Shown here: positions 1 through 64,000 of the stretch, piece after piece
Layout of the letters: every line of letters starts with the position of its first letter
How positions within the stretch are numbered: position 1 is the stretch's first letter
DNA from: Candidatus Geocrenenecus huangii
Lineage (GTDB): Archaea; Thermoproteota; Nitrososphaeria_A; Caldarchaeales; Wolframiiraptoraceae
DNA length: 64,000 nucleotides
NCBI GenBank assembly: GCA_023254095.1
Contig: JALNLM010000001.1
Span: forward strand, 96,001-160,000
Reading direction: 5' to 3'
Position numbers and translations under genes: made by a program
Notes under the pieces: model-generated
What the model was told of the DNA's origin: nothing
Databases searched by the model: none
The model's input: the letters and a program-made list of their open reading frames with translations, nothing else

Positions 1-1
1 A

Positions 2-1111
2 TGCATCCTTCCTGCGAAGAAGCAGATAGTGGTTAAGAACTGGAGATCTAGACCTGTGTACGCAATCGAAGATTCTATAATAGAGTATACGTTCGGCGAA
101 GGCGGATCGATTGAAGAGGTCGATGGTAACACTATACCGGACCAGTGGTCTAAAGCTGTTCAAGAAATCTCCGAATCAGATTACTCCATCGTAATGTTCA
201 TGGGCTCATCAGATTCAGGCAAGACCTCTCTAGCTACTTTGGGTGCAAACACTTTTCTAAATGCGAAGAAAACATGCGTCTACGTGGACCTAGATGTAGG
301 TCAATCAAGTATCTGCCCGCCTACGACCATAGGATACGTATACTTGAAAAATCCTCTTCCCGACATTTCATACGTTAAGGCTGAAACCATGGAGGCTGTA
401 GGATATACATCCCCTATGCCTGTGATGGCTAAGCACATAGAGTCTTCGCAGAAACTACACAGTAGCTTATCATCTAAGTATGTTGTCCAGAATCTCGTAA
501 TAGATGTTGATGGATGGATAAACGGTGAAGGAGCAATCAACCACAAGAAAGAATTAATGAAAGTGTTCAAGCCAACTCATCTACTCATCATAGGTGATAC
601 CAACCGTGAAATAGAAGATATCTGTAAGGAATTCTCAATAGACGTTCGTAGATTGCCTCCTCCAATAATGGTTAGAAAGAGAAGTCTAGAAGCTAGGAAG
701 AAGCTTAGAGAAATGATGTATGAAAAATTCTTGAGGAAATCTGTTACTAGAACTATACCGATATCCTGGCTTGAGTTAAAATATGTTACGGGCGAAAACA
801 GAATTCACCGGATTGCGTCAATGATAAACAAGCTCATAACGGCTTTCGCTGAAGATAAGGGGGTCGTAATCGAAGAAGGATTAGAAGAACTCTGTAGAAC
901 ATATAGGGCAGGGATACTATGCCACCTGTATGACGTCAACTATACGTTTACGGGTATTGGGTTGCTTACGATGTTTAGTCTTAAGAAGAATCTACTAAAA
1001 ATCTATACGCCTTTCCAATCTCAGATCAAGCAATTAGTCCTAACGAGCTTGATAATCACGGCCGAAGGCTCAGAGCTATTCTCTACCTCTCCCCAAGTTC
1101 TGGAGTCATGA
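2..1111 (+). CDS. Clp1/Grc3 (NOL9)-family polynucleotide 5'-kinase, 5'-truncated by window edge
   Basis: Walker A GSSDSGKT, DLDVGQS..CPPTTIG and DVDGWI motifs; frame is open back to base 2. Confidence 0.85.
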   Translation, partial: CILPAKKQIVVKNWRSRPVYAIEDSIIEYTFGEGGSIEEVDGNTIPDQWSKAVQEISESDYSIVMFMGSSDSGKTSLATLGANTFLNAKKTCVYVDLDVGQSSICPPTTIGYVYLKNPLPDISYVKAETMEAVGYTSPMPVMAKHIESSQKLHSSLSSKYVVQNLVIDVDGWINGEGAINHKKELMKVFKPTHLLIIGDTNREIEDICKEFSIDVRRLPPPIMVRKRSLEARKKLREMMYEKFLRKSVTRTIPISWLELKYVTGENRIHRIASMINKLITAFAEDKGVVIEEGLEELCRTYRAGILCHLYDVNYTFTGIGLLTMFSLKKNLLKIYTPFQSQIKQLVLTSLIITAEGSELFSTSPQVLES

Positions 1112-1664
1112 TAGTTATCCTGTACGCCAACCCTCTAACTATAAGTGTTTGAGCATTCGCTCTTGGTAGAACAGCTATATCCCCTTTCTTGAAGGGGCCA
1201 TAGGTTTTCAAATCTTCTCCAACAATCTGGGGGAAGTCCTGCTGGAAGCATACTACATCATAGTTGGATTCTATGATCCTCCAACCACTATATGCTGTCG
1301 CCATAATGATTGATTCAACATATTTCCTGTAGTCTGTTATGATTCTATGCAGAGACATGTAGATGTTTTTCTCGAACGCAGACATCGTTTCAGGATATTG
1401 ACCTAACTCCACTGCTCTAATAATCTTCCCAAGCCTAGTATCGAATAATGATCTGAGAAGTTTAGCTACTGCATCTACCTCTGCTTCCCGCAAGCTCGTT
1501 GAAAGCATCATTTTATCGGAGACTCTGAGATAGCTTTTCAATCTTGAGAAATATTCCCTTAATTTATCCTCGAACCCTTCTGGAAGCTTTCCTAACTGTT
1601 CTGTAGAATTCTCCAATCTCCAAAGCTCGTATACCAGCTCATATATCGATACTTCGCCTGACAT
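1083..1664 (-). CDS. GINS subunit (Gins51-type, helical A domain then B domain)
   Basis: C-terminal FPQIVGEDLKTYGPFKKGDIAVLP..NAQTL B-domain; directly downstream of priS, a conserved archaeal pairing. Confidence 0.85.
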   Translation of the reverse strand: MSGEVSIYELVYELWRLENSTEQLGKLPEGFEDKLREYFSRLKSYLRVSDKMMLSTSLREAEVDAVAKLLRSLFDTRLGKIIRAVELGQYPETMSAFEKNIYMSLHRIITDYRKYVESIIMATAYSGWRIIESNYDVVCFQQDFPQIVGEDLKTYGPFKKGDIAVLPRANAQTLIVRGLAYRITIMTPELGER

Positions 1665-1726
1665 CTCCTACAATTAAATATACAGTTCATGTAATAAAAT
1701 TGTTTCCACCATCTTACCCTATAAGG

Positions 1727-2971
1727 CTACAATGCATACGGCTTCGATACAGTGGCTAAGTTCTTTAATATTAAGAATATGGCCACAGCCATGGGAAGCT
1801 TAGCCATAGTATTCTCTAGGGGGCCATATTCTTCTCCCAGCATTCTGAATTTCGGGGCTTTGAGAACACGTACTTCAACCATCTTGTCGTAGGGCAGTAC
1901 GACGGTCTGAAGAAATGGATCGAAATCTTCAAGTTCATCAATATCGATTACTCTCGCTAGTAATCCAGACTTTCCGTTAATAGTATTACCAAGTCTGATC
2001 AATCTGTGAATATCAGAAGTGACGACGACATCGATCTTCGCTGAAGCATGGTTAACCGCTGCCTTCGCCAACAGTTTCACGACGTTTCTTGGGAGTAAAT
2101 CCCATGCGCAACGCTCACTCCACTCTTCCGAGAATTGCCTCAGTATAGCAGCACACTTATCGGCTAACTTGTAGGATGTAGATGTTAATTCAGAAAATTC
2201 AATAGGATCCGCTCTTAAAGCCAATTGAATTGAGGCTCTTGCGATCCTACCTCTCCACCCAGGGTCGGAGATATCTGGCCCTCTAATCTTTAAAGCTTTT
2301 CCCTTAACGGTATCTTCAACTAACCCCATAAGCCTCATCGAAATACCTGTCCCAGTGATGTAGTCTACTATTTCTTTTCTTTCTATCTGTCCGAGCTCCG
2401 AGATCTCTTCATCCTTGACTACTACGTGGTAGCCTCTATTGCCTGAGAAAGCAACCTTGAGATTCTTGAAGCCTAGGTCCTCTTCTAAGAAATCTAGCAG
2501 TTTAAGAGTTTCCTGCTTTGCCGATTCTAGACATAGTTCGCAGATCCATTCTGAATCGATTAATGCCCCACCACAATTACTACATACTTCTTTTTGGGTA
2601 GAATAAGCGGTGAAGCATTTCGGGCATACCTTGAAGTCATGTTTCCCCTTGCATGGTGTTTTAAGATGATCTGCATCTATATCAAAAGCAAGCTCTGCAC
2701 CCATCCATTCCTTCTCCTCCATTGGAGCACTAGGATACTTGTAAAATGCCAATGAATGATATACGTGGAGAGGGTTATTCTTTACGAGGAATTCTCTTAG
2801 CTTTTCAGGGGAATCTATATAGAGATGCCTAACCATTATCCTCTCTTGAAATGTGAAATACCCGAATTCTCTCTCACTTATTCTTTCGGGAACATAGACG
2901 GTGTCAGCTTTCTCTAAATAGTATTTCTTAAAAGACGATTCAACAAGTCTCGAGTCGGCTTGAGTCAACAA
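1727..2971 (-). CDS. priS: DNA primase catalytic (small) subunit with Cys-rich insertion
   Basis: REFG, ELAFDIDAD, FSGNRGYH, IDVVVTSDIHRLIRL motifs. Confidence 0.95.
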   Translation of the reverse strand: MLTQADSRLVESSFKKYYLEKADTVYVPERISEREFGYFTFQERIMVRHLYIDSPEKLREFLVKNNPLHVYHSLAFYKYPSAPMEEKEWMGAELAFDIDADHLKTPCKGKHDFKVCPKCFTAYSTQKEVCSNCGGALIDSEWICELCLESAKQETLKLLDFLEEDLGFKNLKVAFSGNRGYHVVVKDEEISELGQIERKEIVDYITGTGISMRLMGLVEDTVKGKALKIRGPDISDPGWRGRIARASIQLALRADPIEFSELTSTSYKLADKCAAILRQFSEEWSERCAWDLLPRNVVKLLAKAAVNHASAKIDVVVTSDIHRLIRLGNTINGKSGLLARVIDIDELEDFDPFLQTVVLPYDKMVEVRVLKAPKFRMLGEEYGPLENTMAKLPMAVAIFLILKNLATVSKPYAL

Positions 2972-3013
2972 AGCTTATTCTAGAACCTTGCTCGTCAACC
3001 TTATTGTTAAATC

Positions 3014-3127
3014 TTATTTCTTTGATACTTCCTTATAAAGAATATAAGCTACGATGAGTAAGAAGGTTAAAACAGAAAGCCAGAATAATGAACCGTAAAG
3101 TAAATCTATGAAGCCCTCAATACTCAT
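3014..3127 (-). CDS. 37-aa single-pass membrane smORF (MSIEGFIDLLYGSLFWLSVLTFLLIVAYILYKEVSKK), not in ORF track
   Basis: ATG preceded by GGTGAGG, with a TTTTATAA TATA-like box upstream; hydrophobic helix and basic tail. Confidence 0.6.
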   Translation of the reverse strand: MSIEGFIDLLYGSLFWLSVLTFLLIVAYILYKEVSKK

Positions 3128-3256
3128 GTCTTCTTAGACCTCACCCTTAACTTATAAAAGCTATTTTTAAGGTTATCCCGTATATTCGGCTGTCTCGTGC
3201 TTGGCCAGGAAGAGATAGAAATCGTTTTATGAAGCTCTAATATAATCTAAATCGGG

Positions 3257-4678
3257 ATGCCTACACCGATCGGCATTGTATGTAGTGGTGCAAGTGAATC
3301 CAGTGCTACAGTCGTCCTGTATGATGGAATGGAGAAAGAGGTAAAGAATGAGAGCCTAGTCTTGATTAGGAACAGGAATGGGGGAAATGTTTTAGCAGTA
3401 TGTAGGGGAGGTCTAGGTATAAATGAGAGCCTAAGAACTGGAGCGTTCACGCCGGGTGTAGCATATGCGAAGAGTAGGAGAGTACCGAGTAGTGTAAAAG
3501 AATATTTCCTATTCAAGCTACAGGTTATTGGAGAAATAAACGATAATGGGATCTCCCAGAATAAGATTATTATTGCTCCAACATCTACCGTTGAATTATT
3601 CACAGATGAAGACAGCCCTATGCAATATCTTAGCAAAAGCGATCTATACATAGGACACTACTGGGGGAAGCCGAGCTGGAGGGTTCCAGTCTTGAAAGAA
3701 TACATAAACTATCACATAGGAGTATTCGGTATAACAGGTTCAGGCAAAAGCTATCTAACAAGATACGAGATAATTCCTCTACTCCGGAGAGCTGGATATG
3801 ACGTGATAGTCATGGACTGGAAAGGGAGCGACTACGCTACATACTTTGAGTATGTCTTAGCTCTCAACGAGATAAAGGTAGATAACCAGACTGTTGTAAA
3901 ATACTTTAGCAGTATAACTAGAAACTTCGGATACATCGATAGAGAAGAAAACCCTGTGGCCGCAGCAGTTGAAACGTCTTTAAGGCAAGTCGATTGGAGA
4001 GGCAGAAACCCTGAACAAAGCCGTCAACTAGTTCTACAAAGAGCCAAAGCAATCTTAAACGAGTCATCTGGTGTAAAAGAGGAAACTAGGAAGCTCCAAG
4101 TGAGTAGGCTTGAATCGTCTTTCGAAATAATAACCGAGGAAGAATTCGAGAAATTTTTAGGAACAATAGAGCCTTGGGAGATCTTTGCAAAAGCGAAAGA
4201 CAAAGGGATACTCGTTATAGATATGAGTAGGGGGATCAAAGAGCAGAAGCTTGCAGTCTTTCTTGCTATAACGAAGTATTTGAAGCGATTAATGGAGAAT
4301 AAACAAGTCTTGAATATCGCCATAGTTATAGATGAGGGACCACAGTATGCTCCATGGCAACCTAGAGGTATGGAAAGGGATACAACGGACATGATCATGG
4401 AGCTATGTGCTCTAGGTAGAAGTTATGGTCTATCCATAGTAATTTTATCTCAAGGAATGGCTGGAGAGATAGGGTTGAATGCAGCTGTAAGAAGAAATCT
4501 GAATACACAGTTTATTGGGAGGATACATCCATTAGACGTAGAAGAAGCTCAGAAGCTTGCAGCATCATACTATATCTCTCCGGAGACCATGTTGACTCTC
4601 CCCGAAGGACATTTCTACTTCTTGGGTAGAATGAATCCATCTCCAATACCTTTATTGATAAGCTTCCAGATAAGGTAG
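3257..4678 (+). CDS. herA: HerA/FtsK-family ATPase with N-terminal HAS-barrel-like region
   Basis: Walker A GITGSGKS, Walker B IVIDEG, GRSYG, ILSQ; adjacent to nurA. Confidence 0.8.
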   Translation: MPTPIGIVCSGASESSATVVLYDGMEKEVKNESLVLIRNRNGGNVLAVCRGGLGINESLRTGAFTPGVAYAKSRRVPSSVKEYFLFKLQVIGEINDNGISQNKIIIAPTSTVELFTDEDSPMQYLSKSDLYIGHYWGKPSWRVPVLKEYINYHIGVFGITGSGKSYLTRYEIIPLLRRAGYDVIVMDWKGSDYATYFEYVLALNEIKVDNQTVVKYFSSITRNFGYIDREENPVAAAVETSLRQVDWRGRNPEQSRQLVLQRAKAILNESSGVKEETRKLQVSRLESSFEIITEEEFEKFLGTIEPWEIFAKAKDKGILVIDMSRGIKEQKLAVFLAITKYLKRLMENKQVLNIAIVIDEGPQYAPWQPRGMERDTTDMIMELCALGRSYGLSIVILSQGMAGEIGLNAAVRRNLNTQFIGRIHPLDVEEAQKLAASYYISPETMLTLPEGHFYFLGRMNPSPIPLLISFQIR

Positions 4679-4751
4679 AACGATTAGAAGAATAATTTCT
4701 AAGAACTTTAATAAGTACGTCTACCTTTCTTAGTATCAGTGAAGTATAGAT

Positions 4752-6038
4752 ATGTTCGAAGAAGAAAAGCCTTCTGCGATGAGTAAGCTTCCCTTCAAAC
4801 TACAAGTTGACCTATACGAGCATGCCAGACAAGCTGCTAGCAGGGTTTTCAAGGAGATCGAAATTGAGAGGGAGAAACTTTCTAGAGTCAACAACTTATT
4901 AAAGTTTAGAGATATACCTGAAGTTTTAAGTAGTAAGGATCTAAGGGTCGGAGCCGTAGATGGGTCTTCATCACCTACGTTCAGCGATAGATTAGGCTAC
5001 AGAATAGGGGTTTATGCAGCATGCTACATTGTCTTTGATGGAAACGAGATAATATCTGACAAGGATGATGAAACGATGGAGGCAGGATACATGATGGTTA
5101 ACCAGGTGGGCGATATAGAGCAGACTAGAAAGATACTTACACTCTTGATGACTGTTAAGGAAAGGGAGAAAGCTCTAAGATGTATTGAAAAATATGATGT
5201 TGACATACTTCTTATCGACGGCTCATTCTACGGTTTCAGGACAAGATGTAGTGAGATAAAGAAGTTAGACTTAGCGGAAATAGGGATAAGCGAGTATAAG
5301 ACTGGGTGGGAATTGATAAATCATGTCTTAAAATCCACTAGGAAGCTCGTCAAGTCAGGTAAAGCCGTAGGTGTAATAAAAAGACTTAGATCATGTGCGA
5401 TAGACGGATGGATCTTATCCAAAACATGGAGTAAAAAATCCATCGTAAATCGTAACGATAGATCTGTACTCCGATCTCTCATGCCCTGTGGGAAATACTT
5501 TGACTATAGAGACATCCATGAAGATGAATGGACCTATCTACACTACAGTAACTTAGTAACATGGTATAAGGAATTAGTCAGGAATCATATAATCAGAGAA
5601 GATTGTACACCAGAAGACAATGTAAAACGTGCTTTCGAGTATGTTCACAGTAAGCTCAAAACTCAGATCGCTACAGATCTCACTCCCCCAAATTCCCACA
5701 ATGAACCGAAGAGCAAGGTAGGCGAAGACCTTGTCAAAGAAATAACTAGTAGACCTAGAATACATGCTAGGCTATCAAGATATGCAGCACCGATCTGCCT
5801 AGAACTAGGTGAGGGGGTAGACCTCGACATAGTATTATCATATAGTTTGAAGAATGTAAACGTAGTGACTGGAATACCTTTCCCGATAGACCTAGTTGAT
5901 GAACAGGTTTCCCTGGAAAAAGAGATAGCGAGAGAGTTCGCGGAAGAGATAGAGACAAGACTGCTACTAGAATCAGAGATATCCTCTGAAGAAGTAGAAG
6001 CTAGACTTGAACCTTTAAATCCCCAGAAAGGAGGATAA
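4752..6038 (+). CDS. nurA: NurA-family nuclease
   Basis: GAVDGS and LLIDGS acidic motifs, GVIKR, C-terminal GIPFPIDLVD. Confidence 0.8.
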   Translation: MFEEEKPSAMSKLPFKLQVDLYEHARQAASRVFKEIEIEREKLSRVNNLLKFRDIPEVLSSKDLRVGAVDGSSSPTFSDRLGYRIGVYAACYIVFDGNEIISDKDDETMEAGYMMVNQVGDIEQTRKILTLLMTVKEREKALRCIEKYDVDILLIDGSFYGFRTRCSEIKKLDLAEIGISEYKTGWELINHVLKSTRKLVKSGKAVGVIKRLRSCAIDGWILSKTWSKKSIVNRNDRSVLRSLMPCGKYFDYRDIHEDEWTYLHYSNLVTWYKELVRNHIIREDCTPEDNVKRAFEYVHSKLKTQIATDLTPPNSHNEPKSKVGEDLVKEITSRPRIHARLSRYAAPICLELGEGVDLDIVLSYSLKNVNVVTGIPFPIDLVDEQVSLEKEIAREFAEEIETRLLLESEISSEEVEARLEPLNPQKGG

Positions 6039-6090
6039 ACATAGATTAAATATTTGCTCTCTACGTAAGTAGAGATAGGGGTGATGCGCT

Positions 6091-7770
6091 CTCGGAAAAT
6101 ATCTAATTACAGCAGCTCTTCCATATTCTTACGCTCCTAGACACTTTGGACATTTAGCTGGGGCGTACCTACCAGCCGACATATTTGCAAGATTCCGTAG
6201 ACTCGTGGGAGATCAGACCGTATTCGTATGTGGTACAGATGAGAACGCAAGCAGCATCGTATTGGAAGCTATTAAACAGAATATGACGCCTAAAGAATTA
6301 TGTGACAAATACTATCCAATACAGAAAGAAGTTTTCGAAAGGCTTGGAATAAGCTTCGACATTTTTTCACGTACTAGTAAGCCTATACATTATGAAGTGG
6401 TTAGAGAATTTTACAAGAAGCTCTGGGACAAAGGGTATATCTATCCCAAAGAGATTAAACAATGGTGGTGCCCTAAAGATAGAATGGTTTTACCCGATAG
6501 ATTTGTGAAGGGAACATGTCCGAGATGCGGCGCAGAAGACCAGTATGGAGATGTATGCGAAGTATGCGGTTCATGGTATGAGTCTTTTGAGCTACTAAAT
6601 CCGAAATGTACATTATGTGGAGGCAAGCCCGAGATAATAGGTAAGACGCACTTCTTCCTAAAGCTCAGCGAATTAACATCTAGGGTACTAGAATATGTTC
6701 GAGATAAGAAACACTGGAGGAAGGCAACATATAATAAGACGATCTCATGGTTAGAGAAAGAAGGATTAAGAGACAAAGATATTACAAGAGATTATGAATG
6801 GGGTCCTCCAGCTCCTTTCCCTAATGCGGAAAACCAGGTTATATACAATTGGGCTGAAAATCTTCTCGGATACGTATCTGCTACAAGGGATTGGGCTGAA
6901 AACGTCTCAAACCGTCCGGATGCATGGAAAGAGTTCTGGATGGATAAAGAGACGAGACTATACTGCTTCATCGGTAAGGATAACCTCTTCTTCCACACTA
7001 TTCTATTCCCAGCTCTACTGATAGCCCATGGAGAATACATTCTACCATACCACGTAGTAGTAAACGAGTTTGTAAACCTAGAAGGTGAGAAACTCTCAAC
7101 AAGCAGAGGATGGGTCATATGGTTACATGACCTACTAGCTGAATATGATCCAGACATTATACGATACTACGCAGCCGCAATCGCTCCTGAAACAAGAGAT
7201 ACAGATTTCAAGTGGCAGGACTTCGCAGAAAAAGTAAATGGAGAATTGATAGGAACCTTAGGCAACTTTATACATCGTGTATTAACATTCCTGCATGAGA
7301 AGATGGGTGGAGTCGTTCCAGACCCGGGAGAACTCGATGAAAGAAGTAAAGAGATGATCAATACATGTTATAGAATAGTTGAAAAATTCAGGAATCATGT
7401 TGAGGCATGCGAATTCAAGGATGGTTTGAAGGAGATACTCCATCTTGCACAGCAAGGAAATAGGTACTTTAATGAAAAATCTCCTTGGAAGAATCTCGAT
7501 GAGGCTCCTAGAACACTATACGTGTTGATACAGATTGTTCACGCTCTGGCTTTAATAATGTCTCCGTACCTTCCATTTACGTCTCAAAGATTACTAGAAT
7601 ACCTTAACATAGACAAGAAAGTTGAAGAACTTAGATGGGGCGATGTCGAGAAGACGATTCCACCGGGCCACAAGATAAGGGAACCAAAACCATTGTTCAA
7701 GAAGGTTGATGAAAAAGATATACGTGAAAAAACAAAAAAGTTGGAAGAAATAAGGAAGAGCTTCAGCTGA
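6091..7770 (+). CDS. metG: Methionyl-tRNA synthetase without C-terminal Trbp domain; start unresolved
   Basis: KYLITAALPY and HFGH (HIGH motif) lie upstream of the track start at 6205; Zn knuckles; KLSTS (KMSKS); in-frame TGA at 6082. Confidence 0.92.
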   Translation, partial: LGKYLITAALPYSYAPRHFGHLAGAYLPADIFARFRRLVGDQTVFVCGTDENASSIVLEAIKQNMTPKELCDKYYPIQKEVFERLGISFDIFSRTSKPIHYEVVREFYKKLWDKGYIYPKEIKQWWCPKDRMVLPDRFVKGTCPRCGAEDQYGDVCEVCGSWYESFELLNPKCTLCGGKPEIIGKTHFFLKLSELTSRVLEYVRDKKHWRKATYNKTISWLEKEGLRDKDITRDYEWGPPAPFPNAENQVIYNWAENLLGYVSATRDWAENVSNRPDAWKEFWMDKETRLYCFIGKDNLFFHTILFPALLIAHGEYILPYHVVVNEFVNLEGEKLSTSRGWVIWLHDLLAEYDPDIIRYYAAAIAPETRDTDFKWQDFAEKVNGELIGTLGNFIHRVLTFLHEKMGGVVPDPGELDERSKEMINTCYRIVEKFRNHVEACEFKDGLKEILHLAQQGNRYFNEKSPWKNLDEAPRTLYVLIQIVHALALIMSPYLPFTSQRLLEYLNIDKKVEELRWGDVEKTIPPGHKIREPKPLFKKVDEKDIREKTKKLEEIRKSFS

Positions 7771-8821
7771 GATTCTTTATACCCAGTTCTTCCATTATCT
7801 TTTCTAAGTCTTCTTCATTGAAAGCTTCCTCTTTCTTCTGGGGTAGTTGGACTTCAGATTCTCTCCGATTTACGCCCGTCAGTATTAACGATACTTGAAG
7901 TCTAGAATCTAGAGAACTATCTATTCTTGCACCCCATATTACTAATGCTTCTTCTCCCATAAGCTCTGAGACTATCTCAGCCGGTCTAGCTGCTTCGCTG
8001 ATCTTCATGTCTTCTCCTCCAGTTACATGTATTATCGCTCCAGTTAAACCATCATACGTTACGTCTAGTAAGGGGCATTCTAATGCATTAAAGGTTGCTT
8101 CTTCTGCTCTATTCGGTGTTGAAGAGACCCCTATGCCGAGCGCCGCTAGGTTTCCTCTCATCATTATTGTTTTGAAATCTGCATAGTCGATGTTGATCAA
8201 GCTTGGCTTAAGTATTGACTCCGTGATACTGAAGATCATGTTGCTTATTACTTCATCGGCTATTGCGAAAGCATTTTTCAAACTATACTGTGGATAGAGT
8301 TCAAGAAGTTTATTATTGTCGATCGCGACGACAGTATGACAGTTACGTTTCATTTCTTCTAAACCTTGTAAAGCTATCCTCTTTCTAACATTCCCTTCGA
8401 ATTTAAATGGGAGAGTTACGAAACCTATAACTACAGCGCCTTCTTCTTTAGCTACTTCAGCCACCAGAGGCGCAGCACCTGTCCCCGTTCCACCTCCTAA
8501 ACCAGCTGAGATGAACACTATATCTGACCCTTCAAGTACTTCTCTAATCTCGTCTATGGATTCTTCAGCCGCTTCCCTTCCTCTTGCGGGGTCTCCACCT
8601 GCACCTCTGAACTTCGTTACGGTTTTTCCAAGGATTAATTTTCGTGGAGCTTTAATTATTTCCAGATGTTGCGCATCTGTATTTGCTGCGATTAGGTTTA
8701 TCCTAGCTAGCTCTAAGCTTGATAACCTATTGACTGTATTACATCCTGCTCCTCCTACGCCTATCAACGTTATCTTTACATCGTTTAAAAACCCTGCATC
8801 AATTAAGATTTCGTCATTCAC
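7763..8821 (-). CDS. ftsZ: Cell division GTPase FtsZ (FtsZ2-like context)
   Basis: GGAGCN, NTDAQ, GGGTGTG, PFKFEG, T7 loop INIDYAD. Confidence 0.96.
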   Translation of the reverse strand: MNDEILIDAGFLNDVKITLIGVGGAGCNTVNRLSSLELARINLIAANTDAQHLEIIKAPRKLILGKTVTKFRGAGGDPARGREAAEESIDEIREVLEGSDIVFISAGLGGGTGTGAAPLVAEVAKEEGAVVIGFVTLPFKFEGNVRKRIALQGLEEMKRNCHTVVAIDNNKLLELYPQYSLKNAFAIADEVISNMIFSITESILKPSLINIDYADFKTIMMRGNLAALGIGVSSTPNRAEEATFNALECPLLDVTYDGLTGAIIHVTGGEDMKISEAARPAEIVSELMGEEALVIWGARIDSSLDSRLQVSLILTGVNRRESEVQLPQKKEEAFNEEDLEKIMEELGIKNLS

Positions 8822-8960
8822 TTATGTTTGCCTCCGACTGTATAAAATCTCTTACAGCCATTCTGATTGCTTCAGCTCTATTCGGGTAGATTTTTCTTCT
8901 AACCAACTCGTCTATTGCTTCTAAATACGCTTCAGGAAGATGAACTGTAACTACTTTCAT
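8814..8960 (-). CDS. cdrS: 48-aa ribbon-helix-helix regulator, CdrS-like (MKVVTVHLPEAYLEAIDELVRRKIYPNRAEAIRMAVRDFIQSEANISE), not in ORF track
   Basis: RHH signature YPNRAEAIR.AVRD; SD GGAGGTGA at 8968-8975; overlaps ftsZ start by 8 nt. Confidence 0.88.
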   Translation of the reverse strand: MKVVTVHLPEAYLEAIDELVRRKIYPNRAEAIRMAVRDFIQSEANISE

Positions 8961-9245
8961 TTATTTCTCACCTCCAATCCTGAGACCTAGTTGAAATTGT
9001 GATTGTAAAAAGGATTTGTAATACGAGCGTATTGACAATCGATGTACGAGATCCAGTTTCCACTCGAAAAAGCCGTCAAAAAATGATAAAAGCAGTACCG
9101 ACGATACTCATTTATCCTTAAACTATGGGAGAAGCATTATTACGCTGAATCTTTCAGAATTTTCGAAAATTCACTTAACAAACAAGTATACCGATGAATG
9201 ATGATTAGTCATCTTTTATATACTATAGTTGTAGTAATATGTGAG

Positions 9246-9647
9246 GTGACAACTACGAAGAAGCATAAACATGCTCAAGAATACGAAGAAATCGTCGAGA
9301 TAGTTAAGAGGATGGTCAGGGAATCGGAGGAGGGTTCTCTTATAATTGTTGAAGGTGAAAGAGACCTAAAAGCATTAAGGTCTCTGGGCATAAATGGAGA
9401 TATCCTAATCTACAGGTCACGTAGAGACCTTCTAGATAAGATCAATATGTTGAGACCCGCCCACATAATACTTTTGCTTGATATGGATCATGAAGGGGAA
9501 GAAAAGGCATTGTATCTTAAAAAGTTCCTAGAAGGGTCGGCGGAGAAGATTGATTTAACATACTGGAATACGTTGAGGAAATTTAGGAGATTAGGACTTA
9601 CTACTATTGAGTCGCTACCGAAGATATTAGACAACATGGTGAAGTAA
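9246..9647 (+). CDS. Small stand-alone TOPRIM-domain protein
   Basis: IIVEGERD and LLDMDHEG motifs; TATA at about 9214-9221 puts the start downstream of the track ATG (GTG 9246 or ACG 9255). Confidence 0.85.
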   Translation: MTTTKKHKHAQEYEEIVEIVKRMVRESEEGSLIIVEGERDLKALRSLGINGDILIYRSRRDLLDKINMLRPAHIILLLDMDHEGEEKALYLKKFLEGSAEKIDLTYWNTLRKFRRLGLTTIESLPKILDNMVK

Positions 9648-9650
9648 GTA

Positions 9651-10562
9651 GTGATCGAGAACGACTTAGACTGGGTAGCTTCTAGATGTGTTTCAGCTCT
9701 TCTCCTAGAGGTCTCCACTACGCCTAAGCCGGGGTTGGTCGATATGTACCACGATTTCAGAGAGACATTATTCGAACATTTTTTGATATCTTCTTCAACA
9801 TTGTATTCTTGTTTCAATAAGTCTGCAGAGATTGGATATACGAAACATGGCAAAGGTTTAGGGAAAGTAATCTATGAAGGAGTTGAAAACATGCTATCGT
9901 GCCAGAAGGGAGGAAACACCCATCTAGGAGCACTACTGTTAATCTCCCCTATTGCAGCTGCAACTCCATTATCGAGATCTAAGCCTGTCGACCCCGTGGT
10001 CCTCAGGAAGCATTTGAAGACAATACTATCTAGGATGGATTGGAGGGATACCATTTACATATTTAATGCAATAAAGCTCGTTTCTCCTCGAGGTCTCGGT
10101 AGGATATCTTTCATGGATGTTTTTAGAGAGGAAACCTATACGGAGATAAAGGAAAAAAAGCTAAAACCGATAGATGCACTTAAACCCTTCATAGATAGAG
10201 AGACCGTAGCTTGTGAATGGGTTAAAATATACCCTAGGACGATGTATGGGGCTACGAGATTATTAAGAAACCTTAAAAGAATGCCGATGCGTCAAGCACT
10301 TGCTCAAACATTTCTTGAACTCCTCTCAAAGTATCCAGATACGCATATTGCTAGAAGAGGGGGGAAGGCATTAGCTTATCAGGTGTCATACATGGTATCC
10401 GAGATTCTAAGACTAGGAGGAGTAAGCAGTAGAGAGGGGTTGAAAGCGTTGAATGAGCTGGATGAAAGAATGAGGAGAAGTTGGAGGATGAGACCCGGAG
10501 CAACAGCAGATCTGCTTGCTTCCTCCATCGCTGTTGTACTCTTATCAGGATGGAATCCATAA
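9651..10562 (+). CDS. citG: CitG-family triphosphoribosyl-dephospho-CoA synthase-like protein
   Basis: LEVS.TPKPGLVD, NTHLGALLL, DTHIARRGG, PGATADL. Confidence 0.85.
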   Translation: MIENDLDWVASRCVSALLLEVSTTPKPGLVDMYHDFRETLFEHFLISSSTLYSCFNKSAEIGYTKHGKGLGKVIYEGVENMLSCQKGGNTHLGALLLISPIAAATPLSRSKPVDPVVLRKHLKTILSRMDWRDTIYIFNAIKLVSPRGLGRISFMDVFREETYTEIKEKKLKPIDALKPFIDRETVACEWVKIYPRTMYGATRLLRNLKRMPMRQALAQTFLELLSKYPDTHIARRGGKALAYQVSYMVSEILRLGGVSSREGLKALNELDERMRRSWRMRPGATADLLASSIAVVLLSGWNP

Positions 10563-10594
10563 TAATGTATTTATAAGTTATCTTAAAACATATC

Positions 10595-11311
10595 TTGCGG
10601 AACGATGAACCTTCATGTATGGAGAAGAAAACCGTATCCGTTAAGAAGGTGCTCCCTCATGCATCTCCGAACATAACCTATGAAACTGTTTTAACAACAA
10701 AGTCTAGCAATGGTGTAGTAAATGCTGCACCTATAGGGGTTAAGTTTCTAGATGAGGAGCTTTCATGTTTTCTTTTAAGAATCTATAAGAAGAGTAGAAC
10801 GTACAACAACCTCTTAGAAACACGTGTTGGCGTAGTAAATATCACCCGTAACCCGATTGTCTTTATCAAGTATCTCCTAAGAGATAAGAAGAGATACTTG
10901 GAGAGGGAAATCGAGGATGCGTTAAATGTAGATGCTCCTAAATTGAAGGATGCCGAAGCATATATCGAGTTTACTGTGGAGAGCGTTCATCATAGGATAA
11001 ATCTGGGAGAATTCTATTGCCTAGCTGTAAATGCGTATGAGGGGGTAAAGACAGCCCAACCATATAGTAGGGCCGAGTATGCATTGGTCGAGTTATCCGT
11101 GAACATCAGTAGGGTGGAACCGTATCTTGAGCAGGGTCTCGACTTATCTGAGCTACTTAATTCTATAGCTTATTGCTTGAAGGTTATTGATAAGACCGCC
11201 GCCAAAACCGTGATAGAAGACTATTCTAGGCTTCTACTGTCTTCTCTCTCCGACCACTCTTCTTTACTCTTGAAAAGACATCTTTCACGATTAGGAATAC
11301 ATTTACAATAA
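10595..11311 (+). CDS. DUF447-family split-barrel protein
   Basis: YETVLTT...NAAPIGV...SRTYNNL...VVNIT; SRAEYALVE. Confidence 0.8.
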   Translation: MRNDEPSCMEKKTVSVKKVLPHASPNITYETVLTTKSSNGVVNAAPIGVKFLDEELSCFLLRIYKKSRTYNNLLETRVGVVNITRNPIVFIKYLLRDKKRYLEREIEDALNVDAPKLKDAEAYIEFTVESVHHRINLGEFYCLAVNAYEGVKTAQPYSRAEYALVELSVNISRVEPYLEQGLDLSELLNSIAYCLKVIDKTAAKTVIEDYSRLLLSSLSDHSSLLLKRHLSRLGIHLQ

Positions 11312-11786
11312 TTAAGATCACCAATACAATTCTTCCATACGGAGGGTATATTTCTCCTCTGAGGAATAATGAGAGATAGCCGAGGCCTGTCCAGTAAGGG
11401 ATCTTTACTCCGGTCCATCTACCAACAATATATTCTGGTGGGACTGGTGAAAAATAGTCGGAGCCCGTATTTGCATCTCCCTTCGTAATGAAGCCTGCGT
11501 CAACTTCACGGATAGCCCTATGAACGATCAATATGCTTGTCCCAGGTTTGTAGAAGACTATAACATCACCGTTAACTGGGTCAGCTCTAATCTCTTCTGG
11601 TGTGACCTTCTCTATGATTATTACGTCGCCCCTATACAGGACCGGCTCCATGCTTCCACTCTTAACGACAAGTATTGGGAAGACCTCTCCTTTAACACTG
11701 TATACTGCTGCGAGAATGAGGAGCCCGAATAGGAGTATCAACAAAACAATAACGAACGTATCTAGTATTCTACCGAGTCTTTTCAA
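11226..11786 (-). CDS. Signal peptidase I (S26, Sec11/SipW-type)
   Basis: SGSMEP, GDVI, IVHR, ITKGDAN; N- and C-terminal TM segments. Confidence 0.92.
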   Translation of the reverse strand: MKRLGRILDTFVIVLLILLFGLLILAAVYSVKGEVFPILVVKSGSMEPVLYRGDVIIIEKVTPEEIRADPVNGDVIVFYKPGTSILIVHRAIREVDAGFITKGDANTGSDYFSPVPPEYIVGRWTGVKIPYWTGLGYLSLFLRGEIYPPYGRIVLVILIIVNVFLIVKDVFSRVKKSGRREKTVEA

Positions 11787-11798
11787 TTATTCCACCTT

Positions 11799-14555
11799 CT
11801 ATATCTTCGGTATCTTCATAATTCTTTTCACTGTTTTCTTTTTCCGATGAGTACTTTTAAGTTTGATCTTTCTAGCAAGATGCGAGAAAATCATTACGAT
11901 ATTGACTAACGGGAGTAGCATTAGGATGACCGGGTTGACAAATTGGACCGGAAGCATGAAACTTAACTTGGTTTCATCTATTATCTGGATTGATGAAAAG
12001 TATTCTTCGCCGTCGTAGAGTATGCCGACCTTGTAGGCTCCGCCAGGCATATACGATTCTACTACCCCATTCTCATCCGTCTCCAGTTCTTCTATTAGAA
12101 TATTATCACGCTCCATTCTCAATCTTAATCCTTTCAACTTCTCGCCTAAAGTGTTGTAGAATGTGCTCACAAATTTATATACATCGACTTGCATCGTCAA
12201 ACTCTTAGGAGAATCTAAGGTAAAGGTCTTAGACCCTACCTTCACATTCTTGAATACTACTTCTATGGTTAATTCGCCTCCCGGAAGCTTCTCAGTAAAT
12301 GGGTTGTTTTCAGAGATAGAGATCTCTGACGTTTTCTTCCCGCTCACGTATATGTTGACTTTCCCGAATTTCATTGTTTCCCCATTCTTCAGTTTTACAG
12401 ATGCTTCCAATGTGTAGATGCTCGCACTAATTGTTACGGGCATCTCGTCTGTTACCAGATTTATTTCACGTGTATCCGTCTTTACCTTAACGTCCTTGTA
12501 ATATACTCCTACAATATAGAGGGTTATATTCGGAAGGTTAGGGATCCTCGCTTGTCCATTCTGGTTTAAGTCTACTAAGACCTCTTTATCTCCAACCGAA
12601 ATAATGACTCTTCCACCATCTATCGCTTGTTTCTCTGCATCTACTACGTTTAGTCTTAAATCTAGAATTCCAGGCGCGACTACTTCTAGAAGATTTCTAT
12701 CTATTTCGATAGGTGCTTCTCCTTCTCCAACTTTAAACCCGTAAAGATATACCTTGTAAGAATATGTTGTGAATGGTATATTCCTGAGAAAAGCAATACC
12801 TGAAGTATTTGTCATACTGTTTGTCTTCGACGCTCCCACCAGTAATTCTATCAACGCATCTGGGATGACTGATTCCTTATCTTTATCATAAAGTTTTATG
12901 TAGGCGTCTCCGACTCTTAGATTAATCGTGTAGGATGTCGACGACTGAGGCTGGACGACGACTTGACCAGATTCTACACCCATAACATAAGCTACAAAAT
13001 TATATTTTATGGGTAGAAACTCTCCTACCTCAGCTAGACCAGAGTTATCAGTTTTGAATATAAAGTATCTTGCACCATTCTCTAGATAGGCTACGACGTC
13101 TGCTGACAAAGGCTCATCATAGATATTCAGCGTGGCCACAGTAATGTTCTTTCCTCTAATCTTTATAGATAGTTCTTGCTCGTCTCTCGTAATGCCTACC
13201 TTTGTTTCTGCAACCTCTTGCTCCCCTATGTAGAGTTTTACCAAGTATTCTTCGTATGCTGGAATATTTTCTAGAGAAACGTATCCAGCTGAGAAGTCTA
13301 GAGGTATTTCTAGAACTTCTTTCTTTAATATTCCTTTCAGATATCTGGTTATAGATGAGTTTGCGAGAGATGATCCATCAATAGTTAATCTTGAATCAAA
13401 GAAGTTTGCCCTGATGCTTCCTTTAGCTGTCTGCGGAGTTATTTCATACTCTTTAGAGTAGACAGTTATCCCCGCCACAGAAACGGTTAACTTGAACTCT
13501 CCGAGGGGAACGTGGCCGAATCTCAATTCTCCCTCTAACGTTGAAGTTCTTGATACAAGCCTATTCATGTTGTCTCTTATCTCTCCATTAATCTCTGTTC
13601 CCAGATTTGAAACGATACTTTCACCATCGAAATCGTACACTGTAATGTTAAGTCTCACGGCCCGAGTAGTTACAGAGGCCGTTTCATCTCCATCTTTCAC
13701 CTTGACTAATCTGTCATCTGATCGATAAACTTCGTACTCTCCTAACTTAGCGATTAGATAGTATTGACCGTTTGGGATAAGCTTCAAGACAGCATAGCCT
13801 GTCGAGTTCGATACGGCTTTAAAGGCAACGCCTTCTTGTATGTCTTCTCTAAGCTCGGTCACTACCCCTTCGATAGGCCTATCCATTACATCGGAGATCT
13901 TTACGATGACTCTGTAGAGGTTTAGCTTTATATCAATGCTCTTAGCGTCTTCGGAGCACGTAGTCGTAATCTCGAATTTTCGATTAACATAACTAATATT
14001 TACTAGGTAGTCTGCAGAGGGGGTAGTATCGATTAGAGGTACAAAAGTGAATTGCACTTTACCATCTTGGTCAGTTGTACTGCTAAATCTCAACGTTTCG
14101 TTTTCTCTATGAGTAATCTCTACTTTAACATTCTCCAGAAAGTCTCTACCATACTTATCAGTGATTCTCAATGTCCACCTACTTAGTACGTTGACACGTA
14201 TCTCTTTTTTCGGGAGAGCAGAGTAGTTGAAGTTCTCAGTAATATTTACTAAGAACCCAGCTGGATAATATACTTCGAGTCTATAACTTTTCGTATCGCT
14301 GATAGATAGAGTAACCTTTCCATCACTACCTGTTCGCTTTGTATCGTTCAGATACTTGTTTCCATCTTGAACTGTGTAGGCTTTCACTACAGCGTTTGGT
14401 AAAGCTACACCATCGAATGTCTTAACAGTTATAGTTATATCGGGATAAGCGTTTGCCAGGTATACATCGTTCTCGCCACAGTACTGTAGAAAAAGTATAG
14501 AAAGAAGGAGGATAACTACGAGACTTTTTAATCTTAGTGAGTAAAGGTTGGGCAT
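11799..14555 (-). CDS. Large membrane-anchored surface protein with tandem beta-sandwich (carboxypeptidase-regulatory-like) repeats
   Basis: Signal peptide, recurring 'TD..G...F..lp...Y.v.v' units, C-terminal TM helix with basic tail. Confidence 0.75.
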   Translation of the reverse strand: MPNLYSLRLKSLVVILLLSILFLQYCGENDVYLANAYPDITITVKTFDGVALPNAVVKAYTVQDGNKYLNDTKRTGSDGKVTLSISDTKSYRLEVYYPAGFLVNITENFNYSALPKKEIRVNVLSRWTLRITDKYGRDFLENVKVEITHRENETLRFSSTTDQDGKVQFTFVPLIDTTPSADYLVNISYVNRKFEITTTCSEDAKSIDIKLNLYRVIVKISDVMDRPIEGVVTELREDIQEGVAFKAVSNSTGYAVLKLIPNGQYYLIAKLGEYEVYRSDDRLVKVKDGDETASVTTRAVRLNITVYDFDGESIVSNLGTEINGEIRDNMNRLVSRTSTLEGELRFGHVPLGEFKLTVSVAGITVYSKEYEITPQTAKGSIRANFFDSRLTIDGSSLANSSITRYLKGILKKEVLEIPLDFSAGYVSLENIPAYEEYLVKLYIGEQEVAETKVGITRDEQELSIKIRGKNITVATLNIYDEPLSADVVAYLENGARYFIFKTDNSGLAEVGEFLPIKYNFVAYVMGVESGQVVVQPQSSTSYTINLRVGDAYIKLYDKDKESVIPDALIELLVGASKTNSMTNTSGIAFLRNIPFTTYSYKVYLYGFKVGEGEAPIEIDRNLLEVVAPGILDLRLNVVDAEKQAIDGGRVIISVGDKEVLVDLNQNGQARIPNLPNITLYIVGVYYKDVKVKTDTREINLVTDEMPVTISASIYTLEASVKLKNGETMKFGKVNIYVSGKKTSEISISENNPFTEKLPGGELTIEVVFKNVKVGSKTFTLDSPKSLTMQVDVYKFVSTFYNTLGEKLKGLRLRMERDNILIEELETDENGVVESYMPGGAYKVGILYDGEEYFSSIQIIDETKLSFMLPVQFVNPVILMLLPLVNIVMIFSHLARKIKLKSTHRKKKTVKRIMKIPKI

Positions 14556-14640
14556 ACCTCAATGCACTAATGATAATAGCGGTCTTTGTAGGATATATTT
14601 ATGACGTTCTCTAGAAATCTCTTCAAATAGGTGGAATAGC

Positions 14641-15060
14641 TTGAAATTGTATCGGGGAGAAATAAATGTTAAGACTTATGGAGAAGGAGACTTAGTAGAT
14701 TTAAATGGGAAGCTTGAAGAGCAAGTAAAGAAGTCTGGAGTTAGAGAAGGCATCGTACACGTGTTTGTTGTAGGATCGACGGCCGCGTTGACAACCATTG
14801 AGTATGAAGAAGGCTTGAAAGAAGACTTATTCAACATATTGGAGAGAATTGCTCCACGGGATATTGATTACAAGCATCATCTCCGGTGGGGAGATTATAA
14901 TGGGCATAGCCATGCCAGGGCTTCTATAATCGGTCCAAGCATATCTATCCCTATTGGAGATGGGAAACTTCTTCTCGGTACATGGCAACAAGTCGTTCTG
15001 GTAGAGTTGGATACTAGGCCAAGGTCTAGAAAGATAATAACGATGATTATTGGCGAGTAG
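14641..15060 (+). CDS. yjbQ: YjbQ/UPF0047 family protein
   Basis: GSTAALTTIEYE, NGHSHARAS, LGTWQQV. Confidence 0.92.
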   Translation: MKLYRGEINVKTYGEGDLVDLNGKLEEQVKKSGVREGIVHVFVVGSTAALTTIEYEEGLKEDLFNILERIAPRDIDYKHHLRWGDYNGHSHARASIIGPSISIPIGDGKLLLGTWQQVVLVELDTRPRSRKIITMIIGE

Positions 15061-15673
15061 ACTTAGACTGTTTCTCTATTATCGTTTCTAGAGTCCATCT
15101 AATCGCATTAACTATCTCTCTAAGCCTATACTCTTCTCTAAAATTCCTTATTACTATCTCCTTGACCCTATCGCCTTCCTGAACTATGTTGTAGACTAGT
15201 TCATGACCAGGTGGAAGCCTCCCCTTCTCAACTCTCTCTGAATCTGTCTTCGCCATCGATTCTAAGACCTTCTTGACTAGAAAGGATGAGAAAGGTTTCA
15301 TGTCGTACGTAACGTTTATGCTTGGATCGATAATGAATCTCAACTCGGTTGGCGAGATGTAAACGGTGGCTAGAGTATCGCCCGTCCTAGATTTGAGAAT
15401 CCTAATCCTACCTTCCTCGACTTCCTGCGGAGCAGGTGCTTCAGGTTTGACAGGTACTGCCTTCTGGGCTTCTTTGACGACTTCTCCTACTTCTTCTTTC
15501 GTCTCTATAGATATAGAAGGCTTCCTGAAGCTCTTCTCTACAAGCTCTCTATCAACTAGTTCAACCATCTGTTTTAGAAGATTTAATTCTTTCTCTAGCT
15601 CGCTGATCCTTTCCTCCAGATATTCTTTTACTTTCGCTAGATTCTTTAATTGTTCTTTTTCTTCTTCAGACAT
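15047..15673 (-). CDS. Hypothetical protein with N-terminal coiled coil, downstream of ligase
   Basis: Likely ATG at 15673 after GAGGTGGAG; heptad-rich N-terminus; operonic with lig. Confidence 0.7.
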   Translation of the reverse strand: MSEEEKEQLKNLAKVKEYLEERISELEKELNLLKQMVELVDRELVEKSFRKPSISIETKEEVGEVVKEAQKAVPVKPEAPAPQEVEEGRIRILKSRTGDTLATVYISPTELRFIIDPSINVTYDMKPFSSFLVKKVLESMAKTDSERVEKGRLPPGHELVYNIVQEGDRVKEIVIRNFREEYRLREIVNAIRWTLETIIEKQSKSTRQ

Positions 15674-15686
15674 ATTCTCCACCTCA

Positions 15687-17459
15687 TTAACTGCTAGGCG
15701 TCTCAACTATTTTCTTCAATTGAGAATTATACATTTCTATAAGTTCATTAACTGTTGTTGCGTCTTCTGGACTTTTATCGAGTCTATACTTGCCGGTAAA
15801 TCTTGGAAACCGTATAGCTAGTCCTGTATTTTCTTTTATGACATTCCATCCTGCACGATGTATGGGGCTGAGAGTTATTTCCGCACCTATAATCTCTAAT
15901 ACTAGCCTAGGTTCGAACCATACGTCTGCCTCCATACCTGTCTCTACTCTTGCATGTCTATGATGTATCTTACACTGCTCGAGGATACTTGGAAGTTTTT
16001 CTAGGTCTTCATCTGTAAACCCGCTTCCAACTTTACACACTGAGGGAAAAACATCTTTTTCAGGATCATATGCGGCCATGAGTAGCGCTCCATATTTTCC
16101 ACTTCTTCTACCTCTTCCATGAAATGCTCCGACTACAACGAGGTCCACTGTATCGATCATCTCACTCTTATAGTCGCGTTTATACTTGATCCAAAGCCAA
16201 CCTCTAGCCCCAGCTCTATATATGGCCTCTTTACCTAATGCTTTAACAACTACTCCTTCGCAACCTACCTCGACCGCTTCATGGAAAAATCTCTCAAGTC
16301 CTTCAGAACTATCCGTATACACTGCTTTGCTCAAGTTTATCCTCTCACCTATCTTAACTATTTTTTCAAGTATCTTTCTTCTTTGTTCAAGTGGTTCAAT
16401 GGTTAGATCTCTTCCATCTACATACAAGACGTCGAAGAAGTATAAGCTTACAGGATATTCTTCTATAGCCTTGTGTATTTCATGCTTCCTCTTACGGTGC
16501 ATTAGTTCTTGGAAAGGAAGCATCTCCCCAGTCTCCTTCTCTATTGCTACAGCTTCACATTCGAGTATTGCTTCATCCGCTAATACCGATTCCTGAACGA
16601 GCTTTACAACGTCTGGATACTGTGAAGTGATGTTCTCCTGTCTTCTAGAGAAGATGATGACGTCGCCGCCTTTCTTATGAATCTGCATTCTCTCCCCATC
16701 ATACTTGTATTCCACTATACATTTTCCTCCAACTTTATCTAGGATTTCTGTAGCAGAGGATAACCTTTCAGCCAGCATAGGTCGGACCGGTCGACCTATG
16801 GTTATCTTGATATTCTTTATACCTTCCAAGCCTTCACTAACTGCAATCTTTGCCACATACCCGATGTCTGAAGTTAGGTTGTATGCTCTCTCAAAAGATT
16901 CTCTTGCTTCTTTTCCCCCACCATACAGTATTGCGAGCGCATCGAGGATAGTCATATCGGCCACTCCTAGTCTTAGTTTGCCTGTAACTATTCTAAGAAT
17001 GTATTTAGCCTCCTTTGGTGTAGCTGATGCTAATAATCCCACGAGGATCTGTACCTTCATCTCCATAGCTCCTTCTCCAACAGCTCTAGCAATCTTCTCC
17101 AGTGATTGGTAAACCTCCTGAACTGTTAATTCATGCATATGAAGAGTTATCTGACTGCGCTTCTGTAGAAGCTTTTCAGCCACTAGCCCTATATCTCCTA
17201 GCCTACTATATTCTTCTTTAACAAACTTCTCATGTTGTCCTGAAGCGAGCTTAACAGCCCTGAGAGCTAGTTTATCAGCTACGCCTAACTCAATCCCCGT
17301 AAAGGGTGGATAGATCTCTCCAACCGTAAGGTACACGATCTTATCTATAATTTCAGGGGGGCTTTTCTTCAATAACTCTACTAAGAGATTCGTCATCTCT
17401 ATTCTACTAGTAGTCGCTTCAATCTTCTCATAGTAATCTGTAAGTTGAGAGAAATGCAT
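15687..17459 (-). CDS. lig: ATP-dependent DNA ligase
   Basis: EYKYDGER, EGVVVK, WIKYKRDY, RFPRF. Confidence 0.97.
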   Translation of the reverse strand: MHFSQLTDYYEKIEATTSRIEMTNLLVELLKKSPPEIIDKIVYLTVGEIYPPFTGIELGVADKLALRAVKLASGQHEKFVKEEYSRLGDIGLVAEKLLQKRSQITLHMHELTVQEVYQSLEKIARAVGEGAMEMKVQILVGLLASATPKEAKYILRIVTGKLRLGVADMTILDALAILYGGGKEARESFERAYNLTSDIGYVAKIAVSEGLEGIKNIKITIGRPVRPMLAERLSSATEILDKVGGKCIVEYKYDGERMQIHKKGGDVIIFSRRQENITSQYPDVVKLVQESVLADEAILECEAVAIEKETGEMLPFQELMHRKRKHEIHKAIEEYPVSLYFFDVLYVDGRDLTIEPLEQRRKILEKIVKIGERINLSKAVYTDSSEGLERFFHEAVEVGCEGVVVKALGKEAIYRAGARGWLWIKYKRDYKSEMIDTVDLVVVGAFHGRGRRSGKYGALLMAAYDPEKDVFPSVCKVGSGFTDEDLEKLPSILEQCKIHHRHARVETGMEADVWFEPRLVLEIIGAEITLSPIHRAGWNVIKENTGLAIRFPRFTGKYRLDKSPEDATTVNELIEMYNSQLKKIVETPSS

Positions 17460-17600
17460 TCCAATGAAATCTTACGCAACGTCTAATTAAAGTTTTAAAG
17501 ATGTGGATGGATGCATCTTACTTGAATATTTCTCCATTAGATTTACAAGGAATCTCCTAAATCATAATTCCGTGATCGTTCCTTAAGTATATAAGGAGGA

Positions 17601-20318
17601 TTGAAAAAGGTTTATTCGATGAATTCTTCAAATGTTTCCGAATTATTAAGAACTTATAAAGGTAGCGCTAGGATATGGAATCCGGCAAGATTAGAAAAGG
17701 TAAATCTATCATCGATGCCATACTCTATAAGAATTCTCCTCGAGAATGTTCTCAGGAATCTGGATGGAAAGGTTGTTACTGAAGAAGATGTCAAGACGTT
17801 AATAAATTGGAGAGATAACATCGGAAGAGAGATCCCATATTTTCCCAGTAGAGTAATCTTACAGGATTTCACAGGTGTTCCCGCATTAGTTGACCTTGCA
17901 GCTATGAGGGATGCAGTAAAGAAAGTCGGCGGGAACCCGAAGATCGTTAATCCACTCGTCCCTGTACACTTGATAATAGATCATTCTGTCCAGGTAGATT
18001 TCCACGGTACAAGCTATGCCCTCGAACGAAACATGGAACTGGAAATAGAAAGAAACATCGAAAGATATAGATTTCTTAAATGGGCTGAGAAGGCCTTCAA
18101 GAATCTTAAAGTTGCATCTCCGGGTTTCGGTATAATACATCAGGTTAACTTAGAGTATCTAGCACAAGTTGTGCATCTAGCTAGAAGTAATGGTAGGCTT
18201 ATAGCTTATCCAGACACTGTTATAGGTACTGACTCACACACCACGATGGTTTCTTCTCTGGGAGTACTCGGATGGGGTGTAGGAGGTATAGAGGCTGAGG
18301 CAGTAATGCTCGGTCAACCATATTATATCTCGATACCGGAAGTGATAGGAGTAAGGCTGATTGGAGAACCGGGAGAGGGGGTGACACCTACAGACATAGT
18401 CTTAACAATCACCGAGATACTTAGGAAGAGGAACTTAGTAGATAAGATTGTTGAATTCATCGGTCCAGGCGTTAGCAGGCTTTCCACACCAGATAGAGCA
18501 ACGATTTCTAACATGTCTCCTGAATATGGTCCTCGAACCGCATATTTCCCAATAGACAAGGAAACATTGAGATATCTTTCCTTGACTGGTAGAAAGTCGG
18601 AACATGTTAAATTTGTTGAAAAGTATTCGAGGAAGATTGGGATATTTAGAGAAGAGTCATCTCCAGAACCAGAATACATAAACGTGGTAGAGATAGACCT
18701 AGGCGAGGTTGAACCTTCTATCTCGGGTCCATCGAATCCTGAAGACAGGATTCCACTACGCATGGTAAAAGAAAAATTCATCCAGATGCTTAATGAATAC
18801 ATTGAGGAATTTAAGAAGGCGGGAGCATCCGTAGACTTTTACGTTAAAGCTCCACTGGAATTAGATGGCTTGAAGATGGAGCTAACGCATGGAAACATCG
18901 TTATAGCTGCTATAACGAGCTGTGTAAATACTTCTAATCCCACATTGATGATCGGTGCAGGTCTACTTGCTAAGAAAGCTGTAGAAAGGGGATTATCTCC
19001 TAAACCGTGGGTTAAAACTAGTTTCGCACCGGGAAGCCCCGTAGTGGTAGAGTATCTCAAGAAAGCGAATTTACTCCAGTATCTCGAAGCTTTAAGATTC
19101 CATGTAGTAGGATTTGGTTGTACAACATGTATAGGGAATACTGGGCCACTCCCCCCAAAGATCGCGGAAGCAATTAAATCTAATCATCTTTACGCTGTAA
19201 GCATACTAAGCGGTAATAGAAACTTCGCTGGGAGAATACACCCATTAACTAGAGGAAGCTTCTTGGCATCTCCTCTATTGGTCGTAGCATACGCCTTAGC
19301 AGGTAGACTCGACATCGACTTATACAATGAGCCGCTGGGATTAGACCCGAATGGCCAGCCAGTATATCTCAAAGACATATGGCCCAATATAAGAGAGATC
19401 AGGGAAATAATGGAAAAGGTTATTAACCCATCAGACTTCAGGAAGAAGTATAGCAAGATATTTAAGGGAAGTGAGAAGTGGAGAAAGATCCAGGTTGAGG
19501 AGTCAGACCTCTATCCATGGGATGAAAAATCAACTTATATTCGTAAGGCTCCATTCTTCGAAGACTTAACACTTGAGCCTCCAGAACTGAAAGACATAAC
19601 GAATGCTAGAGCCCTAGTTCTGCTAGGAGACCGGATAACTACCGACCACATATCGCCTGCTGGGTCCATACCAGTAGATAGTTTAGCAGGAAAGTATCTA
19701 ATCGAGAAAGGAGTTAAACCTGAAGAATTCAACACGTATGGATCGAGGAGAGGAAATCATGAGGTAATGATTAGGGGAACTTTTGACAATGTCCGGTTAA
19801 GAAACTTGTTAACGCCTGGAAAAGAAGGCGGATGGACCATACATATTCCCACTGGACAATTAATGAGGATATATGAAGCCTCCCAGAAATACAAGGAAGA
19901 AGGTACCCACATGATTGTAGTTGCTGGAACACAGTACGGTGCAGGAAGCTCAAGAGACTGGGCAGCCAAAGGTCCATACCTGCTTGGAGTTAAAGCAGTC
20001 ATTGCTGAAAGCTATGAAAGCATACATAGAAGTAACCTAGTAGGCATGGGTATACTACCGCTACAATTTGAAGAAGGACAGAGCTGGAAGACCCTAGGAT
20101 TAACTGGGAAGGAAATATTCCACATAGAGGGTATACAAGAGGGGTTGTATCCGAGAAAGAAGCTTAGAGTGAGAGCAGTAAGAGAAGACGGCTCAGAAGT
20201 TGTTTTTAACGTGATCGCTAGATTGGATACAAATACTGAGGTCGAATATTTCAAACATGGTGGCATACTAAAATACGTATTGAGAAAGCTACTCAAAAGT
20301 TCAAGAAAGGCGGAGTAG
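17601..20318 (+). CDS. acnA: Aconitate hydratase A
   Basis: QDFTGVP, DHS, DSHT, AITSCVN, GCTTCIGN, GSSRD; start may be ATG 17619. Confidence 0.96.
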   Translation: MKKVYSMNSSNVSELLRTYKGSARIWNPARLEKVNLSSMPYSIRILLENVLRNLDGKVVTEEDVKTLINWRDNIGREIPYFPSRVILQDFTGVPALVDLAAMRDAVKKVGGNPKIVNPLVPVHLIIDHSVQVDFHGTSYALERNMELEIERNIERYRFLKWAEKAFKNLKVASPGFGIIHQVNLEYLAQVVHLARSNGRLIAYPDTVIGTDSHTTMVSSLGVLGWGVGGIEAEAVMLGQPYYISIPEVIGVRLIGEPGEGVTPTDIVLTITEILRKRNLVDKIVEFIGPGVSRLSTPDRATISNMSPEYGPRTAYFPIDKETLRYLSLTGRKSEHVKFVEKYSRKIGIFREESSPEPEYINVVEIDLGEVEPSISGPSNPEDRIPLRMVKEKFIQMLNEYIEEFKKAGASVDFYVKAPLELDGLKMELTHGNIVIAAITSCVNTSNPTLMIGAGLLAKKAVERGLSPKPWVKTSFAPGSPVVVEYLKKANLLQYLEALRFHVVGFGCTTCIGNTGPLPPKIAEAIKSNHLYAVSILSGNRNFAGRIHPLTRGSFLASPLLVVAYALAGRLDIDLYNEPLGLDPNGQPVYLKDIWPNIREIREIMEKVINPSDFRKKYSKIFKGSEKWRKIQVEESDLYPWDEKSTYIRKAPFFEDLTLEPPELKDITNARALVLLGDRITTDHISPAGSIPVDSLAGKYLIEKGVKPEEFNTYGSRRGNHEVMIRGTFDNVRLRNLLTPGKEGGWTIHIPTGQLMRIYEASQKYKEEGTHMIVVAGTQYGAGSSRDWAAKGPYLLGVKAVIAESYESIHRSNLVGMGILPLQFEEGQSWKTLGLTGKEIFHIEGIQEGLYPRKKLRVRAVREDGSEVVFNVIARLDTNTEVEYFKHGGILKYVLRKLLKSSRKAE

Positions 20319-20328
20319 ATCTCACCCC

Positions 20329-20335
20329 TTTTTTT
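20329..20335 (+). terminator. Oligo-T terminator after acnA
   Basis: T7 run 10 nt after the stop codon, between convergent genes. Confidence 0.45.
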
Positions 20336-20353
20336 ACATTCCTTTCAAAAAGC

Positions 20354-21265
20354 TTACAGTTGTGATATCTCTGCACCAATATTACGTGCGGTTGTGAAGA
20401 TGAACCTAAAACCCTCTACGCTTCCGAGTTTCCTACCTACCTCTTCAACCCCTGATCTTTCCACGAACCCATATATTGTCGGACCCCATGAACTTTGACC
20501 AATACCTCTTACTCCAATTTTTCTTAGCAGCTCAACAACTTTTACGGAGTCTTTGAAGTATCTGCCAGATTGAGCGGTCTCGAAGAATCTGGATGTCATT
20601 GCATCGATTTCTTCAATAGCTTGCGAGAATCTCTGAAAATTCTTCTCAATTAGAGATGGTAGAAGTTTCATCAAGATTATCAAGGATGTTTCTCTAGGAT
20701 CTCCGCTATCAGGTCTCTTCAATGCCTCAAATTCTATTCTCCCATGCAAGCCTATTCCTTCTTCTGTCGGAATTGCTAACAAGATCATCCATTCCTGAGG
20801 GAAGTCAGCTCTGAACAGTAATGGTGGAATATCTGTATCAGATTCTTTACCTCCGTCAATAGTCAATCCACCCCTCTGGAATAACCAGTAGCCTGCACCA
20901 GATACTGTACATCTGTTAAAGATCAAAGCTATATCTCTAGACGTTAGATCAAGGTCATAGAGTTTAGAAGCTGCTAATCCGATCGAGAGAATAGTCTGAG
21001 TCCCAGATCCTAATCCAACGTGTCTAGGAATATAGTTAAGGCATCTAACCATTAAACCGTTTATTCCCAGTTTCCCAACGACATCTTCAACAAGCATTTC
21101 CAACCATTTAGGACCATCGACAATGATACTGTCGCATTTAGAGACAATCATAGACAGCCTAGGATCGTTCAAGTAAAGTCCTACTGAACCCCATCTACGT
21201 CCAAGAACCCCCAATGGATCAATAAATCCTAAATGGATTCTTGATCCAGCTTCTACCTTAATCAT
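20354..21265 (-). CDS. mptG: Beta-ribofuranosylaminobenzene 5'-phosphate (RFAP) synthase, GHMP family
   Basis: SRIHLGFID, HVGLGSGTQ, GQSSWGPT. Confidence 0.85.
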   Translation of the reverse strand: MIKVEAGSRIHLGFIDPLGVLGRRWGSVGLYLNDPRLSMIVSKCDSIIVDGPKWLEMLVEDVVGKLGINGLMVRCLNYIPRHVGLGSGTQTILSIGLAASKLYDLDLTSRDIALIFNRCTVSGAGYWLFQRGGLTIDGGKESDTDIPPLLFRADFPQEWMILLAIPTEEGIGLHGRIEFEALKRPDSGDPRETSLIILMKLLPSLIEKNFQRFSQAIEEIDAMTSRFFETAQSGRYFKDSVKVVELLRKIGVRGIGQSSWGPTIYGFVERSGVEEVGRKLGSVEGFRFIFTTARNIGAEISQL

Positions 21266-21397
21266 CGATCTTCAGAACCTTAAACCATAATTTCTGCGTA
21301 TTCTTTTATAATTTTAAAGTCTGTTTACTATGTTCCGAGCTGGAAAATTTAATGATGCTTATCAAGACGCTATCTTTGTAGGAATAGTAATAGTTAT

Positions 21398-22312
21398 ATG
21401 GGAGCCGCCTGGACTGAAACTGTAGTCTATAATATGTCGATGAGTAACGTTCCTAACGTTCAAGATGAAGAACCGAAAGTACAAATTCCGATAAATAGGG
21501 TCGGGTTCAAGAATATAAGGATACCTGCAGGTAAAATGCTTTTAAATGGGTTAGAGATATTTTTCATACCCAGGTTTCATATATCGGTAGATTTGCCTAA
21601 AGACAAACGTGGTGTTCATGCATCTAGAATATATGGTATCGTCTCAGAAATAGTTAAGGAGTATTGGGGGAAGAACGTAGAGCTCGAGGAGATTGGGGAG
21701 GAGATCGCTAAAGGATTATTGAAAGCACATCCGTACTCGAGTAAGGCATATGTTGTTATAGAGTCTTCAGCATACTATAAGGCTGAAGCACCTATTACGA
21801 AATCCACCTCCTACGAACGCTTCAAAATATATGTAAAAGTTAAAGCATACAGGAACTCGAAGAGTATAAAATATTTTGGAGTGGAGGTCGAGGGATTAAC
21901 AGCCTGTCCATGTGCTAGAGAAGTCGTAAAGAAAGCTTTCCCTGGAGCGGATACAACACATATGCAGAGGAGTAGAGCCAAAGTCATTCTTAGATTGTTT
22001 GGAGATACGAGAATAGACCTGGTCGACCTACTGGACATAGTTAAGTCATCTTTCAGCTCTCCACTATATTCATACTTGAAGAGAACAGATGAGGCGAAAG
22101 TGGTTATTGACGCATTAGAGTCGCCTAAATTTGCAGAAGATACTCTCAGAGAAATAGTAGAGAAGATTGCTCAGAGGTGGATAGACCTGCCCGATGATTC
22201 AGAGATATACGTAAGTGTTGAAAGTAAAGAGAGCCTCCATCCTCAAGATATCGTAGCATTCATCAAATTGAAGTTAAGCGATGCGAGAAACCTGCTAAAC
22301 AAGAGGGTGTAG
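21398..22312 (+). CDS. mptA: GTP cyclohydrolase MptA/FolE2 family
   Basis: GVHASR, TACPCA, THMQRS, PKFAED, ESLHPQD; true start may be a later ATG. Confidence 0.88.
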   Translation: MGAAWTETVVYNMSMSNVPNVQDEEPKVQIPINRVGFKNIRIPAGKMLLNGLEIFFIPRFHISVDLPKDKRGVHASRIYGIVSEIVKEYWGKNVELEEIGEEIAKGLLKAHPYSSKAYVVIESSAYYKAEAPITKSTSYERFKIYVKVKAYRNSKSIKYFGVEVEGLTACPCAREVVKKAFPGADTTHMQRSRAKVILRLFGDTRIDLVDLLDIVKSSFSSPLYSYLKRTDEAKVVIDALESPKFAEDTLREIVEKIAQRWIDLPDDSEIYVSVESKESLHPQDIVAFIKLKLSDARNLLNKRV

Positions 22313-22315
22313 GCT

Positions 22316-23113
22316 TTGAGATGGGAAGAGTGGGAGCCAATCTATCTTGAGATAGTTAAAGAGATGGGCTATTCCATAGAGAAAGATCTTACGGCAGCCT
22401 ATACATTAAGTCACCTGATAACTGACAGAGCTTTAACCACCGAGGAATTAAGAGAAGAGTTAGATGAAAGAAAAACTGCGGTAGTCTTCGGGGCGGGACC
22501 ATCACTTAAAGTAGACATAGAAGAATTCGTTAAGTCGGGCATAATTGATGACGTCGTTGTTTTTGTAGCCGATGGAGCTTCAAGAGCATTCCTAGAAAGA
22601 GGATTAAAGATTGATATTATTGTAACCGATCTGGATGGAGGTGACGAGACTCTAATAGAATCTTCTAGGGTATGTCTAGCAACAGTGGTACATGCTCATG
22701 GAGATAATATTGAAAAGATAAGAGAACTTGTACCACGACTTTATGGAAAGATACTTGGTACAACGCAATGCAAGCCATGCGACCTCCTATACAACTTTGG
22801 AGGATTTACTGATGGAGATAGAGCAGTATTCTTGTCGGATGCTCTAGGATTTGAAAACATAGTTCTAGCAGGAATGGATTTCGGAGAAGAAATAGGTGAA
22901 TACTCTAAGAGCATCAACAAGCATGATTTTGAGCGGCTTAAGGTTAAGAGAAAGAAGCTACGCATAGGTAAGAAGCTACTCGAAATCTACGCATCCAAAT
23001 CTACTAGGAAACTGTTCAATGCAACTTCTAGAGGTGAGGAAATAAAAGGATTTATTCAAACATCTTTCGAGGAAATAGAAGATGTGCTAAGACAACATGT
23101 GCTAGAATCATAG
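22316..23113 (+). CDS. mptE: 6-hydroxymethyl-7,8-dihydropterin pyrophosphokinase MptE
   Basis: GAGPSL, ADGA, VTDLDG, VHAHGDN, NFGGFTDGDRA. Confidence 0.9.
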   Translation: MRWEEWEPIYLEIVKEMGYSIEKDLTAAYTLSHLITDRALTTEELREELDERKTAVVFGAGPSLKVDIEEFVKSGIIDDVVVFVADGASRAFLERGLKIDIIVTDLDGGDETLIESSRVCLATVVHAHGDNIEKIRELVPRLYGKILGTTQCKPCDLLYNFGGFTDGDRAVFLSDALGFENIVLAGMDFGEEIGEYSKSINKHDFERLKVKRKKLRIGKKLLEIYASKSTRKLFNATSRGEEIKGFIQTSFEEIEDVLRQHVLES

Positions 23114-23175
23114 AAGCTAGCCGGTCGTTAAAGGTTTATGTCTAAGCATACTTTCAGTAACTTTTGTGATGGAAC

Positions 23176-23973
23176 ATGACCGGAAATAAGAAGTGTAAAA
23201 TTGGCATTATAGGTGGATCCGGAATTTACGATCCCGGTCTCTTAAAGAATGTAGAGAGAGCAAAAGTTTACACACCCTATGGCTCGCCAAGCTCTCACAT
23301 CACTATCGGAGAATACTCTGGGATAACGGTAGCCTTCATCCCAAGGCATGGAGAAGGCCACATTATTCCACCACATGCGATAAACTATAGAGCAAATATC
23401 TGGGCTTTAAAAGAGCTTGGAGTCGAGAGGGTGCTTGCTCCAAGCGCTGTGGGAAGTCTCCAAGAAGGGTATAAGCCAGGGGAACTTGTTCTCCCAGACC
23501 AGTACATTGATAGGACTTGGGGGCGCGCCGGAACATTCTACGAGGGGGGTCAGGTAGCGCATGTAAGCATGGCCGACCCATTCTGCCCAGAGCTTACAGA
23601 CATAGTATATGATGTTGCGGTCTCACTCGGTCTACCCATACATAAGGGTGGAACGTACATCTGTATCCAGGGGCCACGATTCTCAACTAGAGCAGAATCA
23701 AGACTCTACAAGAGCTGGGGTGCACATATAATAGGTATGACTTTAGTCCCAGAAGTGAATCTGGCTAGAGAAGCAAGAATGTGTTATCTAACAATAGCGA
23801 TGGTAACAGACTATGATGTATGGGCTGAGAAACCTGTAAGCGCTGAAGAAGTAGCACGGACTATGAGGGAGAACGTTGAGAAAGTTAAGAAGCTATTAGA
23901 GAAGACGATCCCGAAGATACCTGAGGATAGAAGATGTCTATGTAAAAAGTATCTGGACGAGGCACTTATGTAA
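23176..23973 (+). CDS. mtnP: 5'-methylthioadenosine phosphorylase
   Basis: [30 protein letters not shown]. Confidence 0.93.
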
Positions 23974-24258
23974 ACTTCATCTATTTATATGAAATTTCTC
24001 AATAATTCTAAAACTTGTAGATTCGATAATAGAACAATGTTCATGAAAAGTTTGACTCTTACTGAGATCTCAGGCTGCTGTAATAAGTTTACCTTCTAGT
24101 CGGGTCTCTTCCCTCAATTATCAGGTTATATCTTTAATAGTAGTCGTCTTAAATCTCCAAGTATCTATGGAATTCTTGTAGGTGTAGTCGAACCCTAAAA
24201 TTCACCTCAACATTTAAATCTAGCTGGATTGACTAGATATGCTTTAGAGGGATAGATT

Positions 24259-25797
24259 ATTGTTTCAGAGATTACGCTTCACTGGCTTGAGAAGAGCCTA
24301 GTCAAGTTATTGAGAAGAGAGGGGAGGGCTCTAAGTTTTGAGGAGGCTGCAAATCTTCTTAACAGAGATGTCGGTACGATAGCTAAAACTGTTCAATGGC
24401 TTAGGGAGAAAAACCTTGTAGAGGTCGAAGTAAGAACATCGAATCTTGTATCTTTAGGATCGGAAGGTCAAATCTATTCCGCTGATGGACTTCCTGAGAG
24501 GAGGTTGATAGAGATGCTTTCAGAGGCAGGAGGCGTAGCTAGCATAGATGAGCTGAAGAAAAGTCTTGGCGAAGACGTCTTCCAGATAGGCTTAATCTGG
24601 GCAAAGAAGAATCAATGGATAAATATAGAGTCTACTGGCCCCCAGAAATCTGTCAAGCTAATACATTATCCGGGAGAAACATCTGAGGAAAAACTTCTTA
24701 AACATTTAAGAGAGAGGGGAGTAGTTGAATTCGAAGACCTCGGTGAAGACTTAAAGAAGGCTTGCATGAACCTTAAAACTAGACAATCTGTCATCAATAT
24801 AGATGAAGTTAAGAGATATTACGTGAGGCTTACAGATAAAGCCTTGCAGATCCCAGAAGGAGAACTGCATATACAGGAAGTTACCAGGTTGACGAAGGAC
24901 ATGCTTACCTCGGGCTCGTGGAGACAGTATAGGTTCAGCAGATTCGATATCAGCGCTCCCTCGAAACCAATCTACGCTGGGAAGAGGCATCCTCTCCAGA
25001 GATTAATAAAAATTGTTAAAGAGATATTTGTCGAGATGGGGTTCGAGGAGATACGCGGACCCATTGTAGAACTTGCTTTCTGGAATTTCGATGCTTTATT
25101 CCAGCCTCAAGACCATCCTGCAAGAGACATGCATGATACCTTCTACCTAAATTATCCTAGCACTGGCCAGTTGCCTGAAAACCTAGTAGAAAGGATAAAA
25201 GATGCGCATGAAACAGGTGGTTCGACGGGGTCGCTTGGATGGAGATACAGATGGAGAAGAGAAGAAGCTGATAAACTAGTTCTCAGAACTCATACTACTG
25301 CTACCACCATCAGATATCTTGCTGAGCACCCTGACCCGCCTGTAAAAGTGTTCTCAGTAGATAGGATATACAGGAATGAAAAAGTAGACTGGAAGCATCT
25401 AGCAGAATTTCATCAGATTGAAGGAATAGTAATGGATAAGAATGTATGCTTCAGAGACCTCATAGGATTGATTAAAGAATTCTACTCCCGTCTAGGCTTG
25501 AAAGATGTGAGGTTTAGACCAAGCTACTTTCCATACACTGAGCCTTCGGCTGAAGCGATAGTATATCTTAGAGAGAAGAACACATGGCTAGAATTGATAG
25601 GGATGGGGATCTTTAGACCAGAGGTCACTCAGCCTCTAAATGTCAAGTACCCAGTTCTAGCTTGGGGAGGTGGACTTGAACGCCTTGCACTAGCATTGTA
25701 CAATCTAGAAGACATAAGAACATTCTACATGAATGATCTTAGATGGATTAGAAGCATCCCAAGCACTTATCTTGATAAGAAAATCGGATTATCGTAG
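24259..25797 (+). CDS. pheS: Phenylalanyl-tRNA synthetase alpha subunit; start unresolved
   Basis: FWNFDALFQPQDHPARD, YRNE, YFPYTEPS, GGGLERL; frame open from 24256 (IIVSEITLHWLEKSL) after TAG 24253. Confidence 0.95.
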   Translation: MVSEITLHWLEKSLVKLLRREGRALSFEEAANLLNRDVGTIAKTVQWLREKNLVEVEVRTSNLVSLGSEGQIYSADGLPERRLIEMLSEAGGVASIDELKKSLGEDVFQIGLIWAKKNQWINIESTGPQKSVKLIHYPGETSEEKLLKHLRERGVVEFEDLGEDLKKACMNLKTRQSVINIDEVKRYYVRLTDKALQIPEGELHIQEVTRLTKDMLTSGSWRQYRFSRFDISAPSKPIYAGKRHPLQRLIKIVKEIFVEMGFEEIRGPIVELAFWNFDALFQPQDHPARDMHDTFYLNYPSTGQLPENLVERIKDAHETGGSTGSLGWRYRWRREEADKLVLRTHTTATTIRYLAEHPDPPVKVFSVDRIYRNEKVDWKHLAEFHQIEGIVMDKNVCFRDLIGLIKEFYSRLGLKDVRFRPSYFPYTEPSAEAIVYLREKNTWLELIGMGIFRPEVTQPLNVKYPVLAWGGGLERLALALYNLEDIRTFYMNDLRWIRSIPSTYLDKKIGLS

Positions 25798-25825
25798 AAG
25801 ATTATCAATTGTAGAGAAAGATCAT

Positions 25826-26416
25826 CTATCTATCGTCTCCGTAGGGTGTGGGGAGAGCCTCCAAACTAGTAATCCATTCTATGAATTTTTTCGACGATCT
25901 TCCTCTATGTGATATCTTGTTCTTTTCATGTACCTCCATCTCCGCGAATGTTCTCCCATCTCCCTCATCTGGTATGAAGATTGGGTCGAATCCGAAACCA
26001 CTCACACCTCTAGATTCATAAGATATACTTCCTCTAACTTCTCCAGCGAAGAATTTAATCCCAGTATACGGTGAATAGAAACCGATCACCGATTTGAAGG
26101 AAGCTGACCTTTCTTCTATGTTATTCATCAACTTCAATAAACCTCCCACCCCTATTGTCTTATAGACGTAGGAAGAATACGGGCCGGGAAAACCATTAAG
26201 AGAATCTATGAATAAGCCAGCATCCTCAACTAGTACTGGTTCTCTAAGAATATTATAAGCGTAGAGTACACTCTCCTTAGCTATCTCTCTAAGATCAGAA
26301 GATTGTATTTCCTTTGTCTTCAATAATTCAACCCGGTATCTTAGATTGTATTGCTTGAAGATCTGCTCGAATTCTTCGAGCTTTCCCTTATTCGTGGTAA
26401 CGACCGTGAACCTCAT
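25826..26416 (-). CDS. rdgB: Non-canonical purine NTP pyrophosphatase (ITPase/HAM1)
   Basis: TTNKGK, EDAGL, GFPGPYS, FGFDPIF, SHRG. Confidence 0.95.
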   Translation of the reverse strand: MRFTVVTTNKGKLEEFEQIFKQYNLRYRVELLKTKEIQSSDLREIAKESVLYAYNILREPVLVEDAGLFIDSLNGFPGPYSSYVYKTIGVGGLLKLMNNIEERSASFKSVIGFYSPYTGIKFFAGEVRGSISYESRGVSGFGFDPIFIPDEGDGRTFAEMEVHEKNKISHRGRSSKKFIEWITSLEALPTPYGDDR

Positions 26417-27057
26417 CTCCTTCTCTCCTCCACATATCTACCCCTCCTCCTTATTTCTCTTATCTTAGAAATCAAATCTCTCGTAAAGTCTCCACCTACT
26501 ACTTCTGAGTATCCTTGAAAGAAGCTGTGCATAAATAATTCTCTTACACCATAGTGTCCGCTTTCCAAACTCCTATCCAATAGATGTATATCTACTGCAA
26601 AATCTTCTAATTCATCTGTGAATATGCTTAATCCAAAGTCCACTAGGTACAGTTTACCTGAATCGTCAACTATGATGTTGGATGTTGTTAAGTCGCCGTG
26701 AGCTATCCCCGCCATATGCATTCTCCCAACAAGCCTACCTAGAGAATCTGAAACTTCCATTACCTCTCTTTCATTTCTTGCCTCCAGCCATCTTTTAAGC
26801 TCTACACCAACAATATACTGCATATATATTGTTGTCTCCTTCCTATCAATCAACAATACGGCTGGACATGGAACACATGCTTTCTTCAAAGCTAGCATAA
26901 CTTTAACTTCATGAATCATCCTAGATTCTCTGATCTTCTCATCTAAGTTAGAGATTCTATAAGGCTTAGGGATTCTATGCTTCGAGAGGACATCGAACCC
27001 TATTAGATGAGTTCTTGAAATAATGGCTTCAGCACCAATTCTAATAACATTGCTCAT
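26413..27057 (-). CDS. bud32: KEOPS kinase Bud32/PRPK
   Basis: GAEA, K.RIPKPYR, HGDLTTSN, DFGLS, RRRGRY; start reset to MSNVIRIGAEA. Confidence 0.93.
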   Translation of the reverse strand: MSNVIRIGAEAIISRTHLIGFDVLSKHRIPKPYRISNLDEKIRESRMIHEVKVMLALKKACVPCPAVLLIDRKETTIYMQYIVGVELKRWLEARNEREVMEVSDSLGRLVGRMHMAGIAHGDLTTSNIIVDDSGKLYLVDFGLSIFTDELEDFAVDIHLLDRSLESGHYGVRELFMHSFFQGYSEVVGGDFTRDLISKIREIRRRGRYVEERRR

Positions 27058-27229
27058 CTTCCAGCTATACAATCTATATAGAAGTAAGTAAAAAATATGA
27101 AGGAACAAGACTGCCAACGTCATAAGAACCGACTCATGTAGGGTGAACATGATATACAATCTCTCAACCCAACTTCCAGACACCAACAAGCGAAAATATC
27201 TAGAGTATGACAAATATCGGCTTCTCAGA

Positions 27230-27541
27230 TCATGATACCAGAACAGTAGCTGTAAGTATCTTGAGATGAGAGATCTTGTTATTTGATAAGCCCGGGGAGA
27301 AGATTGTTTCAATAAGCTCTGAGTAAGATACGTTATATAGTTCTGCTAGATGCTGTAAGTAGTCTATTGGGTCTCCCCAAGCCCACTCCCACTCCATGAA
27401 CCCGCATCTGAAGCACCTACTATAAACGTCTCCAGCAGCCGAGACTATCAGCCTCCTAGTATTCTCACCGCCACATTCATAACAGTTTCTAAACCCTAAA
27501 ACCTTCTTAACCACGATCATTCCAGCCATCATATAAAACAT
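27230..27541 (-). CDS. Small Zn-ribbon protein of unknown function
   Basis: CYEC...CFRC pairs; start uncertain. Confidence 0.6.
   Translation of the reverse strand: MFYMMAGMIVVKKVLGFRNCYECGGENTRRLIVSAAGDVYSRCFRCGFMEWEWAWGDPIDYLQHLAELYNVSYSELIETIFSPGLSNNKISHLKILTATVLVS
27289..27299. repeat. 11-bp direct repeat of tRNA-Cys 3' end (att-like)
   Basis: AGCCCGGGGAG identical to 28498-28508. Confidence 0.5.
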
Positions 27542-27736
27542 AGTATATATCAGTCTTCGTGGCCTAACGGTTTAGTCTATGGTTCTATGAATCTAGCTCT
27601 CTCAGTACACAAATCCTTCTTCCTCCTACGTTTCTCACTCAATGTATAATACAGTATGAGGAGGATGCAGTATGTAATGAGTGTAACGGTTAGAAATATT
27701 AGCCTTAACAATTCTACGGGTTCTCCTAGAATATTT

Positions 27737-27973
27737 CTACTCTGCAACTCTTATCCTCTCAACCCTCTCAAGATTTATGAAGAGCTTATTACTGTTCGAG
27801 GAGATGACTATCATGGCAGGCTTTGTATCGAGGCTGAATGCTATTAGCCTACCATATATCGGCTCCCCCCTAACCGTTACTACCTCCACCTGCTTCTCCA
27901 GGACTGACTGGAGTTGGGCTTTAATCCAGCTCCTACTCTTTACCTCTCCTTTTAACTCCAAGAGAACCACCAA
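27737..27973 (-). CDS. Divergent Sm/Lsm(Hfq)-fold small protein; 5' end uncertain
   Basis: Helix then KQVEVVTVRGEPIYGRLIAFS (Sm1-like) and LFINLERVERI (Sm2-like). Confidence 0.55.
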   Translation of the reverse strand: MVVLLELKGEVKSRSWIKAQLQSVLEKQVEVVTVRGEPIYGRLIAFSLDTKPAMIVISSNSNKLFINLERVERIRVAE

Positions 27974-28446
27974 AACCGATACGAAGAAAGAAGAAATCTA
28001 ATGCATTCATGGTAGAAGTCGAATCTAAAACTCTATATGAGCTACTCAGGAAACTAATAGACATAAATAAAATAGCGCCTTTCGTTGAGTACTGTGAAGA
28101 GTGTATGAGGAGGTTTGCAAGAAGTTTCTTTGACAGTGAAGGGTGCGTAAGTAAAAATGGACAAATTTCCTGCTCCAACAGCGATCTACAGCTTCTTCAG
28201 TATGTCAGGAAGATTCTAAATCTTCTTGGGATAAGAACGACTGAACCAAAGATATGTGTGAAGAAGGAGACTGCATTATTCGACAGAAGAAAAGGGAAGA
28301 CATATACTGCAAAGAAGGATGTATATCGCATTTATGTTAGAATGTCAGACGTATTAAGGTTCTATCAATTGATTGGATTTACTATATAGAGAAAGTAGAA
28401 AAGACTCGAAGAATATCTTAAGACACATGGACTACTAACAATATAG
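27961..28446 (+). pseudogene. Decayed LAGLIDADG homing endonuclease (N-terminal domain lost, two internal TAG)
   Basis: FARSFFDSEG, ISCSNSDLQLL; frame continues GFTI*RK*KRLEEYLKTHGLLTI*. Confidence 0.8.
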
Positions 28447-28494
28447 CCCCCACAACCCCACTCTATTTTTTAACCCACTCATAATATAATATAC

Positions 28495-28570
28495 TGGAGC
28501 CCGGGGAGGGATTTGAACCCCCGTGTAGCGGGTCTGCAGCCCGCCGCCTAAACCACTCGGCCACCCGGGC
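28495..28570 (-). tRNA. tRNA-Cys(GCA), 76 nt, CCA encoded, no intron
   Basis: GCCCGGG/CCCGGGC acceptor stem, GCGGG-CTGCAGA-CCCGC anticodon arm, GGTTCAAATCC T-loop, U73 discriminator. Confidence 0.97.
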
Positions 28571-29177
28571 ATCCTTTAGGGTTCCTGATTCTCTATATAT
28601 TTAGAGATACTTAAAAATTTTAACTTGGTTTATCCCAGGTAGATCTATCTAAGATACTCAAATGGTTGAGGTTTTGTAGTAGTTTAGATGAGATTATAAT
28701 CGCTAATCTTGAAATCATATCTATGGCCTCAGAGACAGATAAGAATATACACAGGTTTAAGTTGAGTACCTTATTTTTCAGATAACAACATTTATATACT
28801 AAGTTTTCCATGAAATTACTACAAATATAAACAGCAGAAACGCTATTCTACAACTTTGTTTAATATATGCTATCAACAATAGAGGACAACATTATTGGTA
28901 GGCTCTCCGGGGATAGATAAAAGCGTATCTGATGTCTCTATAGCAGATCTTAGAACCTCCCGAGAATGTTAAGTCTCTCCAAGACTCTGTAAGTTAGTCA
29001 GGGGAAACAATCTAGGAAGCACAGAGTAGAATAGCATCATCTGTTAAGAAAGTGGACGTAATGGGCCGACCGGCGTATCTTTACGTATAGGGTGTCACGG
29101 TGGCTTTTCTCTATGTGTTTCTCATTAAATTTAAAGAGTAGACTATCGGATAATTTCTCGGTAGTGGTGGAGGCAGA

Positions 29178-29951
29178 TTGAGTTTCGTTAGGAGGAGGAG
29201 TGTTATCAATTTATTGAAGTCTAGGAGAAGTATCAGGGTATTTAGTCCTGTAAGCATCCCTGATGAAGTAGTCAAACTACTTGTAGAAGTAGGTGAGAGA
29301 GCTCCAACATTTTTCCAAATGTACTCGATTATCTGGGTTAAGAGTCAGGAGAAGAAGGAGAAACTAGCTGAACTCTGCAGGGGAGAGATTGTAAAAAATG
29401 CATCGATAATCTTACTGGTATGTGGAGATTTGAGGAGAATGTATAGGATGCTGAATCTGCTCGAGCATAAGCATGTCCTAACATCAGATAAACATCCAGT
29501 TGAGACGATAATGTCTATATTTGATGCAGCTTTAACTGTCGAGAATATAATAATTGCTGCTGAATCTCTAGGCTTAGGGTCAGTCATACTTGATTGCCCC
29601 ATACTATACGCTCCAGCCATTACACAATTATTCCAGCTTCCTAAAGGAGTTGTGCCGCTCACTCTGATATGCATTGGTGTTAGAGGGGAATCACCACCAC
29701 TGAGACCTAGACTCCCATTAAATATCGTCCTGCATGAAGACATGTATAGAGAGCCAACTGATGAAGAATTGAAAAATTTCTTATCCACTCTAGAGAAACA
29801 CATGGAATATGAAAATTACGTCAAGAAGTACACCGGTAGGGAAGTCAAGTACATTGATTATATTAAGGCGAAGACGGAGCTAACTAAGGAGACGGAGAAA
29901 GAAAATGAAGCATTAATCAAGTATCTGAGAGAAAACATGTTTAGGATCTAA
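29178..29951 (+). CDS. Nitroreductase-family flavoprotein
   Basis: RRSIRVF, DAAL...IAAESLGLGS, RPRLP. Confidence 0.88.
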   Translation: MSFVRRRSVINLLKSRRSIRVFSPVSIPDEVVKLLVEVGERAPTFFQMYSIIWVKSQEKKEKLAELCRGEIVKNASIILLVCGDLRRMYRMLNLLEHKHVLTSDKHPVETIMSIFDAALTVENIIIAAESLGLGSVILDCPILYAPAITQLFQLPKGVVPLTLICIGVRGESPPLRPRLPLNIVLHEDMYREPTDEELKNFLSTLEKHMEYENYVKKYTGREVKYIDYIKAKTELTKETEKENEALIKYLRENMFRI

Positions 29952-30002
29952 TCAGTAAACTTATTTAACTAATTTTTCCAAATTATAGCCAGTGTTAAGA
30001 GA

Positions 30003-31070
30003 ATGGAAGCAGGGAAAAATATTCTTAACTTCTTAGAAGATTATGGTAAGAGAATTACAGCTGAGATAGAAAGATTAGTACCTAGGAGGATCGATCAAGA
30101 AGGAATATCTAAGTTCTTAGGTGAACCATTCTTCAAGTATGAGCCGAAGTCAATAAATGTCTCAATACTAGATCCTTTCTGGGACCTTATAGATAGAGGT
30201 GGAAAGAGGTGGAGACCGGCGTTAACAATCATCATTTACGAAGCTCTAGGCGGGAAGATGGAAGATATCCTACCATTAACGGTTATCCCAGAGATCATAC
30301 ATAATGGGACTCTAGTGGTAGATGATGTAGAAGATGAAAGCGATTACAGGAGGGGCAAACCATGTATCCACAAGATCTATGGAGTAGATATAGCGATAAA
30401 CATGGGGAACACTATGTATTTCCTCCCATTACTAGCGCTCTCAAAGGTCAATATCTCAGATGATAAGAAGTTGAGGATACTCGAGGAATACATTAAAACG
30501 ATGATGGAGCTTAGCTTTGGCCAAGCAATGGATATCGCTTGGCACAGAGGTCTAGTGGACGATGTCACGGAAGAACAGTACATGCAGATGACATTACTTA
30601 AAACTGGGGCACTAGCCAGATTCTCTGCAAAAATAGCATGTATAGTAGCAGAAGCATCGAGAAAAGTTGAAGAAAAGATCTCGAGATTCTCTGAATCTCT
30701 TGCAGTCGCTTTTCAGATTCAAGATGATGTACTAAACATTGCTGGAGAAGAATCAAAGTACGGAAAAGAGATAGGTGGAGATATAAGAGAGGGAAAAAGA
30801 ACTCTATTAGTAGTGTATGCTCTCAGAAACCTACCTTTGGAAAAAGCTGAGCGTTTAAGAAGAATACTCAAAATGAGAACAAATGATAACAGATTGATTC
30901 GGGAAGCTATAGAGCTCTTGAAGGAGTCGGGAGCTATAGAGTATGCTAGGAAGACATGTATAGAGCTTGTATCAAGATCGTGGAATGAGCTTAACGAAGT
31001 TCTACCGGAATCTCCGGCTAAAGAAAAACTAAAAGCCTTATCAGACTTCCTAATCACTAGAGAATTCTAA
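30003..31070 (+). CDS. trans-Polyprenyl diphosphate synthase
   Basis: GGKRWRP, DDVED..DYRRG, GQAMD, KTG, FQIQDD, EGK.T. Confidence 0.93.
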   Translation: MEAGKNILNFLEDYGKRITAEIERLVPRRIDQEGISKFLGEPFFKYEPKSINVSILDPFWDLIDRGGKRWRPALTIIIYEALGGKMEDILPLTVIPEIIHNGTLVVDDVEDESDYRRGKPCIHKIYGVDIAINMGNTMYFLPLLALSKVNISDDKKLRILEEYIKTMMELSFGQAMDIAWHRGLVDDVTEEQYMQMTLLKTGALARFSAKIACIVAEASRKVEEKISRFSESLAVAFQIQDDVLNIAGEESKYGKEIGGDIREGKRTLLVVYALRNLPLEKAERLRRILKMRTNDNRLIREAIELLKESGAIEYARKTCIELVSRSWNELNEVLPESPAKEKLKALSDFLITREF

Positions 31071-31113
31071 TTTTCGCTCCAAGGATCCTAGGATATTTGA
31101 ATATCCACTATTC

Positions 31114-32220
31114 TCATGGATATAGTTTTCTTTCGAGCTCTGCTAATCTTCTAAATGCTTCAAGTTTCTCTTCTCTATCCACTGAGGTTGATTCCAAGAT
31201 CGATCTTAGGAAGTTTATCGACTCATCCATTCTCTTTCTTGATACCGGGTAAGGGACTCCATCTTTTCCACCATGAGCGAAAGTGAATCTTAACGGATCT
31301 CTCCAATCTATCTGTGACCCGTAGATCAGCGTAGAGATTAGAGCCAAAGCCCTCAGGGTTGAGGGGCCGAGCCCTTCTATCTGGATTAATTCTTCATAAT
31401 CGCTAGGCTTTATATTGTATGCTTTATTGACCGCTTTCCAGTTTATCTTTCTAGGCATTTCTAGGTGAGGAGGTAGCTGTAACTCGTGGTCAGCTTCAAT
31501 CCATCTCGTTAATGTCTCCTGCTTATTCAATGAGAGATTTATTAATCTAACTAGCTTTCCAGGATTTTCACAGATAAGGTCAACTGAGGTCTTCCTAGCT
31601 TCTCTGCTTCTACTGGATGTTAGGTTGAGAACAGTTTCTTCTACTCTATCTCCAGCTATTCCACTATGCGGCTCTTCTACGAAGCTTGATACTTTTTCGC
31701 CGATCCAATGATATCTTCTAGCATACTTACTATTCAGATTCATCCCCTGTTGTACTATGCCCCAGTCTCCATCTTCAGTAAATATTATTGCATGATGATA
31801 TATGCTGTAGCCATCTTGAAGAACAGCGTTATCTACTTTGGCTGAGAGTCTACTCACCTTAACGAGCTTGGCCTTTACTTCTTCAGGTATATTTAACTTG
31901 TAGATCATTTCAGGAGTCTTAACGCCCATAGCTCCTTTACCTCCAACTACTGCTAATCCATGGGTATCTATCTTAATCGATTCTCTAAGCGCTCCCATTA
32001 CGACTGTTGTCAAACCGCTGGAATGCCAATCAAATCCTAAAACACATCCAAATGCTTGAAACCAGTAAGGGTCTCCTATCTTTCTTATGACTTCTCTTTT
32101 TCCAAGCTCTTCCACCATCACCTTAACTATTGAGTTGGCGAGGTTTTTCATCTTATCCATTAGCCATGGCGGCACATGACCTTTGTGAAGAGGGAGGTCA
32201 GCTGTCCCACTTAGATTCAT
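31114..32220 (-). CDS. DUF763 family protein
   Basis: ADLPLHKGHVPPWL, GFDWHSSGLTT, FAHGGKDGVPYPV. Confidence 0.88.
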   Translation of the reverse strand: MNLSGTADLPLHKGHVPPWLMDKMKNLANSIVKVMVEELGKREVIRKIGDPYWFQAFGCVLGFDWHSSGLTTVVMGALRESIKIDTHGLAVVGGKGAMGVKTPEMIYKLNIPEEVKAKLVKVSRLSAKVDNAVLQDGYSIYHHAIIFTEDGDWGIVQQGMNLNSKYARRYHWIGEKVSSFVEEPHSGIAGDRVEETVLNLTSSRSREARKTSVDLICENPGKLVRLINLSLNKQETLTRWIEADHELQLPPHLEMPRKINWKAVNKAYNIKPSDYEELIQIEGLGPSTLRALALISTLIYGSQIDWRDPLRFTFAHGGKDGVPYPVSRKRMDESINFLRSILESTSVDREEKLEAFRRLAELERKLYP

Positions 32221-32357
32221 CCTTCTCCTTTATGTATAATCTCGATACTCATAGTTAATCGTTTTCTCCATACCTTTATATCCTCGTGTAATGTATTGCA
32301 TATACTTCATGTTAATGTTGAACTAGAAAGATTTAATTTTCAGATAACCGTCTAAAA

Positions 32358-34604
32358 ATGGGAGTGAATGATTTTATGCAAGGAGATGTTTTGCTAGTTT
32401 CAATTTTATCCATACTTTCAGGTATAGTAGGAGTATTCATAGCAGTCGTCCTGTATGAACTTATACAAAGATACCCGAGAGGTTCCGAGAAGATGATCGA
32501 GATATGGAAAGCAATTAGGGAAGGAGCTAAAGCATACATGTCTAAGCAGATAAAAACAATCATGTCTTTCACGCTCGGCCTGTCTATCGCCGTACTAACG
32601 ATGATATATATCGTCTACAGTTTTGCCATGAACATACCTTCAGAGATAGCTCTTAGAGAGGCAATATTAACCGCAGTATCAGTTCTAGTAGGTGGAGCAT
32701 CATCTATAGCTGCAGCATTCTTTAGTATGGATGCATCAACGAGAACAAATGTTAGGGTAACGGAGGCAGGGAAGAAGAATAGCCTTGAAGCATTGAAGGT
32801 ATCTGTACTCGGTGGAGGAGTGCTAGGATTCTCAGTATATAGTCTAAGCCTACTCGGACTCTCAATACTATTCGTATTGTATAGCTTGATAGGCGGCAGG
32901 CTCCCAGAACAGGTTGAGTATAGAATGGCTCTAGACGCATTGGCAGGATTCGCCTTCGGTGCGAGCCTCTCAGCATTATTTGCGCAGTTAGGTGGAGGAA
33001 TCTACACAAAGGCTGCAGACATAGGTGCAGACCTCGTTGGAAAGATCGAGGCGGGAATCCCTGAAGATGATCCTAGAAATCCTGCTGTAATAGCAGACCA
33101 AGTAGGAGATAATGTAGGAGATTGTGCGGGTAGAGGTGCAGACATCTTCGAATCTGTTACTGCTGAAACACTGGGAGGAATGATAATCGGATGGGTTCTC
33201 TATGTCTTGACTGGTCAACCATTATTTATGGTTCTTCCACTAGCTATTGGGGCTGTTGGAGTAATCTCGACGGTAGCGGGTCTAGTTGGAATACTATCTT
33301 ATCGTCGATTCAGAGAAGCTTTCGAGCCCTTTGCATTCGGTGTAGTGGTATCAGCAGTAGTTTCAGTATTGACTTATGCTCTCGTAGTCTACTTACTCTT
33401 CCCTCTACAGTGGACTTATATGCTCGTAGCCGGAACAGCTGGAATAGTAGGAGCAACACTCGTAGTACTTTCAACTAACAGGTATACTGGAATGAAGTCG
33501 AAACTAGTTCAAGAAGTTGCTCAAGCAGCTCAAAGTGGTCCTGCAATAAATATTTTATCAGGTCTTTCAGTAGGTCTAAGAGCCGTCGCAGAACCTATAA
33601 CGATAATTGCGGCAGCCCTAGGAGTAGCTTTCTATGCTGGGAAGAGCATGCCTCTACCAAGTGTACCTGAAAGTTGGCTGATAGATTTTATCAAAGGAGT
33701 CTTCGGGACAGCCTTAGCTACTAGAGGAATGCTATCTCTAGCTGGAACAATCATGACTCTGGATGGTGCAGGTCCGATCGCTGACAATGCTGGGGGCATC
33801 GCGGAGATGGCAGGACTCGAAGAGAGGGTTAGAGCTAACTTGGATCCATTGGATGCTGTTGGAAACACTACTAAAGCTTTAACAAAAGGTTACGCTATGG
33901 CCTCTGCAACCATCGCCACGCTCCTGCTCTTCCAAGCATTCATTCAAGACTATGTTGCCCGGCAGGTTGGGATACTTGAATTGAGTGCTTCAACTCTTCT
34001 AAAGACTATGCAGGAATTCATAGATTACGTGATCTTATTGAAGCCGGATATAATTATATCTGTCCTTATAGGCGCTCTGCTTCCATACTTGTTTTCAGGC
34101 ATAGCATTAAAAGCAGTATCTAGGGCAGCATTTCAGATGGTAGAAGAAGTTAGGAGACAGTTTAGAGAGATACCTGGCCTCCTAAATGGAGACGCTAAAC
34201 CTGATTACTATCGAGCCGTCTCGATAAGCACTGAGTATGCTTTAAAGAGTATGGCCACTCCCGCATTGTTAATAATTATAACACCCTTGATCGTGGGTGT
34301 CCTGTTCGGTGGCCCAGGAATAGGAGCTCTAGTCATAGGTTCAACAGCCTCCACAATACCTTTAGCTATAATGATGATGTGGGGTGGAGCTACATGGGAT
34401 AATGCAAAGAAATTTATCGAGGCAGGGAATTTCGGAGGAAAACGTTCGCCCGCACATCAAGCAGCAGTAGTAGGCGATACCGTCGGTGATCCGTTGAAAG
34501 ATACCGTTGGACCCTCGTTACACATACTTATCAAGCTGCTTAATACGATCTCGCTAGTATTCATTCCACTTTACTTCCTATGGATACTACACGCCGTTAT
34601 ATGA
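32358..34604 (+). CDS. hppA: Membrane-bound H+-translocating pyrophosphatase, K+-independent signature
   Basis: GGIYTKAADIGADLVGK, EDDPRN, DNVGD, GNTTKA, GDTVGDPLKD; start may be ATG 32376. Confidence 0.95.
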   Translation: MGVNDFMQGDVLLVSILSILSGIVGVFIAVVLYELIQRYPRGSEKMIEIWKAIREGAKAYMSKQIKTIMSFTLGLSIAVLTMIYIVYSFAMNIPSEIALREAILTAVSVLVGGASSIAAAFFSMDASTRTNVRVTEAGKKNSLEALKVSVLGGGVLGFSVYSLSLLGLSILFVLYSLIGGRLPEQVEYRMALDALAGFAFGASLSALFAQLGGGIYTKAADIGADLVGKIEAGIPEDDPRNPAVIADQVGDNVGDCAGRGADIFESVTAETLGGMIIGWVLYVLTGQPLFMVLPLAIGAVGVISTVAGLVGILSYRRFREAFEPFAFGVVVSAVVSVLTYALVVYLLFPLQWTYMLVAGTAGIVGATLVVLSTNRYTGMKSKLVQEVAQAAQSGPAINILSGLSVGLRAVAEPITIIAAALGVAFYAGKSMPLPSVPESWLIDFIKGVFGTALATRGMLSLAGTIMTLDGAGPIADNAGGIAEMAGLEERVRANLDPLDAVGNTTKALTKGYAMASATIATLLLFQAFIQDYVARQVGILELSASTLLKTMQEFIDYVILLKPDIIISVLIGALLPYLFSGIALKAVSRAAFQMVEEVRRQFREIPGLLNGDAKPDYYRAVSISTEYALKSMATPALLIIITPLIVGVLFGGPGIGALVIGSTASTIPLAIMMMWGGATWDNAKKFIEAGNFGGKRSPAHQAAVVGDTVGDPLKDTVGPSLHILIKLLNTISLVFIPLYFLWILHAVI

Positions 34605-34684
34605 TGCAGACCTAGATTTCTGTATTTTTCCTCTACATATTCTTTAGGAAATACTCTTATACCGCTAGAGAAAAATTATTAGTA

Positions 34685-35209
34685 ATGAGTTTTCTCGAAG
34701 AAATTCGAGAAGAACCTTTACATATATTCTCTAAACTCGAAGCAGAAGTTCTAGAATATCTCGAGAGACATCCATGGGGGGGTACAATACATCAGATAGC
34801 TAGAGATGTTAAGTGTTCTTTCAAGTCTCTTTATAGTGTGTTGGGGATGCTTGAGAAAAATGGATGGATAATGACGGTAAAGGAAAGAAATGGTGGTATC
34901 GGGAGACCGAGGAATAGATATATTCTGAGGCAAAGTCTAAGTACTATAATCAGGAAGCTACATGATTGTGGATGCAGGTTTGATGATAGAACAAAGTTTC
35001 TAAATCTATCCGAGGTCTCCTATCCTTATTCTCTTACTATATTCAAAAGAGCATTAGCCAAGGTGAATTATGGAGAATGCCTTGTAATACTTCTGGGAGA
35101 CACAGCCAACTTAAGAGAGTTTGAAGAGTTAGCATCAAAAAAAGACATAAGGGTCGTAGACATTCTAACAAACAGTCATAACATAAGAGTGATCTTTAAG
35201 AAAGGCTAG
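34685..35209 (+). CDS. Winged-HTH regulator fused to TusA/SirA-like domain
   Basis: HTH with GRP wing motif; C-terminal LNLSEVSYPYS...KRAL...GECLVILLGD...IRVIFKKG resembles TusA. Confidence 0.7.
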   Translation: MSFLEEIREEPLHIFSKLEAEVLEYLERHPWGGTIHQIARDVKCSFKSLYSVLGMLEKNGWIMTVKERNGGIGRPRNRYILRQSLSTIIRKLHDCGCRFDDRTKFLNLSEVSYPYSLTIFKRALAKVNYGECLVILLGDTANLREFEELASKKDIRVVDILTNSHNIRVIFKKG

Positions 35210-35431
35210 GACGGAGAACATAAAGGTCTTCTTCCTTATCTTGTCCCTCCGTTTTAAGCAAGGAAAAAATCTTAAATTTAAGCTGATAGTGTTTCAAAGC
35301 ATTAAAAATGCGTAGATAGCCAAATGTTAAGCTAAAGAAGATAATATTTAGCAATTCTCGCGTAAAAATCGTTACTGAAAAACTTGAGAAGACTAATATA
35401 TCAGAAGTAATAAGCAGGGCGTGAGAAGAAC

Positions 35432-36394
35432 ATGCCTGACTTTCCTAATAAGGACCTGTTAAAGAATCTTTCAAATGAGATTACTAAGCTTGTCGAGAAT
35501 GTGTCGGAGAGTGTTGCAAGCGTTATAACTACTTCCTTGACAATGGATGCTTTCCTCAGAGTTGTACCAATTAGAGGTGTTGGCTCAGCTTTCGTTATCT
35601 CTGAAGATGGATACCTCGTAACCAATAGTCATGTTATAGCGAGAGCGGAATCTATAACACTCTTGATAAAGGATGAGACACTGCAAGCAAGGATAGTATC
35701 GTTAGACCCATCGAGAGACATCGCTTTGCTGAAAGCTCAAACTAGTAGGCTCAAACCAATCAAGCTAGGAGATTCAGATAAGGTTAGTATAGGAGAGATA
35801 GTATTAGCGATAGGTAGTCCTCTAGGCCTACCAGGTCCCAACGTGAGCTTAGGAGTTGTGAGTGCGAAAGGTAGAGTGATAGAAGGAGAAGACTTTATAC
35901 TAGAAGACCTCATACAGACAGATGCTGCGATAAATCCTGGGAATAGTGGTGGCCCCCTCATAAACATGGAGGGAGAAGTAGTAGGAGTTACCACTGCAAT
36001 GATACCATTTGCACAAGGTGTTGGATTCGCTATACCAATAAATACAGTTAAACGTTTTATGGACATGATAGCTAGATACGGTAGACCTATCAGAGCTTAC
36101 ATAGGCGTAATCACCACACCACTGAGCGACCAGATAGCGACATACTATGGACTCCCAGTTCGTGAAGGACTTATTGTATTAAGAGTCTTAAGAGGAAGTC
36201 CATCACATATTTATGGAATCCAAGAAGGAGATATCATAACACATGCAGGATCACATAAATTAAAGAATGTCAGCGACCTAAGAAGAATAATAGAAGAATC
36301 ACTGGAAACCGGTAGAGTGAACTTAACAATAATAAGAGGCCATAAGAAGATTGAATTAGTGATACCGATTGTTATTGAAGAAGTAGGATACTAG
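35432..36394 (+). CDS. HtrA/DegP-like serine protease with one PDZ domain, no signal peptide
   Basis: TNSHV, DIALL, QTDAAINPGNSGGPL, GDII PDZ. Confidence 0.93.
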   Translation: MPDFPNKDLLKNLSNEITKLVENVSESVASVITTSLTMDAFLRVVPIRGVGSAFVISEDGYLVTNSHVIARAESITLLIKDETLQARIVSLDPSRDIALLKAQTSRLKPIKLGDSDKVSIGEIVLAIGSPLGLPGPNVSLGVVSAKGRVIEGEDFILEDLIQTDAAINPGNSGGPLINMEGEVVGVTTAMIPFAQGVGFAIPINTVKRFMDMIARYGRPIRAYIGVITTPLSDQIATYYGLPVREGLIVLRVLRGSPSHIYGIQEGDIITHAGSHKLKNVSDLRRIIEESLETGRVNLTIIRGHKKIELVIPIVIEEVGY

Positions 36395-36397
36395 TTC

Positions 36398-36788
36398 CTA
36401 TAAGGTCTCAGAGCTAAAGTGTGTACCCTTCATCGCTTTAACCGGACAAATTGCTTCATATGCCATACAGGATATACAGTCTTTCTCTCTGATAATATCA
36501 GATTTACCCACTCTGTATTTCTCAAAAAGTTCTCGGAAGAACGCGCACAGATCATTTCCATTACCTTTCCTGCCTGGATTTAAAGCCTATTCAAATACAT
36601 ATACTGAACATACGCTCATGCATGCTCCATTCACTATACAGTAATCCCAATCGACCGCAAACTACGTTTCATGTATCCTAAGCTTTGTAGGATAAGATTT
36701 ACCTTCAGAATCCATACTCTACATGCTTTCAGCTCCGACAGCATGCTCATTATAAGTGAAAAACTGTGTTTCATCCGACCTTAGCCAT
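36398..36788 (-). pseudogene. Zinc-containing dicluster ferredoxin pseudogene
   Basis: Manual translation PTKLRIHET*FAVDWDYCIVNGACMSVCSVYVFE*ALNPG...KSDIIREKDCISCMAYEAICPVKA; 5' boundary approximate. Confidence 0.8.
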
Positions 36789-36869
36789 GAAAGAGGTTTT
36801 TCGATTCTATGAGTAAGTTATGATTTTTCAAGATAAAAGGATTTAAAGGAGTAGGATGAGATATCATGC

Positions 36870-37190
36870 ATGAATGCTCAGCATTCGAGTGGAAGAGTGA
36901 GCTGCTCTGAATGTGTTAATTTCACAATTCATCCTGATTATCCTTACTTAGTAATATGTCTGGAAAAACAACAATTGGCCCCTCTTCCTAAAGAAGTCTG
37001 TAAGGACTATGTAGAGAAGACCTGGGAGAAATTAATCGAAATGTTATCTGAGAGAGGATTCCTCTATTGTAGTGAATGTAAGAAACCGATATATAGTTTG
37101 GACGAGTTAAATAACCATAAGAAAGAGTTTATCTCTTTAGAATTCTTCCCGGACGAGGTTGCAAGTGAGGAATCCCCCGCAGCAGACTGA
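36870..37190 (+). CDS. Cys-rich putative metal-binding protein upstream of OFOR
   Basis: CSEC...C...C and YCSEC...H motifs. Confidence 0.7.
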   Translation: MNAQHSSGRVSCSECVNFTIHPDYPYLVICLEKQQLAPLPKEVCKDYVEKTWEKLIEMLSERGFLYCSECKKPIYSLDELNNHKKEFISLEFFPDEVASEESPAAD

Positions 37191-37227
37191 GTAATTAGAG
37201 AAAGTTATTAACGTGCTCATAAGGAGT

Positions 37228-40072
<2,845 letters not shown>

Positions 40073-40122
40073 ACCCGCTGTTTAATCTCTACAAACATTC
40101 TGCCTCATAATTGTAATATGAG

Positions 40123-40569
40123 TCAGGCGATTAGTAAGGGTATGTCCCTAGCTACATTCTTAATCTTTTCGACAATTTTAAAGGACTCGTATCTGCTGTA
40201 GCCTACGACGACGTGTTCAGCGTTTCTCACTTGTTGTAGTAATGATTTGAGAGAACCATACTTTGCATGTATAATCTTAGTTCTAACATTCTTCTCGATC
40301 GCCATGTTGATTATCTTCTCCAGAACCTGGTTTGCTCTTCTCAGTTCTTCATGGAATCTTTTCTCAGAAAATGTGTAGATTAAAGCGATATGATCTCCAA
40401 CGCCTTTTCTTATGCTAGGTCCAGGCAGGTACTCAGCAACCTCCCTCTTGAAAATATAAGCTACTACGAGATCTAGCCCCTTGGAAGATGCTAACTCGAT
40501 TGCTCTCTCTCCGATTCTTATTCCATCAGCTAAATCTGGAATTATTAGTAAGACATATCCCCGGGCCAA
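40123..40569 (-). CDS. Universal stress protein-like, divergent
   Basis: Size and beta-alpha pattern, HVVVG, C-terminal IPLLIA. Confidence 0.55.
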   Translation of the reverse strand: MARGYVLLIIPDLADGIRIGERAIELASSKGLDLVVAYIFKREVAEYLPGPSIRKGVGDHIALIYTFSEKRFHEELRRANQVLEKIINMAIEKNVRTKIIHAKYGSLKSLLQQVRNAEHVVVGYSRYESFKIVEKIKNVARDIPLLIA

Positions 40570-40618
40570 TCTTCCTCTATCTACCAGTTATCTTTATTCT
40601 AAGGTGAAGATATAAATT

Positions 40619-41857
40619 TTAATCAAGATACCTATAAAGAAGTCCTATGACAAATCTACCCACTGCTGTGACGATGTACAACGTTGTTAGAGCAGCTTCC
40701 AAAGACCATGATTGTTGAAGTATTTCTAGAATGTATCCAGCTACTAATGAACCACAAAAGAAAGCCGACCCAACCGAGAAATTATACAGAGCGGTGTAAA
40801 CTCCCTTCTCCTCTATAGGGGTATTCTCTAGAACGTATGCAAGAGAAGCAGCATCGTAAAGTGCACCGAACACCCCTATCAATGCATGTATCAAGACTAG
40901 GGATAGAAGATAAGGGGAAAAAGCATAAACTAACGGAATTAAAGCCATAGCCGAGCCACTCAATGCAAGAATACTTGAAGTCTTAACTAAAGTAAGATGG
41001 TCCCTAAGTAGAGCTAGTCCAGCAGCGCCTGAAAGTCCGAAAACAATGTCTAAAATACTTATGTCGAAGAGGGATAACACGGATATTTTTGTTAATGTAA
41101 TTGTGAAAAGAGGCCATGCCATCGATAAGAAGAAGCCAAAACTTACTGATAAAACCAGGAAATTGAGAAACTTTATGCACCTTCGAATTCTGAGAGTCTT
41201 TATAGAAGGCAAGTATCCTTCCTCCGGATCTACGTTTAGTTCTTTACAAAATATCCAAGTGATGATAGAACCGGTTATTCCTGATATAGAAGCTATCGAG
41301 AACCCTATAGAGAAACCGCTTAAACCAAGTAGGGATGATAGACCAACTGCCAAAGTTGCTAGAACCCATCCTAGGTAACTTAGAGAATTGATGTTTTCTA
41401 TGAATCTCCGCCACCTATCTTCGCTTATCAGCCTCGAGGAATATGCTACGAATGTAGGTATGCTCATAGACGCAGTCATTGAGTGAAACGTTACTAGTCC
41501 AATAAAGACCGTAATGCTTTTCACGAACAACAATGCTGCCATCGTTATGGATGAGAAAAACCCACCCAGAATAATGAACATAACATATTTAATCAATCTG
41601 TCACTTAGATATCCCCAAATTACTTGGAAGAAGTTTAATGATAAATTGCTTAAAGAATAGAGTATACCTATCTCAATTGGCGACGCCCCAAGTTCTATTG
41701 CATATATTGGGATAAATGGTGAACTTGCACCATAGTGGATAGAGTCTAATAATGCCTTGCAGTACAGAACATGCTCTATCCACTTATTCTTATCTTTGTT
41801 CATTGAAGCCACCTCCAGACTAATATTAACCAAATCCCTAGAAGTATACGCTTCCAT
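40619..41857 (-). CDS. MFS transporter
   Basis: About 12 hydrophobic segments, WGYLSDRL motif A. Confidence 0.88.
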   Translation of the reverse strand: MEAYTSRDLVNISLEVASMNKDKNKWIEHVLYCKALLDSIHYGASSPFIPIYAIELGASPIEIGILYSLSNLSLNFFQVIWGYLSDRLIKYVMFIILGGFFSSITMAALLFVKSITVFIGLVTFHSMTASMSIPTFVAYSSRLISEDRWRRFIENINSLSYLGWVLATLAVGLSSLLGLSGFSIGFSIASISGITGSIITWIFCKELNVDPEEGYLPSIKTLRIRRCIKFLNFLVLSVSFGFFLSMAWPLFTITLTKISVLSLFDISILDIVFGLSGAAGLALLRDHLTLVKTSSILALSGSAMALIPLVYAFSPYLLSLVLIHALIGVFGALYDAASLAYVLENTPIEEKGVYTALYNFSVGSAFFCGSLVAGYILEILQQSWSLEAALTTLYIVTAVGRFVIGLLYRYLD

Positions 41858-42081
41858 GAAGAATCTGGAGTGGGGCGAGACCCGATGAAACTTCTGTGAA
41901 CAATAATTGTCTTGCCAATATTTAACTAAAAAATTGTTTAATTCTATATTCCTGCATCAAAACGCTACATTGTTTTTATTTCGAGCAGGATATTTATATG
42001 AGGTATGACTTCTTCGAGAAAATTCTATATCATAGTGAATCTTATTGATGAGACTTAATAACCGCGGAGATTATTTTTAAT

Positions 42082-42837
42082 TTGAGCTTGATGGATTTAG
42101 CTGTAGCACTAGAGAGAATCAAACAAGCAATCCTTAAGAGAGAGGTAATAGTAATAGTCGGATTATGTGAAGTTTTTTATGAAGGCAGAGCCTCATCTAT
42201 TCTCGGTCCTGGAGAAAGAATCGCCATCATTAAATCAGACTATAGTGTGCTAATTCATAGACCATCTGGTTACGAACCTTCCAATTGGCAGCCGCCAGAT
42301 TCTAAGATCGATTTAAAGATAAAGGATAATACGCTGGTATTGGAAGCTAGAAGAGTGAATCCATCTGAAATACTAACTGTAATATTCCATGAAGTCTACC
42401 AGATCTTGTCTTGGAAACTTCTTGATGAAGCAGACTTCAGCATGTATGCAACTGAAGAAGACATGAAGAAGGCCATATTATTCAACCCATCGATAATTGA
42501 AGAAGGATTCCAGCCGTTTGAACAAGAAAGAAAACTTAAGCCTTCAGGATTCGTCGATATATTAGGAGTCGATTCTTCCGGTAGACTAACCGTTGTAGAG
42601 ATCAAGAGAAGAAAAGCTACTGTAGAAGATATTAATCAATTGGTCCAGTATGCGAATAGCGTGGAGAGGGAATTCGGCGTCAGGCCGAGAGCGATTATTG
42701 TGGCCCCCGGAGTCCAGCGTTCAGCTGTCCGAGCCATGCACATAAACAGCATAGAGTTCAGATGTTTAACACCGAAGAAGTCTGCAGAGATTCTTAGAAA
42801 GAAGGCTGGGCTAGATAGGTATGCCGGCCTAGAATAA
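42082..42837 (+). CDS. nucS: Endonuclease NucS/EndoMS
   Basis: YEGRA, PSNWQP, VDILG.D...VVEIKR, QLVQY. Confidence 0.94.
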   Translation: MSLMDLAVALERIKQAILKREVIVIVGLCEVFYEGRASSILGPGERIAIIKSDYSVLIHRPSGYEPSNWQPPDSKIDLKIKDNTLVLEARRVNPSEILTVIFHEVYQILSWKLLDEADFSMYATEEDMKKAILFNPSIIEEGFQPFEQERKLKPSGFVDILGVDSSGRLTVVEIKRRKATVEDINQLVQYANSVEREFGVRPRAIIVAPGVQRSAVRAMHINSIEFRCLTPKKSAEILRKKAGLDRYAGLE

Positions 42838-44046
42838 AGTTACTTCTCCTCTAAGAACCAGCTCTTCCAATTTTACTATCTTCTCGATCTCGTCTTTAGC
42901 TATCTCGACTGCTTCGTAGGCTAAGGTTTTCTCATCCACGTTATCTCTCGGTATGTATTGGATCGAGATTGCCAGTGGTCTATTTATGGGTCTACCTATC
43001 TGGCTCAGTAATCTAACATATACTTCTTCCAGTCCTGATACTTCCTTGTAGATTCTTTCGGCAATCATCCTAGCCGATATATTGTAGAGTTTTCCTACAT
43101 GTGATCTTGCGTTCTTCCCAGCGGTGGCTTCCAGAGACATCTGCCTATTCGGAGTTATTAATCCGTTAACTCTATTTCCTCTCCCAGTATTTCCATCGTC
43201 TCCGCTTTCTGCAGACGTACCTGTAACTGTGAGATAGACAGAATTCTTACTAGGTATGTCGGCAGTGTTTACCTGTACACTTACTTCTACGTTCTTTTCT
43301 TCCGAGAGGATCTTGTAAGCTAATGACTCAACCTCGTTTTTCATTGCTTCTTTGACTGATAGATAATGGTCGAGGTCAGAGGTTAGATGAGCGATCAGGC
43401 TATCTGCAACCGTTATATAATATTTGTTCTGGATACGGAGACCCATAACCTTGCAATCCTCACCACTTTCAGGTATTCTAGATTTGAACTCTCTAGAATT
43501 TATCATCCTCTCAGTTTCGTGGACTATCTTTTCTAGAGGTGTGAAAGGAGCGTATCCTACCCCGAAGGATGTGTCATTGGCCAGAGGAATACCTTCATTC
43601 ATCTCAACGATAGTTTTCAGGTCTACGCTTCCAGGTCTAATCTTGGTGTCGATGATTACGTGCTCGCTAGGATCTAGGAATCTAAAGTTTTCCTTGATGA
43701 ACTTCTCAATCTCTTCTTTAATCAGCTCGTTATACGGTATCTCTTCATCTCCTACTTTTATCGTCGCTCTTCCTGCGATAAGTATGTATATAGGAGCCTC
43801 TACTACTCCTCCTCCAAACCAAGTTCTAGAGCTTCCTCCTACTAGTAATCCCTTGTCTAGATTGTGATGAAAGATCGAGCCATACCTTTCTTTGTAGTAT
43901 CTGGATAATGCTCTACTAGCTGCTTCACATGCAGAATCTATTATATAGTCGGGGTGACCGACACCTTTACGCTCTACAAACTCGGTCTGCTGGCAGATTG
44001 TAGGCACTCTATCTAATCTTTCAACAATTATCTGTGACTTCCACAT
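42829..44046 (-). CDS. mat: Archaeal S-adenosylmethionine synthetase
   Basis: [33 protein letters not shown]. Confidence 0.95.
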
Positions 44047-44269
44047 CTCTAAGACCTGGATTTATAAAGATAATAGACTATTTAACTTCTATTATACTAT
44101 TAAACCTTCGAAAAGCGGGTATTTGAAATTTTGTAGGGAGTCTATGATGTGATCTTGTAATCAATGTATCTCAGCTTCTTCATGTAAAGATAAATCTGGA
44201 TATATACCATGATCTAGCCTTGGATTCTTCTTCGTTACACCCCATGTTTTGTTGTAGTTAGTCGACCTC

Positions 44270-44512
44270 TCATTCTGACGATTCAGGTATAAGCTGTATG
44301 TACATTATGTTGTTTCCTCGAATAAGGATCCTTGGATACATAGCTCTCTTATTGTTGTCTTGGTATTCAACTGCTTTCTCGATTACTAAGTTCATGAAGC
44401 TATCGCATTCGACAACCATCCCTTCATACATCAAATCATTCTTTAAAGTTACTCTGATATTCCTGTTAAGGTATTTCGTAATCAACGCTATGGGTCTCTT
44501 ACCAGCTTCCAT
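44270..44512 (-). CDS. Sm-like archaeal protein (SmAP)
   Basis: V.LKN...YEG...CDSFMNL, IRGNNI; start may be 44524. Confidence 0.9.
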   Translation of the reverse strand: MEAGKRPIALITKYLNRNIRVTLKNDLMYEGMVVECDSFMNLVIEKAVEYQDNNKRAMYPRILIRGNNIMYIQLIPESSE

Positions 44513-44698
44513 AGAAGACACCATAGTATTCAAGAATTCTTCGGTATTTCATACTTTCAAGAAGGTTTTAAATGTTTCGCTAGAAAAACACCACTCATAA
44601 CTTATCATACGATCAATTAACAGAGAACATTATCGATACACGATCCCACCTTAACGGATTTACATATTTCAAATTCTATTGAAGAAACTTCAGAGCGG

Positions 44699-45403
44699 CT
44701 ACTTCATGTTAAGTACTTCTTGTATCGTTGGCGGGATCCGTATTTCCGAAAAACATATTCCACAAACGAATAAATCTCCTGAGATTCTCTGGCTTAATAT
44801 TAAGGGAGCATTACATACTGGGCACGACCTACTTGGAGATTCCGGAGTGAACATTTGTTTACCGCACGATTCACATTTAGTTGACCCTATTGGGTTAAGT
44901 TTTCCACAATGTGGGCAAACCATATCTGATGCTCTTGAAATAACCTCTATCGCGGGTTTCTCTTCTTCGATCTTTTCTTCTTTAGGCTTCTCCTCAGATC
45001 CTATTATGGTCTCTATCTCTTTCTCAATTTCTTCTACGATACTTGGTTCTTTCGGTTTACTTATCTTGCTTGGTTCCTTAACAGACGGTTTAGGTGCTTC
45101 TTTTTTTAGGGCAGGTCTCCTAATTACCGAGGGCGTAGCAGGGTATGAGGCATGTGAATACTGTCCAGCGGGTATCGTTATACTTGTTCTTACAGCTCTC
45201 ACATATAATAGTAGCCCCACCCCGCTGATGACAGCACCAAGTACTATAATGTATATGAGGTAGTTGAGACCCATATATGTTGCATCGAGGAATATTCTAA
45301 AAGGATCGCTTACAGGGAGAAAGACATAGTAGAGGACTATTCCTATTATTGTCGCTACACCTACGAAGCTCAAGACCATGCCTATAATCATTAGAGGAGT
45401 CAA
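44699..45403 (-). CDS. Two-TM membrane protein with Pro/Lys/Glu linker and C-terminal double Zn ribbons
   Basis: Two TM helices; CPHC/CESC and CPVC/CGIC. Confidence 0.75.
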   Translation of the reverse strand: MTPLMIIGMVLSFVGVATIIGIVLYYVFLPVSDPFRIFLDATYMGLNYLIYIIVLGAVISGVGLLLYVRAVRTSITIPAGQYSHASYPATPSVIRRPALKKEAPKPSVKEPSKISKPKEPSIVEEIEKEIETIIGSEEKPKEEKIEEEKPAIEVISRASDMVCPHCGKLNPIGSTKCESCGKQMFTPESPSRSCPVCNAPLILSQRISGDLFVCGICFSEIRIPPTIQEVLNMK

Positions 45404-45433
45404 TTGGCAGCACCCTTTTAATAAAATGTTCTC

Positions 45434-46336
45434 CTAGGCTGTATTAAACATTTCTCCTAGAACTTCATCGAGAAAACTCTGATATTTTCTCGGTATGATC
45501 TCGATATTCCATCGTTTCTTGAAATACCTAATCAGATTTGTTAAATCTCTCTTAAGATAGATCTTAGCCATTGGATGATCTTTCTTAACCCATTGGGGCC
45601 AATCTATTATGATTATGTCTTCCGACGGCTTGACCAGAATGTTGTAAACACTTAAGTCGCTGTGGACTACTCCTATCTCATATGCTTTTATAACGTTATC
45701 AAGAATCTTCGTAAGAATCTTTAAAGGATTCTTTATGTATTGTGCGGACGGTATCTCTATTCCTGCGAATATCCTAGTTACTACGATATGTCTATTCCTG
45801 GCAATAGGCTCCGGCACATCGACGCCTTCTGGATGAAGAAGATTTAAGGCCTCAAATTCATTCCTTGCAGCATTTATAGATGCATAGAGATGTGAGTGTA
45901 TTGAGTACAATGTTGGTCTTTTCTTCCCGTATCCTCTGAAACTGGTTCTTCCTATTCTAAAGAATTTGACTGCGAGCTTTTCGCCTTTAGGCGATAACGC
46001 TTCATAAACATCTGCCTCTTTCCCAACCCCTAAAGCTTTCCCGATACTTTCAACGATGTTCCTTTTTACAAGGTTTCTTAATGCAAGCAGGTCTAGCCCA
46101 TTATAGTTTAACAAGCATCCTTTCTCTCTTCCTCTAGGAGACCATACAAGCCTATAGAAGTTAAGTTTCTTCAATAGCTTCTCTATGCTTGGCCTGTCAA
46201 GTTTTGACTGCTTCTCTATTACTTCGAGGGGGACGACTTCAAACTTTGTTAGATTCTTCTCGATTATGTGTAGAATCTTGAAATGGTCTTCATTGAGATT
46301 CGTGAAGACCGTTCTAAGAAGATGGAGAATAGACAT
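45434..46336 (-). CDS. rio2: RIO2 kinase
   Basis: N-terminal wHTH, GVGKEADVY, KFFRIGRTSF, HSDLSVYN, IIDWPQ. Confidence 0.92.
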   Translation of the reverse strand: MSILHLLRTVFTNLNEDHFKILHIIEKNLTKFEVVPLEVIEKQSKLDRPSIEKLLKKLNFYRLVWSPRGREKGCLLNYNGLDLLALRNLVKRNIVESIGKALGVGKEADVYEALSPKGEKLAVKFFRIGRTSFRGYGKKRPTLYSIHSHLYASINAARNEFEALNLLHPEGVDVPEPIARNRHIVVTRIFAGIEIPSAQYIKNPLKILTKILDNVIKAYEIGVVHSDLSVYNILVKPSEDIIIIDWPQWVKKDHPMAKIYLKRDLTNLIRYFKKRWNIEIIPRKYQSFLDEVLGEMFNTA

Positions 46337-49300
46337 CTACATCTTCCTCACACCTATCCTAATGGTCTCTCCTCCGATTTCCCATTCTTTCACAAATCCT
46401 TCTACTTCACCTTCAACCTTAACCTCAAGCTCTTTACATCTTGTTTCTCCTTTTATAAATTCTTTCGTAGATTCTAGATGGCTTCTCCACTCTTCATCTG
46501 GGACCGACATATCAACTGATATGTAGTCGGTAACCTGTAGGTTCATCTCTTTCCTCATGGTCTGTATTCTTCTAATCACTTCTCTTGCAAGAGACAATGT
46601 TACTAGTTCTCTCGTCTCCGTAACGTCTAGGTATATGGTTGCAAATCTTCCATCTTCCTTACGTATGTTCTCTGGAAATATCTCTTCAAATTCAATTTCG
46701 TTACTCTCTATCTTGACTACGCTTCCATCGCTTAGCATCAGCTCGATATATCCGTTTAATTCAAGTTCTCCTCTTAGTTTTTCAACGTCGAGCTTACTTA
46801 CCCTTTCGACTATCTCCTTCACTTTCTTTCCATGCTTTGGACCTATAACACTGTATACTGGCCTGACCACATATCTTACTCCAATTGGTTTCTCAGCTAC
46901 ATCTAAGATCTCTAGTTCGATAGTGTTAAGCTGGATCTTTAAGAATTCTTTCAAGTTTTCAAAAGCTTTCTTAGCTCTGAGATTGATTGGGGAGAGAATG
47001 TATGCCTTAACAGGCCATCTTAATTTCTTTCCAGCTTTCTGGCGGATAGCTAATGCGTCGGATAACGTTTGGCGGGCTATCTCCATCATGTCTTCTAACT
47101 CTTCATCTATCCATTGCTCGTCTGGTTTAGGCCATTTTAACATGTGTACGCTTTCCGGATCATCGCTCAGCCTTAATTCTTGGTGGAACTTCTCAGCCAA
47201 GTACGGGGTTACTACCGCCATCAAGCATGTGAGCTTCTTCAGAACGTGGTAGAGAGTTGCGTAGACTGCGAGTTTACTCCATGTCTGTTCTTCTACCCAT
47301 ACCCTCCTCCTGATAGAGCGGACATATAATCTGCTAAGGTCTTCGACTATGAATTCCCTCAGTATTCTAGCAGCTGAATGTATCTCAAGTTCTTCAAGAT
47401 TTCTAGTAAAGATCTTTACTAGATTGTTTATCCTAGATATAATCCATCTATCTTCGAGTTCAAGATATTTTTCTACTTTGTAGATATCGATCTCCTCCGG
47501 ATTGAACCCGTCTATCCCGAAGTATGTTGTAGCGAAAGAGAATACGTTCCAGAGTATGTTTAGTTCTTGTATTATCTGTTCCACTTCTCTTGGAACAAAG
47601 TTCATGTTATCCCATGGAGCTGACTTGGAGACTAGGTACAGTCTGAGGGGATCAGCTCCAAATCTCTCTATGGCCTCCATAGCCCATATAACGTTTCCTT
47701 TACTCTTCGACATCTTTTTTCCTTCAGCATCCATTACGTGACCTTGATTTAAGACAGTCTTGTATGGTGCTTGCCCATAAAGAAGGCAGGACGTAAATAT
47801 TAACGTGTAGAACCATCCTCTAGTCTGGTCTATTGCTTCTGTAATAAAGTCGTAAGGGAATAGTTTCTTGAAGAGTTCCCGGTCTGTTAAAGCGTTGATG
47901 CTTGCTGTATGAGCCATTCCTGAGTCTAGCCAGGTATCCATTACGAAGGTTTCCCTCTTCATGATTCCACCGCATCTCGTACACTTGTACATCACGTTGT
48001 CCACCCATGGTCTCAGAAGCCTTATCTCAGAAGGTTTAACATCTGCTTTTAGCAGTTCTTCTTTTGCAGAGACCACCTTCTTTTCTCCACAGTTAGTGCA
48101 TATCCATACAGGTAGGGGCGTCCCCCAAACCTTAGTTCTAGTTATACACCAATCCTCAGCGTTCTCTAACCAATCTCCGAATCTGTGGTATCCTGCCCAT
48201 GCAGGCTTCCATGAAATTTTCTTATTCTCTCTAATCATGATATCCTTTATTCTATCTACTTTTATGAACCATTGACGGCTTGAGAGATATAGTAGAGGAG
48301 AGCCACATCTCCAGCAATGCGGGTAATTATGGAGAATTTTTCCCTCCCATATTAGAAGGTTTTTTTCCTTTAAGTATTCTATTATCTTCCTGCCTGCTTC
48401 CGTATAGTATAGTCCTGAAAATTCGCCTGCATCATTCGTAAAGTATCCGTTAGTCGATACAGGATTGAAGATTGGAAGACCGATCTTTAATCCGAGTTCG
48501 AAATCTTCTGGGCCATGTGCTGGAGCTATGTGTACGCATCCAGTTCCTTCCTCCATCGTGACAAATTCGGCTGTTACGACTGTGTGAGCTGGTGGGCCAT
48601 GCCCTAAATGTTTCGAAACTTTTTCAATTAATGGATGAAGGTATTTGTATCCAGCAATAGCTAAGCCTTTGAAACGTCCTAGTACTTGATAATTGTCTAT
48701 TCTTGTTTCATTGATAAATCTTCCAAGTAGTTTTTCCGCTATTATCCATTCTTCATCTCCAACCCTTATCTTTAGGTAGTATTCATCTGGGTGAATAGCT
48801 ACAGCTTCATTTCCTGCAAGAGTCCAAGGCGTCGTAGTCCATATTACTACATATAGGTTTCCAGCTCCCTCAAGCGGGAATTTTACATATATAGAGGGAT
48901 CTTCTACTTCTTCATACCCTTGAGCTACTTCGTGGCTGCTTAACGGTGTTTCGCATCTTGGACAATATGGTACGACTTTGAAGCTTTCTATTAAATCTCC
49001 CTTCTCATATGCTTGTTTGATGAACCACCATACATGCTCTATGTATCTTTCCCTCCTCGTTTCATACGCAGTATCATAGTCTAGCCAAACAGCGAGTCGC
49101 TCGGAAGCTTCTCTCCAATGCTTGATGTAATAGTCTACAAGCTTGTTCGCTTCTTCAACGAATCTATCTAACCCGTATTCTTCTACTTCTTTCTTTGTTG
49201 TGAAACCGAGTTTCTTCTCAACTTCTATCTCTGTCGGCAGGCCTAGGCAATCCCATCCCCCCCTCCTCCATACATCCATGCCTCTCATTGCATAGAATCT

Positions 49301-49501
49301 AAGTACCAAATCTTTGTAGACTCTGCCTCGAGCATGACCTACATGCATGTACCCGTTGGCGGTTGGAGGGCCCTCCAAGAAAGCAAAGATGGGAGCACCC
49401 TTATTCATGTTGAAGACCTTACTGATTATGTTGTTTTCCCTCCACCATCTAGATATTTCTTCTTCCACTTGTATTGGATTATATTTTCCTATGAGGACCA
49501 T
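46337..49501 (-). CDS. ileS: Isoleucyl-tRNA synthetase
   Basis: EGPPTANG..HVGH, WTTTPWT, GTGCVH, DQTRGWF, KMSKS. Confidence 0.97.
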   Translation of the reverse strand: MVLIGKYNPIQVEEEISRWWRENNIISKVFNMNKGAPIFAFLEGPPTANGYMHVGHARGRVYKDLVLRFYAMRGMDVWRRGGWDCLGLPTEIEVEKKLGFTTKKEVEEYGLDRFVEEANKLVDYYIKHWREASERLAVWLDYDTAYETRRERYIEHVWWFIKQAYEKGDLIESFKVVPYCPRCETPLSSHEVAQGYEEVEDPSIYVKFPLEGAGNLYVVIWTTTPWTLAGNEAVAIHPDEYYLKIRVGDEEWIIAEKLLGRFINETRIDNYQVLGRFKGLAIAGYKYLHPLIEKVSKHLGHGPPAHTVVTAEFVTMEEGTGCVHIAPAHGPEDFELGLKIGLPIFNPVSTNGYFTNDAGEFSGLYYTEAGRKIIEYLKEKNLLIWEGKILHNYPHCWRCGSPLLYLSSRQWFIKVDRIKDIMIRENKKISWKPAWAGYHRFGDWLENAEDWCITRTKVWGTPLPVWICTNCGEKKVVSAKEELLKADVKPSEIRLLRPWVDNVMYKCTRCGGIMKRETFVMDTWLDSGMAHTASINALTDRELFKKLFPYDFITEAIDQTRGWFYTLIFTSCLLYGQAPYKTVLNQGHVMDAEGKKMSKSKGNVIWAMEAIERFGADPLRLYLVSKSAPWDNMNFVPREVEQIIQELNILWNVFSFATTYFGIDGFNPEEIDIYKVEKYLELEDRWIISRINNLVKIFTRNLEELEIHSAARILREFIVEDLSRLYVRSIRRRVWVEEQTWSKLAVYATLYHVLKKLTCLMAVVTPYLAEKFHQELRLSDDPESVHMLKWPKPDEQWIDEELEDMMEIARQTLSDALAIRQKAGKKLRWPVKAYILSPINLRAKKAFENLKEFLKIQLNTIELEILDVAEKPIGVRYVVRPVYSVIGPKHGKKVKEIVERVSKLDVEKLRGELELNGYIELMLSDGSVVKIESNEIEFEEIFPENIRKEDGRFATIYLDVTETRELVTLSLAREVIRRIQTMRKEMNLQVTDYISVDMSVPDEEWRSHLESTKEFIKGETRCKELEVKVEGEVEGFVKEWEIGGETIRIGVRKM

Positions 49502-49923
49502 ACTATACACCCTTCCAGCTTAGTTACCCTTAATTCTCGTATGACCCAAATATACCTTGAATAATCAATAATTAATAAATTTGGCGATACATCATCCACG
49601 TTTACGTAGGACCTCCGAACAATTTAAACATTCCTAACAGAAAATAGTAATCTTTAATCTCACATATATTTCAGTCTTCTCTATTAGGCTTCCATCTAGC
49701 GAGCTAGTTGAAAACCTCAGCTTCCACCATGATATCTCTATCAACCTCTAATCTTTCAATCTTCTTCATGAGAATCCAGGCATTAAAATAAAACACTACT
49801 ACGACTAGTAGCCCTACATTGTAATGTGGATGAAGATAAAGACGTTATCAATAAACTAGTCTAAGACAGATAAACCATATTCTCATTCATCCGATTCCCT
49901 TAATTCTCTAGAAGACTTATATA

Positions 49924-50331
49924 ATGAGCTTCGATTTGGATTATGTGACCTCTGTGTCTTCTTTGAAGGATCTATCAAGGATTGGGGTGCTCCTCATTGG
50001 CGTAGCATTGATTATTATTGCTTCGATTGCACTCCATTTCTACATAACCTATCTTAGCAAGACTTTTGAAAATTCTTACATGACTAGACCTTTTATATCA
50101 TATTGTTCTCCAAGTAGGGTAATCATCATAGAAGCACGTCAAGATTTAATGAATGTAAAAGTACTAGATAATAGCTCTAATACTATTTGCTTATTTGATA
50201 AAATACCGAAGAACTCTAAAGAGATATGTAATGTTCAAGGTTATGGAGTATATGTAATCCAGTATGGAGAATTTAAAGATGTTGTAGAATGCATTAGATC
50301 AGTGGTAGTCGAATCGAGGCCAGTTGACTAG
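49924..50331 (+). CDS. Membrane-anchored exported protein, pilin-like
   Basis: KDLSR followed by hydrophobic helix; four Cys in a beta-rich C-domain. Confidence 0.5.
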   Translation: MSFDLDYVTSVSSLKDLSRIGVLLIGVALIIIASIALHFYITYLSKTFENSYMTRPFISYCSPSRVIIIEARQDLMNVKVLDNSSNTICLFDKIPKNSKEICNVQGYGVYVIQYGEFKDVVECIRSVVVESRPVD

Positions 50332-50351
50332 TAAAGCGTTTAGAAAGACAT

Positions 50352-50480
50352 TAGTGTTGCTACAAGCCTCTCATACCTAATGGTAATCCTCCTAAAAGAC
50401 TGTAGCTATCCGAGAAGACTCCAATCAGAGATCTCACCCTAGCATAGAGTCCAGTTTTGTACGGTCTCATTTGCTTTCTT
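50352..50480 (-). mobile_element. IS5-family transposase C-terminal remnant
   Basis: Manual translation RPYKTGLYARVRS / (frameshift) LG*LQSFRRITIRYERL. Confidence 0.65.
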
Positions 50481-50562
50481 ATTTTTGTTTAATCTAAACT
50501 TATCTTTAATTACCCTGCTTTTTAGAAGTTAGTTTAAATGTAGGTAATAGTAATAGTGATTT

Positions 50563-51120
50563 ATGGATAAGGAAAAAAAGGATTCTACGAATAAGATAAT
50601 ATCTGCCCGATATTTTGAAGATAGCATAACTTCTACGTTAGATGATGTTTCGAGATACTATCTTAGAAGAGGGTACGGTGTGTTGGATGAGGCTAAAAAA
50701 ATAGTAGAGTATTCTCTCGTTGAGGCATTGTTCTTGTTAGAGATGGGTAGGATGAGGCTTTTTGACCTTAAAGGAGAAGAGGTAAATTTCGATAGGCTTC
50801 TAAAAGAATCATCTATAAAGGAGCCAACTCTATGGAGAGACTACATAGTTTACAGAGACTTGAGGAAGAGAAACTATGTCGTCAAGGACGGCTTCAGTTC
50901 AGATCTACGTTTCAGAGTCTTTGAAAGAGGAGAATATATGGAGAAGCCTGCAAGATACCTAATTGCGATCGTCTATGAGGGTAGAGATCTACCAGTCGAG
51001 AGGCTAATCGAATGGTTGGAGATATGCAGGAATAATAAAAAGGAGCTTATATTAGCTGTTGTTGATAGGAGAAACGAGGTGATATACTATACTGTCAGGA
51101 TGGTAGATCTAGTTCCATAA
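50563..51120 (+). CDS. endA: tRNA splicing endonuclease, probably structural (non-catalytic) subunit
   Basis: LVEALFL, YIVYRDLRKRNYVVKDG, ELILAVVD..NEVIYY; catalytic Tyr/His not evident. Confidence 0.85.
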   Translation: MDKEKKDSTNKIISARYFEDSITSTLDDVSRYYLRRGYGVLDEAKKIVEYSLVEALFLLEMGRMRLFDLKGEEVNFDRLLKESSIKEPTLWRDYIVYRDLRKRNYVVKDGFSSDLRFRVFERGEYMEKPARYLIAIVYEGRDLPVERLIEWLEICRNNKKELILAVVDRRNEVIYYTVRMVDLVP

Positions 51121-51176
51121 TTATGCTACGCCCAGAAAGGATGCTTGCAACTAGATTCCAGAAATCTTCTAAATTA

Positions 51177-51892
51177 GATAGTGTCCAAATAAGGTAATGT
51201 ATTTAAATGGGGTCTAGCTTGTTATCTTCATGGATATTGTAGCCCTAATCTCTAGTTGTTTTAAGCGTAATAAGAAAGTAGGGAGGTTAAGGTTTTAGCT
51301 GTATTAGAGTATATGTTTCATGGTAGTTGTAGGAAGGTCTCGAAGGTTCTAAGCATTGCTATGGAGCCTATAAGTAAGTCGGATGTACATTATCTTTCAA
51401 AGATCATATCTTCTAAATTGAAGATAGCGTTAGAACCAAGGTATAGGAGATGCATAGCTATTGATGAAACAAAGCTTAAAGTTAAGAAGACCGTAGTATA
51501 CGTATGGTCTGCTGTAGACGTTGATTCAGGTGAATTACTAGCTCTAGAAGCTTCATATTGTAGAAGCTGTCTAAACGCTCTAAAATTCATTAGGAAAGTC
51601 CTAAGACTATGCTTGAACAAGCCGAAGATAATTGTGGATAAGGGTCCATGGTATATATGGGCTCTAGAAAGACTTGGAATAGAATATGATTATCAAAGAT
51701 TTGGGATGAGGAATAGAGTTGAAAGATTCTTCAGATACCTTAAGGAGAGAACAGCAGTATTCCATAACAAGCTAAGTGCAAGAAACCATATACAGGGAAT
51801 AACCAATCTGAATCTATTCCTCAACCTATTCACACTATACTATCAGACCATAAGATAGAGAGATGGTTAAGAATACTTATTTGGACACTATC
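51177..51892 (+). mobile_element. IS6-family insertion sequence, 716 bp
   Basis: Perfect 17-bp TIR GATAGTGTCCAAATAAG (51177-51193 / 51876-51892); 8-bp TSD CTAAATTA (51169-51176 / 51893-51900). Confidence 0.93.
51230..51858 (+). pseudogene. IS6 DDE transposase with N-terminal frameshift
   Basis: IAIDET, SAVD, IVDKGPWY, RNRVERFF; ATG 51230 frame MDIVALISSCFKRNKK is shifted relative to REVKVLAVLEYMFHG. Confidence 0.8.
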
Positions 51893-51905
51893 CTAAATTA
51901 AATGG

Positions 51906-52106
51906 TTATAGTTTTATACCTCTCTCCTTCAAGATCGTTAAGATCCTGGCTATTCTCTTCTTAGTATTTCTGATTAGAGCAGTCTTTTCCATTCCTGCAC
52001 CGCCTATCTTACTTCTGAGTAGAACAAGCTCGGCTCTCAGCCTATCCAGCTCGTCTAACAATTCCTCACTACTCTTCTGCCTCAGTTCTTTCACTTCCTT
52101 CACCAA
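51906..52106 (-). CDS. rpl29: 50S ribosomal protein L29
   Basis: ELRQKS.EEL...IRNTKKRIARILT. Confidence 0.93.
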   Translation of the reverse strand: MVKEVKELRQKSSEELLDELDRLRAELVLLRSKIGGAGMEKTALIRNTKKRIARILTILKERGIKL

Positions 52107-52752
52107 CTTTCTCCACCACCTCTACTTTCGGTTGTGAAGATCTCAAGATCTGAATCTTCTCTACGTTGACTCCAAGTTCTTCTGGTAGAAGTGCATCTGA
52201 AGGGTATATCTTTACTTTCACGCCGTATATCCCTGTCTTAAGCAAGACAGATGCTTTCCCAACCCTCACGTATTTTAAAGCATATTCTCCTGATTTTGGA
52301 ATAAACCCTGCACTATATTTTTCCGTTCTAGCTCTCGCAGACGTAAGTTTTCCACTTATCTCTATCTCTACTCCTCTCGCACCTGCATCCATTATCCTCC
52401 TCAATGCCCAAAATGCTACTCTTCTATGTCTCACACCTCTCTCTATTGCTTGAGCTATCCTATAAGCCATAACATATGGGTTGAGCTCAGGTATCTCTAT
52501 CTCCGCTACCGTTACGTTCGGGTTCTCTATACCAAACCTCGAGGCAAGTACTTCTGAAATCTCCTTAATGGTTCTACCTCTAGAACCTATGACTCTGCCT
52601 GGATGCATAGCGTATATCGTTACTCTAGTACCGATGGGGGTAAAAACTATGTCTACTCCTCCGAATCCTGCATCTTTCAATTTCTCAGCTAGGTATTCTT
52701 CAACCTCCGTCTTCTTCTTCCTCTTCTCAAGCAGTTGTTTAATAGTTGACAA
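52069..52752 (-). CDS. rps3: 30S ribosomal protein S3
   Basis: KH domain PGRVIGSRG, GARGVEIEISGKL. Confidence 0.96.
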   Translation of the reverse strand: MSTIKQLLEKRKKKTEVEEYLAEKLKDAGFGGVDIVFTPIGTRVTIYAMHPGRVIGSRGRTIKEISEVLASRFGIENPNVTVAEIEIPELNPYVMAYRIAQAIERGVRHRRVAFWALRRIMDAGARGVEIEISGKLTSARARTEKYSAGFIPKSGEYALKYVRVGKASVLLKTGIYGVKVKIYPSDALLPEELGVNVEKIQILRSSQPKVEVVEKVGEGSERTEAEE

Positions 52753-52753
52753 C

Positions 52754-53212
52754 CTATTCTTTCACCTCTCCTATGATTTCTATGTGGGTGAGGATTTTAT
52801 CATATGGCGTTGCTCTACCAAATGCCCTCTCAATAAATTTCCTTATAACTCTTCCTTTATGAGCTACAGCGTATCTTATTACTACTTTTTCAGGGTCAAG
52901 ACCTTTAAATTCAGCATTTGCTTCAAGGCTCTCCAATAATTTTAACATCATTCTCGCAATTTTAACTGGGTATCCTCCGGGACCTCTTGTCTGGCGGTGA
53001 TGTGCTCTATCCTTCCTATACCTCCTGTAGGGGATCATTCTCTTCATAGCTATAACGTCCTCCATAAGCTTCTTAGCCTCAGGTATCCTCAACCCGATAA
53101 CCGCTGTACAAACCTCGCGTGAAAACTTCGGAGAGACATCTACCTCTCTAAGACTAGCTTTAACCGTCTTGGCTGGATCCAGTTCTTTTACTGAGTAACC
53201 CCAGTTAGGCAT
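52754..53212 (-). CDS. rpl22: 50S ribosomal protein L22
   Basis: SPKFSREVC, GYPVK, NAEFKGLD, RAFGRA. Confidence 0.96.
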   Translation of the reverse strand: MPNWGYSVKELDPAKTVKASLREVDVSPKFSREVCTAVIGLRIPEAKKLMEDVIAMKRMIPYRRYRKDRAHHRQTRGPGGYPVKIARMMLKLLESLEANAEFKGLDPEKVVIRYAVAHKGRVIRKFIERAFGRATPYDKILTHIEIIGEVKE

Positions 53213-53357
53213 CTCCCATCCGCCTATCTGTTAGTCATCATCTATGCAGGAGAGAATGTAAGCACTATTTAATGATGCCGTTCGAATTAGTCTTATTCAG
53301 ATGTAAGCCCCATTCTAGCTAAAAACCTATTTCAAATTTACGGTTTAGAGATTTATT

Positions 53358-53990
53358 CTATTTTACTATTTTACCTGTCTCCATGTACCATAGATACAAG
53401 TCTAGTTCTCCAGGCTTGAGGCCGACTATCCTGGATATTTCTTCCAAGGTTTTTTCAATTTCTAAATACTTCTTCCTCGTTAATGTTCTCGGCTTCTCTG
53501 TTATCTCATACCTTTCCAATAAGTTTAGGATGTGGAAGTCGATTATTGCTACTTCCAGGCATCCTATATTTCTAAGGAAATGGCTTGCCTCCTTATATCC
53601 TAATCCATCGATATTCTCCACCAACCATTCTCTGATCTGCTTACAATCAACCAATGTGTCAAGAACGTTCTTTACCTGGTCTAGCTTCCTTCTAGCCCTA
53701 ACGATGTATTTGGCTCTAGTCTCAGGATACCTGTGCCCAAGCCTTCTTAGTTCTTCCACCAGTTCTTTTTCCGGAAGCTTCAAAAACCCATCATTAATCC
53801 TTTCTTGTATTCGTAGACTTTTCTCAGCACTGTATCCCGCGGCCAAGATGCAGAAACATAATTCCTTGAATATTTCTGTAATATCTTTACTCCTAAGCTG
53901 GATGAAGCTTCTTATCTTCTCATCTACAAGCCTCTTTATATCTGTCTCAATTAATCTTCTAAGCTCGTTCAGCAATTGTTCCAAAGTCAT
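53358..53990 (-). CDS. ogg: 8-oxoguanine DNA glycosylase/AP lyase (Ogg2-type)
   Basis: ELCFCIL, GLGYKEASHFLRN, AIIDFH, DLYLWY.ETGK. Confidence 0.92.
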   Translation of the reverse strand: MTLEQLLNELRRLIETDIKRLVDEKIRSFIQLRSKDITEIFKELCFCILAAGYSAEKSLRIQERINDGFLKLPEKELVEELRRLGHRYPETRAKYIVRARRKLDQVKNVLDTLVDCKQIREWLVENIDGLGYKEASHFLRNIGCLEVAIIDFHILNLLERYEITEKPRTLTRKKYLEIEKTLEEISRIVGLKPGELDLYLWYMETGKIVK

Positions 53991-54042
53991 CTGGAGTGTT
54001 TTATGTCTAGATGTAGTAAAAAGTATTGTGGAGGTTGGGAGT

Positions 54043-55155
54043 TCACGATTCCCCGATTATTCCTTTAATGAGGTACAGGTAAAGTAATGCTATGAAGATC
54101 GCTGTAAAGAAAAGTATAGCTGATACTCCTGACAGTATCAAGGATGGTTCTATGAAAAGCAGTCTATTTATGAATATTTCCACGGGCACCCCTGTATCGC
54201 CTACTATAACCATGTATGGTAGCCTACCGATATCGTGTGCTATCTCTCCAAATACTAGTGCGGCTATAGATAGAGGGGCAAGAATATATGCTGTCCACCT
54301 CCTAGAAGGTTGATAATAATGGACTATCCCGAGGACCAAGATCAGAATTGATAGTAGAACCATTCCGAGGAAAAAGTATGAAACATCCGTTGATGGGTAT
54401 TGGGTAGGTAGAAATGATCTTGTTAAGCTGGCGAATAGGTACGGTGAGTGAAAGCTCAGCGTACTCCAGAACCAGAATCCTGCTAATCCTTGAGGTACTA
54501 TCATCAAGCCTCCGATAAGGCTAGCGTACCCACTCCATCTTTCAACTGTTTTATCAATCTTCGACGACCATGCTAAGCCAGCTGAAGCGGCTAGGAACCC
54601 TATGGATAACGCTCCGAAAAATGTATGTAGTAGAAGTGGAGGATAGAGGGGGTTCATTAAAGCTTCTATAATGTTCCCAGAAATCGGGTTTAAGCTAGTT
54701 AAGCCGACGGGACTGCTTATGAATGCGAAAATATATCTAAACCCTGCGGGGATCATTAATCCTGAGAAGGCCATGACGAGCCCTACGGCGAGATGTATTC
54801 TCGCTCCAACTCTATCCCAAGTATACCAGTAGGCAGCTATAGATGTTAATCTAAGTATTATACCAATGATACTTATTAGTAGGGGGATGAATAGGATTAT
54901 CGTTGCGATGTTTACCAGCGTGGGCCAGAATCCAGCCAAAACAACGGTTATCATAGTTCCGTAGACGCCTGAAACGACCTCCGTTGCAACGAGAAACTTG
55001 AAGACTTTTCTAGAAGGCTTAGCTGCCTCAGTATTTGAAATTGACCTCCATCTAAGAATTACACTGTAGAATCCTAAACCGATGTTTATGTTTACGAACG
55101 TTAAATGGATCAGCAATATTACTCCTAGAACCATTAAAGGTAAAGTTACATCCAT
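54043..55155 (-). CDS. CydA'-like second subunit of cytochrome bd-type oxidase
   Basis: CydA-like motifs IHLTFVN..IG, LHTFFGA, HDIGRLPYMV rather than CydB features. Confidence 0.75.
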   Translation of the reverse strand: MDVTLPLMVLGVILLIHLTFVNINIGLGFYSVILRWRSISNTEAAKPSRKVFKFLVATEVVSGVYGTMITVVLAGFWPTLVNIATIILFIPLLISIIGIILRLTSIAAYWYTWDRVGARIHLAVGLVMAFSGLMIPAGFRYIFAFISSPVGLTSLNPISGNIIEALMNPLYPPLLLHTFFGALSIGFLAASAGLAWSSKIDKTVERWSGYASLIGGLMIVPQGLAGFWFWSTLSFHSPYLFASLTRSFLPTQYPSTDVSYFFLGMVLLSILILVLGIVHYYQPSRRWTAYILAPLSIAALVFGEIAHDIGRLPYMVIVGDTGVPVEIFINRLLFIEPSLILSGVSAILFFTAIFIALLYLYLIKGIIGES

Positions 55156-56651
55156 TATCCCTCACCTATCTTTAGGAATTTCGGAGGCTTCTTCAAAACT
55201 AGGTATATTGTTGTAAAGGTTATGATGAGCCCTAACAGTAGTCCACCGATTATGGTCAAAACTATCTCTAATCCTATTGGATTCGGTGTAACGAGTTCTT
55301 CTGGATAAAGTAAGCCATATACTGTCCAGGGTTTTCTACCAATCTCTCTTACCGCCCATCCAAGCCCTGCCAATGCGGGAGCGATAAAGAACATAGCAAG
55401 CCCACCATAGAACAGTATTCTTTCTCTCCCATGCCAGAACTTCCTGAAAACGAATGAGCTTATGATTATTAGCGAGATTATTAGGGATAACGCTGCTAAA
55501 CTGATCTTAACTTCGTAGAGAGTTTTCACTAATGGAAGCTTCTCAAAAGCTTTCAGGGTATCCATTACAGCTATTTCTTTAACTGGCATACCGCCTATCC
55601 TGAGGTTCGGGGTTGGATGATTCTCAGAGACCTGCATGAAATAGTCAAATCCTTTGAACACGTAATTCGGGTCCCCGAAGATCGTTAACCCCGCTGGAAG
55701 ATATGGCCCAGATTTCTCTAGGCCAGCTATCATAGCGAATTTAGTTGGCTGGTAGAGGTATACCATTAAACCTTGCTCATGGCCTTCTATTCCTTGGATG
55801 ATTAGCAGGATCGAGCCTATTAAAGCAACCGTCTTAAACAATTTTAGATAATAGTCTCTTTTCTCTTTCATCCTCAATCCATTATATGCAAGTGCTCCTG
55901 CTATCCAGAATACTCCCACTATCGTTGTAGCGAGAAGTTGATGTATTATGCTCGTTAAAGCATAAGGGCTGGTTAAAGATACCCATGGATCTTTTAACAA
56001 CTCACCGTAAGAATTGGTTAACATGTTCAGTATAGTTGGGTTAACTAGAGGTGCTCCAGAACTTGCCCATCTGGTTACTAATGCTTCCTTAACAGACAAT
56101 AAGAAATCTGCATTTACTAGTAATGGACCATATATGGGAGCCCATGGATAGATTTTATTGATTATTTCTCCAGTCCCCCATGGTGCTTGCATCCAAGAAT
56201 TTACAGAGGTTATTAATGCTCCTGACAACAAGGCACCTCCAGTGTAGGTTACCGTTATTATCCAATGTGTCCAAGGATTCTTGAACTTGTCCCATGTATA
56301 AAGTAGTGCGATAAGTAGCGTTGCTTCGATTGTGAAAGCTACCAACTCTAAGAAGAGTGGAGTGAAGAAGAATGACCCGATAGCCAGTATTACACCATTC
56401 CATACCTGTACGAGTCCGAACTCCACTAGCGTCCCCGTCGCCGCTCCAAATACGAACGCAACTACTATAACTATGGATATTTGTTTAGCAAGGCTAATGA
56501 AGGCAGAATCTTTCTTCTTTAAACCTAGAAACTCAATTATAGTTAATGTAATAGAGAAACCTATAACTATGGCGACAGTTATTGAGTGAATGTAGATCCC
56601 TAATGCAGATAGATCGAGTATTCCTCTTAGACCCGTTCCAAGACTATTCAT
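55155..56651 (-). CDS. cydA: Cytochrome bd-type oxidase subunit I
   Basis: IH (His19-like), NSWMQAP, IHQ, QPTK, GWAVREIGRKPW; start reset to ATG 56651 after GGGTGA. Confidence 0.9.
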   Translation of the reverse strand: MNSLGTGLRGILDLSALGIYIHSITVAIVIGFSITLTIIEFLGLKKKDSAFISLAKQISIVIVVAFVFGAATGTLVEFGLVQVWNGVILAIGSFFFTPLFLELVAFTIEATLLIALLYTWDKFKNPWTHWIITVTYTGGALLSGALITSVNSWMQAPWGTGEIINKIYPWAPIYGPLLVNADFLLSVKEALVTRWASSGAPLVNPTILNMLTNSYGELLKDPWVSLTSPYALTSIIHQLLATTIVGVFWIAGALAYNGLRMKEKRDYYLKLFKTVALIGSILLIIQGIEGHEQGLMVYLYQPTKFAMIAGLEKSGPYLPAGLTIFGDPNYVFKGFDYFMQVSENHPTPNLRIGGMPVKEIAVMDTLKAFEKLPLVKTLYEVKISLAALSLIISLIIISSFVFRKFWHGRERILFYGGLAMFFIAPALAGLGWAVREIGRKPWTVYGLLYPEELVTPNPIGLEIVLTIIGGLLLGLIITFTTIYLVLKKPPKFLKIGEG

Positions 56652-56708
56652 ATTTTTCACCCTGCCGATTTCATACTTCTTCCAAGTTACAGGATTAATA
56701 AGACTTAT

Positions 56709-56723
56709 GTTCGAACTTCGAAC
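56709..56723. promoter_or_regulatory. Palindromic operator GTTCG-N5-CGAAC upstream of cydA TATA
   Basis: GTTCGAACTTCGAAC; same motif and flanks at the lrpA start. Confidence 0.65.
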
Positions 56724-56808
56724 CATAAATTAAACCGAGTTTGTATACGTGTAAGGACATTCGAAAAAATAGAAGGATGGCATAGTCGTATGGCACATGT
56801 TCTCTGGA

Positions 56809-57471
56809 TTACTGCTTTTCAGGTTCCTTGTATACAAACCACCAATCGTATCCTTTGTACTGCGTTAATCTTTCTTCAGCTGTTTTCTCATCTGTCGCCG
56901 GTGGAACTATTACTTTGTCTCCTACGAGCTCATTATTTGGCCAGTTTGCTGGAATCGCTGCTTTAGATTTATCTGCTATCTGGAGTCCTCTGACAGCTCT
57001 TATTATCTCATCTATGTTTCTTCCAAGCTCTGGTGGGTAGTAGTATATCGCTCTAAGGATCCCCTCGGGATCAATTATGAAGACTGCCCTAACAGTGTTT
57101 GTTCCCTTTTTCGGGTGAACCATACCAAGCATTCCAGCAATCTTTCCCATGTCGTCAGCGATTACAGGAAACTCAATAGTTAAGTTAAGTTTCTCCTTGA
57201 TCCATTTAATCCATTGTATATGGCTGAAAACCTGGTCTATGCTAAGACCAATAAGTTCACAGTTTAGTTTCTTGAATTCATCATACCTTTTCTGGAATGC
57301 GTAGAACTCGGTTGTACAGACAGGGGTGAAGTCGGCTGGATGAGAAAACAATACAACCCATTTTCCTTTATAGTCTTCTGGGAAATTGATTACGCCCTTG
57401 GTCGTTCTAGCTTTAAAGCTCGGCATCTTATCTCCTATCATAGGAATTTTTCCCAACTCTACCGCTTCCAT
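56809..57471 (-). CDS. Peroxiredoxin (Prx6/archaeal type)
   Basis: [35 protein letters not shown]. Confidence 0.95.
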
Positions 57472-57528
57472 TCTCCTACTGCCCCCGGTTCTTTATTATT
57501 TATTAAATGGCTCGATTATTAATATTTT

Positions 57529-57951
57529 ATGGTTCGACTTACGAACATCGAACTAATAAAAGAGTTATTAGTAGATTCTAGAAGATCCTATGTCGAATTA
57601 GCGAAAAGATTTGGTGTAACAGAAGCAGCAATAAGAAAAAGAATAAAGAAATTAGAATCCGAGAAGATTATAAAACGATTTACTATCGAGGTTGATTTGA
57701 AGAAGCTTGGATTCGAGATTCATACGCTTATAGGCTTAGATGCTTCTCCCGAGAAGCTTGTCCAGGTACTTGAAGAATTACAGAGGATGGAAGAAGTCGC
57801 AGGACTCTATACTTCATCCGGAGACCACATGATATTGATGGAATGCTGGTTCAAGAATATGAATCAACTATCGGAATTCGTAAAGAGGCTGGAGAAGCTG
57901 GATGGAGTAACAAGAATCTGTCCAGCAATTATCTTAGAGAAGATCAAGTAG
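57529..57951 (+). CDS. lrpA: Lrp/AsnC regulator, LrpA-type
   Basis: HTH ELAKRFGVTEAAIRKRI; SSGDHM, CPAIILEK. Confidence 0.88.
   Translation: MVRLTNIELIKELLVDSRRSYVELAKRFGVTEAAIRKRIKKLESEKIIKRFTIEVDLKKLGFEIHTLIGLDASPEKLVQVLEELQRMEEVAGLYTSSGDHMILMECWFKNMNQLSEFVKRLEKLDGVTRICPAIILEKIK
57532..57546. promoter_or_regulatory. Palindromic operator GTTCG-N5-CGAAC immediately after lrpA ATG
   Basis: GTTCGACTTACGAAC. Confidence 0.6.
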
Positions 57952-57984
57952 ACTTCCACGTAATTAGTTTACGAAGACATTGAT

Positions 57985-59406
57985 CTAAATGACCGGGATC
58001 AACCTTGGTATTAGATCTTCTTCGGATGGTTCAACGATGAAGAATCGTGTACGAGGCTTGACCCCATAAAGAATAACTCTACCATGTTTCTTAGTTATCT
58101 TAATATGAGAATCAGATAAGGGTGCAAGCCTCTCAATGATCCATGGGTAGAGAGGCTTAGCAAGCAATATCGTCAATCCACCAATATTTCTTACTAGATT
58201 CGAGATACGGTATATCAGTTCTACAATAGCTTCACGCAACCTACTAGCTAATCTATCTATTCCGAGAGAGATTATTGGAGGGCCTTTACCTGCGGATAAG
58301 CTTCTTTCAACCACACCAAAAATCCTTTCAAAGACCTCCTCTGGGTCGAACATCGACATCTTTTCCACATTCTGAGGCAATTCTTCCTTTCTTTCAATAT
58401 CGATGAGAATAGTTAGATTGTCATTTATGAGTTCTTCTGGGATTTTAAAGATCTTAGCAAAATTAATTACGTCACGCCAATCAGTTCCTCCGGATAGAAT
58501 CATTATAACAGGTCTATTTCCTCTAATAATATTGGAAACAAGCATTGGCGAATACACTAATGCATACTCTTGAAGAGACACCCAAGGGTCGATTTCTAGT
58601 AGAATTGTTGTACCACCAGTAAATCCACCTATCTCTTTATCAAGGTCGGAGATTCCAGTAGAGAACCTTCCGGGAAGGTCCGGTGGCGTTACATATTTTC
58701 TACCTTCGTAAAATTCCTTTGTAATATTCAGTGGAGGATATGCCTCGAATCCTTTGTATAGACTTATACATGCTAATGGTTCTCTTATCTCTGAACCCCT
58801 CATCTTCAGTATATTTACTTCTCTCCAAAGCCTATCTTCAATAATTTCTCTTTTAAGGAATATTACACCGTCAGATATGAATTCTTCGAATCCGTATTCA
58901 TACACCTGCTCATTTGGGATTTCTTTTATCAAGATCGTCGTACACCCCATCTGTCTCGCAATCTTCGATAGTAAGGAATGAAGAAATACTCTAGCCTCAA
59001 ATGGGGATTTAAACATTTGGCTCATAGCTGTAAATGAATCTATTACAAGCCTCTTCGCACTCATAGACTCAACAGCGTCAACAATGTCTGCTACTGATAT
59101 ACTTACACCAGGCTCAAATAACGTTGGGATAGCCAAGTACTTGAATAATCCTCTATCTCTTAGACTACGGAAGTCCAAGCCGAAACCTAACATAAAATCA
59201 TAGAATCTTTCTTCATCTTCTAGGAGGGATGCATAAACACCTGGCTCATTATATTTTAGTATACCATTATAGATGAAGGCTCCGGCTAGAGCAGTCTTGC
59301 CTGTTCCAGGATTCCCTGAAACAGTTATAAGACCGCCACGTGGAAAACCCGTTATAATCTTGTCGAACCCCTCCACACCCGTCAGAACGACTTCATGGCT
59401 GGACAT
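57985..59406 (-). CDS. KaiC/RAD55-like ATPase with degenerate second RecA domain
   Basis: GNPGTGKT, LVIDS, KMRGS; second STGISDLD domain lacks Walker A. Confidence 0.85.
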   Translation of the reverse strand: MSSHEVVLTGVEGFDKIITGFPRGGLITVSGNPGTGKTALAGAFIYNGILKYNEPGVYASLLEDEERFYDFMLGFGLDFRSLRDRGLFKYLAIPTLFEPGVSISVADIVDAVESMSAKRLVIDSFTAMSQMFKSPFEARVFLHSLLSKIARQMGCTTILIKEIPNEQVYEYGFEEFISDGVIFLKREIIEDRLWREVNILKMRGSEIREPLACISLYKGFEAYPPLNITKEFYEGRKYVTPPDLPGRFSTGISDLDKEIGGFTGGTTILLEIDPWVSLQEYALVYSPMLVSNIIRGNRPVIMILSGGTDWRDVINFAKIFKIPEELINDNLTILIDIERKEELPQNVEKMSMFDPEEVFERIFGVVERSLSAGKGPPIISLGIDRLASRLREAIVELIYRISNLVRNIGGLTILLAKPLYPWIIERLAPLSDSHIKITKKHGRVILYGVKPRTRFFIVEPSEEDLIPRLIPVI

Positions 59407-59408
59407 GG

Positions 59409-59774
59409 TTACCCCCATTTAAAAACTCGTAAAAACCTCTTGTAGGATTCCTCATCATCGGATTTCATTAATTCTAGGAACTCCTCGGGAGAGACACCTA
59501 TCATCTTTCCTTCTTCTATAAGCTTCATGGCCAGGATCCTTAGAATGGCATCCGCACCCTTACCTAGGAAATTCTTGAGAGCATTATAAAAGATTGGGGG
59601 AGAGGATACGAGAACTTCATACATGTCATGTTGCAGACGTCTATTAAGATAATGTTCAAGAGCACTCAATCCAGCTGGACCTAACAATTCTCTAAAAGTA
59701 GACCTGAAAACCTCTTTAACATATGAGTCTATCCCCTCATTATTCTTTTCAGTCCAAGAAGCCTCTTTACCCAC
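59409..59774 (-). CDS. Small helical protein of the kind found next to archaeal KaiC-like ATPases
   Basis: LLGPAG...LEHYL...P..FYNALKNFLGKGA pattern; operonic with the ATPase. Confidence 0.6.
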   Translation of the reverse strand: MGKEASWTEKNNEGIDSYVKEVFRSTFRELLGPAGLSALEHYLNRRLQHDMYEVLVSSPPIFYNALKNFLGKGADAILRILAMKLIEEGKMIGVSPEEFLELMKSDDEESYKRFLRVFKWG

Positions 59775-60137
59775 TTTAGTTCTACCTCTCCGGGAACCTC
59801 AGCCTTCCATGCAATATTTATACAGAGGAGTTAATATTCTTTTAAGATCTTTATCTCCACAGTATGAGAAACTTAACAATCATTCAGTAAACGCTTTCCA
59901 TCTATTTTTGGAGGATGTCAATAATTTTCAGGAATATTGTCTAGATAATCTAGGTTTGGTCTACTGATGAACTAGAGCAGATCTTAACATGTGAAGGAAT
60001 CTCTAAGCAATGATGGAAAAGAGAGCTAGGAACAACAAGATTATACATCAATAGACTATCCCGTTCATCCCAATGGATATTACTGCTCGTTGTCATGGAT
60101 TTCTTAGAAAGATAAATCCTTAATCGAAAAGAATTGA

Positions 60138-60198
60138 TTGGGTCGGCTCGGCTCTTCCTCCATCATCAATCAGTCTGGGGCAGCGGCCTCATCCCCAA
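60138..60198 (-). ncRNA. C/D-box methylation guide sRNA
   Basis: GGGATGA(C)-GGCCGCTGCCCCAGA-CTGA(D')-TTGATGA(C')-TGGAGGAAGAGCCGAG-CCGA(D); terminal TTGG/CCAA stem; TTTAA box about 24 nt upstream. Confidence 0.8.
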
Positions 60199-60309
60199 CA
60201 CATTATCCCCATCACACTAGCTTAAAGGATTTACCCCATTCATGCCTTAGCAACCCTTCGCATGATATAAGTTTATGTAATAGATTCACACAAAAAATCT
60301 AGAAGAGTA

Positions 60310-60786
60310 TTGATAGAAGTATGCTTTACCTTGAATGGAAAGATGGTGAAAGTCCAGACAGAGCCGAATGCTACATTGCTTGATGTTCTTAGAGAAGAAC
60401 TAAGAATATCGAGTGTTAAGAGAGGATGCGAGGTTGGAGAATGCGGTGCATGCACCGTACTTATCGACGGGAAGCCTGTTAACAGCTGCTTGATACTTGC
60501 ACCAAAAGTCGAGGGGAGAAGTATACTCACGGTTGAAGGGCTAACGAGAAACGATGAACTCCACCCTCTCCAAGAATCATTCATAGAAGAATTCGCATTA
60601 CAATGTGGATACTGCACGCCTGGAGTACTATTAACGGCGAAGGCATTGTTAGACCTGAAACCTTCCCCTACGATAGAAGAGATAAAAGAAGCCCTATCTG
60701 GAAACATCTGTAGATGCGGAGCATACCAAGAAATAATAAATGCAATACTGAAGACGTCTAGGAAACTCCAGGGAAAATCAGATTAG
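60310..60786 (+). CDS. Molybdo-hydroxylase 2Fe-2S subunit (CoxS/XdhC-like)
   Basis: GCEVGECGACTV, QCGYCTPG, GNICRC. Confidence 0.93.
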   Translation: MIEVCFTLNGKMVKVQTEPNATLLDVLREELRISSVKRGCEVGECGACTVLIDGKPVNSCLILAPKVEGRSILTVEGLTRNDELHPLQESFIEEFALQCGYCTPGVLLTAKALLDLKPSPTIEEIKEALSGNICRCGAYQEIINAILKTSRKLQGKSD

Positions 60787-60791
60787 AAGCT

Positions 60792-61427
60792 ATGACAGAA
60801 TATGAGTATGTGAAGAAGATGAGTAAGAAGAATAAGATTGCATTAATAATACTAGCAGCAGGAAAATCCACGAGATTTCCAGGAAATAAGCTTTTAGCAA
60901 AAATAAACAATGAATCCATGATTGAGAAAGTAGTTAAGACAGGGTTGAACTCCAAAGCCGACAACATCCTGATCGTAGTTGGACACGAAGCTGAAAAAAT
61001 ATCGAAATCGCTTGAAAATATAAGAGATGCAAGAATACAAGTAATCTATAACCCAAGATATGAAGAAGGTCAGAGCAGTTCTGTAAAGACTGGTGTTGAG
61101 TACGTCGTAGGTAAGGCAGACGCAGTAATGATCCTTCCAGCCGACGTACCATTCATTACTCCGGAAGACATAGATAGACTTATAGAAGTATATGAGATAA
61201 CCAATTCAACAATTGTTGTTGCATCATATAGAGGGAGACATGGACACCCAATACTCTTCTCAAGCAAGCTCTTCAACGAGTTAATGATGATAACGGAAGA
61301 AAAACATGGTCTTAAAGAGGTCATAGAAAAACATAGAGAAGAGATAGTCGAGGCGGAATCAAGTCCATTCACATTAATAGATATAGATACACAAGAAGAC
61401 CTTGAGAAAATCTTGAAGATGTACTAG
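60792..61427 (+). CDS. mocA: Molybdenum cofactor cytidylyltransferase-like
   Basis: LAAGKSTRF..NKLL, N..YEEGQSSS, PADVP, GHPILF, DIDT. Confidence 0.85.
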   Translation: MTEYEYVKKMSKKNKIALIILAAGKSTRFPGNKLLAKINNESMIEKVVKTGLNSKADNILIVVGHEAEKISKSLENIRDARIQVIYNPRYEEGQSSSVKTGVEYVVGKADAVMILPADVPFITPEDIDRLIEVYEITNSTIVVASYRGRHGHPILFSSKLFNELMMITEEKHGLKEVIEKHREEIVEAESSPFTLIDIDTQEDLEKILKMY

Positions 61428-61577
61428 AGAAACGAAGACCTCTAAAAAGTTCCCCATATTTACATCTTTACCTAATACCTAATACCCCATTACTAGAGAT
61501 CTCGAGTAAAACAATGGTGGATGAAGTAGTTAGCTAAGACTAATAAGGTTCTTAATTTACTCAGATAGTTGAGCTTC

Positions 61578-63944
61578 ATGAGTTTCTACGCTATCGGTAA
61601 GAGGACTGCTAGAAAAGACTCAGTAGCAAAAGTCACTGGCTGGGAGAAGTATGCCTCAGACATATATCTTCCAAACATGCTTCATGCAAGAGTCCTAAAG
61701 AGCCCTTTCCCCCACGCTATAGTAAAAAAGATCGATACGAGTAGAGCGGAGGAGATGGGGGCCATAGTAGTGACCTTCAAGGATGTACCTGACAAATTAT
61801 TCTGTCCAAGACTTGTAAGCACACCCGATGCAACATACAAGGATTGGAAAGTATTAACAGATAAACCGAAATTCGTTGGAGAACCTATAGCTGCCGTCGC
61901 AGCCGAGACAGAAGAACTAGCACAAATAGCTTTAGAGTCCATCAATGTTGAATATGAATTACTTGAGCCTGTATTCGATGCCCTAGAATCGATGAAAGAA
62001 GGAAAACCAAGGATTCATGACAAGATCATGTTGAATGACAAGATCATAGATATAGAGAACAATGTTGCCTGTAGATTAGAGCTTCAGGAAGGAGACCTAG
62101 AAGAAGCATTCAAGAGATCAGATATAATTATCGAGAGGGAGTTCAGAACGAGTAGAGGATATCACAACCAGCTTGAACCCAAGGTCGCTGTAGTTAACCC
62201 TGAGCCGGACGGAGGCTTAACGATATGGTGTACGACCCAGACCATCCATAACACGAGACTACTGATTAGCGAGATCTTCAACATACCTGTAAGCAAGATC
62301 AATGTCAAGAAACTCGCTCTAGGAGGAGGATTCGGCTCAAGCATACAGACAAACATTGTTGTCCCTATAGCTGTGGCGCTAGCGCTTAAGGCCCGTAGAC
62401 CCGTTAGACTAGCATATACAAAGGAAGAAGACATGCATGAGCATAGCAGCTACCAGATGATCTTCAGATTAAAGATAGGGGTAACGAGAGATGGAAAACT
62501 CACAGGAGGATTCATGGAGAACATAATGGATATAGGTGCACACCAGATCCAGGCCTACCCATTACTTGGAACATGCGCTGGATGGTGGGTATCCTTATAC
62601 AAGCTTCAAGCAATAAAATATGTAGGTGTAGCGATCTACACGAACAAGATACCTTCATGCGCATACAGGGGATACGGCAACCCCCAGGTAACATGGGCCG
62701 TAGAAACGATTATGGATGAGCTGGCGGAAATGCTTGGAATGGATCCCATCGAGTTTAGGCTCAAAAACTATGTAGGCGAAAGAGACCTATTCTGGGGTCA
62801 GGGACCAACAGTAAAATCAATCATCAAGAGCTGCGGAGTAGAGGAAATACTGAAGAAGGGATCCGAATTGATAGGTTGGAAGAATAGACCTAAGCCTGGA
62901 GAACAGAAAGGTAGATTCAGAAGGGGGATAGGGATGGCGAGAGGATACCATACGTCGAGCGCAGGAGCGCCTATACCAAGTCAAGTGATCGATTATTCTG
63001 GAGCAATCCTAAAAGTAAACGAAGATGGGACAGTAGACTACATTACTGGTCTGGTCGATCAGGGTGGAGGGACATTAGAAGCTCATGCAAAAATAATAGC
63101 TGAGGAGCTCGGTTTACCATTAAAGAATGTAAACATTGTTGCCGCGGACTCGCAGACAACGATATACGATGTATGTACACATGCCTCTAGAGGAGTATAT
63201 GCTGGAGGGGGAGCAGCATTAAATGTTGCAAGACAAGTTAAAGAAAAAATATTCAAGTTGGCTTCAACGATCTTAAACGCTTACCCGCATACGTTGAGGA
63301 TACGACCAGATGAAGAGAGGGGTCAAGCAGTAATATACGTTGAGGGGCTACCTGGGAAAGAGATAACGCTCGGAGAGCTTGCAACCCTTGCTAGAATAAA
63401 GAATCTGGGAACGATCGCTGCAGTAGACAGTTTTAGACCTCCAGCCTGCCCACCACACTTTACAGGATACTTTGTTGAAGTATTAGTTGATACAGAGACA
63501 GGCATCGTGAAACCTTTAAAGGTAGTGATAGGCGCGGATGTCGGGACAGTAATAAATCCAGACCTCGCGGAAGGACAGCTCCACGGCGGCTTCATCATGG
63601 GTTGGAGTAGAGCCATTCTCGAAGATTTAAAATACAATGAGGAGATTGGAGATATAGAATGTAGGGGATTCATAATCGATTATAAGATGCCTACTGCTGC
63701 AGACATACCAGAAGAGATCAAGACATTCTTTGTAGAAACCTATGAGCCTACAGGACCCTTCGGAGCAAAAGGTTTAGGTGAGGGGGCGCAGAACCCCGCC
63801 ATAGCAGCAATATCTAACGCAATCTATAATGCGACAGGAGTAAGATTTTACGAGTTGCCGATAACCCCTGAGAAACTACTAGAGAAATTAAAAGAAAAAG
63901 AGGGTAGAAAACTTGCTGTGGAGGATGCTGTAAAGCTAACATGA
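61578..63944 (+). CDS. Xanthine dehydrogenase-family molybdopterin-binding large subunit
   Basis: GGGFG, AYRGYGNPQ, HASRG loop, GAKGLGE; lacks the CODH AYxCSFR loop. Confidence 0.92.
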   Translation: MSFYAIGKRTARKDSVAKVTGWEKYASDIYLPNMLHARVLKSPFPHAIVKKIDTSRAEEMGAIVVTFKDVPDKLFCPRLVSTPDATYKDWKVLTDKPKFVGEPIAAVAAETEELAQIALESINVEYELLEPVFDALESMKEGKPRIHDKIMLNDKIIDIENNVACRLELQEGDLEEAFKRSDIIIEREFRTSRGYHNQLEPKVAVVNPEPDGGLTIWCTTQTIHNTRLLISEIFNIPVSKINVKKLALGGGFGSSIQTNIVVPIAVALALKARRPVRLAYTKEEDMHEHSSYQMIFRLKIGVTRDGKLTGGFMENIMDIGAHQIQAYPLLGTCAGWWVSLYKLQAIKYVGVAIYTNKIPSCAYRGYGNPQVTWAVETIMDELAEMLGMDPIEFRLKNYVGERDLFWGQGPTVKSIIKSCGVEEILKKGSELIGWKNRPKPGEQKGRFRRGIGMARGYHTSSAGAPIPSQVIDYSGAILKVNEDGTVDYITGLVDQGGGTLEAHAKIIAEELGLPLKNVNIVAADSQTTIYDVCTHASRGVYAGGGAALNVARQVKEKIFKLASTILNAYPHTLRIRPDEERGQAVIYVEGLPGKEITLGELATLARIKNLGTIAAVDSFRPPACPPHFTGYFVEVLVDTETGIVKPLKVVIGADVGTVINPDLAEGQLHGGFIMGWSRAILEDLKYNEEIGDIECRGFIIDYKMPTAADIPEEIKTFFVETYEPTGPFGAKGLGEGAQNPAIAAISNAIYNATGVRFYELPITPEKLLEKLKEKEGRKLAVEDAVKLT

Positions 63945-63960
63945 AAGCAGAGGTGGTTTA

Positions 63961-64000
63961 ATGAGGGCAGATTATGTAAACCTCGTCAATACACATACAG
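63961..64000 (+). CDS. 5' fragment of next gene (MRADYVNLVNTHT...), product unknown
   Basis: GAGGTGG SD then ATG; frame open to window end. Confidence 0.45.
   Translation, partial: MRADYVNLVNTHT

Follow-up and report, generated by a model that had tools for sequence, protein, structure and literature searches.

Organization of the metG 5' region

The window, a 64,000-nucleotide stretch of DNA from the hot-spring archaeon Candidatus Geocrenenecus huangii (positions 96,001 to 160,000 of contig JALNLM010000001.1), contains a metG gene that codes for a methionyl-tRNA synthetase (MetRS) and has no canonical start codon ahead of its catalytic HIGH motif. The features of the locus are listed here in window coordinates.

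6047..6054, + strand: TATA-like box (TTAAATAT) of the putative metG promoter, recognized from the sequence, with a predicted transcription start near 6077
6078..6085, + strand: Shine-Dalgarno sequence (SD) GGGGTGAT, able to pair with the 16S 3' end over 8 contiguous positions, one a G-U pair
6082..6084, + strand: in-frame TGA, the upstream end of the metG frame, part of the SD motif GGTGA
6084..6086, + strand: out-of-frame ATG (-1 frame, MRSRK...), probably not used, overlapping the SD duplex by its A and T
6091..6093, + strand: CTC, proposed metG initiation codon, from SD spacing, class conservation and homology to start codons
6091..7770, + strand: proposed metG coding sequence of 559 codons and a stop (Pfam PF09334 and Anticodon_3; PDB 1rqg_A)
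6096..6099, + strand: AAAA run, the slip site proposed in an earlier note on this DNA, not conserved
6142..6153, + strand: HFGH, the class I synthetase HIGH motif, from the sequence and the 1rqg_A alignment
6205..6207, + strand: GTG, first in-frame canonical start, whose use would delete the HIGH motif (ORF list, Pfam)

The metG frame runs from the TGA at 6082-6084 into TGC GCT CTC GGA AAA TAT CTA ATT ACA..., and its translation is CALGKYLITAALPYSYAPRHFGH. The earliest ATG, GTG or TTG in this frame is the GTG at 6205, which lies 3' of the HFGH motif and heads an ORF of 6205..7770, and none is present upstream of the conserved and selected metG coding sequence. The earlier note had drawn attention to this missing start, and the checked interval between TGA 6082 and GTG 6205 bears it out, as the frame translation does for the KYLITAALPY...HFGH segment said to lie between the two codons. 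Its description of the initiation region is likewise accurate: GGGGTGA occupies 6078-6084 and is followed 6 nt later by the CTC at 6091-6093, and the ATG at 6084, in the -1 frame relative to metG, begins with MRSRK and reads MRSRKISNYSSSSIFLRS to a stop, with a run of four A's at 6096-6099.

A protein started at CTC 6091 contains the full catalytic domain of a methionyl-tRNA synthetase, including the N-terminal strand and the HxGH motif, with profile positions 1-391 of PF09334 matched at residues 4-398 (E = 1.3e-140) and the PF19303 anticodon-binding domain at residues 409-552. Translation from GTG 6205 gives a product missing PF09334 profile positions 1-35, HFGH among them.

Contigs from four runs of four different studies show 0 differences and 0 gaps over the metG 5' region from 5950 to 6350 (X10 and X11 span the whole stretch, X13 extends to 6144 and X14 covers 6010-6246), two of the four contig sources being possibly near the source sample. 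The run of three A's at 6096-6099 that would have indicated an error is not seen in them. When the 39 codons from CTC onwards are compared among eight species of the genus, codon positions 1, 2 and 3 are variable in 8, 4 and 36 codons, respectively, which marks it as a segment translated in the metG frame under purifying selection. A search of the 1.61-Mb genome (96% complete) for further MetRS genes gave only weak paralogues, and metG is the one copy found.

Conservation across the Caldarchaeia

Of the 76 genomes of the class, 67 have a match, and the metG 5' end was collected from 66. In 45 of the 66 there is no in-frame ATG, GTG or TTG from the preceding stop to the first beta-strand of metG, a count in which related Caldarchaeia genomes are non-independent samples. 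Comparison of these orthologous 5' ends shows that the arrangement of the window recurs throughout: all 45 start-less genomes have GGTGN or GGGGA, then exactly 6 nt, and then CTC, CTA or (once) TTA. The 6-nt spacer varies freely in the class, and main-frame stops occur in its first codon. This conservation rules out an assembly error and is, we consider, stronger evidence than the identity of the contigs. The 1-nt assembly error offered earlier as one explanation is thus rejected, and the absence of a canonical metG start is real and conserved.

The identity of the start-position codon is constrained. Among the 55 class loci with the same SD and 6-nt geometry it is CTC in 27, CTA in 27 and TTA in one, and never CTT, CTG or TTG. 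Other conserved leucine columns of metG use all six leucine codons, including these three; the leucine of the HxGxL motif, for example, is specified by CTT in 22 genomes, CTG in 15, CTA in nine, CTC in eight, TTA in six and TTG in five. Were the codon simply a weak start, one would expect drift, or improvement to CTG or TTG, and in this respect the constraint counts against a start at CTC. It may reflect selection for a low and fixed rate of initiation, or decoding by a leucine tRNA.

Shine-Dalgarno sequence, spacing and promoter

The 16S rRNA has the 3' end GGATCACCTCCT, with which the segment at 6078-6085 can form its eight contiguous pairs, and the SD is therefore a strong one. The GTG at 6081 and the A and T of the ATG at 6084 are part of the SD motif GGTGAT. 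Any GGTGA placed 6 nt before a start brings its own TGA into frame with that start, and the in-frame TGA at 6082 is simply the TGA within the GGTGA of the SD.

The distance between GGTGA and ATG across the genome, in counts that rest on crude ORF calls, is 6 nt in 19 cases, 7 nt in eight, 4 nt in six and 5 nt in four. GTG and TTG starts likewise peak 6 nt after GGTGA, and 27 of the 43 codons found at that distance genome-wide are canonical starts. CTC 6091 thus stands exactly at the modal spacing of ribosome-binding sites in this genome.

The TATA-like box also has counterparts in relatives. Of the 45 start-less relatives examined, 31 have an exact TTWAWW hexamer, whose end is 23-29 nt before GGTG in 27 of them, and the other 14 have only looser A/T-rich boxes. 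Going by the familiar geometry of archaeal promoters, the predicted metG transcript starts some 0-4 nt ahead of the SD, with a leader of 11-15 nt. Canonical SD-led genes with a similar distance between TATA box and SD are present in this genome.

Canonical start codons at the CTN position in relatives

One member of the class (L077) has the sequence GGGGGG-ccggaa-GTG-GGC-AAA-TGG, in which GTG occupies the codon that is CTN in the others. The same correspondence is seen outside the class. Among 40 sampled genomes of the phylum, 39 of them scorable, 21 have ATG, GTG or TTG precisely at the CTN position, as in ATG GGA AAA TAC GTT GTC or TTG GGT AAA TGG, and the CTN codon is homologous to these canonical starts and to the GTG of L077. 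A canonical start lies a few codons off in another 15 of the 39, one architecture being GTG/TTG-AAA-CTC-GGA, which is also that of Wolframiiraptor. The last three outgroups have no canonical start (L097 and L118, with CTG, and L112, with GTC-AAA-CTC).

The protein alignment points to the same codon. Residues 3-543 of the CTC-started MetRS align with residues 3-552 of the Pyrococcus abyssi enzyme (1rqg_A, E = 3.1e-155), and with residue 3 placed against residue 3 the CTC codon is colinear with P. abyssi Met1. The two proteins have the HxGH motif, the zinc knuckles and the KxSTS loop region in common, and they differ in that the Met of the P. abyssi chain, two residues before the aligned start, corresponds to CTC in metG. 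Neither CTC nor CTA is a near-cognate codon, each having mismatches to ATG at positions 1 and 3.

Other genes with relaxed starts

The genome was scanned for GGTGN followed after 5-7 nt by a non-canonical codon heading a long ORF, and the candidates were then compared with Pfam and with relatives. A gene similar to sulfite and nitrite reductases has GGTGA-gagaag-CTC in this genome. In three relatives GGTG is followed after 6-7 nt by CTC or CTA, and a canonical start is lacking. Two other relatives have a 5-nt spacer, and only there is the GTG of the SD in frame; this change of frame with spacer length is as expected for an untranslated spacer. An MBL/beta-CASP gene has TTA in four species, TTC in one and ATA in three at the same codon, with TTG or ATG in the remaining 16. 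The codon at the start position of homoserine dehydrogenase is CTG in three species, ATT in one and TTG or ATG in 11, six loci having no alignment, and rpoA' has ACG in this genome and ATG or GTG in five sister species. Pfam places the beginning of the domains of these genes ahead of their first canonical start.

An ABC ATPase, NrfD, a molybdopterin oxidoreductase and an FAD enzyme were dropped from the scan, as Pfam shows a canonical start ahead of the domain in each, and four further candidate ORFs match no Pfam family. SD-led ORFs of the genome start with ATG in 60 cases, TTG in 23 and GTG in nine, TTG being commoner than GTG. The picture suggested by these sequences is of a lineage in which the SD would determine where translation starts and the identity of the codon is unusually relaxed, with metG, whose odd start is fixed class-wide, as the extreme case.

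Proposed initiation at CTC

We infer where ribosomes start on metG, which tRNA they use, where the transcript begins and what regulatory role the start may have. The non-canonical initiation that the earlier note listed among its explanations fits all of the comparative evidence, and metG translation probably begins by SD-directed initiation at CTC 6091. A plausible scenario is that the promoter, some 27 nt before the ribosome-binding site, yields a metG mRNA with a short leader, that the strong SD pairs with the 16S 3' end, and that this pairing would set CTC 6091, 6 nt after GGTGA, in the P site for translation to start. The predicted product, [Met or Leu]-G-K-Y-L-I-T-A-A-L-P-Y..., would be colinear with other archaeal MetRS proteins. 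By fixing the position, the SD probably makes so weak and non-cognate a start tolerable, and the start may act as a throttle on MetRS synthesis.

Two pieces of background count against a start at CTC. To our knowledge, neither CUC nor CUA is among the start codons of NCBI table 11. Passages of a study of P. abyssi and Sulfolobus solfataricus also describe discrimination by aIF1 against non-AUG starts (PMC6237735). The genome has an ordinary aIF1 gene (PF01253), which itself starts with GGAGGT, 5 nt and ATG, and a missing fidelity factor of this kind therefore does not explain the CTC/CTA constraint.

The tRNA genes predicted by Aragorn include an ordinary initiator tRNA, with A1...U72 and an anticodon stem containing three G-C pairs, a further two CAU tRNAs, and leucine tRNAs, likewise ordinary, with anticodons GAG, UAG, UAA and CAA. 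No initiator-like tRNA-Leu is present among the Aragorn predictions made with and without the intron option, whose differing tRNA sets show that the inventory is incomplete. A special tRNA as the explanation of the CTC/CTA constraint was accordingly sought among these predictions and not found.

It is a long shot that the MetRS mRNA would be initiated without Met-tRNAi, by an elongator Leu-tRNA on the SD-positioned codon. The codons seen there, CUC, CUA and UUA, are precisely those leucine codons that both form Watson-Crick third-base pairs with the GAG, UAG and UAA leucine tRNAs of the genome and are not near-cognate to the initiator tRNA. Were such a start used, MetRS synthesis would be kept up or raised when charged initiator tRNA is scarce, so that the enzyme responsible for charging the initiator would be under homeostatic control, and the choice of start would be set class-wide by the SD, with unusually relaxed checking of the codon.

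Alternative explanations

The alternative that survives best, although still unlikely, is initiation of the leaderless type at GTG 6081 or ATG 6084, both out of frame, followed by a programmed +1 frameshift within four codons, either at CGG-AAA-A, as the earlier note proposed, at NCU-C/A, or directly after the start codon. All start-less genomes offer a -1-frame ATG or GTG, and the transcript is predicted to begin just a few nt upstream; so short a stretch ahead of the SD (0-4 nt) makes it physically conceivable that initiation is leaderless in type, on the GUG or AUG of the SD. However, the SD motif GGTG contains the GTG as a matter of course, and GGTGAT likewise the AT of the ATG, and the canonical starts of the outgroups stand on the CTN codon itself. 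The -1 frame from the GTG of the SD is also not open in all carriers, meeting TAA or TGA before the leucine codon in four of the 45 (L067, L073, L079 and L082), which is about the chance expectation for an untranslated spacer. A +1 shift at the -1-frame stop would also restore the frame in these four genomes.

The putative slip sites fare no better. CGG, which follows TCT in the 0-frame, is rare here (2.3% of arginine codons) and could for this reason serve as a hungry codon, but the class has no common A-site or shift codon, the 0-frame A-site codons including CGG, CGC, CGA, AGC, AAG, AAA and CAC. CGG-AAA-A is not conserved, sister species having AAA-G, GAG-A, GAA-G and CCG-G, and the GGA-AAA (Gly-Lys) codons vary synonymously in the metG frame. 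Nor is there a recognizable stimulator: the SD is at initiation distance, and RNAalifold finds no conserved RNA structure among 36 distinct sequences in three windows around the start (0.0 kcal/mol, against about -0.1 for column-shuffled controls). In the sulfite/nitrite-reductase-like gene, the frame of the SD GTG relative to the ORF shifts as the spacer changes between 5, 6 and 7 nt. The programmed slip at CGG-AAA-A thus finds no support, its A run being unconserved, and a leaderless start with an immediate +1 shift has no consistent signal.

Initiation at another in-frame non-canonical codon is very unlikely. With a start at GCT 6088, 3 nt after the SD, the conserved leucine would be the second residue, whereas a start at ATT 6106 would lie within the first beta-strand. 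The codon before CTN is mostly GCN, GGN, AGC or ACC, coding for the small residues typical of position 2, and in the 45 genomes it is never a stop, although we estimate the chance probability of the latter at about 0.12 (45 x 3/64). The leucine codon is also kept where there is an in-frame GTG upstream, as in the GTG-AAG-CTC of Wolframiiraptor. Yet the preceding codon is diverse, including GAG, AAG, AAA, AAT, CCT and CAG, and ATG, GTG and TTG are entirely absent from the most frequent codons 3 nt after GGTGA genome-wide. ATT is a known near-cognate start, which favors ATT 6106, but relatives have GTT, ATC or other codons at this position, and a start there would remove the conserved K-Y/W residues.

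The probability that metG contains a sequencing or assembly error, or is a decaying pseudogene, is vanishingly small: an AAAA run shorter by one base would bring ATG 6084 into frame, but the layout is conserved in 45 of the 66 genomes and four independent assemblies agree on it, and a pseudogene is at odds with both the purifying selection and the position of metG as the sole MetRS gene found in the genome.

Comparison with known systems

The proposed start at CTC 6091 can be set beside several known systems. Bacterial infC has a conserved weak start, AUU, and is autoregulated through IF3. As in infC, an essential gene of the translation apparatus would have long kept a weak start behind a normal SD, which may set or regulate its expression. 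AUU, however, is a listed start with one mismatch to AUG, whereas CUC and CUA have two, and the host of metG is an archaeon with the eukaryote-type factors aIF1, aIF1A and aIF2, in which a regulatory loop is only hypothetical. The programmed +1 frameshift of prfB (RF2) involves an internal SD, a CUU slip codon and an in-frame UGA. metG resembles it in having an SD-like element shortly before CUN, a nearby in-frame TGA and, in a different frame, a start codon. It differs in that the SD of prfB is 3 nt before the slip codon and that of metG is at the normal initiation distance of 6 nt, and in that the metG TGA is within the SD and not after a slip codon, with no conserved 0-frame ORF.

SD-leadered initiation in P. 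abyssi and S. solfataricus, in passages of PMC6237735, offers a further parallel, as the small subunit is brought into position by SD pairing before P-site triplets are tested by the initiator tRNA. Those passages have aIF1 destabilizing non-AUG complexes, whereas in metG a non-cognate codon appears to be the regular start. Sections of a 2021 review give archaeal non-canonical translation events as demonstrated for elongation and termination only (PMC8211752). We found no literature report, supplements aside, of starts at CUC or CUA, or of the metG arrangement described here, and PMC9246946 and PMC12979851, again without supplements, contain no mention of start codons or MetRS by term search.

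If CTC is indeed the start, the class would have fixed a start codon with two mismatches to AUG, outside the accepted prokaryotic set, in the very gene whose product charges the initiator tRNA. This would provide a natural system for asking how far SD positioning overrides codon checking by aIF1 and aIF2, and would allow testing of whether the weak start regulates MetRS. Gene callers limited to ATG, GTG and TTG shorten metG by 38 codons, with the loss of the catalytic HIGH motif, and the same mis-annotation applies to at least 45 other Caldarchaeia genomes. Further genes that would be mis-started are rpoA' and those for homoserine dehydrogenase, the beta-CASP-like enzyme and the sulfite-reductase-like enzyme.

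Other genes of Candidatus Geocrenenecus huangii

In both the MBL/beta-CASP gene (contig C1:32709) and the homoserine dehydrogenase gene (contig C1:101320, minus strand) of Candidatus Geocrenenecus huangii, the first canonical start (ATG, GTG or TTG) falls after the onset of the Pfam domain. Judging from the sequence, translation of the former would begin at a TTA, and the codon at that position in its relatives is TTA, TTC, ATA, TTG or ATG (comparison of loci L169 and L186-L209). The latter is predicted to start at a CTG, the position being occupied in relatives by CTG, ATT, TTG or ATG (loci L167 and L210-L230).

The RNA polymerase subunit A' gene, which lies outside the window (contig C2:60126), is headed by GGTGA-tgtaga-ACG, where lower-case letters are the spacer between the Shine-Dalgarno sequence and the codon. 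Comparison of loci L127 and L129-L158 shows that the codon aligned with this ACG is ATG or GTG in five sister species; the first canonical start in the Geocrenenecus gene is a TTG at codon 18, within the conserved IKFGILSP segment.

Four further genes of this genome were also considered, and in the last three the Pfam domain begins before any in-frame ATG, GTG or TTG:

Contig C1:110042-111520, minus strand, sulfite/nitrite-reductase-like gene (Pfam NIR_SIR_ferr and NIR_SIR)
Contig C11:~52942 (locus L168), saccharopine-dehydrogenase-like gene
Contig C13:19944 (locus L170), 2-hydroxyacid dehydrogenase gene
Contig C1:112984 (locus L176), PALP-enzyme gene

The start region of the sulfite/nitrite-reductase-like gene reads GGTGA-gagaag-CTC. 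Among the loci compared (L128 and L159-L166), some relatives have CTC or CTA 6-7 nt past GGTG and are without a canonical start, and in others the spacer is 5 nt, which places the GTG of the Shine-Dalgarno sequence in frame. In the saccharopine-dehydrogenase-like gene, GGTGA is followed after 4 nt by CTG.

In the HMGL-like gene (contig C23:36412, locus L173) the Pfam profile match begins only at position 17 and is directly preceded by a stop codon in frame. Either a different frame may encode the N-terminus or the gene may be disrupted.

metG outside the class and its neighbors in the window

Three outgroup loci, L097 (genome G091), L112 (G094) and L118 (G077), also have a metG without a canonical start. 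The start-position codon is CTG in L097 and L118; L112 has GTC-AAA-CTC in place of the GTG-AAA-CTC of its sisters.

Judged by eye from their translations, the ORFs flanking metG look like the following:

3257-4678, plus strand, candidate HerA-type ATPase
4752-6038, plus strand, candidate NurA-type nuclease
7763-8821, minus strand, candidate FtsZ
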